The notes below the pieces were generated by a model. It did not search any database. It worked only from the letters and a program-made list of their open reading frames with translations, and was not told the DNA's origin. Source: an uncultured candidate division Zixibacteria bacterium (GTDB lineage: Bacteria; Zixibacteria; MSB-5A5; UBA10806). Taken from it: 64,000 nucleotides of DNA. The position numbers were made by a program, and so were the translations under genes. Positions 1-64,000 of the stretch are shown here, one piece after another. Location of the stretch: NCBI GenBank assembly GCA_963801605.1, contig CAWDFP010000006.1, positions 576,001-640,000 on the forward strand. Direction: 5' to 3'. Within the stretch, counting starts at the first letter, position 1. Each line of letters starts with the position of its first letter.

Positions 1-454
1 CAATGTGGAATTTGTTGGCTGGATATCAAACGACAAACTGTTGGAGCTTTATCGTAATTGCGAGGCGTTGATTTTCCCCGGAGTGGAGGATTTCGGCATC
101 GTGCCAATTGAAGCCCAAGCCTGCGGTAAACCGGTGATTGCGCTTTCGGAGGGCGGCGCGCTGGAGACCGTGATCGGTCCGATAATAGGAGTAGATAGGC
201 CCAAAGCATCCTACAATACGGGCTTATTCTTCCGACGGCCGGGGCCGGCATATATTGCTGAAGCCGTCAAACATTTTAAGAGCATGGAATTTAACAGCAC
301 TGCGATCAGAGAAAACGCTCTGCGCTTTACCCGTCAAGCGTTTTTAGAAAACCTCTCCGATTATATAAACGAAAGCTATTCGAGGTTTAAATCCGGGGGA
401 CGAAACGGGCTTGAGGAACAAATGCTTTCCCGAAGCCAATTGATTAAAAAGTAA
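1..454 (+). CDS. Glycosyltransferase family 4, C-terminal part (5' truncated by window edge)
   Basis: GT4 motif FPGVEDFGIVPIEAQACGKPVIA; lies upstream of a sugar transferase. Confidence 0.9.
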   Translation, partial: NVEFVGWISNDKLLELYRNCEALIFPGVEDFGIVPIEAQACGKPVIALSEGGALETVIGPIIGVDRPKASYNTGLFFRRPGPAYIAEAVKHFKSMEFNSTAIRENALRFTRQAFLENLSDYINESYSRFKSGGRNGLEEQMLSRSQLIKK

Positions 455-474
455 CGTCAGGATATTAGTAGTAG

Positions 475-1944
475 ATGAATCCTGAAAATACCGATCTGAA
501 AGATACCTCAAGCGCGCCCTGTCCTCAGGCGCTGCCCGAAGCCTCTAAGCGTATTGGCCGGTCACTTCGCTATATTCTTCCCATTCTTTATTTGTCAGCA
601 GATTTAGCCGCGATATATCTGAGTTTTGCATTTGCTTACGCAATCAGATTTTACTCCAGCTTAATAAAAATTTTCCCAATTTATTACGGAATACCAACGC
701 TGACATTTTATTTTCATGCATTGCTTTTTGTCAGCCCGATCTGGATCTTCATGTTTGCTATTTTTGGGAATTATGCAAAACGCTCGCCATCGATGTTTGA
801 CCGTTTCTATGAGGTCATACGCGGAGTTCTCTCCGGGGCGCTTCTTATTTTAGCCACTACGTTTTTTTATAGAGCGGGAAGCTTTTCGCGAATAATATTG
901 GGGATTGCCTGCATAATCTCAGTTTTTCTGATTTGGCTTTTCAGGGAAATGATCTACAGCGTTGAAAAGCATTATATGAAAAAGGGTCTGATCTCCAAAC
1001 GCGCCGTCTTCGTGGGAGATGTCGAACGCGGTATCACTCTTTATAAAAAGCTTTGCACGCAGCCGGCCTGGGGGATTTCACCGATAGGCGTCGTTTGCGA
1101 TCGCGATATCGGGCTTCCGCGTCTGGGGACGATGCCTGAACTTGATAAGGTAATCGACTCTTATTCCATCGACCTGGTAGTTTTCAATCTGCCGCACGAT
1201 TCCCAGGATTTTATCACCGATTTCGTGATGAAAAGCGAAATTCTCAATTTGGAATATATGATCGCTCCGGATATGGTTGGGTTGATGACCTTTAACGCGG
1301 ATGCCGGACAGATCGAGGGCATTCCGGTCCTGCGCTGGGGAAGAACACCAATCGAGGAGGGTTACGCCCGCGCTGCCAAGAGAACATTCGATACCGTTTT
1401 CTCGGGCATTGGGCTTTTGGCAATTTCCCCAATTTTATTGGGGATCGCCGCTGCGGTCAAACTTGATTCACCAGGGCCGGTTCTTTTTAAGCAACGGCGT
1501 ATCGGACAAAACGGACGGGAGTTTACGGTTTATAAGTTTCGTTCGATGAGAATCGATAAGGGAAACGCCAACGGCACCGGCTGGACGGTCAAGGATGATC
1601 CGCGTCGTACTAAAGTGGGCGTATTTATAAGAAAGTACAATCTTGATGAACTTCCGCAGCTATTCAATGTATTTAAAGGGGAGATGTCGCTGGTGGGACC
1701 GCGTCCCGAGCAACCCGGCTATGTTGAGAAGTTCAAGGATGATATTCCGCGCTATTTCCAAAGGCATCGGGTTAAATCGGGCCTGACCGGCTGGGCGCAG
1801 GTTAACGGCCTGCGAGGGGACACCTCGATTACCGAACGTACCAAATTCGACCTTTATTATGTCGAAAACTGGTCGCTCATTTTTGATGTCAAGATTATCG
1901 TCCAGACTTTAAGGAATATGTTCAAAAGCCCGAACGCGTATTGA
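475..1944 (+). CDS. Undecaprenyl-phosphate glycosylphosphotransferase (WcaJ-like priming sugar transferase)
   Basis: N-terminal TM helices plus bacterial sugar transferase motifs KFRSM, DELPQLFNV, MSLVGPRPE, GLTGWAQVNG. Confidence 0.93.
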   Translation: MNPENTDLKDTSSAPCPQALPEASKRIGRSLRYILPILYLSADLAAIYLSFAFAYAIRFYSSLIKIFPIYYGIPTLTFYFHALLFVSPIWIFMFAIFGNYAKRSPSMFDRFYEVIRGVLSGALLILATTFFYRAGSFSRIILGIACIISVFLIWLFREMIYSVEKHYMKKGLISKRAVFVGDVERGITLYKKLCTQPAWGISPIGVVCDRDIGLPRLGTMPELDKVIDSYSIDLVVFNLPHDSQDFITDFVMKSEILNLEYMIAPDMVGLMTFNADAGQIEGIPVLRWGRTPIEEGYARAAKRTFDTVFSGIGLLAISPILLGIAAAVKLDSPGPVLFKQRRIGQNGREFTVYKFRSMRIDKGNANGTGWTVKDDPRRTKVGVFIRKYNLDELPQLFNVFKGEMSLVGPRPEQPGYVEKFKDDIPRYFQRHRVKSGLTGWAQVNGLRGDTSITERTKFDLYYVENWSLIFDVKIIVQTLRNMFKSPNAY

Positions 1945-2015
1945 GAATAAAAAATAATTCGTTAGATTGTAACGCCAGTAATTTTTTACCGGCGTTTTTT
2001 ATTTGGCATTGCAAC

Positions 2016-2044
2016 AAAAAAACGGGGGTTTCTGGAGACCCCGG
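2016..2044 (-). terminator. Probable intrinsic terminator of the Fe-S oxidoreductase gene
   Basis: GGGGTTTC/GAGACCCC stem followed on the minus strand by a T run. Confidence 0.5.
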
Positions 2045-2099
2045 CTACAAACCTACAAATTCCATCGATCAAGCGTCTATAAGGCTTAACGGATATGTC

Positions 2100-4122
2100 T
2101 TATGCTACCCGCTCGTCCAGTAGCTCTGTCAATTCCTTTACATTAACAGTATCAATTTTGTCCAGCGCTTTAACGCCATCGGTGAGCATGGTCATGCAGA
2201 ATGGGCAGGCCAGGCCAATGGTCTTGGCGCCGGTGGCCAGCGCTTGTTCGGTGCGTTCGACATTGATATGCTTGCCTCGCGATTCTTCGAGGAACATCCG
2301 TCCTCCGCCTGCGCCGCAGCAGAACGACCAGTCTTTCGATTTTTTCATCTCGATACGCTTGGCTCCGGGCATCGAATCGATAATCTGGCGCGCCGGTTCG
2401 GTAATGCAATTGTGACGGGCCAGGTAGCAGGAGTCGTGGAACGTGATCTCGCCGAGTGGATTGCCGCCGACCTTGAGTTTGCCATCGGAAATAAAACGGG
2501 CCAGAAGCTCGTGGGTATGGTAAACCTCGTAATTGCCCCCAAAATCAGGATATTCATTTTTTAACGTGTTGTAACAATGCGGGCAGTTAGTGAAAATCTT
2601 TTTGACCTGGACCTCATTTAACAGCTCTACCACCGATTGCGCCTGCGTTTGATAAAGATATTCCTCACCCAAACGTCGAGCGGGATCACCTGTGCAGACC
2701 TCATCTTCTCCAAGTATGGCGTACGAAACACCAGCCTTATTCATAAGCCGCACCGTAGCTTGAGAAACCTTGATATTCCTGGCATCAAGCGCCCCGGCAC
2801 AACCCACCCAGAATAGATATTCCGCATCGGGCTTTTCCGAGATATGTTTGACGTCGAGTCCCTGGTACCACTCCGAGCGCTTTTTCTGGCCCAGCCCCCA
2901 GGGATCGCCTGATCTTTCGATGTTTTTAAGGGCCAGGGAACCCTCGCTTGATATTCGCCCCTCATTTAAGACCAGCGATCTTCTGAGTTCCATTAGCATC
3001 GGGACATGCTCAATCAGCAGCGGGCAGGCTCTCATGCAAGCGTAACAGGTTGTGCAATCCCAAATGACATCCTCCGTAATAACATCCTCAATGAAGCGTT
3101 CCGAAAACTCATCGGACTTTTTCTTGAATAGGTATGGCGCCTTCTTTTCGGTATGTTCACGAAGCTCCATAATAATTTTTCGAGGCGAAAGAGGCTTTCC
3201 GGTATTTGTTGCGGGACACTGTTCATGGCAACGCCCGCATTCAGTGCAGGAAAAACCATCAAGAAGCTGTTTCCAGGAGTATTGTTCTGCCCTGGTGACA
3301 CCAAACTCCTCAGCATCCTCAAGTTTGGGAGTAAAAAGTTTACCATTAGGAGTAGTATGCGAAAAAAAGACATTCGGCAACGATGTGAATACGTGCAGAT
3401 GCTTTGAAACCGGCACATAACAAAGAATTCCCAGAAAAAAGAGTAGATGCATCCACCAAAAAATATGCGAATATGCAATATATGTTGCCGAGGCGAGATT
3501 CATTCCGGTAAAGCTTTGCGCCATGATTGAACCTATAAATGATGCGCTCTGATATTTTCCTTGTGCTGCCATGTTGAAACTCTCGGCGAGGAGGCTGAAA
3601 ACCATTAAACCGGCAATGAGAATCAGAATAATTGCCGCCTCCCTGCCGCGGGGCATGCGTTCGCTTCCCGGAAGAAATCGTTTGATAACCGCGATTGCGA
3701 TCCCTATAAGAACCAAAACGCTAAAAAGATCGAGCAAGAATAGAAAAGGCCCGTGCAAGACAGTTCCCAAAATCGGCAAGGCGAAATCCGGCCGAAAAGC
3801 CGTTACCAAAAAAGGATAGTGTCCCAAACGAAATTATTATAAAGCCCCAGAAAATCATAAAATGGGCGCTGCCCATTGTAATCTGATCTAAAAGCCGTCT
3901 TTGTCCGAATACGAATTTGAGGAGTTTCTTAATCCGCGCCCCGGGTCGGTCAATTCGATTCTCGGGTTTAAATGAGAGAAGTAATCGAAGATAAAAGTAA
4001 ACCTCATAAGCAAAGATTGCCAATCCAATAGCCAAAACAAAAACAAAGGCTATCTGCTCCAAGCCCCGTATCGCCATATCAACCGGTTCTGTCACACCAA
4101 GGCCTTTCTCCGAAATCATCAC
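2100..4122 (-). CDS. Membrane-bound Fe-S oxidoreductase, FadF/HdrD-like (TM domain, 2x[4Fe-4S], two CCG domains); one frameshift near 3790-3830
   Basis: ORFs 3721-4122 and 2100-3827 join. Motifs HFMIFWGF, CTECGRCHEQCP, CTTCYACMRACP, HDSCY, CCGAGGG, ACPFC. Confidence 0.88.
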
Positions 4123-4309
4123 TACAGGCGAAAATCGCCCCGAGGAAATTAATCGAGCTTATCAAATACCTCAATAATCACACAGATATATAATCCCGCT
4201 AATAATGGTTGTCAATCAATCTTGGGGAAGAAAACAGAAGAAGTCGCGGATTTAACGGAGGCCGGTTAGTTATTGCCTAATGGAAAAACAATCCAATCCT
4301 AAATTGTTT

Positions 4310-5083
4310 TTAGCGCGGAGTTTTCATCATCTCTACGAAAGCATCAAAATTCCTCACCAGCAATCGCCCTGAAACAGTAGAGATTAATCCCTTTTTTTGG
4401 AATTTGCTTATCGTACGTATGGTGGTTTCTACCGTTGACCCGACGATATCGGCAATATCGCGCCTTGTTAAGCGGATATTTATCAAGATTCCATCCTTAG
4501 TGTGAGTGCCGTGGTTTTCACAAAGCCTGACAATGACTGACGCAATTCTGCTGTCCACCTTTGACGAAACCAGCGAAATAATGACATCATGAGCATCCAT
4601 GAGCTTAGCCCCAAGGAATTTAATTATGCCTCGGGCAATTTCAGGATATTTAGTAAGCAATTGGTCATAGCTTTCATGAGAGAGTCCGTACGCCACTGTA
4701 GACTCTACAGCCTGAGCACTATTCTGATGAGTATCGGCAAACAGCGCGTTGCCGCCACAAAGCTGGCCAGGCACCATGACCTCTAAAACCATTTCCTTTC
4801 CGGAAGCGGATGTTTTCAAGATGCGGACCCGTCCGGCCTTAATCACATACACTCTATTTGCAGAATCGCCCTCCCAAAACAAATACTGGTTTTTTTCGAA
4901 TCGATACTCTTGAAAATAAGGCTCGATATTCGCAATTTCCGCCGGACCAAATCGTTCGAAAAAGGGAACCCTGGCAATAGCCTCGGTTTTTGATGCCAAT
5001 GGCCGAACCTTGCCGCGAGGGATACTCGCCGGATGACCCATGCCGCCAATTTTAGAAATTCCCGCCGGATGCCCGCCGCTCAT
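4310..5083 (-). CDS. Crp/Fnr family transcriptional regulator; may extend upstream to an ACG at 5170
   Basis: cNMP-binding fold (LFWEGD..VYVIKAGRVRI) and HTH LTRRDIADIVGSTVETTIRTISKF. Confidence 0.92.
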   Translation of the reverse strand: MSGGHPAGISKIGGMGHPASIPRGKVRPLASKTEAIARVPFFERFGPAEIANIEPYFQEYRFEKNQYLFWEGDSANRVYVIKAGRVRILKTSASGKEMVLEVMVPGQLCGGNALFADTHQNSAQAVESTVAYGLSHESYDQLLTKYPEIARGIIKFLGAKLMDAHDVIISLVSSKVDSRIASVIVRLCENHGTHTKDGILINIRLTRRDIADIVGSTVETTIRTISKFQKKGLISTVSGRLLVRNFDAFVEMMKTPR

Positions 5084-5278
5084 GGGATTGCCACTAGGAT
5101 GCCCAGTTACCTTTTTTTCATTTTCGGGATTGCCCGCCCTGTTTTTCGAATCGGATGGTTTTTCTTTCGTAATGTCCTCCTCGTTGACTCAAACATCATA
5201 CCATTCCGACTATTATTGTCAAGATTAAAGATTTATACGCTTCGACCTGATGAATAGAGCGTTATCCGATACCGGTGT

Positions 5279-5443
5279 CGCCCGGGTTCCGCTCGTCCAA
5301 TTGGACGCGGAAATCCAGCGAGCAATAACCGTATTCCAGGATAGTGTTCCGATTGGGCAAAGGCCCCATACCAATAAAGTGCCACTGTTCGGATTTCCTG
5401 CTTTTGTCCCGATTTTATCGGGACAAAAGGCGGAACCCGGGCG
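5279..5443. repeat. Structured REP-doublet-like element, copy 1
   Basis: 14-bp terminal inverted repeat CGCCCGGGTTCCGC/GCGGAACCCGGGCG, inner GGAAATCC/GGATTTCC stem, two side hairpins; related to 44078-44259. Confidence 0.8.
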
Positions 5444-5764
5444 GATTTGCCAGGATAAGGTATGGAAATTGAGTTGTCAACTTTGGTGATTGCATTATTC
5501 TCGGACGCAATCGACTGCAAGCCCAAAAAATCTATTTCAATCTAAATGCAATTATTATATTATAACCCCATGATGTTAGGAACCGAGGCCCGCCACGCCG
5601 GGCATTCGCGAAGGATAATAATTGCCTCAAAACTTTTTACATTTTCCTCCTTTGAGCATTCAGAACAAAATCATAAATACGCGCAGCTACACAATGTTGA
5701 TAAATTTAGAATTTTATAGAAAATAATAGATGGTGATAGGGAGACTTTAATTTAAGGAGCGTTT

Positions 5765-6980
5765 ATGACGAAAAAACTCTTTGTTTTGTTGCTGTTCGTC
5801 CTATTCGGGCTGGCGGCGGCCCAGGAGGCGGTACAAGACACTACGGGTCCACCGGCCCCGGCGCCTCCGACCAATGTCCGGGTAGTTGACAAGCCCAATG
5901 ACGGCGGCCATGGCCTGATCGTTAAATGGGATCTATCAAAAGATGATGTAAATGGGCTTCAAAATGTGGTCTCGTATGATGTGCTACGGTCAAGTTCGCC
6001 GGCTGGCGAGTTTGTAAGCCGGGGAACTATACCCAAGGGACTGGCTCAGTTTGAGGATATGGATGCGACTGAACCTTCAGCAGATAACCCCAACCCCAAT
6101 TTCATGCGAATTAATAGTACCTGGTACTACAAAGTAGTCGCCATTTCCGACCAGCACGTTAATTCTGCTCGCCACCGAGGTTGTGTCTGGAACAACCAAG
6201 GCCAATTTGATTCATATGCAGAAAATTCCGATCCTGATTGCCTCATTTCTTCTAACCGGTCTTCTCTGGGTTTTCATCGCTTCGGCGCGCAAAGGAAAGA
6301 AGCTTTATGTAAGGCCCCTGGCCGGTATCAACGCCGTCGATGATGCCATTGGACGCGCCACCGAAATGGGCAAACCAATCCTCTATATCCTGGGCTTGGG
6401 CACAGCGGGCGATATCGCCACTATCGCAGGTTTTACGATCCTCTCGCGCGTTGCCAGAAGGACCGCCGAATACCAGACCAAAGTCATCGTGCCGGTACAG
6501 GACCCAGTGGTGCTGGCTATCGCACAGGAAACGGTGCGCACCGCCTACCTGGAGGCGGGACGTCCCGACCAGTACAATCCCGATAATATTTTCTTTTTAA
6601 CCTCAATGCAGTTCCCTTACGTGGCCGCAGTCAACGGCATCATGCTCCGCGAGCGGCCGGCGACAAACTTCTACATGGGAACTTTCTACGCCGAATCGCT
6701 GATTCTGGCCGAAACCGGCAATATCGCCGGCTCAATCCAGATCGCCGGCACCGATCAGATTGCCCAGCTACCGTTTTTCGTGGCCGCTACCGATTATACT
6801 CTGATCGGTGAAGAGCTTTACGCGGCCTCGGCGTATCTATCGCAGGAGCCGGTCCAGCTGGGCTCTCTCAAAGCGCAGGACTACACCAAGGCAATTCTTA
6901 TGGTCGTAATCATCCTGGGGGCTATTGCGATCACATTAGGCTGGCCGTTTATTAGAAATCTCGTAACGATTAACCTGTAA
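5765..6980 (+). CDS. Signal peptide + fibronectin type III domain + DUF6754-like membrane domain; frameshift near 6165-6185
   Basis: PAPPTNVRVVD..LIVKW..YYKVVA FN3 pattern in ORF 5765-6343 continues into ORF 6183-6980 (RPLAGINAVDDAIGRATEMGKP, DYTLIGEELYAASAYLS). Confidence 0.75.
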
Positions 6981-6993
6981 CCCGGAGAAAACA

Positions 6994-7616
6994 ATGAAAA
7001 GAGAAATTCCAATTTTGATCGTCGGGATTACAGGCGTAATTATGTTTTTCCAGTATTTTGTCCCGACAGATTGGTCAATGCAACTATTGGGCACCTCCCA
7101 AGACTGGGTCATCGTGATTGGAATTTTGGCCCTACCCCTGGGAATCTGGAGCCTGATCAAGGCCAATGTCATGAAGCTCAAGGTTAAAGGAGAACGCTTT
7201 TACGCGGCTGTTCTCCTTGCTGGATTTTTGGTGATGCTGATATTTGGCCTTCCCCACCGTTCCAGCCTGGAACAGGGCAGTACCTTCATGACCTTGTTTA
7301 CACACCATTCTTATTCCTATTCAGGCAACGATCTTTTCCCTTTTGGCCTTTTTTGTGGCCACGGCCGCCTACCGGGCCTTTCAGGGCCAGATCGGTATTG
7401 GCCACAATTCTTTGCTTACGGCATTCCTGGTGATGTTCCGCTGGTTACCATTGGGCTTTATCAGCACCGTGGACAATGGCATCGTAGCCTGGATACTCTC
7501 GGTGCCCAATATGGCCGCCAATCGCGCCATCACTATGGGTATTGGCCTGGGTGGCGACAGCCACCGCTATTAAGATTATTTTGGGTATTGAACGAACCTA
7601 TATGGGTCATGATTGA
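6994..7616 (+). CDS. Conserved hypothetical polytopic membrane protein; several frameshifts
   Basis: RBS GGAGA then MKREIPILIVGITG; hydrophobic segments continue across frames to ...KIILGIERTYMGHD-stop at 7614-7616. Confidence 0.65.
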
Positions 7617-7628
7617 GAGGTGAATGCA

Positions 7629-8473
7629 ATGACGTTCTTAGAAAAATTGATGCAAGTCGATCGTCGTTGGATCTACCTCGCGATCGGAGTGGCGGTAATT
7701 ATCCCCGCCATCAAAGGTTTCAATGTCCCGGTTTCGGTCTTCTCCAGAGGTTAAAAAAGTCTACGACTTCGTCGAGGGTATTACAGGCAGGTGAATATCT
7801 TTTCGTGGCCATGGATTACGATCCCACCTCGCTGGCGGAGTTAAATCCCATGGCGGAGGCTATCTTAAAGCATGCTTTCTCACGCAACGAGAAAGTGGTT
7901 ATCGTTACTCTGGCGCAGTTTGGACCAGGTATGGTCGAGGAGATAACAGCCCGGCTGGCCAAGGAGTACAACAAGGTCCGAGGCGTTGATTACGTCTTCC
8001 TCGGCTACCGGCCTTATCCGGCAATCACTATTCTGGCCATGGGTGTCGATTTCCGGAGTTCCTTTCCCGGTAGACTACTATGGAACGCCGCTTGATTCTC
8101 TGCCGTTAATGAAAGGGATCAAGAACTTCTACAATGTCAAGGGCGTAATTGACTTAACCGCCGGTAATACCGCCGACATGTGGTTAGTCGATGGCAATGG
8201 ACGTTATGGCTTCCCGCTGGCGATCGGAATCACGGGAGTCATGGCCGCCGACTACTATCAGTATCTGCAAAGCGGCCAGCTTTTCGGCATCATCCCCGGA
8301 ATCAAGGGAGCTGCCGAATATGAAAGCCTGATTAAAAAGCCGGGCGACGGGAATGGACACAGGCCGCCTATCAGGTGGTGGCCCACACGGTGATCATTTT
8401 GTTTATCATTTTATCTAACGTAGCCTATTTTGCCACCCGCAAGGGCAGGGCAAGAAGCGGAGGTGCCAGATGA
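7629..8473 (+). CDS. Conserved hypothetical membrane-anchored protein; several frameshifts
   Basis: RBS GAGGTG, start MTFLEKLMQVDRRWIYL; fragments DYDPTSLAELNPMA, DYVFLGYRP, YLQSGQLFGIIPGIKGAAEYE; ends HTVIILFIILSNVAYF..AR, stop overlapping the next ATG. Confidence 0.65.
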
Positions 8474-9100
8474 CAGCATCCCAATTAATACTAAACGGCA
8501 TAGCGGTATTTCTGACCCTCTGCATTTTCTCATTCCTTTACAAGGATAACCCGTTCTACAAGTTTGCCGAACGGCTTGTAGCGGGAGTGGCCACCGGTTA
8601 CTGGACAGTGCTTCTGTTCCACACGAATTTCACCGATAAGGTGATTACTCCCATTTTCATTAATGGCCAGTTTATCTACATCATTCCGGCTCTTCTGGGA
8701 ATCGCGATGTGGACCAGGTTTTCGAAAAACTACTCCTGGATTTCGCGCTATTCGATCGCCTTCTATATCGGTATCTCTTCAGGGGTCAGGCATACCACTC
8801 ATCTTCTACGCAGCGTATTTTCAAGCAGCTCCAGGCCACGATCAGCACACCGCTTTCTTTCAGTTGGGCCGGCATTAAATGCCTTCCTTATCATTGTGGC
8901 AGTACTCTCGGCTCTGGTTTACTTCTTCTTTCTCCGCGGCTCATAAGGGCACGATGGGCACCATATCCAGAATCGGAATTTATGTTGTTATGATCGGCTT
9001 TGGAGCAGGATTCGGGTTGACAGTTATGGGCCGCGTAGCCCTTTTGGTTCAGAGAATTATCTTCCTCAAAGGGTATGCGATTGCACTCTTTGGCGGTTGA
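8470..9100 (+). CDS. Conserved hypothetical polytopic membrane protein; frameshifts
   Basis: TLCIFSFLYKDNPFYKFAE at the N-terminus; MIGFGAGFGLTVMGRVALL at the C-terminus in ORF 8879-9100. Confidence 0.7.
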
Positions 9101-9124
9101 CAACTAATATCTGGTAATAACTTT

Positions 9125-9159
9125 GGGCATCCTCGGCTTAAACCGGGGATGCCCTTTTT
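9125..9159 (+). terminator. Intrinsic terminator closing the membrane operon
   Basis: GGGCATCCTCGG/CCGGGGATGCCC stem followed by TTTTT. Confidence 0.8.
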
Positions 9160-9274
9160 CATTCCAGCGTGATTTCTAATTAAAAGCCAAAAATTTTCCT
9201 TGTTAATAGTGGCCCATGAAGCATATTTAGAGTGACCTGAAGAAGTTGAGGGACTTTGAGGCCAGGAGAAGCAA

Positions 9275-9835
9275 ATGGAAAATATCAGAACCTTTATTGC
9301 TGTTGAAATCCCCCAGGAGATCAAAATGGAACTCGACAGGGTGATTTCCGAGCTTCGGCCGCTCGCTCCGGAAATCCGCTGGGTGAGAGCCGCCAACCTT
9401 CATTTAACGCTCCGATTCTTAGGCGATATTCCCAAAAATTCAATCAGCATTCTGGCGACTGAACTGGCCAAAAATATTGCGGGATTCGGCCATTTCCAGA
9501 TATCTCTTTCCGGCCTCGGGGGATTTCCTAATCTCAAGAGGGCTCGCGTTATATGGATCGGCGGCGGAAACGGCTGCGATCGTTTCAAGGAGCTCGCACC
9601 ATTGGTGGAGAAATCCAGCATCGATCTGGGGTTCGGTAAAGCCGACAAACCTTTTTCCTGCCACTTGACTATTGGGCGAGTCAAATTCCCCAAGGGTCAT
9701 GAGAAGCTCGTCTCGCAAATTGAAACGATGAATTTCTCAACGCCTCTTTTTGAGGTAAGCGAAGTTGCCATATTTAAATCGGAACTTCTGCCGGCAGGAC
9801 CCAGGTATACTCGTCTGGAAACGGTGCATCTATAA
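9275..9835 (+). CDS. thpR: RNA 2',3'-cyclic phosphodiesterase (2H phosphoesterase)
   Basis: RTFIAV start, HLTL and HLTI motifs, upstream of recA. Confidence 0.92.
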   Translation: MENIRTFIAVEIPQEIKMELDRVISELRPLAPEIRWVRAANLHLTLRFLGDIPKNSISILATELAKNIAGFGHFQISLSGLGGFPNLKRARVIWIGGGNGCDRFKELAPLVEKSSIDLGFGKADKPFSCHLTIGRVKFPKGHEKLVSQIETMNFSTPLFEVSEVAIFKSELLPAGPRYTRLETVHL

Positions 9836-9880
9836 ACGCATCGTAAATTAGCGCAGCTATTTTTATATTTCTGATGATTT

Positions 9881-10156
9881 ATGCTTGAAAAGTTAAAATC
9901 GTTTGGCGTTAATATCAAGCGCGAGATAGATTATTATCGTCATTTACTAAAAGACAGGAGAACGCCAAAGGCGGCCCGGCTACTTCTCTGGTTAGCCCTT
10001 GGGTATCTACTAATGCCCATTGATTTAATCCCGGATTTTATCCCTGTTTTAGGCCATGTCGATGATCTCATCATTATCCCAATACTGATGATTTTGGCCC
10101 TGAAAATGATACCTGAAGAGGTAAAGACAGATTGCCGTGAAGCCGTAACACATTGA
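9881..10156 (+). CDS. YkvA/DUF1232 family small membrane protein
   Basis: YLLMPIDLIPDFIPVLGHVDD motif. Confidence 0.9.
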   Translation: MLEKLKSFGVNIKREIDYYRHLLKDRRTPKAARLLLWLALGYLLMPIDLIPDFIPVLGHVDDLIIIPILMILALKMIPEEVKTDCREAVTH

Positions 10157-10259
10157 GAGGTAAGGCAATAGGCCTAATTGTGGCTGGCATCCAACAGTAA
10201 TTTAGGTTGTCCGCGGTTATTATTTATCGAGGGAATGTCAACCAACAATTAAAAACCCC

Positions 10260-10288
10260 TTGCACATTTGAACAGTATATAGTAGAAT
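10260..10288 (+). promoter_or_regulatory. Sigma70-type promoter of recA
   Basis: TTGCAC-17 nt-TAGAAT upstream of RBS GAGGA. Confidence 0.6.
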
Positions 10289-10331
10289 TAATTAGAATAA
10301 TTTAATTTTAATTTGATAAAAGAGGATAAAA

Positions 10332-11405
10332 ATGGCTGACAATCTACAGCAAAAGAAAAAAGCTCTTGAAACCGCAGTCTCTTCAATCGAGCGGCAATTC
10401 GGTAAGGGAGCAATTATGCGGTTGGGAGACGGTGAACCGGCAGCCCGAATTCCATCGATTCCCACCGGCTCCATTGGCCTTGATATTGCGCTGGGTATTG
10501 GCGGTGTTCCCAGAGGACGTGTCGTCGAAATATTTGGACCGGAATCGTCGGGTAAAACAACTTTAGCCCTTCATATTCTGGCCGAGGCCCAAAAACTCGG
10601 CGGCGTTGGCGCGTTCATCGATGCCGAACATGCCATGGACCCCAATTACGCCAAGGCATTGGGGGTCGACACCGATAATCTGCTGGTAAGTCAGCCCGAC
10701 ACCGGAGAGCAGGCCCTTGATATTACCGAAACCCTGGTTCGTTCAGGCGCCATTGACATTATCGTTATCGATAGCGTAGCTGCCCTTACTCCCAAAGCCG
10801 AAATCGAAGGCGAGATGGGTGAAGCCCACATGGGCCTTCAGGCGCGTCTCATGTCTCAGGCTCTGAGAAAACTCACCGGCACGATTTCCAAATCAAAAAC
10901 CTGTGTGATTTTCATTAATCAGATAAGGATGAAAATTGGCGTGATGTTTGGAAATCCCGAAACAACCTCAGGTGGAAATGCCCTGAAGTTTTATGCTTCT
11001 ATCAGAATGGATATTAGAAAAATAGCATCACTCAAGGAAGGGGCCGATATAACTGGTTCGCGCACCCGCGTCAGGGTGGTTAAAAACAAGGTTGCGCCGC
11101 CGTTCCGTGAGGCAGAGTTTGATATCATATACGGCAAAGGCATCTCCCGCGAAGGCGAAATCGTCGATCTTGGAGCACAGCACGGTATTCTTGAAAAATC
11201 AGGCACCTGGTATTCCTTCGGCGAAGAGCGTCTTGGCCAGGGACGCGATAATTCCAAGGCATACATGATGGAAAATCCTCGTATCCTGAAGGCAATTGAA
11301 GAGCAGATCCGTCAGAAATTGGGAATCGATAATACGCCTAAGGTTGAGGAAGTTGCGCCAGTTGAAGAGGAGACCCCAAAGCATAAAGAGAAAGCGAAGA
11401 AGTAA
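10332..11405 (+). CDS. recA: Recombinase A
   Basis: [37 protein letters not shown]. Confidence 0.99.
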
Positions 11406-11419
11406 CGCCTGGTTTCGAG

Positions 11420-12070
11420 GTGAATAGCTACGTTATATTAAGCCTTGAGGCGACAAAGCCCAAAGGGTGGTTTGAACTTTCAGTCGAAGGCAAGCCACCT
11501 TTTCTCGTTGATAGCGAATCCGTTTTTCGGCATTCGCTGAAAGCTGGAGATGAACTCTCTGAGGAAAAGGTTCGAAAAGTACAAACCGAGGCCGATCTCG
11601 CCTGGCTTAAATCTAAAGCGATGGCAATCCTATCGCGTCGGATGATCTCAGAACGTGATCTTCGCCGTAAACTTACTGAGGAGGGCAGGCCAACGGCCGC
11701 GCGAGACGATGTTATCTTTCAGCTAAAGCGCTACGGATTTATTGATGATGCCAAATTCGCCGCCAGTTTCATAAGGACGCAATTAACTCATGGCCCAAAA
11801 TCGAAACTTTATCTAAAAAACAAGCTCCGCGAAAAAGGGATTAACGACGAAATCTCTAATCAGGCCATCGAGGCCGAATTCGGAAGTATAGATGAGGTCG
11901 CCGCTGTCAAGAAGATGGCAGAAAAAAAATATAAAACGGTCAGGACTTTACCGCCTCAGAAGGCCAGGCTTCGCGTCATAAATTTTCTTCGCAGCCGCGG
12001 TTTTTCCTGGGAGATAATCAGAAAAGCCATCGCCGATATTATCCCCGATCACAACGAATCAACGGATTAA
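11420..12070 (+). CDS. recX: Regulatory protein RecX
   Basis: Directly after recA; LSRR..SE..LRRKL, GFIDDAKFA, FLRSRGF. Confidence 0.9.
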   Translation: MNSYVILSLEATKPKGWFELSVEGKPPFLVDSESVFRHSLKAGDELSEEKVRKVQTEADLAWLKSKAMAILSRRMISERDLRRKLTEEGRPTAARDDVIFQLKRYGFIDDAKFAASFIRTQLTHGPKSKLYLKNKLREKGINDEISNQAIEAEFGSIDEVAAVKKMAEKKYKTVRTLPPQKARLRVINFLRSRGFSWEIIRKAIADIIPDHNESTD

Positions 12071-12075
12071 TAATA

Positions 12076-12888
12076 ATGCCATTTTTCGATGCCGGCGATG
12101 CCGCCATTTATTATGAAATAGAGGGCCGGGGGGAAAGCCCTCTGATTCTTTTACATGGCTATGCCCTAAACGGTTTGATGTGGGAATTCCAAAGGCAGAC
12201 TTTTTCCCAAAATCATAAACTTATAACAGTCGATTTGCGCGGATTCGGTAAATCATCCTGTGGCCAAAACTGGTCTGGTGCAAAGATGGCCGAGGATGTT
12301 CAAGGGATTATAAAGTCTCTGGGTATTGCCGATGTGACTTTGCTTGGCTTTTCAATGAGCGGGCCGGTAGCGGTACGGCTGGCAATCCAAATACCTGAGA
12401 TCGTCACGCGTCTGATATTGGTTTCGTCAATCCTGCCATCAGCGGGTCATCCGAAATCCGCGGGGGAAACCAGGCTTCAGGAACGAGAACTGGCTGCGCT
12501 CGAAAACGGAGACGTGCCGGCTTGGGCCGATACAATCGGATTCTCTACCGGGCCATTGGTTGAGGGAATGTTTGAGAAGAACCCTGCAATTACTCCGCTT
12601 TGGGAGAGGATTATTGCGCGCCATCACCGCGATTATCTATTGTGCATGCTTCACGGCAGGCTAACAACAGTATCAAATATCGACTGGCGATCGCGATTGA
12701 TCGAAGTGCGCCAAAAGACGCTAGTCATTGCGGGCTCAAGCGATCATAAATTTATCGATGCCTCGCGCCATCTCGCAAGTGCAATTCCCGATGCGAAACT
12801 TGAAATCATCGAAGGCGCGGGACATATGGTAAATTTGGAGGCCCCCGAGGAATTTAATAAAGCGATAATTGAATTTATGGCTAAGTAA
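12076..12888 (+). CDS. Alpha/beta fold hydrolase
   Basis: LLHG, DLRGFGKS, GFSMS nucleophile elbow, GAGH. Confidence 0.9.
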   Translation: MPFFDAGDAAIYYEIEGRGESPLILLHGYALNGLMWEFQRQTFSQNHKLITVDLRGFGKSSCGQNWSGAKMAEDVQGIIKSLGIADVTLLGFSMSGPVAVRLAIQIPEIVTRLILVSSILPSAGHPKSAGETRLQERELAALENGDVPAWADTIGFSTGPLVEGMFEKNPAITPLWERIIARHHRDYLLCMLHGRLTTVSNIDWRSRLIEVRQKTLVIAGSSDHKFIDASRHLASAIPDAKLEIIEGAGHMVNLEAPEEFNKAIIEFMAK

Positions 12889-12941
12889 ATGGCAAATAGT
12901 ACGATTAAAGATTATTAAAAGTATTCTATTTTAAAACACAT

Positions 12942-12968
12942 AAGGCCGGTTGACTATTCACCGGCCTT
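12942..12968. terminator. Hairpin between convergent genes
   Basis: AAGGCCGGT/ACCGGCCTT inverted repeat. Confidence 0.55.
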
Positions 12969-13005
12969 GTTGTGTTGTGGCGTACTGGTAAGTAATTATC
13001 GATAG

Positions 13006-14094
13006 TTAGTCAAGCGCTACCCAGCGGAATGTATAATATCCCGAAACCGGCGTGCCGCCGATATCTTTATAGTAGGTAATTATCTGAAGCTTGTAATGAT
13101 GGCTTCCCGATCTAATCGCATAGACATGACTTTTGGATGACAAGATATGAGTGTTGCCATCATAGTTATACCAATTGGCCATGACCGAGCCAAGATTGTC
13201 AGGGAAATATGCCTGGGGAGCTGTTGGCGCACTATTGGTTTCGCTAAAATTAGTCGGGTCGGTCTGGTCCTGCCAGATTTCATAGGTGCCGCAGGCACCG
13301 GGGCCAAACACCGTTGAGTTTTGATGAATGTCATAATTTGTGAATGCCAGATCCCAATCAGTGGAGGTTCTCGGATCCGCGGGAGTGACGACCGATCCCG
13401 TTGAAAAATCGACATATATCGGACCGCCGCCGGCAGCGTCGAATCTTAGTGTGTCCGGTGCTCCGGAGAATGTCGGGGAGCTTCCCGAATATATATAAAG
13501 AATTGTGATCATTCCCATATTGGGCGGCATACCGGGATTATCGATTGCATGGATTTGGAATTTAACGTAATTCCCGGTGGCATCTTTCATGATATATACA
13601 TAATTGGTGGCGGCCAGGCTGTGTCTGATTGGATCATAGGTATACCATTCATTGATTACCAGACTATAAGAATCACTGGCCCAAGTGGAATCCGCCAGCG
13701 TGGTGGGATCATTAAAGCCCATAAAGTTGGTGGAATCCATTCGCCCCATTGCAGCCAGGTCGACAGCCTCGGCATGGCCCGGCCCTGAAACTCCACCATC
13801 GAGAATTATGCCCGATCGCTTGAACGCGATATTCCAACTGCTGTCAATTGCGGCTTGATTCGAAGTAAGCATTACCGTGTCTTTGCGGGCAAAACCGTAG
13901 TAAACATATTCGGATGTGCTCGTAGCATTTAGCGTGGTTTCCCAGTATCCCCCGCTATTCCACGTTGTCGTCGAAGTCCCCGTGGTATCGTTGGGATTGG
14001 GAATACTGCTGGTTGGCTTGTCCTTTGAGCAGCCCCCGACGATGATCGCGGCGCAGAGTGCCGCCAGAATAAAGAACGTGCGTAATTTCATCAA
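13006..14094 (-). CDS. HmuY family heme-binding lipoprotein with two tandem HmuY-like domains
   Basis: Lipobox IVGGC; repeated W(N/D)(I/L)AF..GPG and WY.YD...H.L....VY........K(F/L)QI; next to a TonB receptor. Confidence 0.8.
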   Translation of the reverse strand: MMKLRTFFILAALCAAIIVGGCSKDKPTSSIPNPNDTTGTSTTTWNSGGYWETTLNATSTSEYVYYGFARKDTVMLTSNQAAIDSSWNIAFKRSGIILDGGVSGPGHAEAVDLAAMGRMDSTNFMGFNDPTTLADSTWASDSYSLVINEWYTYDPIRHSLAATNYVYIMKDATGNYVKFQIHAIDNPGMPPNMGMITILYIYSGSSPTFSGAPDTLRFDAAGGGPIYVDFSTGSVVTPADPRTSTDWDLAFTNYDIHQNSTVFGPGACGTYEIWQDQTDPTNFSETNSAPTAPQAYFPDNLGSVMANWYNYDGNTHILSSKSHVYAIRSGSHHYKLQIITYYKDIGGTPVSGYYTFRWVALD

Positions 14095-14104
14095 TTACTC
14101 CTTT

Positions 14105-16303
14105 TTAGTCGATCTGGTTCGACTGGCCGTCAGCGGCCCCGTTGAATAGATTAATCCTAAAACCGACAGTAAATGACCGCGGCGGCCAGTAACCGTAGGT
14201 TGCATTGACTTTGTTTGCCAGGTTTTCCACACGGAAATAACCCTCGAACGCTTTGTAGAACCTTTTATATAAATTGAGATTCAATACAATCAGCTTGGGC
14301 GCATAAATTTTAGAAATCCGGTCCGGCGTATCGCCCTCGGATGTCCAGAGTTTACGGTCGTGATAAGTGCCCCAAAATGTCAGGCCGGCGCCCAATTGCG
14401 GAACACTAAAAGTATTGGTGAATTTAGCGGTATGCTGGGGACGGTTGATAAGATCGGTATGATCTGTCAGGTTTTTGGCGAGAAGATACATATACGAAAA
14501 TGAAAAATCCCACCCGGTGCAAACTTTAACTTTCGATTCCCATTCCAATCCCTGGGTGCGGGCCTTAACGATATTTTGATATTTATAAACACCGCGCCAA
14601 TAGGTTGGAGTAAACTCCACCAGATTGAAATCTATGAGATTATTAAGATCGTTTCTGAAAAAAGTCAGTCGGTGTAAGCCTCGCCGGCTGTAACTATATT
14701 CCACCGTTGTGGAGTAATTGTTGCTTTGCTCCGGATTGAGGGCGCCTCCGCCGCCGTATACGATATATCCGGCGGCGGAATGATCGAATATGAAATAAAG
14801 CTCTTTGATCGACGGCGCCCGAAAACCTCGACTGGCGGTCCCGCGAAATGTCAATCGATCGCTTGGAGACCATTTCAAATTCAGGCTGGGATTGATATGA
14901 TTACCGTAGGTTTGATGACGTTCCCAGCGGATGCCGGGAAGGATAGTAAAATCTTTAAGCGGTATAATTTCGGCTTGCATATATAGATCGCCAAAATCTA
15001 CCGTCTTTTTATTTCCGATGATTTGAGATGAATTGAGACCGGCATATGACAGATCGAGGCCCGATGTCACAATGAGATTCTTCGATAGAGTATGATTGGC
15101 CTGAAAGGAACCATCGACAATATAATCCTTGGTAAGGGAGCTGTCGTTTTCCACTCCTGCTCTCGTGAACTTTGACCAATCATGATTATAGTAAGAACCA
15201 TGCAATGAAGCCTCGAATACCGTTTTGGGGCTGGCCATATACCTATGCGTGGTCCCAATATCGTAGCGATTGTTCCATTCGTAATCATCATAAATAAAAG
15301 TCTTTTGAAGCGGCTCGAACCATTCCGATTCAATCCACTGTTTTCGCTCGTGCATATACCCGAGGGTAAGCTCATTATAAAATGACTCTTTGGAGTTCAG
15401 GCTTATCTTGGTACTTAGATTGTATCTTTTAATAGCTTCCAAGCCATTGGTATGAGGCGTACTTTTATCAAGATCAAATCCCGCCGTCTCTTCATGTTTA
15501 CCCGAAAACAGAAATCCATATTTGGGGCTCTTCGTTTCGAATTGGAATTCCGGATCGAACGATCTAAATGAACCATATTCAATCGACGATTCCAGGCTTT
15601 TACTCTGAGTCGGTTTTTTGGTGATGATGTTGATCACTCCACCCAGAGCGTCCGAGCCGTATAGAGTTGAACCTGAGCCTTTGACAATCTCGATGCGGTC
15701 AACATCGGAAAGCGAAATTTGTCCGAGATCGACCGAACCGCGCACCTGTCCTATCACGCGGTGGCCATCAATTAGAATTAACACTCTCGAGGGATCAACG
15801 CCTCTTATGGTGGCGCCTTTACCGGAGAGATCATCGTCAACAGTGACTCCCACATGCGAACTTAGCGCCTGATCAACAGTTAACGCGCCGGTGGCAATCA
15901 TATCCTCTCTGTTGATGACCTCGGTGGTGATGGGTACGTCTTTCAGGATATGCGGGGTACGAGTGGCCGTCACGACGATTTTATCGAGTTCCCAGGGGGC
16001 TTCATCTAAGGCTACGCTTAAGACCTGCTGACCATCCTGAGGTAGGATAATTTTTCGGGCAGCCTTTTTAAATCCGATTAATTGAATATTTATTGCATAT
16101 TCTCCTGCCGGTAGATTTTTTATTATAAAGCTTCCATCAGAACCGGCGGCGGCGCCATACTTTGTACCGCTTATGGCAACCCGCGCTCCGGGAAGCACCA
16201 TACCTGTTTGGGCGTCGGTAATCGTTCCCGTGATATCACCCGCAACTGCAATCCTACAGATAAGGGCGGCGAGAATAAAAAGCCAGATAGTTTTTGTCCT
16301 CAC
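14105..16303 (-). CDS. TonB-dependent receptor with N-terminal carboxypeptidase-regulatory-like domain (probable heme/iron uptake)
   Basis: IVVTATRT, LILIDG, RIEIVKGSGSTLYGSDALGGVINIIT, GFRAPS. Likely GTG start at 16303 after RBS AGGGAG. Confidence 0.92.
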   Translation of the reverse strand: MRTKTIWLFILAALICRIAVAGDITGTITDAQTGMVLPGARVAISGTKYGAAAGSDGSFIIKNLPAGEYAINIQLIGFKKAARKIILPQDGQQVLSVALDEAPWELDKIVVTATRTPHILKDVPITTEVINREDMIATGALTVDQALSSHVGVTVDDDLSGKGATIRGVDPSRVLILIDGHRVIGQVRGSVDLGQISLSDVDRIEIVKGSGSTLYGSDALGGVINIITKKPTQSKSLESSIEYGSFRSFDPEFQFETKSPKYGFLFSGKHEETAGFDLDKSTPHTNGLEAIKRYNLSTKISLNSKESFYNELTLGYMHERKQWIESEWFEPLQKTFIYDDYEWNNRYDIGTTHRYMASPKTVFEASLHGSYYNHDWSKFTRAGVENDSSLTKDYIVDGSFQANHTLSKNLIVTSGLDLSYAGLNSSQIIGNKKTVDFGDLYMQAEIIPLKDFTILPGIRWERHQTYGNHINPSLNLKWSPSDRLTFRGTASRGFRAPSIKELYFIFDHSAAGYIVYGGGGALNPEQSNNYSTTVEYSYSRRGLHRLTFFRNDLNNLIDFNLVEFTPTYWRGVYKYQNIVKARTQGLEWESKVKVCTGWDFSFSYMYLLAKNLTDHTDLINRPQHTAKFTNTFSVPQLGAGLTFWGTYHDRKLWTSEGDTPDRISKIYAPKLIVLNLNLYKRFYKAFEGYFRVENLANKVNATYGYWPPRSFTVGFRINLFNGAADGQSNQID

Positions 16304-16414
16304 CCATGTCTCCCTGTTAAAAGGTGCCCCATCGTTGTGAAAAAAATCCCAATTCCGCATCACGCGGCAATAGTAAAAAACCCCCCTAATGGGGGGTATG
16401 ATATAGATCATAAA

Positions 16415-16433
16415 AACAGTAATTATTATCGTT
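16415..16433 (-). promoter_or_regulatory. Fur-box-like AT-rich 9-1-9 palindrome upstream of the TonB receptor
   Basis: Minus strand AACGATAAT-A-ATTACTGTT contains GATAAT; imperfect inverted repeat. Confidence 0.4.
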
Positions 16434-16451
16434 TACATGACATTTGTCATA

Positions 16452-17126
16452 TCAACTGATCGCATATTTGAGCAGCTGGATCGCTTTTGAATATCCATGA
16501 ATAAGCGAGTTCGAGAAAAAGGGTAATCCCATCACATATTCCTCGATCTGCGCTGCCCCACAGAGCTTGGAAAGATTTATCGGGGTGAAATCGCCTGCAA
16601 CCACCGTTCCCAGAGAAAGCCGTCCCGCGAGATTCGTAAGTTTCGACACTTTGCTTAGTTCGTCGAGCTGGGCATTAACAGTTTTGGCCGAACAGTATGG
16701 CTCACAGTTTAAAATGATATAATCGCATTTGAGTCGGGCAGCTTCTTTGACTTGATCGATATCAAGCGGAATTTCCAGGCCCACCAAAATGTTTTCAACC
16801 TGAAGATTCGTGATGGCAGTCCCCAACGCTTCTTTTTTATCCTGCGAAAATTTCATTAACGCCATTCCGGGTTTTAAATCCCTGGCGGCCTCAAGCGATC
16901 TCGCATCGCAGCCGCATCTGAGCGCCAGAGCGATATCGAGACTTTCAATAAGAAGCGATGCGGTTTTGCGCCGTCTCTGGTCAAGCTCTTTGCCCAATCC
17001 GAAAATAACTCCGTCAGCCCCGGCGATCTCGCATGCCAAGGCATTCTTGACCACCGACTTTACCATATCGGAACCATCCGAATAGAGATTTGCCAGCGGT
17101 TCCAAATCAATTGTTATTCTTGCCAT
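16452..17126 (-). CDS. PdxJ (pyridoxine 5'-phosphate synthase)-fold protein lacking the catalytic residues
   Basis: Colinear with PdxJ (EIAGADG, DQVKEAA, YCSAKT..Q.DEL) but the DH, HLREDRRH, TTEGG, AGHG and IGH motifs are absent. Confidence 0.7.
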   Translation of the reverse strand: MARITIDLEPLANLYSDGSDMVKSVVKNALACEIAGADGVIFGLGKELDQRRRKTASLLIESLDIALALRCGCDARSLEAARDLKPGMALMKFSQDKKEALGTAITNLQVENILVGLEIPLDIDQVKEAARLKCDYIILNCEPYCSAKTVNAQLDELSKVSKLTNLAGRLSLGTVVAGDFTPINLSKLCGAAQIEEYVMGLPFFSNSLIHGYSKAIQLLKYAIS

Positions 17127-17197
17127 GCCGCCAAGATTAAGGGATAACCTCTTTCATGTCAAGAAAGCTTTGCGAAATTTCTATAAATGATTTCGAA

Positions 17198-18703
17198 TTA
17201 TTTCTTTTTGGAAAGCCGCCCGACGATCTGGGTAAGATCAAATAAATTTTTTGATACCGAATCTGTTAACATGGCAGGATCAAGCCGCCATTCCCAATTT
17301 CCGCGGGGGGTTGATGGTGTATTCATGCGGGCTTCGGCACCCAAACCAAGGATATCCTGAATTGGGATGATGATTCTATCTGCAACCGATAGCATCGCCA
17401 TGCGAACGAACACCTCGTGTACGTATTGAGCCTTAATTTCGAAACCAAGGTATCGGTTGAGGCTGTCTTTCTCGATTGGTGTGGCGTCTTGTTCGTACCA
17501 GCCCTTGACGGTGTTATTGTCATGCGTACCAGTATACACAACACAGTTCTTGACATGATTATGGGGAGCGTAGGGATTTTCAGGCAAACCCTCGCCGAAA
17601 GCGAAGAGCAGCACTCTCATGCCGGGAATGGCAAGCCTTTCAATAAGTTCCTTTACGTCGGGTGTGATGATGCCCAGGTCTTCTGCAATTATAGGCGACA
17701 GCGGACAGTTTTCGTTAAGCCTGGCAAAAAACTCATCCACCGGAACGCTCATCCATTTGCCATTGACCGCGGTTTTCTCTCCGGCGGGGATTTCCCAATA
17801 GCCAAGTAGCCCGCGAAAATGATCGATACGTAATAAATCAAAAAGCTTAAGATTGTGCGAGATGCGCTTAACCCACCAATCAAAATTTCGTTTCTTAAGA
17901 TTTTCCCAATTATATACGGGATTTCCCCAGAGCTGTCCGGTTTTACTGAAGTAGTCAGGCGGCACACCCGCGACAAAGAGGGGCTTTTTCTCATCATCTA
18001 ACTTGAAGATTTCCTGATGAGCCCAGAGATCGGCGCTTTGAAAACTCATATAGATGGGGAGATCTCCCATTATTTCGATATTGTGATCGTTGGCATATTT
18101 TTTCAGCGCTTGCCATTGCCCATAGAAGAGAAACTGCAGGAATCTATACTTTTCAAGCTGTTCCGATAATATGCCTTGGTAGTAAACCAGTGCTTCGGGT
18201 TTGCGATCTCTGATATCTTCCGGCCATTGTCCCCAGCTATTATCATGGAAAAAGCTTTTCAGCGCTGTAAAAAGCGCAAAATCGTCGAGCCAATAAGCGC
18301 TATCCTGGCAGAACGAGTCAAATTCAACTCTATCGGATCGTTGCCTGAAAGTCTGGAAAGCCTCCTCGAAGATTAGGTTTTTAATCTTGATTGCTTCGCC
18401 AAAGTCGACGCGGTTTTTGGGGAAGTTATTTACGGAGGGGAATTCCTTTATCCAGCCCTGACGAACCAAAAACTCGGGGCTAATGAGAAGGGTATTTCCA
18501 GCAAAGGCCGACGAGCTACTATAGGGCGAGTTGCCCTCGCCCGGGCTGGGAGGATTTAACGGCAGAACCTGCCAGATGCATTGCCCGGCTCGCTCCAAAA
18601 AATCAGCAAATTCATAAGCTCCCGGCCCGAGATTCCCGATAGAATCGTCGCCGGGTAAAGATGTGATATGAAGCAGAATGCCGCTGGCCCTGTGGTGTGT
18701 CAT
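17198..18703 (-). CDS. malQ: 4-alpha-glucanotransferase (amylomaltase, GH77)
   Basis: SGILLHITSLP, GVPPDYFS.TGQLWGNP, RIDHFRG, AEDLG, YTGTHDN. Confidence 0.97.
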   Translation of the reverse strand: MTHHRASGILLHITSLPGDDSIGNLGPGAYEFADFLERAGQCIWQVLPLNPPSPGEGNSPYSSSSAFAGNTLLISPEFLVRQGWIKEFPSVNNFPKNRVDFGEAIKIKNLIFEEAFQTFRQRSDRVEFDSFCQDSAYWLDDFALFTALKSFFHDNSWGQWPEDIRDRKPEALVYYQGILSEQLEKYRFLQFLFYGQWQALKKYANDHNIEIMGDLPIYMSFQSADLWAHQEIFKLDDEKKPLFVAGVPPDYFSKTGQLWGNPVYNWENLKKRNFDWWVKRISHNLKLFDLLRIDHFRGLLGYWEIPAGEKTAVNGKWMSVPVDEFFARLNENCPLSPIIAEDLGIITPDVKELIERLAIPGMRVLLFAFGEGLPENPYAPHNHVKNCVVYTGTHDNNTVKGWYEQDATPIEKDSLNRYLGFEIKAQYVHEVFVRMAMLSVADRIIIPIQDILGLGAEARMNTPSTPRGNWEWRLDPAMLTDSVSKNLFDLTQIVGRLSKKK

Positions 18704-18895
18704 AGAAAGGTTATCGGATTATTCCGGCAAGGAATTATCAAATATAGCCTATTGATATTGAAATCATCAAGTTATTAGAGGGCGTATATCGATAATCATG
18801 ATCAGAAAATGATGATCCGCACAAAATCGCATTGCCTTCACAGGCGTGCTAAAATTATGGCCGCCGGGGAATACCCGTATATTAAAGGTTATTTC

Positions 18896-19114
18896 TTAAC
18901 CCTCACGCTCTTTGACGGCAAGCGAAACGTATACTTTCCCCGCCTTGGTGCGATAACTAATCTTATCCTCGCGAGCCAGCCAACCCAATGCCTGGTAAGT
19001 GATGTCGCTTTTTAGTTTCAACATCCGAGGCAGTTGCTCCAGGCCGACTTCATCTTTGGCGGATAATGTCTCCCAGACTCGTCCTGCGGCCTCGCCAATT
19101 TTCGATTTCATCAT
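18896..19114 (-). CDS. Small winged-helix protein (DUF2582-like)
   Basis: IGEAAGRVW..L and ALGWLAREDKI signatures. Confidence 0.85.
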   Translation of the reverse strand: MMKSKIGEAAGRVWETLSAKDEVGLEQLPRMLKLKSDITYQALGWLAREDKISYRTKAGKVYVSLAVKEREG

Positions 19115-19650
19115 ATATTAGTTCCTTTCAAAGCTCAGGGCTAATTCCCCCAATCAATATTTTATGCTCTGCTAACGCTAGTTAACCTATTTGAAAATTT
19201 ATCTCTTTGTCAATTTGGAGTCAAGTTAAATTGCTGTTAATTATCAGTAAGGGTAATCCTAATTCCACGGGTTGGATCGAATAAAGAAATAATTTACCTC
19301 CCCAGTTTGTAGTATAAAATTTTCAGCTAAGCTTTTTTTGAGTTCAAAGCTATGTTTGGAAAAGGCATCCGCAAAACTCTAGGCCTACTTTTGTTAATAA
19401 TAGTATTCCGTATCTTTTGAAAGATTTTCACTCAGCACAATTGATTTCAGGTCCATTATTGGTTAGTGTTGAGAGTAGTTCTCAATAAATTTTGTTTCTA
19501 ATGATGGAACTATTGCCTTATTAAAGAGTTGTTTGGCTATCTGAAAAAATAAAACTATCTATTCCCGCTCGATATTTTTGCTCCACATTTCGGGTTTTTA
19601 TTCGATATTTTTCTCTTGACTCCACGCACAAAGTGCCCTTATTTGTATTT

Positions 19651-19668
19651 TTGTGAATCAGTTCACAA
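19651..19668. promoter_or_regulatory. Rex operator (autoregulatory)
   Basis: TTGTGAA-TCAG-TTCACAA, a perfect match to the Rex consensus, just upstream of rex. Confidence 0.88.
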
Positions 19669-19686
19669 TAGCCTAAACAAGGAGCG

Positions 19687-20349
19687 ATGCCATTGCTTAT
19701 TAAAAAGTCAATGCGAAAAATATCTAATTCGACTATCCATCGGTTGTCGATTTACTACCGGGCGTTATTGGGTTTGGAACGCGAAGGCTACGAAACCATC
19801 TCCTCAAAGGAGTTAGCCCGTCGAGAGAAACTCACACCGGCCCAGGTTAGAAAGGACCTCTCATTTTTTGGCAGTTTCGGGACGCGCGGCCTGGGGTATC
19901 CGGTCAAGGAGTTGAAAGAACGGATAGCAGAAATCCTCGGCCTAAATAAGCTCTGGAACGTGGCAATGGTGGGAGTGGGAAATATCGGATCGGCGCTGGT
20001 GAGCTATAAGGAGTTTGCCAAACAAGGCTTTATAATCAAACTCCTGTTCGATAATGATCAGCGTAAAATCGGTTCCAATCACAAAGGAATCATCATTAAT
20101 GATGTCGCTGGCATAAAGCAAATGCTCAAAGAGCAGGAGATTCAGATCGTAATCTTCACAGTGCCGGCGGCAGTGGCTCAAAAGGTATGCGACGACGTAG
20201 TCGAGGCTGGAGTCAAGGCGATTCTAAATTTCGCACCGGTAAACCTTAAAGTACCGGAAGATGTTGTGCTTCTGAACGAGAACATGTCGATCGAGCTTGA
20301 GCATTTGTCCTTTTCGCTGACTAATAAGAATATGGTGCTCTCAGATTAA
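19687..20349 (+). CDS. rex: Redox-sensing transcriptional repressor Rex (alternative start 19711)
   Basis: RLSIYYR, QVRKDLSFFGSFGTRGLGY, VGVGNIGSAL, ILNFAP. Confidence 0.96.
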   Translation: MPLLIKKSMRKISNSTIHRLSIYYRALLGLEREGYETISSKELARREKLTPAQVRKDLSFFGSFGTRGLGYPVKELKERIAEILGLNKLWNVAMVGVGNIGSALVSYKEFAKQGFIIKLLFDNDQRKIGSNHKGIIINDVAGIKQMLKEQEIQIVIFTVPAAVAQKVCDDVVEAGVKAILNFAPVNLKVPEDVVLLNENMSIELEHLSFSLTNKNMVLSD

Positions 20350-20465
20350 GGATTTGATAAAACACTCACGTGTGCAACGCGATGCACAGCCGTAAATTAT
20401 TTTATTTTTGCGAGAAATAGATTTTATCTTGACAAGCCGGGGGCCGATTAAGTTAATATAGGTAT

Positions 20466-20882
20466 ATGACCATGTTGAGATGCGGCGGTCTGATAGTTAT
20501 ACTCATGTCTTTAATGCTACTTGGAACTGTGGCGCAAGCGCAAGTGGTGCTCGGTACTGCTTGTGAACCGTACGGGTCTGTCACAGTTGAGGGGCAGCCG
20601 GCTGCGAATAATCTCGTTGTGATTGCTTATGTGGGCGAGATCGAGTTGGCGCGCACGCATACGGTCAACGGTCTTTACTCGCTTTATATCCCCAAGGATG
20701 ATGAAGCAACTCCGCAGCGCGATGGTTACGTGGCTGGCGATATCCTGACGATTCGTATCAACGGAAATCCGTCGTTGCCATCGTTTGAGGCGTTCGCCGG
20801 ACGGCAACGTCGCGATCTGGAGATTAGCACGCTGGCGATTCGTCTGGAAACCTGGGGCCGCATCAAAGCACTGTTTAAGTAA
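20466..20882 (+). CDS. Secreted hypothetical protein with C-terminal TWGRIKALFK tail
   Basis: Signal peptide ending AQA; beta-rich body; terminal TWGxIK motif. Confidence 0.7.
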   Translation: MTMLRCGGLIVILMSLMLLGTVAQAQVVLGTACEPYGSVTVEGQPAANNLVVIAYVGEIELARTHTVNGLYSLYIPKDDEATPQRDGYVAGDILTIRINGNPSLPSFEAFAGRQRRDLEISTLAIRLETWGRIKALFK

Positions 20883-20906
20883 CAAATTGAACATATCGAA
20901 ATTTTA

Positions 20907-20938
20907 ACCGAGGTCTCTTTCAGGCCCCGGTTTTTTTA
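20907..20938 (+). terminator. Intrinsic terminator
   Basis: ACCGAGGTCT/AGGCCCCGGT stem followed by a T run. Confidence 0.6.
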
Positions 20939-21158
20939 TGTCTGGAGAAAAAATCATGAAGTGTCCTACTGGAAGAAGCACCATCTTTCCCTGCAAAACT
21001 CCTTGCCATTTGGGGCAAAATCAATTACAAATACTGTATAAGAAGTAGGTAGTCAGGGATGTCCCCGAATATCTGGCCGGGTGAGGTATCCCCATAAGGC
21101 TATCTATTGGAGATCGAATCTTTTCATCTGAAAATAACGTAGATACAGGAGGAAGCTA

Positions 21159-21497
21159 ATGAAGCTCACCAGCCGCGAGGAAAAAGGCGTTGAAATTCTG
21201 GAGCCAAAGGGAAAGATCATGGGAGGGCCGGACGCCACTATGCTGCACGACTATCTCCATGAACTTATCAACCAGAACAAGAAGAAAGTCGTAATTGATC
21301 TTTCAAAAGTGGAATGGATGAACTCGACCGGACTTGGGATTCTGATTTCCGGCCTGACCACGCTGCGCAATAACGGCGGCGAACTGAAACTGGCCCAAAT
21401 CACCGACAAGATCGAGTCGCTTCTGACCATTACCAAGCTCATCACGGTTTTCGAAAACTACGACACGGTTGAGGAAGCGGTGACAAGCTTTCAATGA
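21159..21497 (+). CDS. Anti-sigma factor antagonist (STAS domain, RsbV/SpoIIAA-like)
   Basis: VVIDLSKVEWMNSTGLGILI with the phosphoacceptor Ser; RBS GGAGG. Confidence 0.92.
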   Translation: MKLTSREEKGVEILEPKGKIMGGPDATMLHDYLHELINQNKKKVVIDLSKVEWMNSTGLGILISGLTTLRNNGGELKLAQITDKIESLLTITKLITVFENYDTVEEAVTSFQ

Positions 21498-21583
21498 TCT
21501 GCCGGAGAGTTTTTTGCGGTGCTCTTAATTAACAGGTGGGTCGATCAAGTCCCACCTTTTTTAAAACCATCACAACGGAGAAG

Positions 21584-22006
21584 ATGATGGGACAAAATAA
21601 CGGCGATGACATTACGATTCCCAGTTCGCCCGACCATATTTCAGCGGTCGATGAATTTATCGAAAGTTGGCTCAGGCAACGCGGAGTGCCGGAAGACACT
21701 ATCGCGGACCTCGCCATTGCGATAACGGAGCTTGTCAATAACGCCATCAAGCATGGCAATAAATACGATCACAAAAAGAAAATCAGAGTTGGGCTCCGTT
21801 TTGAAAACGACCAGGCGCAGGCCACTGTCAGCGATGAGGGGACAGGATTCGATCCTGAATCGATTCCCAACCCCATAGCCGAAGAAAATCTGCTAAAAGA
21901 GATTGGCCGTGGAATATTCATCGTAAAATCACTGATGGACAAGGTCGAATTCGCCTTTCCCGCATCGGGCGGAACAACAATCACAATTACCAAAAAAATC
22001 GCTTAA
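21584..22006 (+). CDS. Anti-sigma factor Ser kinase (RsbW-like HATPase)
   Basis: ELVNNAIKHG, VSDEGTGFD, GRGIFIVKSLMD. Confidence 0.9.
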   Translation: MMGQNNGDDITIPSSPDHISAVDEFIESWLRQRGVPEDTIADLAIAITELVNNAIKHGNKYDHKKKIRVGLRFENDQAQATVSDEGTGFDPESIPNPIAEENLLKEIGRGIFIVKSLMDKVEFAFPASGGTTITITKKIA

Positions 22007-22018
22007 TTTCGGGATATA

Positions 22019-24244
22019 TTGGTTTTGAATGTAGGGCAACTTATATCTTTGATATACCTGGCATCGGGACTCATCCTGTTCATGCTGGCAATAGTAATTT
22101 TGCGCGAAAACAAGGGCAACAGACTCAATCGCGTGGTTTCGATGATGCTCTTTTTCGCGGGAGTTGCCCCCTTCGCGGCCGCCATCTACAAATCGGTATT
22201 AGAGCCGATAGCCAACTTGCCGCCCTGGGTTGTCACCTCATTCTATATCTGGGAGTTTTTCTTCCCGGCGCTGCTTTATTTTTCAGCGGTGTTTCCCGAA
22301 CCGCAACCGGTATACCTGCGCCATAAACGGCTGCTGCAACTGGCGTTTCTGCCGCACGTATTTCATCTGCTATTGGTTCTGCTTTTATCCGATCCCGACA
22401 AGATTGTCAGCCTCTTAAGCATTCAATCGACCCTGCCAATAATCGGGCAGCTATTCCAACTGTTTAATGCCATTCTCAGGATGATCGCCGCTTTTCTCGG
22501 ATTTTTACTTCTGATTCACAAGCGCTTTTTCTCACTGGTCAATCTGATTTATGTCAGTGCCGCCCTGTACTATATGCACCTGGGATTTAAGCGTATCGAA
22601 AACCCTCGTCTCAAACAGCAGGTCAGGCTGGTTATCAACGGCATCTGGGTGGCGATGGGGCTTTACGTTGTGGGATTTCTCGTTCCGGAGATTCTCTCAT
22701 TCAAGTTTCCGTCATCGCTGCGTGATATCATGCTGGTGGCCACGCTTCTGGTGGGGCCGGGCACGATCGCCTGGGCGATTGTGCGTTACCAGTTCCTCGA
22801 TATCGGCCTTCTGGCTCGACGCTCGCTGGTCTACTCGATCACCACGACGGTCGTAGTTGGCGGCTATCTGCTGGTGGTTATTCAGTCCGGGACGATCATT
22901 CGCAGCATAATCGGACAGGAATCGCAGATTTTAAGCGCGCTCATGGTAATTGTGCTGCTGCTTTTCTTCCAACCGATTTATAACCAGGTCGACGATTTCG
23001 TTCGCAAGATATTTATCCGCACCAAAGCCGATTTGAGCCAGCTTATCGAGAATTTCTCACGCGAAATTTTAGCGATATTCCAGGCCGATAAGTTGGCCGC
23101 CACGATCTCAGATACCCTGCGCCGCGAGATGTTTATCGAAAAGGTCGAGATCTGTTTCACCGATGCCGGTGGACGTTTTGGATTAGCTCTTCCCGCGGAT
23201 ACCTGCAAGGCGTTCGATATCGAGCCTGAGATTTCCGCTATCCTTCTCGCCAAACGCGCTCCTACGTTTACCGAGGAGTTTGCCTCTAAAGCGCAGACGG
23301 GACATATCGGCGCGGAGATGATGGCGCACGGATTTGTGCTGGTGGTACCGTTGGTCAGGCAGGATAGGCTGGCCGGTCTCCTGATGCTGTCCGCCAAGGT
23401 GGCGGGGTTCCGCTATAGCTCCGAGGACCTGACGTTCCTGACGATTCTGGCCAATCAGATTTTGGTGGCGATGGAAAACGCCGAACTGTATGCCGAGGCT
23501 TTGGAAAAACAGCGCATGGAGGAGGAGCTGACGCTTGCCAAGCAGATCCAAACCGGCCTGTTGCCAAAGAAGCTTCCGGCGCTCAAATCGTTTGATTTTG
23601 CGGCCTATATTGAACCATCACGGCAGGTGGGCGGCGACTTCTATGATTTCATCCCGATCCGCGATGGCAGGCTGGGGATTGTGATCGCCGACGCCTCCGG
23701 TAAGGGTGTGCCCGCGGCGCTACTGATCGCCAGGATGCAGGTGGTGTTCCAGACCGAAGCCCGGCTGGGCAAGGGCGTGCATGAGATTATGACCTCGGTT
23801 AACCGCTTCATCAGCGAATCGACCAGCCCGGACCGCTTTGCCACCTGTTTCTATGCCGAGCTCGATGAGCATACCTGCAAGCTGCACTACTGCAACGCCG
23901 GGCATAATTACCCGCTGGTCGTCTCAAGCGGCGGGGAGGTGGTATCGCTGATTAAGGGCGGGCTGCTTTTGGGGGCGTTTGGCGATTCCGCTTATGAATC
24001 GGCGGTGGTGGAGCTTTGCCCGGGCGATACGCTGATACTCTACACCGACGGTATGACCGAGATGATGGATAGCGCCGAGCGCGAATATGGTGAGGCGCGA
24101 TTGATCGAGCAGGCTCGTTTGCTTCGGAAAGAACCGGTGGATACGATTTGCGCGGGGCTAATTGAGGCGGTCAAGCAGTACGCCTCCGGCCCCAACGAGA
24201 TCGACGACATGACGCTGGTGGTGATGAAGGCGAGGGAGTTGTGA
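22019..24244 (+). CDS. Multi-TM sensor + GAF + PP2C/SpoIIE phosphatase (RsbU-like)
   Basis: About 9 hydrophobic segments; GAF end LANQILVAMENAELY; VGGDFYD, IADASGKG, NAGHNYP, YTDG, DDMT. Confidence 0.9.
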   Translation: MVLNVGQLISLIYLASGLILFMLAIVILRENKGNRLNRVVSMMLFFAGVAPFAAAIYKSVLEPIANLPPWVVTSFYIWEFFFPALLYFSAVFPEPQPVYLRHKRLLQLAFLPHVFHLLLVLLLSDPDKIVSLLSIQSTLPIIGQLFQLFNAILRMIAAFLGFLLLIHKRFFSLVNLIYVSAALYYMHLGFKRIENPRLKQQVRLVINGIWVAMGLYVVGFLVPEILSFKFPSSLRDIMLVATLLVGPGTIAWAIVRYQFLDIGLLARRSLVYSITTTVVVGGYLLVVIQSGTIIRSIIGQESQILSALMVIVLLLFFQPIYNQVDDFVRKIFIRTKADLSQLIENFSREILAIFQADKLAATISDTLRREMFIEKVEICFTDAGGRFGLALPADTCKAFDIEPEISAILLAKRAPTFTEEFASKAQTGHIGAEMMAHGFVLVVPLVRQDRLAGLLMLSAKVAGFRYSSEDLTFLTILANQILVAMENAELYAEALEKQRMEEELTLAKQIQTGLLPKKLPALKSFDFAAYIEPSRQVGGDFYDFIPIRDGRLGIVIADASGKGVPAALLIARMQVVFQTEARLGKGVHEIMTSVNRFISESTSPDRFATCFYAELDEHTCKLHYCNAGHNYPLVVSSGGEVVSLIKGGLLLGAFGDSAYESAVVELCPGDTLILYTDGMTEMMDSAEREYGEARLIEQARLLRKEPVDTICAGLIEAVKQYASGPNEIDDMTLVVMKAREL

Positions 24245-24277
24245 GTTATGCGTTGTGAGATATGAGTTGCGGGTTGC

Positions 24278-24302
24278 GTAGGGGCGGACCAATATGTCCG
24301 CC
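24278..24302 (+). repeat. GTAG-type REP element
   Basis: GTAG followed by GGCGGAC-CAATAT-GTCCGCC palindrome. Confidence 0.6.
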
Positions 24303-24361
24303 AGATAGATGATTTGCGGGTTAAAACCCCTGTAGTTTTGACAATATGATGGCACCAATAT

Positions 24362-24859
24362 ATGCTGGAAATAGATCTTAAATTAACTCTGACGCTTTTA
24401 TGGGCATCGCTTATTGGCCTATGGATTTTTGGTCTATTTCCAAAGGTAACTAAACAAACGAAAGAGCTTGTGTATAATGAAATGAAGGAGAGCAAATTCT
24501 TTTGGGTAAGACTTTACGCTCCTCTATATCGTAAAGAGCCAATTTTTATATATAGATTTGTAGTTTTAATATTTGGGCTTAATGCCCTGCTATCTATTTA
24601 TGTTCTTACTATGGCAAAGATAACAATTGAATATAGAATATTTTGGGGATTTCTTCTGTTATTACTAAATTTGGCTTTTCAAATAGCAGCAATAAGATTG
24701 TTTAGGATTGTATCAGGCCGAAATTCGGATAGATTTAAGCGAATCTGGGTCGGACCCAATTATATATTGTTCAAAGAGATTTCTAATTATTATTATTATT
24801 TTATAATGACTGTAATGATATGTTTACATTTAATAATGATGATGAGAATTTTAATGTGA
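24362..24859 (+). CDS. AT-rich hypothetical membrane protein
   Basis: 165-aa ORF with about 4 hydrophobic segments; much more AT-rich than its neighbours. Confidence 0.55.
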   Translation: MLEIDLKLTLTLLWASLIGLWIFGLFPKVTKQTKELVYNEMKESKFFWVRLYAPLYRKEPIFIYRFVVLIFGLNALLSIYVLTMAKITIEYRIFWGFLLLLLNLAFQIAAIRLFRIVSGRNSDRFKRIWVGPNYILFKEISNYYYYFIMTVMICLHLIMMMRILM

Positions 24860-25002
24860 ACCCCTCGTCCCCAGCGGGGCGGGCAAGGGCGAGATTGACA
24901 AAGCGGGCTTGACGCGATAAAGTAGGGGTAGAACAGCATGCCGCCCGGCGGGGCAGCAGGGCGCGCGGGGATGGCGGAATTGGTTGCCAAAGCATACAAT
25001 AA

Positions 25003-25927
25003 ATGGATAATACTTTAAGCAAACGCAGAAAAATCTGGCTGGCGGTTTTGTTACATTTTGTTCAGCCGGGTTTTGGACATTATTATAACGGGCGACTTAG
25101 AAGAGGAATAATCCTTTTCTTCGTTTATGAAATATTATCCTCTATTTTAGGACTGATAGCCATTTTTTATGAGAGCATATTTTTGTTTGATTTATCATTA
25201 TTAATATCGTTTTGCATTTGGATATATTTTTTAATAGACGCCATAATAATTACTAGAAAAAATAATAAAATTGGCTATCAGTCAAAGAGATATAATAACC
25301 ATTGGTATATGTATCTTATTGTTAGCATAGGAATTCTGCTTTATTTCGAAATTGCCGACAAAAATAATACTTCTCACATATATGATATCGTGAAGACGGG
25401 TAAGCATTCAATGGAAAATACTATACTTGAAGGCGATATAATATTTATTAAGAAATTCTCTTTGGATAAAATTAGGAATGGTGATATTGTAGAAATCAAT
25501 TCCCCCATCAAACCCTTAACAAAATATATTAAGCGATGTATCGCTGTTGGGGGCCAGACGGTCGAAATAAAAAATAGGGATGTATATGTAGACGGGCAGC
25601 TATGGATCTTTGCCCTCAACAGGTAAATCAATGGATTCAACAATAGTTTATGGTGATTCAGCGATAGAATCTCTTTTGACTCAAAAAAATAATATATCCC
25701 CAATTGTCATACCAAATAATTGCATTTTTGTTATGGGCGACAACCGCGATAATTCCCTCGATTCCCGGCGTTTCGGGCCGGTTTTCCGTAATGAAATTAC
25801 GGGCAAAGCGCTATTTGTTCTTTTTTCCACTGGAGAAAAACCGGATTATGATGCTAACATAATAACTCGAGCTATTGCGGCTTTTTTAAATATAAGGTGG
25901 AATAGGATTGGGCTTAAATTACGATAG
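25003..25927 (+). CDS. lepB: Signal peptidase I (S26) with extra N-terminal TM segments; frameshift near 25605
   Basis: PGFGHYYNG; SMENTILEGD (Ser), YIKRCIAVGG (Lys), FVMGDNRDNSLDSR.FG split over ORFs 25003-25626 and 25610-25927. Confidence 0.8.
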
Positions 25928-25980
25928 TTTTGTCGCAACTCAAGGATGTCGCTTGCGCATCCATCCTGACGCATACGGGC

Positions 25981-26140
25981 GGGGCGGGCCCGCCCCATTT
26001 TCTCATTGTCATATCTTACAAAATCGTTATAATTGATATGTAAGGCGTGGATGGCGTACGTCCTCGTGCGCCATCATTATACCCGTGCGGTCAGGCCTCC
26101 GTACCTGACCGCTTAAGTTGTCGGGTGCGGAGACCCGACA
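25981..26140. repeat. Cluster of GC-rich palindromes (REP-like)
   Basis: GGGGCGGGCCCGCCCC (25981-25996), GATGGCGTACG/CGTGCGCCATC, GCGGTCAGG/CCTGACCGC, TGTCGGGT/ACCCGACA. Confidence 0.6.
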
Positions 26141-26162
26141 CCACAGGAAACAGGAGAAACCA

Positions 26163-26510
26163 ATGCGAGAGCTAACACCGGATATCATCAAAACCCTGAC
26201 CCCCGACCAGATCGAGCTGCTTATCGAGCTTGGCGATCTGGCGCGCAAAGAAGAAGACCTGACCTCACAAATCGATAATATCAGACGGCAAGAGGAGAAA
26301 GTTGGCCTGGCCCGCAACAACCACCTCAACCGCGCTGTACATGAGGATTCATCATTTGTCGACCTCATCTCGGTCCGTTTCGTGCGCGAGCGGAGTATCA
26401 TTCGCGAGCAAATTTCTGGCATCCTGCGCTCGCTCGTTCATGAGGGCTTAAGCGATCTGGGTATCGTGGCCCGTCAGGCCGCCAACTACGGGATAAAGAT
26501 AGCGGGCTGA
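26163..26510 (+). CDS. Hypothetical helical/coiled-coil protein
   Basis: RBS AGGAG before ATG 26163; charged helical sequence. Confidence 0.6.
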   Translation: MRELTPDIIKTLTPDQIELLIELGDLARKEEDLTSQIDNIRRQEEKVGLARNNHLNRAVHEDSSFVDLISVRFVRERSIIREQISGILRSLVHEGLSDLGIVARQAANYGIKIAG

Positions 26511-26520
26511 GGATACAAAG

Positions 26521-26611
26521 TTCCGTCAGGTCTTAGACCGCAAAGCGGGCGTGACCTGACGGAATAACCTGCTTTATGCGGCAGGTCTCGGAAGACCTAA
26601 GACCTGCCGCA
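26521..26611. repeat. Pair of CAGGTC/GACCTG REP-like palindromes
   Basis: TTCCGTCAGGTC/GACCTGACGGAA and TGCGGCAGGTCT/AGACCTGCCGCA. Confidence 0.65.
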
Positions 26612-26728
26612 ACCCTATAATATCAAAAAAACAAAACAATTTTTCAAAATCTCATAATACACTTGAAATTTGAACCTCGTTAAATTATCATTCACTTTCG
26701 ATTGAACGGAATTATTTGAGGAGAAAAA

Positions 26729-27280
26729 ATGCAGATCGTTCCTAAAAGACTTTTTTTGACAAAAGGCGTCGGCAGACACAAAGAACACCTTTCCAGCTTT
26801 GAGTTGGCCCTGCGCTCGGCAAATATCGCGGAATACAACCTGGTTCATGTCTCCAGCATTTTTCCTCCGGTATGTAAGGTGATTTCCAAAACTCAGGGCG
26901 TGCAGTATCTTGCCCCTGGCCAGATCGTACATTGCGTCATGTCGCGCAACTCGACCAACGAGCCCAACCGTCTGATCTCGGCCTCGGTGGGGCTGGCTAT
27001 CCCGCAGGATAGACGTCAATACGGCTATCTCTCCGAACATGCGGCTTTCGGCCAGAACGAAAAGATCTCCGGCGATTACGCCGAAGACCTGGCCGCCACC
27101 ATGCTGTCATCGACACTGGGCATCGATCTCGATATTGATAAGTCGTTCGACGAGAAAAAGGAAATCTGGAAAATCTCGGGCAAGATTTTCCGCACCACCA
27201 ATATTACCCAGTCGTCCGCCGGCGACAAGCGCGGTCTCTGGACTACGGTAGTCGCCGCCGCCATCTTCATTACCGATTAG
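26729..27280 (+). CDS. pdaD: Pyruvoyl-dependent arginine decarboxylase
   Basis: FLTKGVG.H...LSSFELALR.A.IA.YNLV.VSSI, YGYLSEH, YAEDLAATML. Confidence 0.92.
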   Translation: MQIVPKRLFLTKGVGRHKEHLSSFELALRSANIAEYNLVHVSSIFPPVCKVISKTQGVQYLAPGQIVHCVMSRNSTNEPNRLISASVGLAIPQDRRQYGYLSEHAAFGQNEKISGDYAEDLAATMLSSTLGIDLDIDKSFDEKKEIWKISGKIFRTTNITQSSAGDKRGLWTTVVAAAIFITD

Positions 27281-27310
27281 GGGTGACCGCCCTCAGCGGA
27301 GGGCGAAGCA

Positions 27311-28036
27311 ATGTCTAATATCTATGGTGATTTTTCCCGTTATTATGATCTTTTGGGGTGGGGCGTTTTCGCCAGAAATGCGGCCTCACGCTTAGAGGCT
27401 TTCTTCAGGCTCCGTGGAGAAAAGCCCGAAACGATCCTCGATTTAGCCTGTGGAACCGGCGAGCTTGAAAAGAAACTCTCGCGCCACGGCATCAAATTTA
27501 CCGGAGTCGATATTTCGCCGGGGATGATTAAGGCCGCCCGGGATAAGTTTTCGGAGGGGAAATTTATCCTGGGCGATGCCGCGAATGTGCGCCTGGGCAG
27601 GAAATTCGACATGGTTCTGCTCCTGTTTGACTCCGCCAACCACATGAAATCATTAAGCCATCTAAAGGCGGTCATTAAAAATGCCCGGCGGCATCTCAAG
27701 CCCGGCGGATTTTTCATATTCGATTTTTTGACCGAACGGGGCCTGGAAGAGTGGGAGCAGATAAATATCCATCGCACCAAAAAGTACACGCTTTTCTGGT
27801 ACGGCCATTGCTATCCTGAAAAGGGTCTGGCGGACATTTTTATTGAGGCCTTTATTAAGGATTCCAGGGGGAATAATTATCATCGGGTTTTTCAAAAAAT
27901 CGTTGAGAAAACTTATCCGGCAAGCGATATTATCGATGGCCTGACAAAGAATGGATTCGAAAGGATAATGGCCAGCCCTTATGATCTCGATGAGAAAATC
28001 GAGGAGGCCGGGCGGCTCTGGTTTGTGTGTAGCTGA
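27311..28036 (+). CDS. Class I SAM-dependent methyltransferase
   Basis: YYD, ILDLACGTG, GVDISPGMI, HLKPGGFFIFD. Confidence 0.9.
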   Translation: MSNIYGDFSRYYDLLGWGVFARNAASRLEAFFRLRGEKPETILDLACGTGELEKKLSRHGIKFTGVDISPGMIKAARDKFSEGKFILGDAANVRLGRKFDMVLLLFDSANHMKSLSHLKAVIKNARRHLKPGGFFIFDFLTERGLEEWEQINIHRTKKYTLFWYGHCYPEKGLADIFIEAFIKDSRGNNYHRVFQKIVEKTYPASDIIDGLTKNGFERIMASPYDLDEKIEEAGRLWFVCS

Positions 28037-28914
28037 TGAAACCTAAAAATTTATATCCCTGGGGATTTCTGGCGCTTCCCGAAAAGCTGTCGCGTTACGA
28101 GACCGCCAAGGCGGTTGTACTTCCCATACCCTATGATGCTACGGTTAGCTATGGCGCCGGAACACGCAACGGGCCATCGGCGATGATAGCGGCCTCGCGT
28201 CAGTCGGAGACATACGATCCCGAATTTGGAGGCGATCCCTCTACTGTCGGAATAGCCACCTTAGGCGAGCTTGAGCAAGTCGCCAGCGGCCCGGCGGAAA
28301 TGATGAATCGGGTTGAATCGACCGCCAAACAGATATTACGAGACGGCAAGTTTCTGATGTCATTAGGCGGTGAGCATTCCATATCATACGGATTGATAAA
28401 GGCCCACAAGAAGAAATATTCGGACCTGACAGTATTGCATTTTGACGCTCACACAGATTTGCGTACCGAGTACCAGGGATCGCCCTATTCTCACGCTTCG
28501 ATCATGTCGCATGTCTGGGAGCTTTGTGATTTTGTTTCGGTGGGGATACGATCATTTTGTGGCTCCGATGTTGAAAAACGAGCCGACTCGGAAGGCCGTC
28601 TAATTCGGCCTACTGATCTTCGCAAAAACTGCGATTTTACATCAATAATACTTTCAATGCTAAGCGATCATGTTTATATTACTTTCGATCTCGATGGCTT
28701 TGATCCGGCAGTGATGCCGTCGGTGGGGACTCCCGAGCCGGGCGGTCTCCTCTGGGATGAGACCCTCGCCTTGATTCGGGCGACGGGAGAATCAAAGCAG
28801 ATTGTAGGCGCGGACGTAGTGGAGCTGGCTCCAATTTCGGGCCTGCTTTATCCCGATTTTGCAGCAGCGCGATTGGCATATAAGATTATCAGCAACGCAC
28901 TATGGAGTAAGTGA
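28036..28914 (+). CDS. speB: Agmatinase
   Basis: GGEHS, HFDAHTD, DLDGFDP, GTPEPGG; same operon as arginine decarboxylase. Confidence 0.93.
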   Translation: MKPKNLYPWGFLALPEKLSRYETAKAVVLPIPYDATVSYGAGTRNGPSAMIAASRQSETYDPEFGGDPSTVGIATLGELEQVASGPAEMMNRVESTAKQILRDGKFLMSLGGEHSISYGLIKAHKKKYSDLTVLHFDAHTDLRTEYQGSPYSHASIMSHVWELCDFVSVGIRSFCGSDVEKRADSEGRLIRPTDLRKNCDFTSIILSMLSDHVYITFDLDGFDPAVMPSVGTPEPGGLLWDETLALIRATGESKQIVGADVVELAPISGLLYPDFAAARLAYKIISNALWSK

Positions 28915-29651
28915 TGGAATGGTGGCAGAAATATTTCAGCGAAGATTATCTCAAGCTTTACAAGCATGATGAGAGCGAAACCTCGCGCGAAACCGAGGCT
29001 ATCATGCGGATGCTTCAAATCGAGCCCGGCGACAGCGTCCTGGATCTCGCCTGTGGCTTTGGCCGTCACGCCATATTGCTCGCCCAAAAGGGACTTCATG
29101 TCACCGGATATGATCTTTCGGAGGGTTTTCTGAAAAAGGCAAAAGAACTGGCGGATAAAGTCTCGGTCAAGCTTGAGCTAAAACAGGGCGATATGAGAGA
29201 TATTCCCTACGAAAATAAATTTGACGTCTGCATTAATATGTTTACCGCCTTCGGGTTTTTCGAAAACGAAAAGGACGATCTTAAAGTTCTAAAAGGCGTG
29301 CGAAAAGCCCTTAAGCCGGGCGGGCAGCTTTTAATCGATGTTATCAATCGTGAGACTGCCCTAAGGATAGATGTCCCTCGGCGCTGGACGCGTGAAAACC
29401 ATTCCTACATGCTCGAGGAGAGATTTTTTGATCTCTTCCGCTCCCGTCTTGAGATGACTAACCAGCTTATCGTGCATACCGGCGAGATAAAGGAAGCTAA
29501 TTATTCGGTCCGGCTTTATACTCTTACCGAAATGCTTGGGCTTTTCAACGCCGCCGGCCTGGTTTTAACTGATGTTTACGGTGATTTCAATGGCGAATTA
29601 TACAGCGCGGAATCGCCTCGAATGATCCTGGTAGCGCAAAAGGAACAATAG
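28911..29651 (+). CDS. Class I SAM-dependent methyltransferase
   Basis: VLDLACGFGRH, GDMRDIP, MFTAFGFF, LKPGGQLLID. Confidence 0.9.
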   Translation: MMEWWQKYFSEDYLKLYKHDESETSRETEAIMRMLQIEPGDSVLDLACGFGRHAILLAQKGLHVTGYDLSEGFLKKAKELADKVSVKLELKQGDMRDIPYENKFDVCINMFTAFGFFENEKDDLKVLKGVRKALKPGGQLLIDVINRETALRIDVPRRWTRENHSYMLEERFFDLFRSRLEMTNQLIVHTGEIKEANYSVRLYTLTEMLGLFNAAGLVLTDVYGDFNGELYSAESPRMILVAQKEQ

Positions 29652-29732
29652 GCGGCAAAGATTGATTAAGAAAAACGTGGTTCCCTGACCCCCACTCGAT
29701 TTTGGAGCGTGGGGTTTTAGTGTTTTGTAAAA

Positions 29733-32700
29733 ATGATCGACAAACTGGAAAAACTCGATAAGATACACGGCTTTAAGCGGCTTTTTGAGCAAATAAACAG
29801 CGGGAAAGCCTCGATCAAGGTTGGGGGCATGGTCGGTTCATCGCGAGCCCTTCTGGCAAGTTGGTTATTTCTCAAAACCGGCCGCACTGTTCTTTTTATT
29901 ACCCCCGATACGGAATCGTGCGAGAAAGCATACGACGATTTTTTGGCCTATCTCGGCGAGGATAAGGTTGCGGAATACCCATCCTGGGAGGTGCAACCAT
30001 ACGAAATCCGCGCACCCCATGCGGAAAACGTAGGAGACCGTCTTAAAACGCTTCACGATCTCCTACGCGGACAGAAGATGATTATTTCCGCCCCGGCCGT
30101 GGCGCTTCTTGAGCCGACCATTGAACGGCACAAGCTTGAAAGATTGGCGTTGGCGTTAACTCCGGGACTCGCGATCAATCCCGAAGAACTCAAGGTGCGA
30201 TTGGTCGAGATGGGTTTTACCCGGCAGCCGGTCGTCGAGCAGCTTGGAGATTTCGCCGTAAGAGGCGGTATCATCGATATCTTTCCGGCAACCCGTTCGG
30301 AACCGATCCGCGTGGAATTTTTCGGAGATGAAATTGAATCTATCCGCACTTTCTCTGTCCTCACCCAGCGTTCACTGGATCGCTTGCAGGATGCCGAGAT
30401 ATTACCGCTCCGGGAATTCCCTATCGAAATGGGAGTAGTGGAGCTTGTCAGCGCCGAGCTTCCCCAGGAGCAGGCTATCGCCCTTCATGATGCTCTCGGA
30501 CCGGAACATCTGTTTGACGGGCTGGAATTTTTCAGCCATCTTTTTGAATCGCGCAAGAGTTCGCTTTTGAATTATCTGCCCGATGACGCCATCATAGTGC
30601 GTGACGACCCTGAACAGATAAAGGAGCAGATTGAAGATACCCTCGAAAAAGCCCAGCAGCGCTACGAAGAGCGAAACGACTACCCCTTCGGGAAACCCGA
30701 GGAAATCTATATCGATTACAAGCATATCAGGGAAAGTATAGAAGAGCATACCGCGGTAAATTTACAGGGAATAATAAAGGAAAGCGCCGCCGATCTTGAG
30801 ATCGTTACCGTTCCGCAGGAACCATCAGGGCCGCATATTAAATCATTTGCCGAAAAACTGGCATCGTATAAGCGCGAGGGAAAATCGTCGATAATCTTCT
30901 GCGACGGCGAAAGCCAAAAGCGGCGTCTTTCGGATCTTTTGTCGGAATATGATATCGCCGTGCCGATGGAAACGCGGCGCATTTCGGAGGGGTTTGGCCT
31001 TCCCGATATATCACTCTGGTTTTTAACGGATCATGAGATATTTTCACGCATTACAACCAGGAAAAAGCTTCGTCGCTTCAAAGAGGGTATCGCTCTTTCG
31101 AGTTACCAAAGCCTCCAACCCGGCGATTTTGTGGTGCATATCGATCATGGAATAGGACGATTCCATGGACTGGAAACTATTACAGTCGATGGCCGGAAGC
31201 GCGATTGCCTGCTAATTTTTTATGCCGGCGATGATAAACTTTATGTTCCAATTGAAGAGTTTTCCAGGGTTCAGAAATTTGCCGGTAAAGAGGGAGCGCC
31301 CACACTTTCGAGGCTTGGCACCGGCGCCTGGGAGAAAACAAAGGCACGCGCCAAAAAGGCAATTTTAGATATGGCCGAGGAGCTTATCGCCCTTTATGCT
31401 AAACGGCAGGCATTGCCCGGCTATGCATTTCTTCCCGATACCCAATGGCAGCGCGAATTGGAGGCCTCATTTCCATACGAGGAAACGCCCGATCAGGAAA
31501 AAACGATCGACGATATCAAATCCGATATGGAGCAGGCCAGCCCGATGGATCGCCTGGTTTGCGGGGATGTCGGGTATGGGAAAACGGAGGTCGCCATCAG
31601 GGCGGCGTTTAAGGCAGTCGAATCGGGAAAGCAGGTGGCGATTCTGGTTCCGACCACGATTTTGGCCCAGCAGCATCTTAACACTTTTCGAGATCGGCTA
31701 TCGCGATTCCCGGTTAAGGTTGATATGCTGTCTCGCTTTCGTTTGCCTAAAGAGGCCAAGTCGGTCAAGGAAGGAATCAAGGCGGGGACAGTTGATATCG
31801 TAATCGGTACCCACATGCTTCTTCAAAAGGATATTGAATTTAAAGACCTGGGTCTTTTAGTAATAGACGAAGAACATCGTTTCGGGGTAACGCATAAGGA
31901 AAAAATCCGAAAGCTGAAAACTCAAGTCGATACTCTGACGCTGACCGCTACTCCTATTCCTCGTACCCTGCAATTATCTCTCCTGGGGGCGCGGGATATG
32001 TCGGTAATTAATACGCCCCCGAAAGATCGTTTACCGATTATGACCGAAGTCGCCCTGTTTAACGATCGAGTCATTTTCGAGGCAGTGGAACGTGAGCTGG
32101 CGCGCGGCGGTCAGGTGTTTTTCGTGCATAATCGCGTGGAATCTATCGACGCTATCTACAATTATTTGAAGCGCTTACTGCCCGCGGTTCAAATCGGCGT
32201 TGGCCACGGTCAGATGGTCGGAACGCTCTCTGGAACGGGTCATGCTTAATTTCCTCGAGAAAAAATACCAGGTGCTATTAGCTACCACAATTATTGAATC
32301 GGGTTTGGATATACCCTCGGTAAACACGATTATTATCAACCGAGCCGATAAACTTGGACTGGCTCAGCTCTACCAGCTTCGAGGCCGCGTGGGACGTTCC
32401 ACCAAGCGTGCCTTTGCATATCTGCTTGTGCCGCCCCTTAAAATGCTCACCGAGAAAGCCCGCAAAAGACTCCGCGCGATCGAGGAGTTCACCGAATTGG
32501 GCTCAGGATATCATCTGGCGCTTCGCGATCTGGAGATTCGCGGCGCGGGGAATATCCTTGGTGCTCAGCAGCATGGCTTTATCGAAGAAGTCGGATTTGA
32601 TCTTTACTGTCGTCTCCTTGAAGAAGCGGTGGCAGAAATCAAACAGACCGGCCCGGCTCTTGAAAAGATCGAACTTAAGATGCAAACCGATCTCGACCTG

Positions 32701-33099
32701 TTTGTGCCCGAAACTTACATAGACGATCCCAACCTCAGAGTAGAGCTATATCGCAACGTCTCAAATATCAACGACATCGAACGGCTGACAGCCTTCGCCG
32801 AGGAGCTATCGGATCGATTCGGGCCGCTACCGGAGGCGCTGGAAAATTTGCTGAATCTGGCAGAGGCGCGAATTTTGGCAATCAAGTTAGGCGTACAAAG
32901 GTTGGTGTTTAAGGATGGCGAGCTATTCCTGGAATTCCCCGTCGACAGGGAGTTTACGAAAAGCGAGATCGAGGGCTGGCATCGACGGGTGCCGCACAAG
33001 ATGGAGTTTAAATCCTTTAACGGTCTTAAGATGCATGCAAAGCTTAAAGAACACAACGGGACTGTCCTCAAAATGACCTTGCAGTCGTTACTGGGTTAA
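29733..33099 (+). CDS. mfd: Transcription-repair coupling factor; one frameshift near 32217
   Basis: [47 protein letters not shown] continues as SERSLER after removing one G. Confidence 0.95.
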
Positions 33100-33166
33100 G
33101 GTAAATTCTAAATCTGTGGAACATTTAACATTGTGGCGCTCAAAACAGGATAAGGATTATTAAATA

Positions 33167-34891
33167 ATGAGACATGGTTTTGCTGCCATTCTGGCAATCA
33201 TCTTGACATTAAACCTGGCTTGCTCAAAGTCTCCTAAAAGCACTGATGACCCCAGGTACAGCGATAAGCGCATTGCCCTTCAGGAAGGCGATAACAAGCT
33301 GACCCTGGGCGAGGTGCAGAAACATTTTTCGGCGGCGAAATTTGATAGCCCTGAGCAGGAGTTCGATCTTAAAAAGGATTTTGTAAACAAGTTTTTGGAT
33401 CGCTTTCTACTGATGGAAGGCGCCAAAGAAGCGGGGATCGTGGCCGATCTTGACTCATCGATAATTAAGCGCTCGCTTCTGCAGAATTTATATAATGAAA
33501 AAATCATGAAAGAAATAAATGTAACCGACAGCGATATCGATGATTTTTTCAAGCATTACGGAGGGGAGATCGAAGTCGGCATGATTTCGCTTTACGACTC
33601 TACGCTGGCCGACAGTCTCTATCATGCCCTGGAAAAAGGAAGCGATTTCGAGCAGCTTGCCAAAAACTTTTCAAAGCATGTTCTGAGCGCCGAGAAAAAC
33701 GGAAACCTGGGTTATATTTCATACGGCAGACTTAGCGACAAAGTTCAGGATGTGGCTTTCGGTCTGAAAACAGGTGAATTTTCCGAACCCATTAGAACCC
33801 GATCCGACTGGGAAATCATCAAACTTTACGATCGTATTAAAAATACTAAAGATGATCTGGATAAAAACAAAGACAAATATCGGGAGATGACCAATCAGTA
33901 TTTGCAGAAAAAACGGGTCAACGAATTTGTCGATCAATCACGCGCGGATGTCCATTATAAAGTAATCGAGCCTACCGTTAAGATGATGATAACCAAAGCC
34001 GACTCCGTCAAAGCCTCAGGTTCCAGACCAGCCGGGCTACCCACCTCCGCCTACCTGATCCCGGCAAGCTTTACTCAGGACGAGCAGCAAATGTATTTGG
34101 TGCAGTTTGACGGCGGCGGCACCACCGTAAAAGATTATCTGGATCTTATGCGCGGATATGCCCCGGAACGTTCCCCGGAACTTAAAAACAGCATTATCTT
34201 AGATGAAATTCTCGAGGGCCTGACGATGCCGGCGGTATTGGATAAGATTGCTCGACGGGAGGGAATCGACAAATCGCAGGCATTTGTAGATGGCATAGAA
34301 TATCTGAAGGGGAATTTTTTATCACAAAAGATGACAGATAAAATCTATAGCACACTCGATACCATTACCGAAAACGATATCGTAAAATACTACAATGAGC
34401 ATCGCGATGAATATTATATGCCTGATCAAGTTCGCGTCTCGGCCCTTGTCACAAAAACCAGGGATGAGGCCGAAGCTTTGCTAAAACGAATTAAAGGCGG
34501 GGCGCTTTTGCCTCAACTGGCGCTAAAATATTCCTTAGACAGGGAATCAGCGCCAAAGGGCGGAGATTTGGGATTCTTTACCGGCGCCCGATATGCTCCT
34601 ATTTACAAGGCATGCGAAAACATGAAACCGGGAGATTTGGGCGGCCCGATTGAATTAGATGGTAATTGGTGGATTTTTTCGCTTACCGAACGGATACCGA
34701 AATCGCTTAAAAGCCTTGAGCTTGTGCGGCCGGACGTTACAAGTGCCGTCGCTCAAGCCATGCGGGTCAACGCTTATAATAATTGGCTAACTAATATGAG
34801 AGAGAAGACCCGTTACACAATGGATCTTGATCTTATTAAAAATAACCTTACAATGGGTCCTCTCACCCAAAAAGGAAAGGATATTAAATGA
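33167..34891 (+). CDS. Lipoprotein peptidyl-prolyl isomerase with two parvulin domains
   Basis: Lipobox NLAC; FEQLAKNFS..GNLG and LALKYS.D..KGGDLG. Confidence 0.82.
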   Translation: MRHGFAAILAIILTLNLACSKSPKSTDDPRYSDKRIALQEGDNKLTLGEVQKHFSAAKFDSPEQEFDLKKDFVNKFLDRFLLMEGAKEAGIVADLDSSIIKRSLLQNLYNEKIMKEINVTDSDIDDFFKHYGGEIEVGMISLYDSTLADSLYHALEKGSDFEQLAKNFSKHVLSAEKNGNLGYISYGRLSDKVQDVAFGLKTGEFSEPIRTRSDWEIIKLYDRIKNTKDDLDKNKDKYREMTNQYLQKKRVNEFVDQSRADVHYKVIEPTVKMMITKADSVKASGSRPAGLPTSAYLIPASFTQDEQQMYLVQFDGGGTTVKDYLDLMRGYAPERSPELKNSIILDEILEGLTMPAVLDKIARREGIDKSQAFVDGIEYLKGNFLSQKMTDKIYSTLDTITENDIVKYYNEHRDEYYMPDQVRVSALVTKTRDEAEALLKRIKGGALLPQLALKYSLDRESAPKGGDLGFFTGARYAPIYKACENMKPGDLGGPIELDGNWWIFSLTERIPKSLKSLELVRPDVTSAVAQAMRVNAYNNWLTNMREKTRYTMDLDLIKNNLTMGPLTQKGKDIK

Positions 34892-35778
34892 CAAGGTATT
34901 TTACACTAATCGGGGCGGCACTAATACTGCTGATATCCTGCGGGACCAAACAGAAGACCGAGGGCACGTCCGAGACTCCCGGCGCAACGAGCGGTACAGT
35001 TCTGGCCAAGGTAAATAATGCGGTTCTGACTTACGAAGATCTGAAGTTACAGCTTCCATCCGAGTATCGCGAGCAGCTGCGAGGCAAAGATCTTCAGGAT
35101 GCCATAGATACCTGGGTAAATACTGAGCTATTAGCTCAACTCGGAGAACAGATGGGTGTCGATAAAAGTCCCGAGATTGCCGCTGTCATGCGCTTCCGCA
35201 AGGCCGACGCCATTGCGCGCCGCCTGGTGGAACTTGAGGTTACGAACAAGACTAAGGTTGAACCCTCCGAGATTGATTCGGCGTATAAAGCAGACAAGGA
35301 AAGCTATAAGGTCGATAAGGACAGAATTAGAGCCAGCCATATTTTGGTCGCCTCCCAGGAAGAAGCTGATGCCATTTATAGCAGACTAAAAAAGGGTGAT
35401 GATTTTGCCCAGTTGGCCCAGGATTATTCAGTCGACAGACAGAGCGCCGCTCAAGGTGGGGATATCGGCTATTTCAGCGCTGATCAGATCGATCCCGATT
35501 TTGGAAAAGCAGCGGATAAACTTCAAGTCGGGGAGTATTCCCAGCCAATTAAAACCAAGTACGGATTCCATTTGATAAAGATAACTGACCGCCTGAAAGC
35601 CGGCACCGACCTGGATAGCGTGGAAGTTAAAACTAAAATCGAGGAAGGGCTTAAGGCATCCAAGCAAGGGCAGGCATTCAACCAGCTTCTTGATTCGCTA
35701 AAAGTAAAAGCTAAAATCGAGCGTTTCACTCCTGCAGGCCTCGGCCTTGAGACGACTCCCGGCACGGTAGGAAAATGA
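34888..35778 (+). CDS. Lipoprotein parvulin-type peptidyl-prolyl isomerase
   Basis: Lipobox LISC; ASHILV, FAQLAQDYS, GGDIG, TKYGFHLI. Confidence 0.88.
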   Translation: MTRYFTLIGAALILLISCGTKQKTEGTSETPGATSGTVLAKVNNAVLTYEDLKLQLPSEYREQLRGKDLQDAIDTWVNTELLAQLGEQMGVDKSPEIAAVMRFRKADAIARRLVELEVTNKTKVEPSEIDSAYKADKESYKVDKDRIRASHILVASQEEADAIYSRLKKGDDFAQLAQDYSVDRQSAAQGGDIGYFSADQIDPDFGKAADKLQVGEYSQPIKTKYGFHLIKITDRLKAGTDLDSVEVKTKIEEGLKASKQGQAFNQLLDSLKVKAKIERFTPAGLGLETTPGTVGK

Positions 35779-37049
35779 GAACATTAAAATACTTTATCAT
35801 TGCGCTGCTGATGTCGGCCCCGGTATTCGCCGAGGTTGTCGATCGTATTGTAGCGGTAGTTGATAAACAGATTATCCTCAAATCGGAGTTGGACGCTCAA
35901 TTACAGTTGTATGCGATGCAGAACAAACTTGATTTGAGCAGACCGGGACTCCGGGATACTCTTCAAAACCAGTTGCTCGACAGGATGATCGAAGATAAAG
36001 TCCTTCTGGTGGAGGCCGAGCGTGATACATTAATTAGCGTCACTAACAAAGAAGTGGAGACGGCGCTTTCCAGTCAAATCGATAAAATAAAGGCGCAATT
36101 TGCCTCAGAGAACGCCTTCCTGGAGCAGTTGCGAACCGAGGGGTTGACCCTGAAGGAGCTTCGAACCCAATACCGCGACGAGGTACGAAATCAACTGCTA
36201 AAAGAAAAATTCATCCAGATGAAGCTGGAAAAGGTGCATATTTCATCGGGTGAGGTTAAAGAGTTTTATGAGGCCAACCGAGATTCTCTTCCCGAAAAGC
36301 CAGCCGGAGTTCGCCTGGCTCACATACTTATAAGCGCCACGCCCAGCCAGGCATCGCGCGATTCGCTCTACCGTTACGCGGAACTTATCCATCAGAAGGC
36401 GGTTGCCGGAGATGATTTTGCTGTCCTGGCCAAAAACTATTCCCAGGATCCCAGCGCGGGCGATGGTGGCGATCTGGGCTGGTTTGGCCGGGGAACAATG
36501 GTTCCGGAATTTGAGGAAGCCGCCTTTGCGCTTCAGCCCGGACAAATTTCGGACGTGATCCAAACGCAATTTGGTTTTCATATCATTAAATGCACCGGCA
36601 AAAAGGAAGATAAGATTAAGGTCAGCCATATCCTGATCCGTCTACAGGCATCCGATGAGGACCTTAGAACCAAGCTTGCCTTGGCTGATAGCCTTTACGG
36701 TTTACTTCAGAACGGTGCAGATTTTGCGGAACTCGCCAAAAAGTATTCTGACGACGAAAGTACTCGTGATGCCGGCGGAGAGCTTGGCTGGTATGCCGCT
36801 GACGATCTTATGCCGGGATTCAAAGAAGCCCTGCAAGGTATTGAAGTCGGGCAGATATCGAAACCGGTAAACAGCGATTATGGATATCATCTTATCAAGC
36901 TTGAGGAACGCCGATCCGCGACGCCGGTGGAATTCAAGGAAGATTATGATACCTTAGCCGAAATGGCTCGTCGGGAAAAAACACAAAAGCAACTCGAGGA
37001 ATATATCGCCAAGGTTTCGGCGGGTATGTATATCGACAAGAGGTTGTAA
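35775..37049 (+). CDS. surA: SurA-like chaperone/PPIase
   Basis: VVDRIVAVVD..IILKSE N-domain plus two parvulin domains. Confidence 0.85.
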   Translation: MRTLKYFIIALLMSAPVFAEVVDRIVAVVDKQIILKSELDAQLQLYAMQNKLDLSRPGLRDTLQNQLLDRMIEDKVLLVEAERDTLISVTNKEVETALSSQIDKIKAQFASENAFLEQLRTEGLTLKELRTQYRDEVRNQLLKEKFIQMKLEKVHISSGEVKEFYEANRDSLPEKPAGVRLAHILISATPSQASRDSLYRYAELIHQKAVAGDDFAVLAKNYSQDPSAGDGGDLGWFGRGTMVPEFEEAAFALQPGQISDVIQTQFGFHIIKCTGKKEDKIKVSHILIRLQASDEDLRTKLALADSLYGLLQNGADFAELAKKYSDDESTRDAGGELGWYAADDLMPGFKEALQGIEVGQISKPVNSDYGYHLIKLEERRSATPVEFKEDYDTLAEMARREKTQKQLEEYIAKVSAGMYIDKRL

Positions 37050-37309
37050 TGCGCCTTGACAGATTTTTGTCTGTCGCCCGAATATTTAAGAGTCGATCTA
37101 TGGCCGCGGAGGCTATCCAGGCCTCCATGGTTTTTATAGATAACATAGCGGCCAAGCCTGCCAGAGAAATCAGGCCTGGCCAGATAATCGAAATTGACAC
37201 CCCCCGATTTTATAAAAAATTCGAGGTTCTTGCTTTGCCCATTGGGAATATCAGCAAAAAGGACGCGGCATCATTGTTTAAGCTCATAGAGGAAAGAGTT
37301 AAAGATTGA
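37049..37309 (+). CDS. hslR: S4-domain RNA-binding protein (Hsp15-like)
   Basis: MRLDRFL...RIFKSRS.A, AKPAREI. Confidence 0.8.
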   Translation: MRLDRFLSVARIFKSRSMAAEAIQASMVFIDNIAAKPAREIRPGQIIEIDTPRFYKKFEVLALPIGNISKKDAASLFKLIEERVKD

Positions 37310-38613
37310 AATCGTTTTTACACGATACCCAAAAGAGAAAGCCAAAACAACGAGCTATACTGGTAGGGGTTTACAGGAAATCCGATAGAGCCGTCTCAGA
37401 GGATAACCCGCTGGAAGAATTAGCCAGCCTTTGCCGTACCGCCGGAGCAAATGTAGTGGGGCGCATGACTCAGTTTGTAGAGCGCTTTAGCCCGGCTACT
37501 TTTATGGGAAGCGGCAAGGTGGGCGAACTTTCAGAATTGGTGAAAAGTGAAAAGGCCGATATCGTGGTGTTTGATACTATCCTGGCGCCATCGCAACAGG
37601 TAAACCTGGAAAAGCACCTCTCCCGGCAGGTGATCGATCGGCCGGGATTGATACTGGATATATTCGCTATTCATGCCAAAACGCGTGAATCTCGTGCCCA
37701 GGTAGAATTGGCCCAGATGCAATATTTGCTTCCCAGGCTGGCAGGCGGTTGGAAACATCTGGAGCGTCAGGAAGGCGCTATCGGAACCAGAGGCCCCGGC
37801 GAAACGCAGCTTGAAACCGATAGAAGACTGGTGCGAAAACGAATTTCTGATCTTCAAAAGAAACTCTCCGAAATTGAAGGCGAACGGCAGGTTCAACGCA
37901 AAGGGCGAAGCGAACTATTTAATATCTGCCTGGTGGGCTACACCAACGCCGGCAAATCGACCGTTTTTAATAAGCTTACGGGCGAGCACGTTTTAGCCGA
38001 GAATTACCTTTTTGCAACGCTTGACTCCACTACCCGCAAAATAAAGCTTTCCAGGCGAAACGAAGTGCTTCTTTCGGATACCGTTGGCTTTATCCATCGC
38101 CTGCCGGTTTCTTTGGTGGCATCGTTCAAATCAACTCTCCTGGAGGCCTCGGAAGCGGATTTGCTTTTGCATGTAATAGATATATCAGACGAAAAGTTAG
38201 AAGAAAGAATAGCTACCGTAAATGGCATTTTGGATGAGATCGGAGCGGGCGATATACCAATAATTCCGATTTTCAACAAAATTGATCTGCGAAACGATCC
38301 CGATCTCTATCGGGCAATCCTGGGACGTTATCCGGGTGCACATTTTATTTCGGCTGCAACCGGCGAAGGCCTTCCAAGATTGAAGACAGATTTGGAAAAC
38401 CAACTGGAACATTCCCGAGTCACAATTTTGCTATCGGTTAACCCCTCAGACGGTCGCGCTCTTAAACTTGTTAATTCACTGGCGTATGTTTACGAAAGCA
38501 ATAGCGTCGACGGAATTCTCGAAATTAAAGCCAGGTTTCTTAAAACCCGTCTTGGAAAGCTAAAGGGTCAGGGATTAAATTTTAAGGTAATAGACGATGC
38601 CAATGGAGCTTAA
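37306..38613 (+). CDS. hflX: Ribosome-splitting GTPase HflX
   Basis: RGPGETQLETDRR, GYTNAGKST, LFATLD, DTVGF, NKID. Confidence 0.96.
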   Translation: MKSFLHDTQKRKPKQRAILVGVYRKSDRAVSEDNPLEELASLCRTAGANVVGRMTQFVERFSPATFMGSGKVGELSELVKSEKADIVVFDTILAPSQQVNLEKHLSRQVIDRPGLILDIFAIHAKTRESRAQVELAQMQYLLPRLAGGWKHLERQEGAIGTRGPGETQLETDRRLVRKRISDLQKKLSEIEGERQVQRKGRSELFNICLVGYTNAGKSTVFNKLTGEHVLAENYLFATLDSTTRKIKLSRRNEVLLSDTVGFIHRLPVSLVASFKSTLLEASEADLLLHVIDISDEKLEERIATVNGILDEIGAGDIPIIPIFNKIDLRNDPDLYRAILGRYPGAHFISAATGEGLPRLKTDLENQLEHSRVTILLSVNPSDGRALKLVNSLAYVYESNSVDGILEIKARFLKTRLGKLKGQGLNFKVIDDANGA

Positions 38614-38784
38614 GAACGAAAATTAGCAATACTAGTCTCTTTAGACATATTCGAACCCTCATTTGTCAAAACGGGAGTCCAGATATTATATTAAACGCAA
38701 AATCCACTTGGAAAATTAATTTAGTTAAAGTAAGTTTGATGTAACTGAGTTTGGGAATAAGCCTTTAGCAATGGATAATAGAAG

Positions 38785-39990
38785 ATGGCAAACGTTGAGC
38801 CTAAAGTATTAAGTGAGCGGGCCGAAAAATATCGCGACTTTTCATCCCGTGCACTTTCCGATTTGATCAAAATTAAATCGATATCGGGCGCCGAGGAAGA
38901 GATTGTTAATTTTCTCGAAAGGGAGTTTTACGCTTGCGGAGCCCACGAGGTAACGGTTGATAATTTCGGTAATATAATCGCGCGAATCGGAAACCGCGGG
39001 CCGGTTATCGCCTTTGACGCTCATATCGATACGGTCGATGTCGGCGAGCGCGAGCGCTGGAGCTTCGATCCCTTCAGTGGCGAAATTAGAAACGGGCGAG
39101 TATACGGACGAGGCGCCTCCGATCAAAAGGCCGGCATGGCATCAATGATGACCGCTCTTAAAATTCTTTCGAGTATATCTAACGATCTACCCTTTACCGT
39201 ATTTTTTGTGGGCTCGGTTTTAGAGGAAGATTGTGACGGCCTTTGCTGGCAGTATATCGTAAAAGAAGATAAAATCAGGCCGGATATTATTATTATCACT
39301 GAGCCCACTGACGGGAAGATTAACCGCGGGCATCGGGGCCGAATGGAAATGGAGATTTCAGTTGGCGGAATATCATGCCATGGCTCCGCACCCGAACGCG
39401 GGCAGAATGCTATTTACAAGCTTGCTCCGGTAATTTGCGCTATTGAAAAACTTAATGACAGGCTTGTCACTGATTCCTTTTTGGGCAAGGGAACGCTGGC
39501 AGCTACCCGTATCCGTTCCAATTCGCCATCGCTTAACGCCGTAGCCGATATGGCCTGCCTCTATCTTGATCGCCGTCTCACTCAAGGCGAAACCCCGGAA
39601 ACTGCCCAGGCCGAACTTGAGGCGCTTCCGGAGCTCCAATCCGCCCAGGCCAAAATTACCGTGCCGGTTTTCGAAAATCCAAGCTGGCGAGGGACAATAT
39701 ATCCAACTCTCAAAACTTATCCTGCCTGGGTGCTTCCGGAAAATCACCATCTGATAGATTACGCCGGTCGATGCCACCAGAGACTCTTCAGCGAAGCAAC
39801 GATTATCGATAAATGGGTTTTTTCCACCAATGGTGTGGCTACGATGGGTCTTTTTAAGATTCCATCGTTCGGCTTTGGACCGGGCGAAGAGAAGATGGCT
39901 CATGCTCCTGACGAGTCGGTGGCAATCGATGATCTGGTGAGGTGCGCCGCCTTTTATTCTTATTTCCCCTGGATAGTGGTCGGGCAATAA
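38785..39990 (+). CDS. M20 family metallohydrolase (YgeY-like)
   Basis: DAHIDTV, GRGASDQKAG, EEDCDG, RGHRGRME, W.FSTNGV, AHAPDE. Confidence 0.85.
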   Translation: MANVEPKVLSERAEKYRDFSSRALSDLIKIKSISGAEEEIVNFLEREFYACGAHEVTVDNFGNIIARIGNRGPVIAFDAHIDTVDVGERERWSFDPFSGEIRNGRVYGRGASDQKAGMASMMTALKILSSISNDLPFTVFFVGSVLEEDCDGLCWQYIVKEDKIRPDIIIITEPTDGKINRGHRGRMEMEISVGGISCHGSAPERGQNAIYKLAPVICAIEKLNDRLVTDSFLGKGTLAATRIRSNSPSLNAVADMACLYLDRRLTQGETPETAQAELEALPELQSAQAKITVPVFENPSWRGTIYPTLKTYPAWVLPENHHLIDYAGRCHQRLFSEATIIDKWVFSTNGVATMGLFKIPSFGFGPGEEKMAHAPDESVAIDDLVRCAAFYSYFPWIVVGQ

Positions 39991-40011
39991 GATAACGAAT
40001 CCATCTAAACT

Positions 40012-40042
40012 AAAAGCGACTTCACGCCGAAGTCGCTTTTTT
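40012..40042. terminator. Bidirectional terminator
   Basis: AAAAGCGACTTC/GAAGTCGCTTTT between convergent genes. Confidence 0.8.
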
Positions 40043-40072
40043 AATCAAATTCAAATAATTGATAAATCTATG

Positions 40073-41545
40073 TTAGAGCGGGAGGTTTATTTCAGTCACG
40101 GCGCCTGAATCGTTGTAAAAACGTATCTGGCCGCCGTGTTCCTCGATAATTTTCTTGACGATAACCAGACCCAATCCGGTACCGGTGCGTTTTGATGTTA
40201 TATATGGTTGGTCAATCCGCTCCAGTTTCTCAAGTGGAAATCCAGGGCCGTTATCGCGCAACATCAGTTTGACGATATTTTCGGAAAATGAGCAGGAAAT
40301 TGATATTTTTGCTCCAGCCGGCGACGCCTCGAATGAATTCTTAATGAGATTTACCAAAGCGCGTTTCATCATCTGGGGATCGAGATTTAATAGAGGAATA
40401 TCATTCTGGATATCGGTAGTAATTACGTGATTTTGTTCGGCGCTAAAAATATGAACCGAATCTTTAATGATGTTTTTAAGAGAACATTGCAGACGCTTGA
40501 GATCCGGCTCTTTAGCAAATGTCGAAAAATGTTGAGCCAGGTCCCCAAGCGTATCGAATTGAGATCGAATCATTGCCAGAGAATGCAGGGCCTCGTCGGT
40601 GGTACCGAATTTGGGATCGCTTTTTAGCTTTTCCTGCAAACGAAATATCTCTATCCCTATCGGCGTCAGCGGATTTTTTATCTCGTGTGCGATTCTTCGG
40701 GCAACCTCGCGCCACGCCGCCAACCTTTCCGATTCTAATAGCTTGCATTGATTATCTTTTATCTCGGCAGCCATCCTGTTAAAAGAATTTGCTAATTGCG
40801 TAAACTCGTCGTCATGGCGGCCAAGGCTGACACGATAATCAAAGTTTCCGGTACCTATGATTTTGGCCCCATGGGAGAGTTTCTCCAGCGGTCCCGCCAA
40901 CTGCCGACTGATACTGGTTGATAGGACAATTCCCAGTAATAGGGCTATTCCAATACAGCCTGCAGTCGCTACCGCTACAAGTTTTAGGGAAAAAGCCTTA
41001 TAAATTTCGAGGCTGGCCGAGGCCGATATAGAACTAGCCAGTTGTCGTCCGCGTTGACTATATCCCGGCGGCATGAGGATTCCACAGCCTCCATTAAAGG
41101 AGGCCGGTTTTTTAAAGAAGATCAATAGACATCTTTCGCCAATCTCCAACCGCGAATTCTCTAAGAGCGCAGACTCTGACCTGCTTTGAAGGTTTTGAAA
41201 GGTGAAAGAGGATCGTGGAATTGAATCTGATAGCGACAGATACAAACTATCGCCGCTGAGAATAAAAGCCAAATCAACATCGTTAGATTTGCGCCAGGTA
41301 TCGATATCGCCAAGTTTTCCCCAGGCTTTCGAATCATCGGGCATATTTGCAATCAAAAATCGCCCCAGGGTTTCCTGGGTTTGTTCGATAAGCGAATCCG
41401 AGGCCTGTAGGCTGCCTTCGAATCCTCCGGCCCCGACTCGGTTTAAAGTAGAGCTCAACAGATATGTCGAAAATAAAAGCACCGCCAGGGTTGGCAAGAG
41501 AGCTACAAAAAAAATTACGAGTGAGATTTTGGCACGGAAAGACAT
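40073..41545 (-). CDS. HAMP-domain sensor histidine kinase (NtrY-like)
   Basis: Two TM segments, HAMP, AWREVARRIAHEIKNPLTPI, NLIKNS, DNGPG, GTGLGL. Confidence 0.92.
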   Translation of the reverse strand: MSFRAKISLVIFFVALLPTLAVLLFSTYLLSSTLNRVGAGGFEGSLQASDSLIEQTQETLGRFLIANMPDDSKAWGKLGDIDTWRKSNDVDLAFILSGDSLYLSLSDSIPRSSFTFQNLQSRSESALLENSRLEIGERCLLIFFKKPASFNGGCGILMPPGYSQRGRQLASSISASASLEIYKAFSLKLVAVATAGCIGIALLLGIVLSTSISRQLAGPLEKLSHGAKIIGTGNFDYRVSLGRHDDEFTQLANSFNRMAAEIKDNQCKLLESERLAAWREVARRIAHEIKNPLTPIGIEIFRLQEKLKSDPKFGTTDEALHSLAMIRSQFDTLGDLAQHFSTFAKEPDLKRLQCSLKNIIKDSVHIFSAEQNHVITTDIQNDIPLLNLDPQMMKRALVNLIKNSFEASPAGAKISISCSFSENIVKLMLRDNGPGFPLEKLERIDQPYITSKRTGTGLGLVIVKKIIEEHGGQIRFYNDSGAVTEINLPL

Positions 41546-41669
41546 AGGACGATTGTAATTAGAATACCGGCATGCTGTCAACCTGATTTGCTCAGGGATA
41601 AATGGAATGCCATTAGAGGTAGTTTATTTCCGGCTTGACAGGATATCTCCCATTTTGTAGGCTGAATGC

Positions 41670-42575
41670 ATGTCTGGGCATATTTATAAACTCGAGGAAC
41701 TCTCGGCGCCGGCGGTAGGTAATCTTGATCGGAACAAGACGGCTTTCTTTGTTCCTATTTCCCCTCTTGAGGGTCATGGACCGCACCTTCCCGTGGGCTT
41801 AGATTTTTTCGACGCTAATTACTTTGCTCAAACTATGGGCTCAATACTACTTGCGAAACAAGCCGACTTTGATGCTGTTATTCTCCCCGGCATTCCTCTT
41901 GGCGCTCAAGTTTACCGGCAGCCGGGCTCAATCCGAACTGAGCCCCAGGCACTATATAAAGTAACGTATGGAATTGGAGAATCGCTGGCCTCCTGGGGTT
42001 TTCGTTATATCTTTCTACTTTCGGGGCACGGGTCGCCCCGCCATATTGTGGCTCTGGAATCGGCATCTATGAAGATCTCGCGTAAATACGGAGTTCAAAT
42101 GCATAGTCTCTCGGGGGCACTTGCGATCCGCTTTTTGCGAGGCGAGTTTGTAGAACGGATATCCGAAATGATGCCAACGCCACTCACCCTTGATGAAAAA
42201 GAGCTTCTCAAAGGCGATATCCATGGTGGCTGGTGGGAAACATCGATGATGTTGCTTTTAAGGCCCGATCTTGTCGGTGATTATAAAAGCCTTAAAACTA
42301 TTAACAGAGGCGAAAAAGACCCCAAAATAAGGCGAGGTTATTTCGGCTCGCCGGCTTTGGCCAGCCGGGAGTTTGCCGAGGCCTCACTAAAAGTAATGAC
42401 CGAAGAGGTCTCGGAGATAATTGCAAGGGTTATAGCCGGCAGGAACAAGCGCGAAGATACCGTTTCAGTTTTATACAAAATCCCGGCTCTTAGGCCCTAT
42501 TCGACTCTTAAAATCACTCTTTGGGCTATGGCTTTTATAATCCTGGCGCTATTGGCAATAATTATCCTCAGATAA
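41670..42575 (+). CDS. Creatininase/mycofactocin peptidase family protein with C-terminal TM helix
   Basis: EGHGPHLP..D, GHG, HGGWWETS. Confidence 0.85.
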   Translation: MSGHIYKLEELSAPAVGNLDRNKTAFFVPISPLEGHGPHLPVGLDFFDANYFAQTMGSILLAKQADFDAVILPGIPLGAQVYRQPGSIRTEPQALYKVTYGIGESLASWGFRYIFLLSGHGSPRHIVALESASMKISRKYGVQMHSLSGALAIRFLRGEFVERISEMMPTPLTLDEKELLKGDIHGGWWETSMMLLLRPDLVGDYKSLKTINRGEKDPKIRRGYFGSPALASREFAEASLKVMTEEVSEIIARVIAGRNKREDTVSVLYKIPALRPYSTLKITLWAMAFIILALLAIIILR

Positions 42576-42710
42576 CAAATACCGTATCGTCCGGCATTCA
42601 AACCTCAATAAATCATCTGCTACTCGCCTTAATCGCTTATAAATCATTGGATCAGGTTAAAGTCTTAATTTGATAGCCGATATATACTAAGGGAAACGAA
42701 AGGAATTTTG

Positions 42711-43280
42711 ATGCGGACACCAGCGGGACGAACGTCATCTGTAAAGGCGCTCAACAAGGTTTTCATTTTGCAAACGGAGTTTTTAATCAAGCCCCGCGCC
42801 AGCATAGTTACATCGGTAGCGCTCGACGGCCAGATCATTCATAAAGTTGTGCGCACCTATGATAGCGCTCTGGAGACTGAGGAGGATTTGAAGGTCGCCG
42901 AGGCGGCTGTTTTCGCTCAGCACCAGAATCTGGCGAAAAAAATGCAGACCAACGGCGCCGATTTTATCAAGCAAACCAGATCGATCAAAATTTCAACTGT
43001 CGATCGTCTGGCGCTAATCCCGGGTATCGCGGTTGTCTCAGATATTCAGGATAAGCTCGCCTCGCAAAACCCGCACGGAATTTACGTGCAAGCCAAATAT
43101 GTATCGGAAATCGCCGACGCCATCACTAATGCCACCAAAATGGGACCGATCAAGCTCGGCGCGATAATTGGCGAGCAAGGTAAATTTATTCTCAGCCGAG
43201 CAGATGGAAAAGATTTTTTATTGAGTTTAAAGCCGGATGCGGACATCGGGATAGTATTAAATGAGGCTTTGAAAGAATGA
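42711..43280 (+). CDS. Hypothetical protein, C-terminal half possibly roadblock-like
   Basis: 190-aa ORF with RBS, overlapping the next gene's start. Confidence 0.65.
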   Translation: MRTPAGRTSSVKALNKVFILQTEFLIKPRASIVTSVALDGQIIHKVVRTYDSALETEEDLKVAEAAVFAQHQNLAKKMQTNGADFIKQTRSIKISTVDRLALIPGIAVVSDIQDKLASQNPHGIYVQAKYVSEIADAITNATKMGPIKLGAIIGEQGKFILSRADGKDFLLSLKPDADIGIVLNEALKE

Positions 43281-44014
43281 ATAAAATACTTTCGAATATC
43301 AGAGCCGTGCCCGGCGTCTGGGGTACCCTGGCAATCGACAAGAAGCGCGCCCTTACCTATCAGCTTCTGCCATCGACTTACGACTCCGAAGTTGTCAAAC
43401 GAATTGCGCTTCCAGCCCTGAATCTGGGCCGCTTGCTTGAGAAAAATCTCTTAATCGATTTCTTCTTTGATAACGGTAAAGCCCGACTATATAACCGTCC
43501 CGAAGCGATCGTTTTCATCATGGGACGATACGATATGGATTTTGACCTGCTTGGCTCGATTTGTAAAGAGGCAGTGCCCGCTATCTGCCGACGATTTGCC
43601 CGCGCTAATCTTAATGATAATGGTCCCGGCATAGCCGACAACACAAGCGTCAGTTTCGAGTTTCTGCTTAAAGCCGTTAATATTTTAGCATCCAATGCTC
43701 AACAGAAAATCGGGGCATATCTCGTAACCAAGCATCTCCGAAATGCAAAGGATAAGATAGTCGGAAAATATCCTTTCCTTTCCAGTATCACGGTGGATAA
43801 TAACGGCGGAGCGTCTCTGATAAAAGGCAACGTTGCCTACAAAGGAGAAGATCTTCTTCAGGGGTTCGCCCATTGGGCAAACCTTTTCATTTCAAACTGT
43901 GCCACGTCGACCGACAAATTAAGTGCTGCCGATATCCTGGAGCTCACTATCGAGATCAAGGATAAACTCGAACTTACCGGATTCTACCAGCTTTACGCCG
44001 ATATTGGCCTCTAA
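43277..44014 (+). CDS. Hypothetical protein with N-terminal Roadblock/LC7-like domain
   Basis: MNKILSNIRAVPGVWGTLAID resembles roadblock N-termini. Confidence 0.6.
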   Translation: MNKILSNIRAVPGVWGTLAIDKKRALTYQLLPSTYDSEVVKRIALPALNLGRLLEKNLLIDFFFDNGKARLYNRPEAIVFIMGRYDMDFDLLGSICKEAVPAICRRFARANLNDNGPGIADNTSVSFEFLLKAVNILASNAQQKIGAYLVTKHLRNAKDKIVGKYPFLSSITVDNNGGASLIKGNVAYKGEDLLQGFAHWANLFISNCATSTDKLSAADILELTIEIKDKLELTGFYQLYADIGL

Positions 44015-44077
44015 TAATACCCAAGATTAATCATTCCCAATAGGCCATAGGAATCATTTCCGCTTGCCGGAGCCCCC

Positions 44078-44259
44078 GTCGCGGGTTCCGCCCGTCCCGA
44101 TTAAAAATCGGGACGCGGAAATCCGATTGGGGGTGGATCATGTGCCCGATTTATTCGGGGAGTTGCCATAATAATATGCCCCCGGATTCTTAAATGGCGG
44201 CCTGTCCCAATCGGATTTCCTATTTTCGGTCCAAAGGACCGAAAAGCGGAACCCGCGGC
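44078..44259. repeat. Structured REP-doublet-like element, copy 2
   Basis: GCGGGTTCCGC/GCGGAACCCGC outer stem, 15-bp inner stem GGAAATCCGATTGGG/CCCAATCGGATTTCC, two side hairpins. Confidence 0.8.
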
Positions 44260-44357
44260 CCGGGCGGTTCTCGCAAATGGGGACTACTTCGCTCTTGACT
44301 TTAGCCCGCGTCAAATCTATCTATCAGCGATAAATTATGGCTATGAACGGAGGATTT

Positions 44358-45666
44358 ATGAGAAAAACACTGGCCGCGTTGTTGATATGCCTGGCCAGCT
44401 GGTCGGTTGCCATCGCTGGCAAAACCACCATCTACACGCTCCCCAACGGGATGGAAGTCATTCTTAAGGAAAATCACGCTACACCGCTGGTATCCTCGGT
44501 GGTGGTAGTCAAGGCTGGAAGCAAGTACGAAAACGATCAGAACAATGGCTTTACGCATCTTTTGGAGCACATGCTTTTCAACGGCACCGAAACTCGTGAC
44601 CGCGTCCAACTCAATGAGGGCGTTCGCGATCATGGCGGCTATATCAACGCTTTCACTCAGCAAGCCTTAACTGGTTATCTGATTGTCGTTCCCAAGGAGT
44701 TTACTGATTATGGTCTCGATATCCAGTCTGATCAGCTTTTCCATTCAATTTTGCCCGAGGCCGAATTCCCTAAGGAGCGCGATATCGTGGCAGAGGAGAT
44801 TAAAAAGGACAACGACAATATTGAAAATGTGGCTCAGGATTTCTTTAATTCGGTAGTATTCTCCGGCACTCCCTACGCCAGGCCGGTTATCGGATATGAG
44901 ATCTACGATCAGGAATGTCTCTCGCGATGAAGTTATGAAATATTACAAAGAACACTATGTCCCCAATAACATGACAGTCCTGATTATCGGAGATTTTGAA
45001 ACGCCTCAAATGCAGGAGATGGTAACTAAATATTTCGGTTCCGTTCCCCGCGGCAATCCTCCGGAGCTGCCGGAGTTCAAAGTTGCTCCGCCATATAAGT
45101 CGGAAATTGTTACCAAAAAATATCCAACCAAAACAACTTATATTCAAATCTCATTTCCTGCTCCGCTTTTTAGCGATTCCGATTACTATGCTTTCGATGT
45201 CTTAACACAGATTCTCAACTCCGGGGATTCATCGCCCCTCAATAAGGCTCTCACCGATGGAGAAAAACCGCTGGCAACCGAGGTCTCAACATCGTTGGAA
45301 TTAGAAAAAGAAATTTCGCTTATCAATGTTTCGGTTAAAACCGATAAGCCGGAAAATGCCAAACCGATTCTCGACACTACTTTGAAAGTGCTCAAAGAAC
45401 TCACGTCGAGAAAATTTAATACCAAAGATGTCAGCCGAGTGGTTGTCCCCAATAAGGTTGATGAGATAAAGCTTGAGGAGAAGCTGCATTATTATGGTAT
45501 TATGAAAGCCCCCTACCTGGCCACCTGCGGATACAGTTTCCTTGAAAACTATATCGATAATCTGTCGAAAGTTAAGCCGGAGCAAGTTGGGGCGGTTGCA
45601 AAGAAATATTTTGATAATCCTCAATATGTAGCCTGTGCTTTGGTACCTGCAGCGGAGGTGGAGTAA
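44358..45666 (+). CDS. Secreted M16 zinc peptidase, catalytic subunit; frameshift near 44898
   Basis: Signal peptide, TLPNG, HLLEH (HxxEH), NAFT, YVPNNM. Confidence 0.88.
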
Positions 45667-47019
45667 TGAAAACGAAAATAATCGTCATCGGCCTGAGCCT
45701 GGCTATTCTGACAGGGTTCTTTTCATTGCGTACCCAGGCGCAGACCAGTGAGAAGTACGGTAAATTTATCCATGAAGTGCTTCCTAATGGTTTGGACCTT
45801 ATTATCAGCTACAATCCCGACAGCCGGGTGTTTGCGATAAATATTCTGGGCAAAAACAGATCGGCCAATGAACCACGGGGTAAAGACGGGATCACCGATT
45901 TTGTCAATCGCATGTTAACCCAGGGCGCCGATGGAATGAATGCCGAGGAGATTCAAAATAAACTCGACGATATTGGAGCCACTATCACTGCCAACGATAA
46001 CCCATACATACCTTATGACGACCGCTATACGACACGGGCTTATTCATTTATCAAATTTGAGACTATCGATGAGTATGCTAAACAGGGCACGGATCTTCTT
46101 TACCGTGTCGTAGCCAAGCCAACGTTTCCGGAAAGCGAAATAGCTCGTACTCAAAAAAAGGTGATGGGAATTATCGGAATGAGTTCCGGGTCTACCTATC
46201 AAACTTGCCGTGATCTGATGTACAAAACTCTTTTTGCGGGGCATCCTTTCGAAAAGACTGTGCTTGGTACGCCTGCTACAGTGGGTTCGCTAACAAAGGA
46301 TGATCTGGTCAGGTTATTGCAGGCATTTCTATGCTCCTAATAATATAATTATGGCGATAGCGACAAACATTGATCCCGATACTGTTAAAAATTGGATACA
46401 ATCGACATTCGGTAAGATGCCCAAAGACGATTCTCCTTATGCCGTAGTAGGCAGCCCGACCAAACCGAGCGGAGTTGATGAAGTCCATCAGGAGATGGAT
46501 AAGGAACAGATTTATATTTATATGGGAATGATTGTACCGGGGCTTAAATCACCGGATGCTCCCGCCATCAATATGGCAACCGCGATACTTTCCTCGCGTA
46601 TGGGTTTACAGCTTCGCGAAAAGCAAGGCCTGGCTTATTCGGTGGGCATGGATGTTGATTTTATGCCGGATTTCGGTTGGGCAGTAGCATCAATGGGTAC
46701 CGGATTTCAAAACTACGATCCTGCTGTTAGCGGTATGATAGGCCAGATAAACGCTTTGGTTACCAACGAACCCTCCGCCGAGGAACTGGCCAAAGCCCAA
46801 AACTCGACTTGGGGTTCGATGCTTCTTTCACGCGCGTCTCGCATCAATCAAGCTTTCTATATGTGCAGAAATGAGTTTCTGGGTGTTGGTTACGATTACG
46901 AGAACGATTATCTCGCCAAAATCAGACAGGTTACTCCATCCGATGTGAAACATGCCGTACACGATTATTTCGACGTATACGACATGATAATTGCCACTGC
47001 GGGCAAAAAGGCTAATTAG
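45666..47019 (+). CDS. Secreted M16 peptidase, non-catalytic subunit; frameshift near 46312
   Basis: VLPNG, no HxxEH, SSRM..QLREKQGLAYSV. Confidence 0.85.
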
Positions 47020-47056
47020 GAAAAACCTTTTCCAGATATATAGTTATGACGATATT

Positions 47057-47087
47057 AAAGGCTGCCTGGCGGGACTGGGCAGCCTTT
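47057..47087 (+). terminator. Probable terminator
   Basis: AAAGGCTGCCT/GGGCAGCCTTT hairpin. Confidence 0.55.
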
Positions 47088-47218
47088 ACCGCTTATACTC
47101 ATTATTTCAGAATGCTTGCCCGATAATCGGCCTTGAGTTAGCGAAATAATTATGGTATATATTTAGGGGGTTAATTACCATAAGTTGTATTCCTTACAAT
47201 GCCTACGGAGGAGGCTAT

Positions 47219-47608
47219 ATGCATAGAGCCTTGCAGGCGAGGTGCGGGTTATTTTGCGGCGAATGCAAAATCTATATTGCCTATTCAACTGATAATACTG
47301 CAACGCAACGCGAGATCGCCAAAAGTACAGGCAAGGTAAAGGGGCGAGCCATTACGCCTGATCAGGTCAAATGCCTTGGATGCAAAGGCTCAATGGCCTC
47401 GATCTGGCGAACCGGATGTACTATCCGCGCTTGTGCCGAGGAACGCGGGATGGAATTCTGTTACCAGTGTCGAAATTATATCTGCGATGACCTGCAAAAA
47501 TTCTTTGATACTCATCCCGAAGCCCGGGAAAACCTTCGATCCATTTCTAAAATAGGCCCCGACGCCTGGTTGCACAATATGCTAACCAAAGGCAAAAAAA
47601 GCGATTGA
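47219..47608 (+). CDS. DUF3795 Cys-rich protein
   Basis: CGLFCGEC, CLGC, C.IRAC, FCYQC..Y.C. Confidence 0.82.
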   Translation: MHRALQARCGLFCGECKIYIAYSTDNTATQREIAKSTGKVKGRAITPDQVKCLGCKGSMASIWRTGCTIRACAEERGMEFCYQCRNYICDDLQKFFDTHPEARENLRSISKIGPDAWLHNMLTKGKKSD

Positions 47609-47680
47609 GGGCCCTGACTATTCCTCGTTGCGGCTTTCAGTAAATAACTAATATTGATATTAATATTCAAAGGAGTTTGA

Positions 47681-48532
47681 ATGGACATAAAGAAAATAGG
47701 AGTATGCGGCTGCGGCCAGATGGGAGCCGGGATCGCCGAGGTCGCCGCTAAAGCGGGGGTGGAAGTTATCGCCCGCGAGATAAACGAGGATCTTTTGAAA
47801 AAAGGACTCGGTAGAATCGAAAAATCACTCGCCAAAGCCGTTGAAAAGGGAAAACTCGATGAGGCAACCAAGGGATCAATTCTCGGCAGGATCAAAGGAA
47901 CCACACATCTTGAGGACCTGGCCGATTGCGATCTCGTCTGTGAAGCTATTGTCGAGAATATGGATGAGAAGCTGAAAGTTTGGAGCGCCCTCGACCGAAT
48001 AGTAAAAAAGGACGCAATCTTTGCCTCCAACACTTCATCGCTCTCGATAACCGAAATGGCGGCCGCTACCAAGAGGACGAGCCAATTCTGCGGACTGCAT
48101 TTCTTCAATCCTGTTCCGGTTATGAAACTGGTGGAGCTTGTCAAAACCGTAGCCACGTCAGATGCCACTTACCAGGCTGCCCGCGGATTCGCCGAGAAGG
48201 TCGGCAAGACGGTTGTGACCTGCAAGGACCGTCCGGGTTTCGTGGTTAACGTGCTCCTGGTGCCTTATCTTCTTGATGCCATCCGCGCCTATCAGGATGA
48301 GGTTGCCACCAGAGAGGATATCGACAATGGCATGAAGCTCGGCTGTGGGCATCCCATGGGGCCGCTGGAGCTGACCGATTTTATCGGGCTCGATACCATT
48401 TATTATATTGCCGAAATTCTTTTTGACGAATTCAAAGACCACCATTACGCCGCTCCGCCGCTTCTTAAAACCATGGTTAAGGCCGGGTATCTGGGCAGGA
48501 AAAGCGGACGAGGGTTTTACGAATATAAGTAA
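47681..48532 (+). CDS. hbd: 3-hydroxybutyryl-CoA dehydrogenase
   Basis: GCGQMGAGIA, ASNTSS, GLHFFNP, HPMGPLEL.DFIGLD. Confidence 0.93.
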   Translation: MDIKKIGVCGCGQMGAGIAEVAAKAGVEVIAREINEDLLKKGLGRIEKSLAKAVEKGKLDEATKGSILGRIKGTTHLEDLADCDLVCEAIVENMDEKLKVWSALDRIVKKDAIFASNTSSLSITEMAAATKRTSQFCGLHFFNPVPVMKLVELVKTVATSDATYQAARGFAEKVGKTVVTCKDRPGFVVNVLLVPYLLDAIRAYQDEVATREDIDNGMKLGCGHPMGPLELTDFIGLDTIYYIAEILFDEFKDHHYAAPPLLKTMVKAGYLGRKSGRGFYEYK

Positions 48533-48543
48533 AGAGGAATATT

Positions 48544-49326
48544 ATGGATTATAAGAATATCAAATTTGAAAAGGATGGCGCCATCGCTATTGTTACCATC
48601 GACCGTCCCAAGGTTCTCAACGCTCTTAATCACGAAACAATCGCAGAGTTGCATGATTGTTTCGACAAGATTCCAGGCGACACTTCGATTCTTTGCGTGA
48701 TAGTAACCGGAGGAGGAGAAAAAGCGTTCGTGGCCGGCGCCGATATCGGCGAACTGGCGTTGCTCGATGCTATGGGCGGAAAGGCTCTTTGCGATCGGGG
48801 TCAAGCCTTGCTATCCAAAATTGAGAGACTTCCTCAACCAGTGATAGCCGCTGTTAATGGCTTTGCATTGGGCGGTGGATGCGAAATTGCGATGGCCTGC
48901 GATATCCGTTTGGCCAGTGAAAATGCCAAGCTTGGCCAACCCGAGGTCAATTTGGGAATTATCCCCGGTTACGGCGGCACTCAGCGTCTGCCGCGTCTGG
49001 TAGGACGAGGCAAGGCCAAGCAGATGATCTTAACCGGCGATTTGGTAAATGCCGCCGATGCCAAAACTATCGGCCTGGTCGATGAGGTTTATCCGGTGGC
49101 TGAGCTTATGAACAAGGCTAAAGAGATGGCCCAGAAGATAGCATCCAAGGGCCCATTGGCGGTTCGCGCCGCCAAAGAGGCGATAAATATCGGACTTGAT
49201 GTCGACTTGGAATCTGGCAGTAAGCATGAGGCGGCCCTCTTTGCCGCAATTTGCGCCACCGAGGATAAAAACGAGGGCACCAAGGCATTTTTGGAAAAAA
49301 GAAAAGCGGAATTCAAGGGGAAATAG
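48544..49326 (+). CDS. crt: Enoyl-CoA hydratase (crotonase)
   Basis: AFVAGADI, NGFALGGGCE, GQPEVNLGIIPGYGGTQRL. Confidence 0.93.
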   Translation: MDYKNIKFEKDGAIAIVTIDRPKVLNALNHETIAELHDCFDKIPGDTSILCVIVTGGGEKAFVAGADIGELALLDAMGGKALCDRGQALLSKIERLPQPVIAAVNGFALGGGCEIAMACDIRLASENAKLGQPEVNLGIIPGYGGTQRLPRLVGRGKAKQMILTGDLVNAADAKTIGLVDEVYPVAELMNKAKEMAQKIASKGPLAVRAAKEAINIGLDVDLESGSKHEAALFAAICATEDKNEGTKAFLEKRKAEFKGK

Positions 49327-49426
49327 GACGGGTTGTGGCACAAACTCTGTATTGATCAGTATATAATACCGAGTGGGGAAAATAGGCTTTCCACGATTTG
49401 CATGGATGTAATGAGAGGGAGAGAAC

Positions 49427-49660
49427 ATGCAAGATTTTTCGGGTCACGATCGCGCTATAAATCCCCTTGCTTTAGGCGCAGCCTATCTGGATTACTGCGT
49501 CAAGCAGGGATGGCTTGACAAAATTGGCGAGGGAGATACCGCGCAATACAGCCTTACGCCTAAAGGTGAGAAAAAACTGGCCAATGTCCCCTTTAATTTT
49601 GACCTTTCAAAGCTAGCCAAATCGGGCGAAAAGAAAAAGAGGCATCATAGAGCCAGATAA
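49427..49660 (+). CDS. Small hypothetical protein, possibly a winged-helix fragment
   Basis: RBS GAGGGAG; QGWL......YSLTPKG; followed by a terminator. Confidence 0.55.
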   Translation: MQDFSGHDRAINPLALGAAYLDYCVKQGWLDKIGEGDTAQYSLTPKGEKKLANVPFNFDLSKLAKSGEKKKRHHRAR

Positions 49661-49674
49661 GATTTTTGATAGTG

Positions 49675-49710
49675 GAAGAGGTTCTGATGAGATTCAGAGC
49701 CTCTTTTTTT
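49675..49710 (+). terminator. Intrinsic terminator
   Basis: AAGAGGTTCTGA/TCAGAGCCTCTT followed by a T run. Confidence 0.7.
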
Positions 49711-49747
49711 ATAACTTAGATACTCAAATATGATATAATATTATTCT

Positions 49748-50749
49748 ATGAGAGTTGCGGTCACAGGCGCCGGGGGATTTTTGGGCAAGGCTTTAATAAA
49801 AAGCCTTGGTGAATCAGGACACGAACCACTGGCACTGGTTAAAACCGATGAGGCGGTTGCTCAATTTCGCAGCAATAGCGTTAATGCTCTCCTCTGCGAT
49901 CTTTCCCTGAGCGAAAGCTATATCGAGATATTCCGAGACTGCGATGCTATCGTACACTGTGCCGCCCTGACCCGTGAATTTGGCCGCTGGGACGATTTCC
50001 GCAAGATCAATATCGAAACCACCCGCAATGTTATGCAGGCCGCCCTCCAGGCCGGGACGAAGCGGATTATTCATATTTCAACTACCGCTGTTTACGGCAA
50101 TGAACGCAACCATTACGGAACAGATGAAGATGAGATATTTGGTCAGCGTGTTGTCGATCCCTACTCCAGATCGAAAATAACCGCCGATCAGATCGTGTTG
50201 GATCTTATTAAGGAAAAAAACCTGCCTGCGAGCGTGCTGCGTTTCGGTAATATTTGGGGACCCGGCGATCAGAACATCCTGCCCTTTGTAGTCAATGGGC
50301 TTAAGAAGAAACGGCTCATGATCGAAGGCGGGGGCGATAATGTTCTCTCGCTTACCTTCATAGATAACGCCGTGACGGCGATTCTCTTGACGCTGGAAAA
50401 CATTGAAGCTAAAGGCCGGATTTATAATATTACCGACGGCATCAAAGTAACATCGAAAAAATTTATCGATGATATCATCTCGATCCTGGGGATAAAATAC
50501 AAGCTTCGGAATATTCCCTATCCTCTGATATATTCGATGGCATATTTTTTTGAACAGTATTATCTATTTTCGCGACGGACATCCAAGCCGCCATTAACGC
50601 GTTTCGGCGCGCGCATTCTAAAATACCATGCCATATTCGATATTTCGCGCGCTATAACCGAGCTGCGTTATCATCCCAAGGTAACCTACAAGGAAGCTTT
50701 GGCGATCTCCACGCCCTATATCCGCTCGCTTTATTACGGGCAAAAGTAA
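49748..50749 (+). CDS. NAD-dependent epimerase/dehydratase (extended SDR)
   Basis: TGAGGFLG, HCAA, YSRSK. Confidence 0.9.
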   Translation: MRVAVTGAGGFLGKALIKSLGESGHEPLALVKTDEAVAQFRSNSVNALLCDLSLSESYIEIFRDCDAIVHCAALTREFGRWDDFRKINIETTRNVMQAALQAGTKRIIHISTTAVYGNERNHYGTDEDEIFGQRVVDPYSRSKITADQIVLDLIKEKNLPASVLRFGNIWGPGDQNILPFVVNGLKKKRLMIEGGGDNVLSLTFIDNAVTAILLTLENIEAKGRIYNITDGIKVTSKKFIDDIISILGIKYKLRNIPYPLIYSMAYFFEQYYLFSRRTSKPPLTRFGARILKYHAIFDISRAITELRYHPKVTYKEALAISTPYIRSLYYGQK

Positions 50750-50892
50750 AATGTGCTTATAGTTAAGCTCTTGTTGATTTAAATTGGCGGGCAAGCCCTA
50801 TTTTCACCCTTATGGTTTATAAATTAATTTAGCATAGAAACGCCTTTAAGCATCTGTTGCGGGCTAAATTACTGACTATTATATTTGCACTT

Positions 50893-51810
50893 ATGAGGGA
50901 TTATTCTCGTCAACTAAAGATTGCGCTATTAGAGGAACGAGTGCCCGCGGCGTTAACGCTGCTGGATGACTGTGCAATTTGCCCCCGCGAGTGTCATGTC
51001 AACCGCAATGCCGGGAGCCTCAAGGGTATCTGTGGCGTCGATGCCCGACTGAAGGTATCGTCGGCCAACCTTCATTTTGGCGAGGAACCGCCAATCTCCG
51101 GGATGCGCGGTTCAGGGACAATCTTTCTTTCCGGCTGTAACCTAAAATGTGTCTACTGCCAGAACTATCCGATCAGCCAGTATCGCAACGGAGAAATAAC
51201 GTCTTTCGATGATGTTGCAAAGATGATGCTCGATTTGGAAAAGCGCGGCGCGCATAATATTAATTTCGTGACACCATCGCATTACGTACCAGAGCTTATG
51301 GCGGTTATGCTCATGGCCTGTAAAGCGGGCCTCTCCATTCCGATAGTCTATAATTCGTCTGGCTACGATAAAGTGGAAACACTGCAACTTCTCGACGGAA
51401 TAGTTGAAATCTATATGCCCGATATGCGCTACTCGCAACCTGAGATGGCGCGCTGTTATTCGGCGGCTCAAAACTACCCTGAATCTAACCGCGCTGCAAT
51501 AAAGGAAATGTATCGTCAGGTGGGGGATTTGGAAATTGACGATGAAGGGATAGCTGTTCAAGGCCTCCTGGTGCGTCATCTGGTTTTGCCCGAAAATATC
51601 GCCGGCTCGGAGGAGATTTTTCGATTTCTGGCCAATGAAATTTCGCCCGACACATTCGTATCGCTAATGAGCCAGTATTTCCCGGCCCACAAAGCAGTTT
51701 CAATGGAGAAGGTCAATCGGAGGATACTACCGCAGGAATATCAGAAAGCTTTGGACGTATTCGAGCGCGCGGGTCTGGGCAATGGTTTTATCCAACCATT
51801 CGACGGCTGA
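50893..51810 (+). CDS. Radical SAM protein, PflX-like
   Basis: CPRECHVNR, HFGEEPPISG..GSGTIF, CNLKCVYCQN, RHLVLP. Confidence 0.9.
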   Translation: MRDYSRQLKIALLEERVPAALTLLDDCAICPRECHVNRNAGSLKGICGVDARLKVSSANLHFGEEPPISGMRGSGTIFLSGCNLKCVYCQNYPISQYRNGEITSFDDVAKMMLDLEKRGAHNINFVTPSHYVPELMAVMLMACKAGLSIPIVYNSSGYDKVETLQLLDGIVEIYMPDMRYSQPEMARCYSAAQNYPESNRAAIKEMYRQVGDLEIDDEGIAVQGLLVRHLVLPENIAGSEEIFRFLANEISPDTFVSLMSQYFPAHKAVSMEKVNRRILPQEYQKALDVFERAGLGNGFIQPFDG

Positions 51811-52302
51811 TTAAAACTCTATCCTCAAATTCGAGGCTGGTTCCTTCTCGATAAATTCCCGTTCGATGATATCTATAGATCCGCTCTGCTGTGAAAAGCT
51901 AAAGTATCTTTTAGCCTCTGTAGCGCTTACCCATTTATACTCTGAATGTTCGGATGATAAAACTACTCTGGAATCGTAGGAAATTTCGGCCGTAAAAACC
52001 GGCACGATATGAATGCAATTGTGTTGGTTATCATAGAATATTTCAACGATATCAGCCGAGTAGAATGATTTGGGATTACAGCCGGTTTCCTCGATAATCT
52101 CGCGCCAGGCCGCGGCCGCCCCATTTTCGCCCTCCTCAACCTTGCCGGCGACCTGCTGCCAGAGACCATGCATGTAACTGCTTTTGCGCTTCAACACGAG
52201 AAATTGAGCACCCTCGGTGTTTCTTCTAAATAAATAGGCGCAAACATAGGATGTTCGTATGGGAATAGATCCGGGTGATGGTTTGCTTTTATCTTCAGGC
52301 AT
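51811..52302 (-). CDS. NUDIX hydrolase (NudB-like)
   Basis: WQQVAGKVEEGE...AAWREIIEETG, EHSEYKW. Confidence 0.88.
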   Translation of the reverse strand: MPEDKSKPSPGSIPIRTSYVCAYLFRRNTEGAQFLVLKRKSSYMHGLWQQVAGKVEEGENGAAAAWREIIEETGCNPKSFYSADIVEIFYDNQHNCIHIVPVFTAEISYDSRVVLSSEHSEYKWVSATEAKRYFSFSQQSGSIDIIEREFIEKEPASNLRIEF

Positions 52303-52565
52303 GGTCGAATTCCTTTTCGAAATTGGTCAAAGGTGTTTTGGGTCCAATTATATAATTCTATAGAATTTACACTTTCCCGGCAAGCCTTATTTCGAAGCAT
52401 GTTAATAGACATATTATATTATGTATATATTTGCCGGAGATCTCAAGTGAACTCAAAGCGAACTTGACTTAAGCCGTCAAGAGTTCTATCATGTTTTCAG
52501 GGAATATGATATTTGTCAGCCTTTTTAGAAAATCAGATGTACTAATAAGCGGTTAAGAGAATATT

Positions 52566-53760
52566 ATGACAGACGAATTTAAACAAAAACAAGACTTATC
52601 AGCGCTCAGAATTAACCATGACCGAGGCGAAAATTACGGCAGCGGAAAGCGCCTAAAAACTGTTCTTTGGATAACAATCCCGATAATTATAGTTATTGTA
52701 TTCGTGTTAATTTTCGGAAGCATTTCCGCTACCAAAGAGGTCAGGGTCGCGTCGGTATCACAATTGACACAAGCTCAAGCCCAATCAGTCCTTAGTGCCA
52801 CCGGATATGTGGTTGCCGAACGGAAAGCCTCGGTCGCGTCTAAGGGTACTGGACGACTGGAATGGCTGGGAGTTGAAGAGGGCGATACTGTCGTCAAAGG
52901 CCAAGTCATAGGCCGAATTGAAAACGCCGATATGATGGCGGCCCTGGATTTAGCCAAAGCAAATCTGGAGCAGGCCAAGGCTGAAAGCACTCAGGCCATC
53001 CTCGATTATAACCGTCAAAAACTACTTAAGGAAAAAGGATTTACCACTGATGCTGTTTTGGAAGCCAGCCAGGCAGCTTACAAGAGCGCTGATGCCGCAG
53101 TTAAGTCCGCCTCCGCCGCCGTTAAAGCGGCCGAGGTTAACCTTGAAAACACCTATATCCGGGCGCCTTTTGATGGCACTGTCCTTTCCAAGCACGCCGA
53201 TGTCGGTGAAGTGGTAGCGCCCTTTGCATCATCAGCAAGCTCTAAGGGTTCGGTTGTTGATCTTGCCGATATGAGCTCTTTGGAGGTTGAGGCTGACGTT
53301 TCCGAATCTAATATTCAAAAAGTTGAAATCGGGCAGCCGTGCGAGATAATCCTCGATGCTTATCCCGCTATCCATTATAAGGGGCACGTAAAAAAAATCG
53401 TACCAACTGCTGACCGTTCGCGCGCTACCGTGCTAACTAAGGTCTCTTTTTCCGAGATCGATAGCAAAGTTCTACCAGAGATGAGCGCCAGAATAAATTT
53501 CCTTCAGAGCGAAGCCGATTCACAGGCAGCAGCCGGCCGATACTACTCTCGCCGTGCCCAACAATGCGATTGTTACCAGAGACAACCAATCCTTGGTATA
53601 TACCATTACAGACGAAAAAGCCCGGGAAATTGCAGTTACCGTCGGTACCAGGCTTGGCAATCTCACGCAAATTACCGGGGGTTTGCGGCCCGGCCAGAAA
53701 GTGATCGTATCGCCTCCTCCGGAATTAAAGGCCGGCGATAAGGTGAAAATCGTAGAATAG
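52566..53760 (+). CDS. Efflux periplasmic adaptor subunit (MacA-like); frameshift near 53535
   Basis: ATGYVVA, VEEGD.V..GQ, IRAPFDG, VPTADR; C-terminus in ORF 53554-53760. Confidence 0.88.
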
Positions 53761-53769
53761 AGGAATGTA

Positions 53770-54444
53770 ATGTGCGCTGTTTTGGTCAAACTTGAAAAAG
53801 TGAACAAAAGTTATCACCGGGATAGCATCAAGATTCCGGTGCTTGACAATATTAATCTCGACATTCACGACGGGGAATTTCTGGCCCTTATGGGACCGTC
53901 AGGTTCCGGTAAAACCACTTTACTAAACCTAATCGGCGGGATCGATAAGCCCAGCGCGGGGAAAATTGCTGTTGGTGATATCAATATCAGCCAGCTTGGC
54001 GAATCGGCCTTAGCTTCCTGGCGGGCGCGTCATGTGGGGTTTGTCTTTCAATTTTATAATCTCATGCCGGTATTAACCGCCTTTGAAAATGTTGAGCTGC
54101 CGCTATTACTGACGCATCTTTCGAAACGGGATCGGCGACAGCATGTCGAACTGGCGCTGTCGGTAGTTGGCCTCGAGGATCGTATTCGTCACTATCCAAG
54201 GCAACTTTCCGGCGGGCAGGAACAGAGAGTGGCGATAGCACGGGCGTTAGTAACGGATCCAACCCTGATTCTTGCCGACGAGCCTACAGGCGATCTCGAT
54301 AAAAATTCTGCCCAGGAAGTTATGGCGCTTTTGGCCCGTCTTAATACCGAATTCAAGAAGACTATTATTATGGTGACCCACGACCCTCGAGCGGCTGAGA
54401 AAGCCACAGTGCACAGATATCTCGACAAGGGAGAATTGGTCTAA
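53770..54444 (+). CDS. ABC transporter ATP-binding protein (LolD/MacB-type)
   Basis: GPSGSGKTT, LSGGQEQRV, ILADEPTG, VTHD. Confidence 0.95.
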   Translation: MCAVLVKLEKVNKSYHRDSIKIPVLDNINLDIHDGEFLALMGPSGSGKTTLLNLIGGIDKPSAGKIAVGDINISQLGESALASWRARHVGFVFQFYNLMPVLTAFENVELPLLLTHLSKRDRRQHVELALSVVGLEDRIRHYPRQLSGGQEQRVAIARALVTDPTLILADEPTGDLDKNSAQEVMALLARLNTEFKKTIIMVTHDPRAAEKATVHRYLDKGELV

Positions 54445-54447
54445 GCG

Positions 54448-55608
54448 ATGTGGTATGTCAGGCTGATAGTCCGTAACGCCGGACGGCATAAACTTCGGAC
54501 CATGCTCACGATTTTGGGCCTGGCAATCGCCACGCTGGCTTTCTGTGTTATCCGAACCATGATAAGCTCCTACTATGCCAGCGCGGATATTCTGCCTCCT
54601 GATCGTCTTATAACGCGAAACGCGGTCTCTATCATTTTTGATTTGCCGCAGGCATACAAGCAGCGTATCGAAGGCGTTCAGGGAGTCACCAGTGTCGGCT
54701 ACGGTAATTGGTTTGGCGGCCTTTATAAAAACGATCAAAAGAATTTTTTCCCTAATTTCGCAGTGGGGCCGGATTATTATTTGGATATCTATTCCGAGTT
54801 TGTAGTCCCCCCGGAGGAGAAAGAGCAGTACCTCAAAGATAAATCAGGAGCCATTGCGGGAACCAAGCTTGCGGAGCGTTTTGGCTGGAAAATAGGCGAC
54901 CCGATTCGTCTAACCGGTCAAATTTACCCGGGCGATTGGGATTTTATTTTACGAGGCATCTATAAAGGCGACAAGCCCGGAGTGGATGAAAATTCATTCC
55001 TCTTTCATTATGAATATCTCGATGATAAGATGAAAACAACAGTCCCGGAAATGTCCGGGCGCGTAGGCTGGTATGTTGTGAAGATCGCCGATCCATCGCA
55101 AGGCCCGGAGATAAGCGCCACCATTGACGCCATGTTTAAAAATTCGTCTGCGGAGACTATTACCGAAACTGAAAAAGCATTCAGTCTGGGGTTTTTAGCT
55201 CAAATGGACGCTATCATAACCGGTTTGCGTATCATGAGTTTCCTGATAATCGGGATCATTTTATTAGTTTTGGTAAATACAATGGCCATGAGCGCCCGAG
55301 AAAGAATTTCGGAATATGCAGTCCTAAAAACGTTGGGGTTCAGACCTTATCATTTAAGCGGTCTTATTTTAGGCGAATCGCTTCTTATCGCGTTGGTGGG
55401 CGGTGGCCTGGGAGTATTCCTTACATTCCCGATGCTTCAAGGGCTGGGAAAGGTGCTTCAAAACTTTTTCTCGGGTTTTCAAATCACCGGACTTACGTTT
55501 TTACTGGCCGCCATATTTGTATTCCTGGTGGGGATATTGGCGTCGTTTTTCCCCATATATAGAGCGATTAAAATTAAAATCGTCGAAGGGTTGCGCAACG
55601 TAGGCTGA
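54448..55608 (+). CDS. ABC transporter permease (MacB/FtsX family)
   Basis: RTMLTILG, ERISEYAVLKTLGF, four TM layout. Confidence 0.9.
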   Translation: MWYVRLIVRNAGRHKLRTMLTILGLAIATLAFCVIRTMISSYYASADILPPDRLITRNAVSIIFDLPQAYKQRIEGVQGVTSVGYGNWFGGLYKNDQKNFFPNFAVGPDYYLDIYSEFVVPPEEKEQYLKDKSGAIAGTKLAERFGWKIGDPIRLTGQIYPGDWDFILRGIYKGDKPGVDENSFLFHYEYLDDKMKTTVPEMSGRVGWYVVKIADPSQGPEISATIDAMFKNSSAETITETEKAFSLGFLAQMDAIITGLRIMSFLIIGIILLVLVNTMAMSARERISEYAVLKTLGFRPYHLSGLILGESLLIALVGGGLGVFLTFPMLQGLGKVLQNFFSGFQITGLTFLLAAIFVFLVGILASFFPIYRAIKIKIVEGLRNVG

Positions 55609-55613
55609 TAAGT

Positions 55614-56780
55614 ATGATGGTTCCCTTTAAATATTCTTTTCGAAGTCTGGTGGCTCGTCGCATGACCACTTTGCTCACGATTTTTGGCGTAACTCTGGTT
55701 GTTTTTGTTTTTGCGGCGGTTTTGATGCTGGCGGATGGCCTTAAAAAAACGTTGGTGGCCTCGGGCAGTGATGAAAATGCTATCATCATCAGAGAATCAT
55801 CCAGCACCGAGATTCAAAGTTTCGTCACTCGCTACCAGGCGGGCGTTATTCAAACCCTGCCCGATATTGCCTTAGATCAAAACGACCAACCATTGGTCAC
55901 CGGCGAATGCGTAGTGCTCATAAATAAAAACCGAATTGGCACCCAGAAGTTTGCCAATGTCATGGTTCGCGGCATCGAGCCAATGTCTCTCTCGGTTCAT
56001 AAAGGGGTAAAGATTACAGCGGGACGAATGTTCGATTTTGGGAAAACCGAGATTATTGTGGGCAAAAAAATAAGCGATGGTTTCGAGGGCTGCAAGTTGG
56101 GGGAAACTATCACATTCGGTATGACCGATTGGACGATTGTGGGGATATTCGAGGCCGGTGGCGCGTCATTTGAATCTGAAATCTGGGGTGATGTTAATCA
56201 GCTTATGCCGGCGTTTGGACGGCCCGTCTTTTCCTCGATGACCTTTCGCATGAAAGATCCGTCACGCTTCGCCGATATTCGCGACAAAATTACATCCGAT
56301 CCCAGAATGACTGTCGATGTCAAGCGCGAAAAACAGTATTATGACGAGCAATCCGCATTCACCGCTAATTTTATTAAGATTTTGGGACAAATCATCAGCA
56401 CAGTATTCAGCCTCGGGGCCATCATCGGCGCCATGATCACCATGTATGCGGCCGTGGCCAATCGCACCAGGGAGATCGCCACCATGCGCGCTTTGGGATT
56501 CAGGCGGCGAAACATTTTGAGCGCCTTCCTCCTGGAAGCATTGGCAATTTCTTTTTTGGGAGGAGCACTCGGTTTGGTGGCGGCTTCGTTCTTACAGTTT
56601 TTGAGCGTATCAACGATTAACTGGAATACGTTTTCCGATCTTACTTTCAAGTTTGCCCTGTCGCCGGGGATAATCATTAACACCATGATATTCGCGTTGA
56701 TGATGGGTTTCCTTGGCGGATTTCTTCCGGCGGTCAGAGCCTCGCGTATCAAGATTATCGAAGCTTTAAGAGCGGAATAA
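55614..56780 (+). CDS. ABC transporter permease (MacB/FtsX family)
   Basis: RTREIATMRALGF, GGFLPAVRA. Confidence 0.9.
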   Translation: MMVPFKYSFRSLVARRMTTLLTIFGVTLVVFVFAAVLMLADGLKKTLVASGSDENAIIIRESSSTEIQSFVTRYQAGVIQTLPDIALDQNDQPLVTGECVVLINKNRIGTQKFANVMVRGIEPMSLSVHKGVKITAGRMFDFGKTEIIVGKKISDGFEGCKLGETITFGMTDWTIVGIFEAGGASFESEIWGDVNQLMPAFGRPVFSSMTFRMKDPSRFADIRDKITSDPRMTVDVKREKQYYDEQSAFTANFIKILGQIISTVFSLGAIIGAMITMYAAVANRTREIATMRALGFRRRNILSAFLLEALAISFLGGALGLVAASFLQFLSVSTINWNTFSDLTFKFALSPGIIINTMIFALMMGFLGGFLPAVRASRIKIIEALRAE

Positions 56781-56801
56781 TAGAAGTAATGCGATTTCGA
56801 T

Positions 56802-56833
56802 AAAAAAAGGCGCCGGAGCAATCCAGCGCCTTT
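56802..56833. terminator. Bidirectional terminator
   Basis: AAAAAAAGGCGC...GCGCCTTTT between convergent genes. Confidence 0.7.
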
Positions 56834-56847
56834 TCTAATACCGTCTT

Positions 56848-57690
56848 TTATTTGCCCGGCTTTATGGCCTTTACTCTTATGCTGGCAACGACCTTTTCAA
56901 CCTCAGCCGCAATTTTTTCGATGGGTTGATCCATCTTCTTTATGATAGCGTTGGCGGTAGGATCATCGGCCATATACTCCAGTCCGAACGATTTTTCGCT
57001 CATGACTTCGACATTTATAAAGCCGGCGTCCTCGATTATCTTGAGGTATTCACTCTTAAGGCTTGCCCCCGAAAGGCAGCCGACATAAGCGTCGAGCGAT
57101 TTAGCAATAAACTCGGGTAGCGCTCCCAAAAGGACAATGTCCGATACCATTAGCCGTCCGCCTGGCTTAAGCGTTCGGAAAGCCTCGGAAAAAACGCGCG
57201 CTTTATCGGGCACCAGGTTTATAACGCAGTTTGAGATGATGATATCGACCGAGGAATCAGCCACCGGAAGAGTTTCGATCTCGCCCAAGCGAAATTCGAC
57301 ATTAGTATAGTTGCCTTTCTTGGCATTGATTCGCGCTTTTTCAATCATCTCGGGCGTCATATCTACTCCGATTACCTTGCCTTTGGACCCGACTTTATTA
57401 GCCGCCAGGAAGCAGTCAAAACCGGCGCCGGAGCCAAGATCGAGAACGGTCTCGCCTGGTTCGAGCAATGCCAATGCTATAGGGTTACCGCATCCCAAAC
57501 CAAGATTGGATTCATCCGGGACCGTCGATAACTCTTCTTTGCTATAGCCGATACCTTTACTGATGAGGTCGGCCGAGTTGGCGCTTCCACAGCACGATGT
57601 TTTCGCCGATCCACAGCAAGAGCTTCCTTTTTTCGCGATTTGGGCATAACCCTCGCGAACCGCTTTTTTTAGCTTTAAATCGTCTTCCAT
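56848..57690 (-). CDS. arsM: Arsenite methyltransferase
   Basis: N-terminal CC pairs, LGLGCGNP, LDLGSGAGFD, ISNCVINL, GCLSGA. Confidence 0.92.
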   Translation of the reverse strand: MEDDLKLKKAVREGYAQIAKKGSSCCGSAKTSCCGSANSADLISKGIGYSKEELSTVPDESNLGLGCGNPIALALLEPGETVLDLGSGAGFDCFLAANKVGSKGKVIGVDMTPEMIEKARINAKKGNYTNVEFRLGEIETLPVADSSVDIIISNCVINLVPDKARVFSEAFRTLKPGGRLMVSDIVLLGALPEFIAKSLDAYVGCLSGASLKSEYLKIIEDAGFINVEVMSEKSFGLEYMADDPTANAIIKKMDQPIEKIAAEVEKVVASIRVKAIKPGK

Positions 57691-57723
57691 ATTTATCTCC
57701 TTCTAAATGTATTTATATTAAAG

Positions 57724-58002
57724 CTATCCAGTTATTTCTTTCATCATCGGTCCGAGAGCAACCTTGACCATTCCCGCAAACTCATTGGCCTTCATTAGCG
57801 AGATGCAACAAACTTTCCCATTATCTTCCCAGCTGATGATAGCCAGCTTGTCTCCGGCTTCGATTCCTGCTTTTTCGCGTATCTCCTTTGGCAGGACCAT
57901 CTGTCCGCGCTCGTCCACGCTAACCACTGCCTCCACAACGCAGCAGGCCGCCGCTCCCTTGGCGTCTCCGGGTCCACAACAGCTTTTCGTTTTCTTTGGC
58001 AT
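57724..58002 (-). CDS. AbrB-type Cys-rich regulator, HgcC-like (hgcAB-associated family)
   Basis: CCVVEAVVSVDERGQMVLPKEIREKAGI..GDKL..VCC. Confidence 0.8.
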   Translation of the reverse strand: MPKKTKSCCGPGDAKGAAACCVVEAVVSVDERGQMVLPKEIREKAGIEAGDKLAIISWEDNGKVCCISLMKANEFAGMVKVALGPMMKEITG

Positions 58003-58040
58003 TTTATTTTTCCTTCCGTATCTGTTGACTAATCATCCTA

Positions 58041-58084
58041 TTCTGAATACGCTGAAATATCAGAAAAGGTTGCGTTTTTGTCAA
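58041..58084 (-). promoter_or_regulatory. Promoter with overlapping inverted-repeat operator
   Basis: Minus strand TTGACA-17 nt-GATATT; TTCTGA-N13-TCAGAA inverted repeat over the -10. Confidence 0.55.
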
Positions 58085-58213
58085 GAGATTTTTATAAGGT
58101 TGTTTTTAGGAGAACCAGGGGCGGCGTAAGCCATTGCAATAGCGGTTGTTATACTGCCAGGAAAGCCCTCAACGCGAACATTTGTTTATACTTAATGGGG
58201 CAAAAATATTGAA

Positions 58214-59863
58214 TTATTTAATTAATGTACACCTTTTAACCTGGCTCAAATCTCCAACCTGGAGACGATAATAATATAGACCCGACGATAAATCGCCCGC
58301 ATTCCATACTACGGAGTGCATCCCGGCGTCCTGATATTCATTTTGAAGCGAACCTATTTTTCGGCCCAGAAGATCGTAAATATCCAGCGAGACATAAGAT
58401 CGCTTTGCCAGTTCATAGCTGATCGTGGTTTGAGCGTTGAAAGGATTGGGATAATTGGAGCATAGGGTAAATTGGTCGGGGACCTTAGGAATATCTTCAA
58501 TTCCCGAGAGAATCAGATTAACCGCGCGGGCGCAGTTAATCCGGCCCGCGCCAAGCAAACCGTTATTGTTTGGAATGGTATCAGCAGAAATCTTGATGAT
58601 ATTCTCAATCTGATCATTAGTATAACCCGGATGCCAGGCACAGACCAGGGCGGCCAGACCAGAGACCAGTCCGGCCGAGAAGGAAGTGCCGGAATAGTTA
58701 ACAAATTCAGATTGACCATAGGTAGTCCATATATCCGCACCCGGAGCGCAAATATCCACCCATGGCCCATATCCTGAGAATGGCGCTCGGTGATCCAGGT
58801 TGTCGGTTGCAGCTACGGCCATAACATGATTGTATCCTGCCGGGTAAACCCTGGAGGTGTCGCTGCCTCCTCCTGCGGAAGCGATAATCAACGCTCCCTC
58901 TGCCCAGGCAGCATCCATTAAATTTTGTCCGGCTTGGCTGAATGGTGAGGCCCACGAGCAATTAATAATCTGCGCTCCCATGTCCGCGGCGTAGATAAAA
59001 GCCTGATAAAGATTTGTACCGCCATTGGTATCGTTAAAGCCTTTTAAGCACATTATCCTGGCGTTAAAACCTATGCCTGCTCCTAAAAGAGAATTGTCAG
59101 CTACCTCGGATGCGCAACCGGCGACGGCGGTTCCGTGCGGCACGGCATCGTCTGATGGGTCCGAATCGTTATTTCCAAAATCATAGCCAACGACATCATC
59201 AATAAAGCCGTTACTGTCATCGTCTATCCCATTTAGATCGCCATTGTCAAAGATGCCGTTGTGATTGATATCCTCTCCCAAATTTATCCAGATATTTGCA
59301 GCCAGATCGGGATGATCCCAATGCACGCCGGAGTCGACTATTCCGATTATAGCATGTTTGGTGGTGTCGCCGCGGACCAGGTCCCAAGCCTGATATGCCT
59401 GGGTAAAGGACAAGTACCACTGGTCACTCGCTCGGGGATCATTTGGCACGTAATTTAGATGAGGGAGATACAGCAACTCGGCAAATTCGATCCACGGATT
59501 GTCCGCGAACACCTGCAAAAGGGATGTAGCATCAACGTCATCCGTGAAGGTAAATATATAGATTCTGGAAATTTCTCGGAGGAGAGTTGGCTTGGTGAGC
59601 CGTCCCCGAAAAAGCGGTTCTACCGATACAACGCCGTATTGCCTGCAAAGCTCGTCAACCGAAACGACTCCGGTTATGGCAAATCCTGCATCCGCCTGGC
59701 CTGTTAAATATGACGGAGCATCATACTCATTGGTAATCAAAATTTGATTGGCGATATATTTTTGCCCGTTGGTAAGCTCTGCAATTTTTATCCCGCTATC
59801 AGCAATAGCGAGAAGCGGCAATAAAAATATCAACCCCAAAACAAATATAAATACTAACTTCAT
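58214..59863 (-). CDS. Secreted S8 subtilase with C-terminal sorting domain
   Basis: IVDSG, HGTAVAG, SGTSFS triad; C-terminal NYPNPFN..T.I.Y..IYDLLGR..SGLYYYRL. Confidence 0.9.
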   Translation of the reverse strand: MKLVFIFVLGLIFLLPLLAIADSGIKIAELTNGQKYIANQILITNEYDAPSYLTGQADAGFAITGVVSVDELCRQYGVVSVEPLFRGRLTKPTLLREISRIYIFTFTDDVDATSLLQVFADNPWIEFAELLYLPHLNYVPNDPRASDQWYLSFTQAYQAWDLVRGDTTKHAIIGIVDSGVHWDHPDLAANIWINLGEDINHNGIFDNGDLNGIDDDSNGFIDDVVGYDFGNNDSDPSDDAVPHGTAVAGCASEVADNSLLGAGIGFNARIMCLKGFNDTNGGTNLYQAFIYAADMGAQIINCSWASPFSQAGQNLMDAAWAEGALIIASAGGGSDTSRVYPAGYNHVMAVAATDNLDHRAPFSGYGPWVDICAPGADIWTTYGQSEFVNYSGTSFSAGLVSGLAALVCAWHPGYTNDQIENIIKISADTIPNNNGLLGAGRINCARAVNLILSGIEDIPKVPDQFTLCSNYPNPFNAQTTISYELAKRSYVSLDIYDLLGRKIGSLQNEYQDAGMHSVVWNAGDLSSGLYYYRLQVGDLSQVKRCTLIK

Positions 59864-60065
59864 GGCACATCTCCTTTTCTTCAAAGATCTAAATTTCCCA
59901 AATCAAGACAGAAGCAAGGATAATGATTAATACATATAATTTATCTCGAAACCCGGCGCTGTCAAGTTATTCATAACAATTATGTTACATGATTACAAGT
60001 TAATACCTGCCAGTTATTTCTTTACTATTGTTATCTATAGCATTAAATTTAACACAGAGGTCTCT

Positions 60066-60965
60066 ATGCTTACCGGTGTCCACTTTCTTTTAACCTATAA
60101 ATGCGTTTATGAATGCGACCATTGCTTCCTGTATTGCGGCCCATCCTCGGAAGGCGTTTTTACGCTCGATAAAATAAAAGCGGTCTTGGCCCAGATGGAA
60201 GAAATCGCAACTGTGAACACAGCTTATTTCGAGGGCGGCGAGCCGTTTTTATACTACCCGCTACTGGTCGAATCGCTTCGCCTGGCGAAGGGAATGGGAT
60301 TTGAAGTTGGAGTTGTCACCAACGCTTATTGGGCTACGTCTAAAGAAGATGCCCGGCTGTGGCTTCGGCCTCTGGCAGAAATTGGAATTAGCGATCTGAG
60401 CGTTTCGGGCGACACATTTCACGGCGAAAATGATAAAAATCCGCAATTCGCGGTCGAGGCCGCAAAAGAACTTGGGATTCCCTGCAGCTCCATTTGTATC
60501 GAGGCGCCTAAAATAATCCATGATGATAAAAAATGGCAGGGCGAACCGGTGGTTGGGGGCGACGTTCTCTTCAAGGGGCGTGCCGTTGATAAATTATCGG
60601 AAAACCTTCCGCGGCGTGATTATGCTATTTTCAATGAGTGCCCTCACGAGGAACTGGCTGATCCCGGAAGAGTCCATATCGACGCCTTCGGCTTTGTGCA
60701 TCTCTGCCAGGGACTTACGATTGGAAATATTAATCAAGTCTCCTTAAGGAAAATATTTGAAACGTACAAGCCCGAGTTACATCCTATAATTGCTCCCCTA
60801 ATAAAAGGCGGGCCGGCCGAACTCGCCCGAACCTTTGATTTTGACACAAGCGCCGGCTATATCGATGCTTGTCATCTCTGTTTTGAGGTTCGTCGGAAGC
60901 TGTTGGATAAATACCCCGAATACCTGGCTCCCAGGCAGGTTTACGGTGTTATCGACGATTTATAA
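60066..60965 (+). CDS. Radical SAM protein
   Basis: CVYECDHC, EGGEPFL, VTNAYW, C-terminal Cys cluster. Confidence 0.87.
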   Translation: MLTGVHFLLTYKCVYECDHCFLYCGPSSEGVFTLDKIKAVLAQMEEIATVNTAYFEGGEPFLYYPLLVESLRLAKGMGFEVGVVTNAYWATSKEDARLWLRPLAEIGISDLSVSGDTFHGENDKNPQFAVEAAKELGIPCSSICIEAPKIIHDDKKWQGEPVVGGDVLFKGRAVDKLSENLPRRDYAIFNECPHEELADPGRVHIDAFGFVHLCQGLTIGNINQVSLRKIFETYKPELHPIIAPLIKGGPAELARTFDFDTSAGYIDACHLCFEVRRKLLDKYPEYLAPRQVYGVIDDL

Positions 60966-61474
60966 TTCTACGCTCTTTTGAAGTACTCCCTCATGCTCAA
61001 GCAGCCATTTTTTGCGCCAAATCTTACCGCCGTACCCTACAAGCTCACCGCTTTTCCCGATTACCCGATGACAAGGTACTACTATTGATATTGGATTTGA
61101 ACCGTTGGCACGGCCAACGGCCCGCGAGGCGTTAGGGATTCCAAGTTTTGCCGCAATTGAGCCATAATTGACCGTTTGTCCGAATGGAATTTCCATAAGT
61201 CGTTTCCAAACCGATTTCTGAAATTCGGTTCCGGTAAAAATAAGGGGCAGATTGAAATGTTTTAATTTGCCGTCAAAATAGGCGCTTAGCTGTTCTTGAG
61301 TGATTCCAGGACAAGTGAATCACCCTCCTCAAGTGACGTTTGATATTGCTTTTCCAAGGCAATTAGATCCTTTTTGTCGGTACAATCCATAAAATTAAGA
61401 TAGCAAAGCTTGCCCTCATGTTCGGCTCCGAGCATCGCATCTATGGGGGTCTTCAGGGTTGTGTATTTAATCAT
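60960..61474 (-). CDS. ogt: Methylated-DNA-protein-cysteine S-methyltransferase; frameshift near 61297
   Basis: GTEFQKSVW, RAVGRANGSNP, VPCHRV; N-terminus in ORF 61286-61474. Confidence 0.9.
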
Positions 61475-61611
61475 TTTATTTCTCCTTCAATTTATATTCA
61501 TAAATATGAGCCAAAAACTAAGAATATCCACCCGAATCTTGCTTGAATCAAAGATAATTAAACCGTAAAAAAGCTCCTTGTTTTTTGGATAATTGATGCT
61601 ATCTTTTGGGC

Positions 61612-62049
61612 ATGAAGCGGCTAATATTAATTCCCTTACTGTTTATTTCGATTTATTCAATTGCGGCAGGCCAAAACCAGACACCAGCGGATATTAAAAA
61701 CGCGGATTCCCTGGCGATACCCGTTTCTCCACCTATAACGCCACCCTTTGATTCTCTTAAGCTCCATTCGGGGGACTCGGTTTTTATATTCGGTGGCGAA
61801 CTCTATTTCCGGGCCCGCACTAACGGTAAAGAATTCTTTATTTCGCGCGATGAATTACTTGCTCACTCTGATTCCCTCATCATTTACCAGTACTACAGGC
61901 TTGGAGCCGGATCAGAGATTACTCAAAAAGCAGATAGCGCTTCCGTAAAAATAGAACGTAAACGCTGCACTATGATCACCCAGGACGGCACCCGTTGTAA
62001 ACGTCTGGCCCAACCCGGTACAGACAGGTGCTGGCAACATAAAAAGTGA
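61612..62049 (+). CDS. Secreted hypothetical protein with C-terminal Cys3His motif
   Basis: Signal peptide; RCTMITQDGTRCKR......CWQH. Confidence 0.65.
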   Translation: MKRLILIPLLFISIYSIAAGQNQTPADIKNADSLAIPVSPPITPPFDSLKLHSGDSVFIFGGELYFRARTNGKEFFISRDELLAHSDSLIIYQYYRLGAGSEITQKADSASVKIERKRCTMITQDGTRCKRLAQPGTDRCWQHKK

Positions 62050-63222
62050 GAATCCCGTTGTATTTGAAATTGCTTTTTCTTGGCGCCATCGCGTTGGCCT
62101 TTTCGCCGCATGCTTCGGCGGGACCGCCCGACACGCTTAAATTCTCGTCGATTCAATACGTTAAGATTCAGCAAGAGCTTTACAGCGAACCGGTCAAGAA
62201 AATCTGCCTGAAAAGTGAAAACGATGACGCTTATCCAGCGGTGGTGGTGTTCAACGGGAAGATTCTTTTTCTGGGACCTGATGGCAAAGAGATTAGGCAA
62301 GATAGTCTTCCGCAGGCTAAGGAAACTAAGGTTACTCAATCCGCCGAGGGGAATCTTGTTTATGTTTTCGGTCCTTTAAGCGACAGCACCAAAGGCGCAT
62401 TTCATAGACTTTATAAGTCTACGGGCGAAATTATATTAAGTAAAATCGATAGCGCCTCATTGGGAGCGGTTGGGATGGGCATACCGCTGGAACGCGAGAA
62501 TGCTTTTATTCTGGGTGGGTTTGGGAAAGCAACGCTTACAAAATTTGACGGTAGCCCGGTGGCCCAAAAGCAGTTTCTAAACAAGGAAATCTATGAGGAT
62601 GGCGACATTTATACCTCAGTAATCCCGGTCGAGAACACTATCTTTATGGCCGTAAATCGGTTTAAAGTACCCATAGGAAACGATAACAGTGTCAAACCGA
62701 TTCTCTATGCTTTTGATTCCAAGCTCAATGAGATTTTCAATGATACTCTCGATGGCGCCATCGCGTTGTCGCTTACGACGAGCGAAAATGGTAAATTTCT
62801 GATTCTGAGAGAGGAGTCCTCAGATACCGGCAGCCCGCTTTGGATAGTTGATTTCTCCGGAAAAAGGCTCAAGAGCTTTGCAAATCCCAGGGTCGTCGCT
62901 ATAGCCGCAGAGGGCAATTATTTGATTCAGGTGCCGCGCGGAGGGAGACCCGAAATTTATTCAACATTGGATTGGAGTCTGCTTTATACACCAGACTATA
63001 CCGCCGATGCCATATCCCTGGATTGAAGCCGCAATTTCGAGTAACGGGTCCTTAGCGATTCTTTACAATGGCGATGATCTGGCACTTGTGGATATTAGTA
63101 GTAAATCATGGAGTGTGGTGCATTTCCCATACGCTTTCGAAAATTGCAGGCTATATGAAAACGGCCAAAAGCTCATGTTTCGCGGCGAATTTGGCTATAT
63201 AATTTACCGGCTTAGCCCCTAA
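62046..63222 (+). CDS. Secreted probable beta-propeller protein; frameshift near 63015
   Basis: Signal peptide ASA; repeated S.EG/NG..L strands; tail in ORF 63007-63222. Confidence 0.6.
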
Positions 63223-63391
63223 AGCGGAAAACCGAAATAGAAATTCGTTTAATATCCTAGGTTTGACAAACGGCCTAATGCGATTTATTAACAAGTGGCA
63301 ATCATTACTCTTTATTATCCCCATAAAAATAGCTTTATATCCCAAAACTTTAGCCGATAATTATAAGCGGGGATGAAAAAAGGAAGATATT

Positions 63392-64000
63392 ATGAAAACT
63401 AAGCTCGTATTCATTGTTTTTTTGATGCTTTTAGGCGTAATGGCCTGTAGTACTAGCCCAACTACGCCATCAGTGATTGTTCCAATCTCAATTGGCAGTC
63501 CTGCTGACGGAGCAATGCTAACTGACCCTGTCTATATTACAGCCAATCCTGGCGCGGGTTACACATTCAGGAGAGTAGACTTTTATATCGATAGCGTTTT
63601 AGTGGCAACCGATTCGGTAGCTCCATTCCAATACTTCTGGAATATTTTCTCCTATACAAGCGGGACCAGTCGCCTCATTTACGCAGTGGGCACAACAGCC
63701 GACACGACCTATACTGCTCAGGCAATCCATGTCACACCTAATTTCACGCGCGGTTTTTCGTTTATATCAACTTATCGGCCGGGATCGCAGCATGCGCTTG
63801 GAATAGCGAATTATTATAATGTTCTATTTATTTCCACCGGTGATGCCGGCTTGGAAGTGCTGGACATTACGATGAGATCCCAACCGCTTTTCCGTTCGCG
63901 ATTGGCCACTACCGGCCCGGCTCAACATGCGGCGGTTTCGTTTCCTTTTGTTTATATTGCAGATCGCGACCAGGGAGTTGAAATGGCCAATTTCGAGAAT
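63392..64000 (+). CDS. Lipoprotein with Ig-like domain and LVIVD-type repeats (3' truncated; absent from ORF track)
   Basis: Manual translation: MKTKLVF..VMAC, SPADGA, RVDFYID...APFQYFW, GDAGLEVLDI, VYIADRDQGV; open to the window end. Confidence 0.8.
   Translation, partial: MKTKLVFIVFLMLLGVMACSTSPTTPSVIVPISIGSPADGAMLTDPVYITANPGAGYTFRRVDFYIDSVLVATDSVAPFQYFWNIFSYTSGTSRLIYAVGTTADTTYTAQAIHVTPNFTRGFSFISTYRPGSQHALGIANYYNVLFISTGDAGLEVLDITMRSQPLFRSRLATTGPAQHAAVSFPFVYIADRDQGVEMANFEN

Follow-up and report, generated by a model that had tools for sequence, protein, structure and literature searches.

A four-gene DUF6754 membrane module conserved across Zixibacteria and its possible coupling to a MutL-type ATPase

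The window, a 64,000-nucleotide stretch of DNA from an uncultured Zixibacteria bacterium, carries a four-gene membrane operon (g1 to g4) that is one copy of a module of fixed gene order, of which the phylum keeps about five old versions. The preliminary description of this DNA had pictured a self-contained membrane complex with no ATPase. The underlying observation was confirmed and a membrane complex is still likely, but its self-containment was not supported, because the modules occur in several paralogous classes and are linked to a 375-aa partner protein and a long ATPase of the GlmL/MutL type, the latter found in 38 of 41 relatives. We tentatively see in the four-gene module the cargo-specific membrane unit of an importer that runs on ATP, with one ATPase pair shared by several modules, a reading that we place first although it falls somewhat short of being probable.

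All four genes lie on the forward strand. The first, g1 (5765-6980, delimited from the sequence and Pfam), follows a Shine-Dalgarno-like AAGGAG at 5754..5759. After a 13-nt gap comes g2 (6994-7616), a six-helix membrane protein of about 205 aa; after a 12-nt gap, g3 (7629-8473), about 280 aa, with an alpha/beta domain between two transmembrane (TM) helices; and, through an ATGA overlap at 8470-8473, g4 (8470-9100), again a six-helix membrane protein, of about 208 aa. An intrinsic-terminator-like hairpin with a T run lies 3′ of g4 (9125..9164, 12-bp stem with nine G-C pairs); the terminator scan gave eight such sites against 7.1 expected, and this hairpin has the longest stem and the most G-C pairs among them. 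The Gly-rich motifs GFGAGFG and AITMGIGLG are both present in the operon products, so that the gaps, the overlap, the terminator and the motifs are all in the sequence as first noted. A functional tie of the operon to its neighbours, a divergent Crp/Fnr regulator gene and an Fe-S oxidoreductase gene, was considered and rejected, their adjacency being confined to the window and locus L045.

The C-terminal 255 residues of g1 correspond to DUF6754 (PF20539), with a match that spans positions 2-254 of the 257-position profile above the Pfam gathering cut-off (E 8e-117; 389 bits, the cut-off being 27). From its N terminus, g1 comprises a signal-peptide-like segment, an FN3 domain, a TM helix, the DUF6754 alpha/beta domain and a C-terminal TM helix; FN3 is predicted to lie outside the cell and DUF6754, the most conserved part, in the cytoplasm. 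An intact orthologue from L001 was modelled with a pLDDT of 90.3, and its residues ~33-153 adopt an FN3 fold in a VIA search (Z 13.2, rmsd 1.7, 94 aligned). Matches in fold searches with the whole g1 model were dominated by FN3, and titin FN3 was the sole match in a PDB sequence search with the g1 profile. The FN3 and DUF6754-like domains proposed for this gene are borne out, and its N terminus resembles a signal peptide. Two invariant polar residues, D376 and K379 (L001 numbering), lie at the membrane, and the closest named relatives are Zixibacteria records. DUF6754 had been described as a family with no assigned function, and we likewise found no function on record for PF20539; a literature search, with subscription journals and supplements outside its scope, returned nothing naming DUF6754 and nothing relevant on the module system.

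The other three products, described from the start as membrane proteins of no recognized family, indeed had no match above the Pfam or NCBIfam cut-offs, member scans of 110, 101 and 108 proteins included. A weak TMD0_ABC match appeared in 14 of 101 g2 members (best E 4e-4), and PDB sequence searches with the g2, g3 and g4 profiles and with MutL and the partner gave nothing significant. Relatives carry large inserts in the loop after helix 3 of g2, with Pfam matches of the FG-GAP and WD40 type, and inserts of up to ~550 residues on the outer side of g3, which we take to be Ig-like and HEAT-like. Invariant residues at the membrane (L001 numbering) include R132 of g2, H254 and N265 of g3, whose C-terminal TM helix bears near-invariant Q/H/N, and one glutamate and four arginines of g4 (E34, R83, R93, R187 and R194), a protein with Gly/Ser-rich helices; the family alignments of g2 and g4 hold no invariant cysteine. 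One natural g3-g4 fusion was modelled (pLDDT 85.9, pTM 0.83, with only five of 65 alignment rows covering both parts), and its g3 part consists of a TM helix, a helix, six strand-helix units and a second TM helix. The g3 core is Rossmann-like in the VIA search (best Z 9.6, rmsd 3.6, 141 aligned), with RCK domains and dehydrogenases tied. This search barely sampled the g4 part of the fusion model and returned only tied Rossmann folds, and in Foldseek the model gave no clear match (best E 1e-3, TM by target <= 0.40). In the Atlas fold search, which recovers about two thirds of best matches, g4 matched nothing but unnamed clusters of its own kind (TM 0.86-0.91), with named families at TM <= 0.30, and g3 had no usable named match.

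Orientation was judged from K/R flanks, from the signal peptide and FN3, and from natural fusions, of which there are five between g3 and g4, with one added membrane helix, and one between g2 and g3. On these signals the core of g1 would lie inside and that of g3 outside, with g2 N-in and g4 N-out; the K/R flanks and fusions thus agree with the earlier proposal that genes 1 and 3 occupy opposite membrane faces. The same proposal made them distant paralogues: the modelled g3 and the DUF6754 part of g1 share an identical order of 15 predicted helix and strand elements, but no homology emerged from hhalign (probability 2.3%) or from profile-versus-decoy comparison (z 0.0). The best weak hhalign match pairs the two C-terminal helices in the register of the element order. 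Since alternating strands and helices are commonplace and the sequence tests were negative, we consider g1/g3 paralogy, as suggested by the models, plausible only. For g2 and g4, the same tests gave an hhalign probability of 0.4% and a z of 1.4. A complex prediction for all four chains, with g2 as partner, scored 0.78, and 0.74 with g3 replaced, and weighs neither for nor against a complex.

The four genes are co-conserved, as had been anticipated. Among the best 80 of 538 loci, found via g1 alone, the order g1-g2-g3-g4 was intact in 452 of 453 testable adjacencies, with one broken and 16 more cut by the locus end; 74 of the 80 loci held a complete module, and 46 held at least two copies of g1. 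The genome under study has two further modules (C6:506309-509795 and C6:1480981-1484337), with one break each. DUF6754 was present in all 41 relatives (3-6 matches each) and absent from all 14 control genomes. It was also found in every one of 151 sampled genomes of the phylum, a sample that overlaps the 41 relatives; 93 of these genomes had five matches and 141 had between four and six, matches not being strictly equal to copies. With the g3 profile, 5,305 cluster representatives were recovered at an E-value of 0.001, and among the relatives that carry a name or label are Eisenbacteria, Fermentibacteria, Planctomycetes, Bacillota, Chloroflexota, Nitrospirota and Bathyarchaeota.

The age of the module versions was approached with 134 non-redundant complete modules (nine near-duplicates of 143 removed; incomplete modules and those of the genome under study excluded). 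Paralogues from the same locus had median identities of 38-52%, versus 81-89% for the best match in other loci, and in none of the 98 modules from multi-module loci was the nearest neighbour inside the same locus. When the modules were divided into six clusters, none of 74 same-locus pairs fell into a common cluster, and gene by gene the nearest neighbour belonged to the module's own cluster in 133-134 of 134 cases; the distance matrices of g1-g4 were correlated (rho 0.70-0.82). The low within-locus identity, the lack of own-locus nearest neighbours and the cognate gene classes together indicate, at the level of sequence comparison, that the module versions are ancient and have been retained, and are not fresh duplicates.

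Neighbour clustering of the 80 loci revealed no conserved catabolic gene beside the modules, so the linked catabolic genes that had been envisaged were not recovered; nor did it reveal a conserved ABC ATPase or a conserved output gene for a kinase, cyclase or DNA-binding protein. Peptidase-like or transglutaminase-like genes accompany some modules and are absent beside the window operon. What the clustering did yield was a MutL/GlmL-family protein within 7 kb in seven loci and the 375-aa protein in 11, both of which sit upstream of module arrays. The linked ATPase has ~620 aa and matches PF13941 (E 5e-122), and both ASKHA phosphate-loop motifs occur in all 13 MutL ORFs, a number in which two genes are counted twice. 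The partner was present in 39 of the 41 relatives and, as with the long MutL, mostly as one match each, while frames of 932-954 aa in three genomes matched both proteins. Ten regions from nine genomes, picked for nearby coordinates, illustrate the layouts: MutL, partner and one or more modules follow each other on a single strand in G037, G029, G040 and G031, and are divergent in G030; among the other picked regions, one has the partner adjacent and MutL ~10 kb off, one has MutL alone and two have modules alone. MutL is also unlinked to the modules in some relatives (G013). A gene for the partner lies at C11:148803-149933 of the genome under study; MutL gave no match in this genome, nor at the sites that hold MutL in G002 and G003; because this genome is 87% complete, gene loss and an assembly gap are both possible.

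In PMC4682846, GlmL/MutL is termed a chaperone for the reactivation of glutamate mutase. The linked ATPase is homologous to GlmL/MutL (PF13941, NF040745, TIGR01319) and Or-4 (NF040744), with both phosphate-loop motifs, and differs from GlmL/MutL in length (~620 versus ~455 aa), in its place beside membrane modules and in the lack of a glutamate mutase. Two long MutL proteins scored below the NCBIfam cut-offs (227-235 versus 475 bits for NF040745, 218-233 versus 600 for NF040744) and below that of TIGR01319 (173 versus 204), and glutamate mutase E exceeded its cut-off in only two of the 41 relatives, against 38 for MutL. Given these scores and the rarity of the mutase, we do not identify the long MutL with the chaperone described there.

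In the importer that we tentatively propose, one actin-fold ATPase of the GlmL/MutL type would, together with the 375-aa partner, energise several modules. Within each module, likely a single heterotetramer of g1-g4, the membrane core would be built from g2 and g4 in opposite orientation; g3 would contact the cargo through its Rossmann-like domain outside the cell, and the ATPase could dock onto the highly conserved cytoplasmic DUF6754 domain of g1. The nucleotide cycle of the ATPase would then force the module from outward-facing to inward-facing states and back, an idea modelled on the chaperone-like role assigned to GlmL/MutL. That the cargo consists of peptide-sized molecules is a guess, since the peptidase-like genes lie beside some modules and not beside the window operon. 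Several observations weigh against import: the absence of a detected MutL from the 87%-complete genome under study and its unlinked position in relatives such as G013, the lack of g1/g3 and g2/g4 sequence homology and of a conserved catabolic neighbour, and the large adhesin-like outer inserts of g2 and g3 relatives, which are unusual in small-solute transporters. The near-constant count (five in 93 of 151 genomes) and the tandem operons with one module per class fit a structure of fixed stoichiometry better.

Such a structure is rather unlikely in our estimate, yet it deserves the second place: all classes, about five modules, could co-assemble at fixed stoichiometry into one ATPase-driven machine of the envelope, such as a ring that exports macromolecules, attaches to surfaces or remodels membranes. 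Besides the counts (four to six matches in 141 of 151 genomes) and the single-strand tandem arrays, with one module per class in each locus, the FN3, FG-GAP and WD40-type outer domains point in this direction, as do presumed NfeD/SPFH-like genes that separate the modules of L115 and L122. The modules are, however, dispersed singly in the genome under study and in others, some Eisenbacteria loci have one module inside 7-kb flanks, and the window copy was seemingly exchanged alone (see below). Quite unlikely is a self-contained, ion-coupled secondary transporter for which the ATPase genes would be fellow travellers or assembly factors, although the operon has its own terminator, the two pairs are oppositely oriented with conserved Glu, Arg and His near the membrane, and MutL went undetected in the genome under study (87% complete). 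Nearly all relatives have the ATPase and the partner, which are linked to the arrays and mostly have no glutamate mutase to serve; single frames match both in three genomes, and the cytoplasmic DUF6754 domain is the most conserved part. From the heteromeric secondary transporter of the preliminary description, the heteromeric part is favoured by the co-conserved membrane proteins and their fusions, while stand-alone transport is possible yet made less likely by the ATPase linkage. A transmembrane sensor, in which ligand binding by g3 would pass through g2/g4 and DUF6754 to the ATPase pair and a cytoplasmic target, is improbable: ligand-binding-type folds on both faces, variable receptor-like outer inserts and RCK among the best g3 folds (KtrA, Z 9.4, rmsd 3.6, 132 aligned) speak for it, but numerous unrelated Rossmann folds score as well as RCK, the neighbours include no conserved output gene of the kinase, cyclase or DNA-binding type, and ~16 membrane helices would exceed the needs of a receptor.

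Known transport systems resemble the module in part. Group II ECF transporters use one energising unit for several exchangeable membrane modules per genome, and their likeness to the proposed importer is one of logic only; unlike ECF and ABC importers, g1-g4 match no ABC-type ATPase, EcfT, S-component or ABC membrane-domain family, and each module comprises four proteins, with soluble domains on either side of the membrane. The g3 core resembles the RCK domains of Ktr/Trk channels (Z 8.6-9.4, tied with unrelated Rossmann folds), but it is predicted outside the cell, and 110 g4 and 101 g2 members gave no TrkH/KtrB Pfam match. NqrD/NqrE and RnfA/RnfE are inverted pairs of six-helix subunits of ~200 aa, to which g2 and g4 compare in size, helix number and predicted opposite orientation, whereas the conserved Fe-binding cysteines of such pairs have no invariant Cys as counterpart, and a family match, detectable mutual homology and nearby redox subunits are all missing. 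The DUF6754 family itself covers one of the four module proteins only.

The window copy is fragmented in every gene, as had been remarked. Aligned with L045 (89-92% identical; positions 6705-6839 not covered by the alignment), it contains 14 coding one-base indels on the forward strand, 13 of them insertions in the window: one in g1 (near 6167), four in g2 (near 7301, 7379, 7413 and 7557), five in g3 (near 7736, 7784, 8066, 8348 and 8355) and four in g4 (near 8786, 8812, 8873 and 8928). A scan of 700 kb of C6 with a coding model gave 174 putative breaks with a patchy distribution, at least four falling in eight of 205 bins of 3.4 kb; this model undercounts breaks, as it found only about four in the operon. 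Despite the high break density, the frameshifts are, judging from the alignments, probably assembly or sequencing errors. A genuine, recently decaying pseudo-operon, which would leave the reality of the module family untouched, is improbable: 14 breaks in 3.3 kb against none in seven flanking genes and one in the Fe-S oxidoreductase gene (2100-4122), single breaks in the other two modules and the lack of a MutL match in this genome (87% complete) would suit decay, but 13 of 14 indels are insertions, genes that we presume to be housekeeping are equally split elsewhere in the assembly, and the pseudogene signs of relaxed selection and nonsense codons are absent in codons away from gaps (dN/dS 0.063-0.088 and no in-frame stop versus G001), with one aligned stop in g1 versus the more distant G002.

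Sequence comparison also revealed an operon-sized block of low divergence (5727..9159 on the forward strand), which ends where the operon ends. Nucleotide identity to the congener G001 is 89-92% in the block versus 71-76% in the flanks. The operon has a pS of 0.25-0.38, against 0.79-0.82 for Crp, on the same G001 contig, 0.59-0.78 for other flanking genes, and 0.59 (g3) and 0.68 (g1) for the second module. Versus G002, the operon (0.64-0.71) is near the background (0.72-0.81). This pattern of sequence divergence suggests that the whole operon was recently replaced between congeneric lineages, with an assembly chimera at the block as the alternative; either could account for the pile-up of errors, provided that the assembly had mixed reads from two populations.

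New here are the division of the modules into classes, the count across the phylum, the analysis of the errors and the putative exchange confined to the operon. Taken together, it is close to an even call, though slightly on the doubtful side, that the system represents a novel type of primary transporter or envelope motor, in which an actin/Hsp70-fold ATPase and its partner, in place of an ABC, P-type or AAA+ ATPase, drive about five exchangeable pseudo-symmetric four-protein modules, and which is core to the phylum, reaches Archaea and has its modules swapped as blocks. With less than 1,200 residues per module, and with g2 relatives and g3-g4 fusions encoded in cultured planctomycetes, these ideas are testable. 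If the actin-fold ATPase drives the modules, this would be a new mode of coupling ATP to membrane work. The presence of the family in every sampled genome of the phylum, in about five old versions, means that it belongs to the core biology of these poorly known bacteria.

The four-gene operon is divergent from a gene pair on the minus strand (window 2100-5083), one coding for a Crp/Fnr-family regulator, the other for a membrane Fe-S/CCG oxidoreductase whose gene carries a single break near 3800, and this arrangement was found only in the window and in L045, the closely similar locus. The g1 of L045 (L045:1941-3413) encodes 490 aa, with ~86 extra residues, in frame, within DUF6754, which could possibly reflect a duplication or a misassembly. 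Elsewhere in the window, a presumably TonB-dependent receptor-like gene and, after it, a presumably HmuY-like lipoprotein gene occupy 13006-16411 (minus strand), and further putative frameshifts (~32230, 34889, 44916-46331 and 61305) hit genes that are presumably mfd-like, M16 peptidase-like and others.

Among other module loci, a small basic protein of ~105 aa without a match in Pfam or NCBIfam is encoded 3' of the last module (L043:10513-10836 and 10 other loci), and the next gene is presumably pyruvate phosphate dikinase-like (18 loci). DUF3857/transglutaminase-like genes lie immediately 3' of one module class, with what we take to be an M48-like peptidase gene 5' of that class in the source genome and its relative G001 (L008:13388-14795 and four other loci; C6:502531-506300 in the source genome). 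Intermodular genes at L115:15765-17119 and L122:9322-11192 are, to judge from their sequences, presumably NfeD-like and SPFH-like, with an additional, presumably CBS-like gene between modules in L122. A gene of 203-223 aa without a Pfam match separates g2 and g3 in one module class (L006:4153-4800, L009 and L010).

The source genome contained only three modules, compared with the usual five. The long MutL ATPase was absent from the search results for this whole genome; the gene for its 375-aa partner is unbroken (C11:148803-149933). In three relatives (G018:C146, G028:C15 and G034:C25), second copies occur as frames of 932-954 aa matching both MutL and the partner; these are natural fusions.
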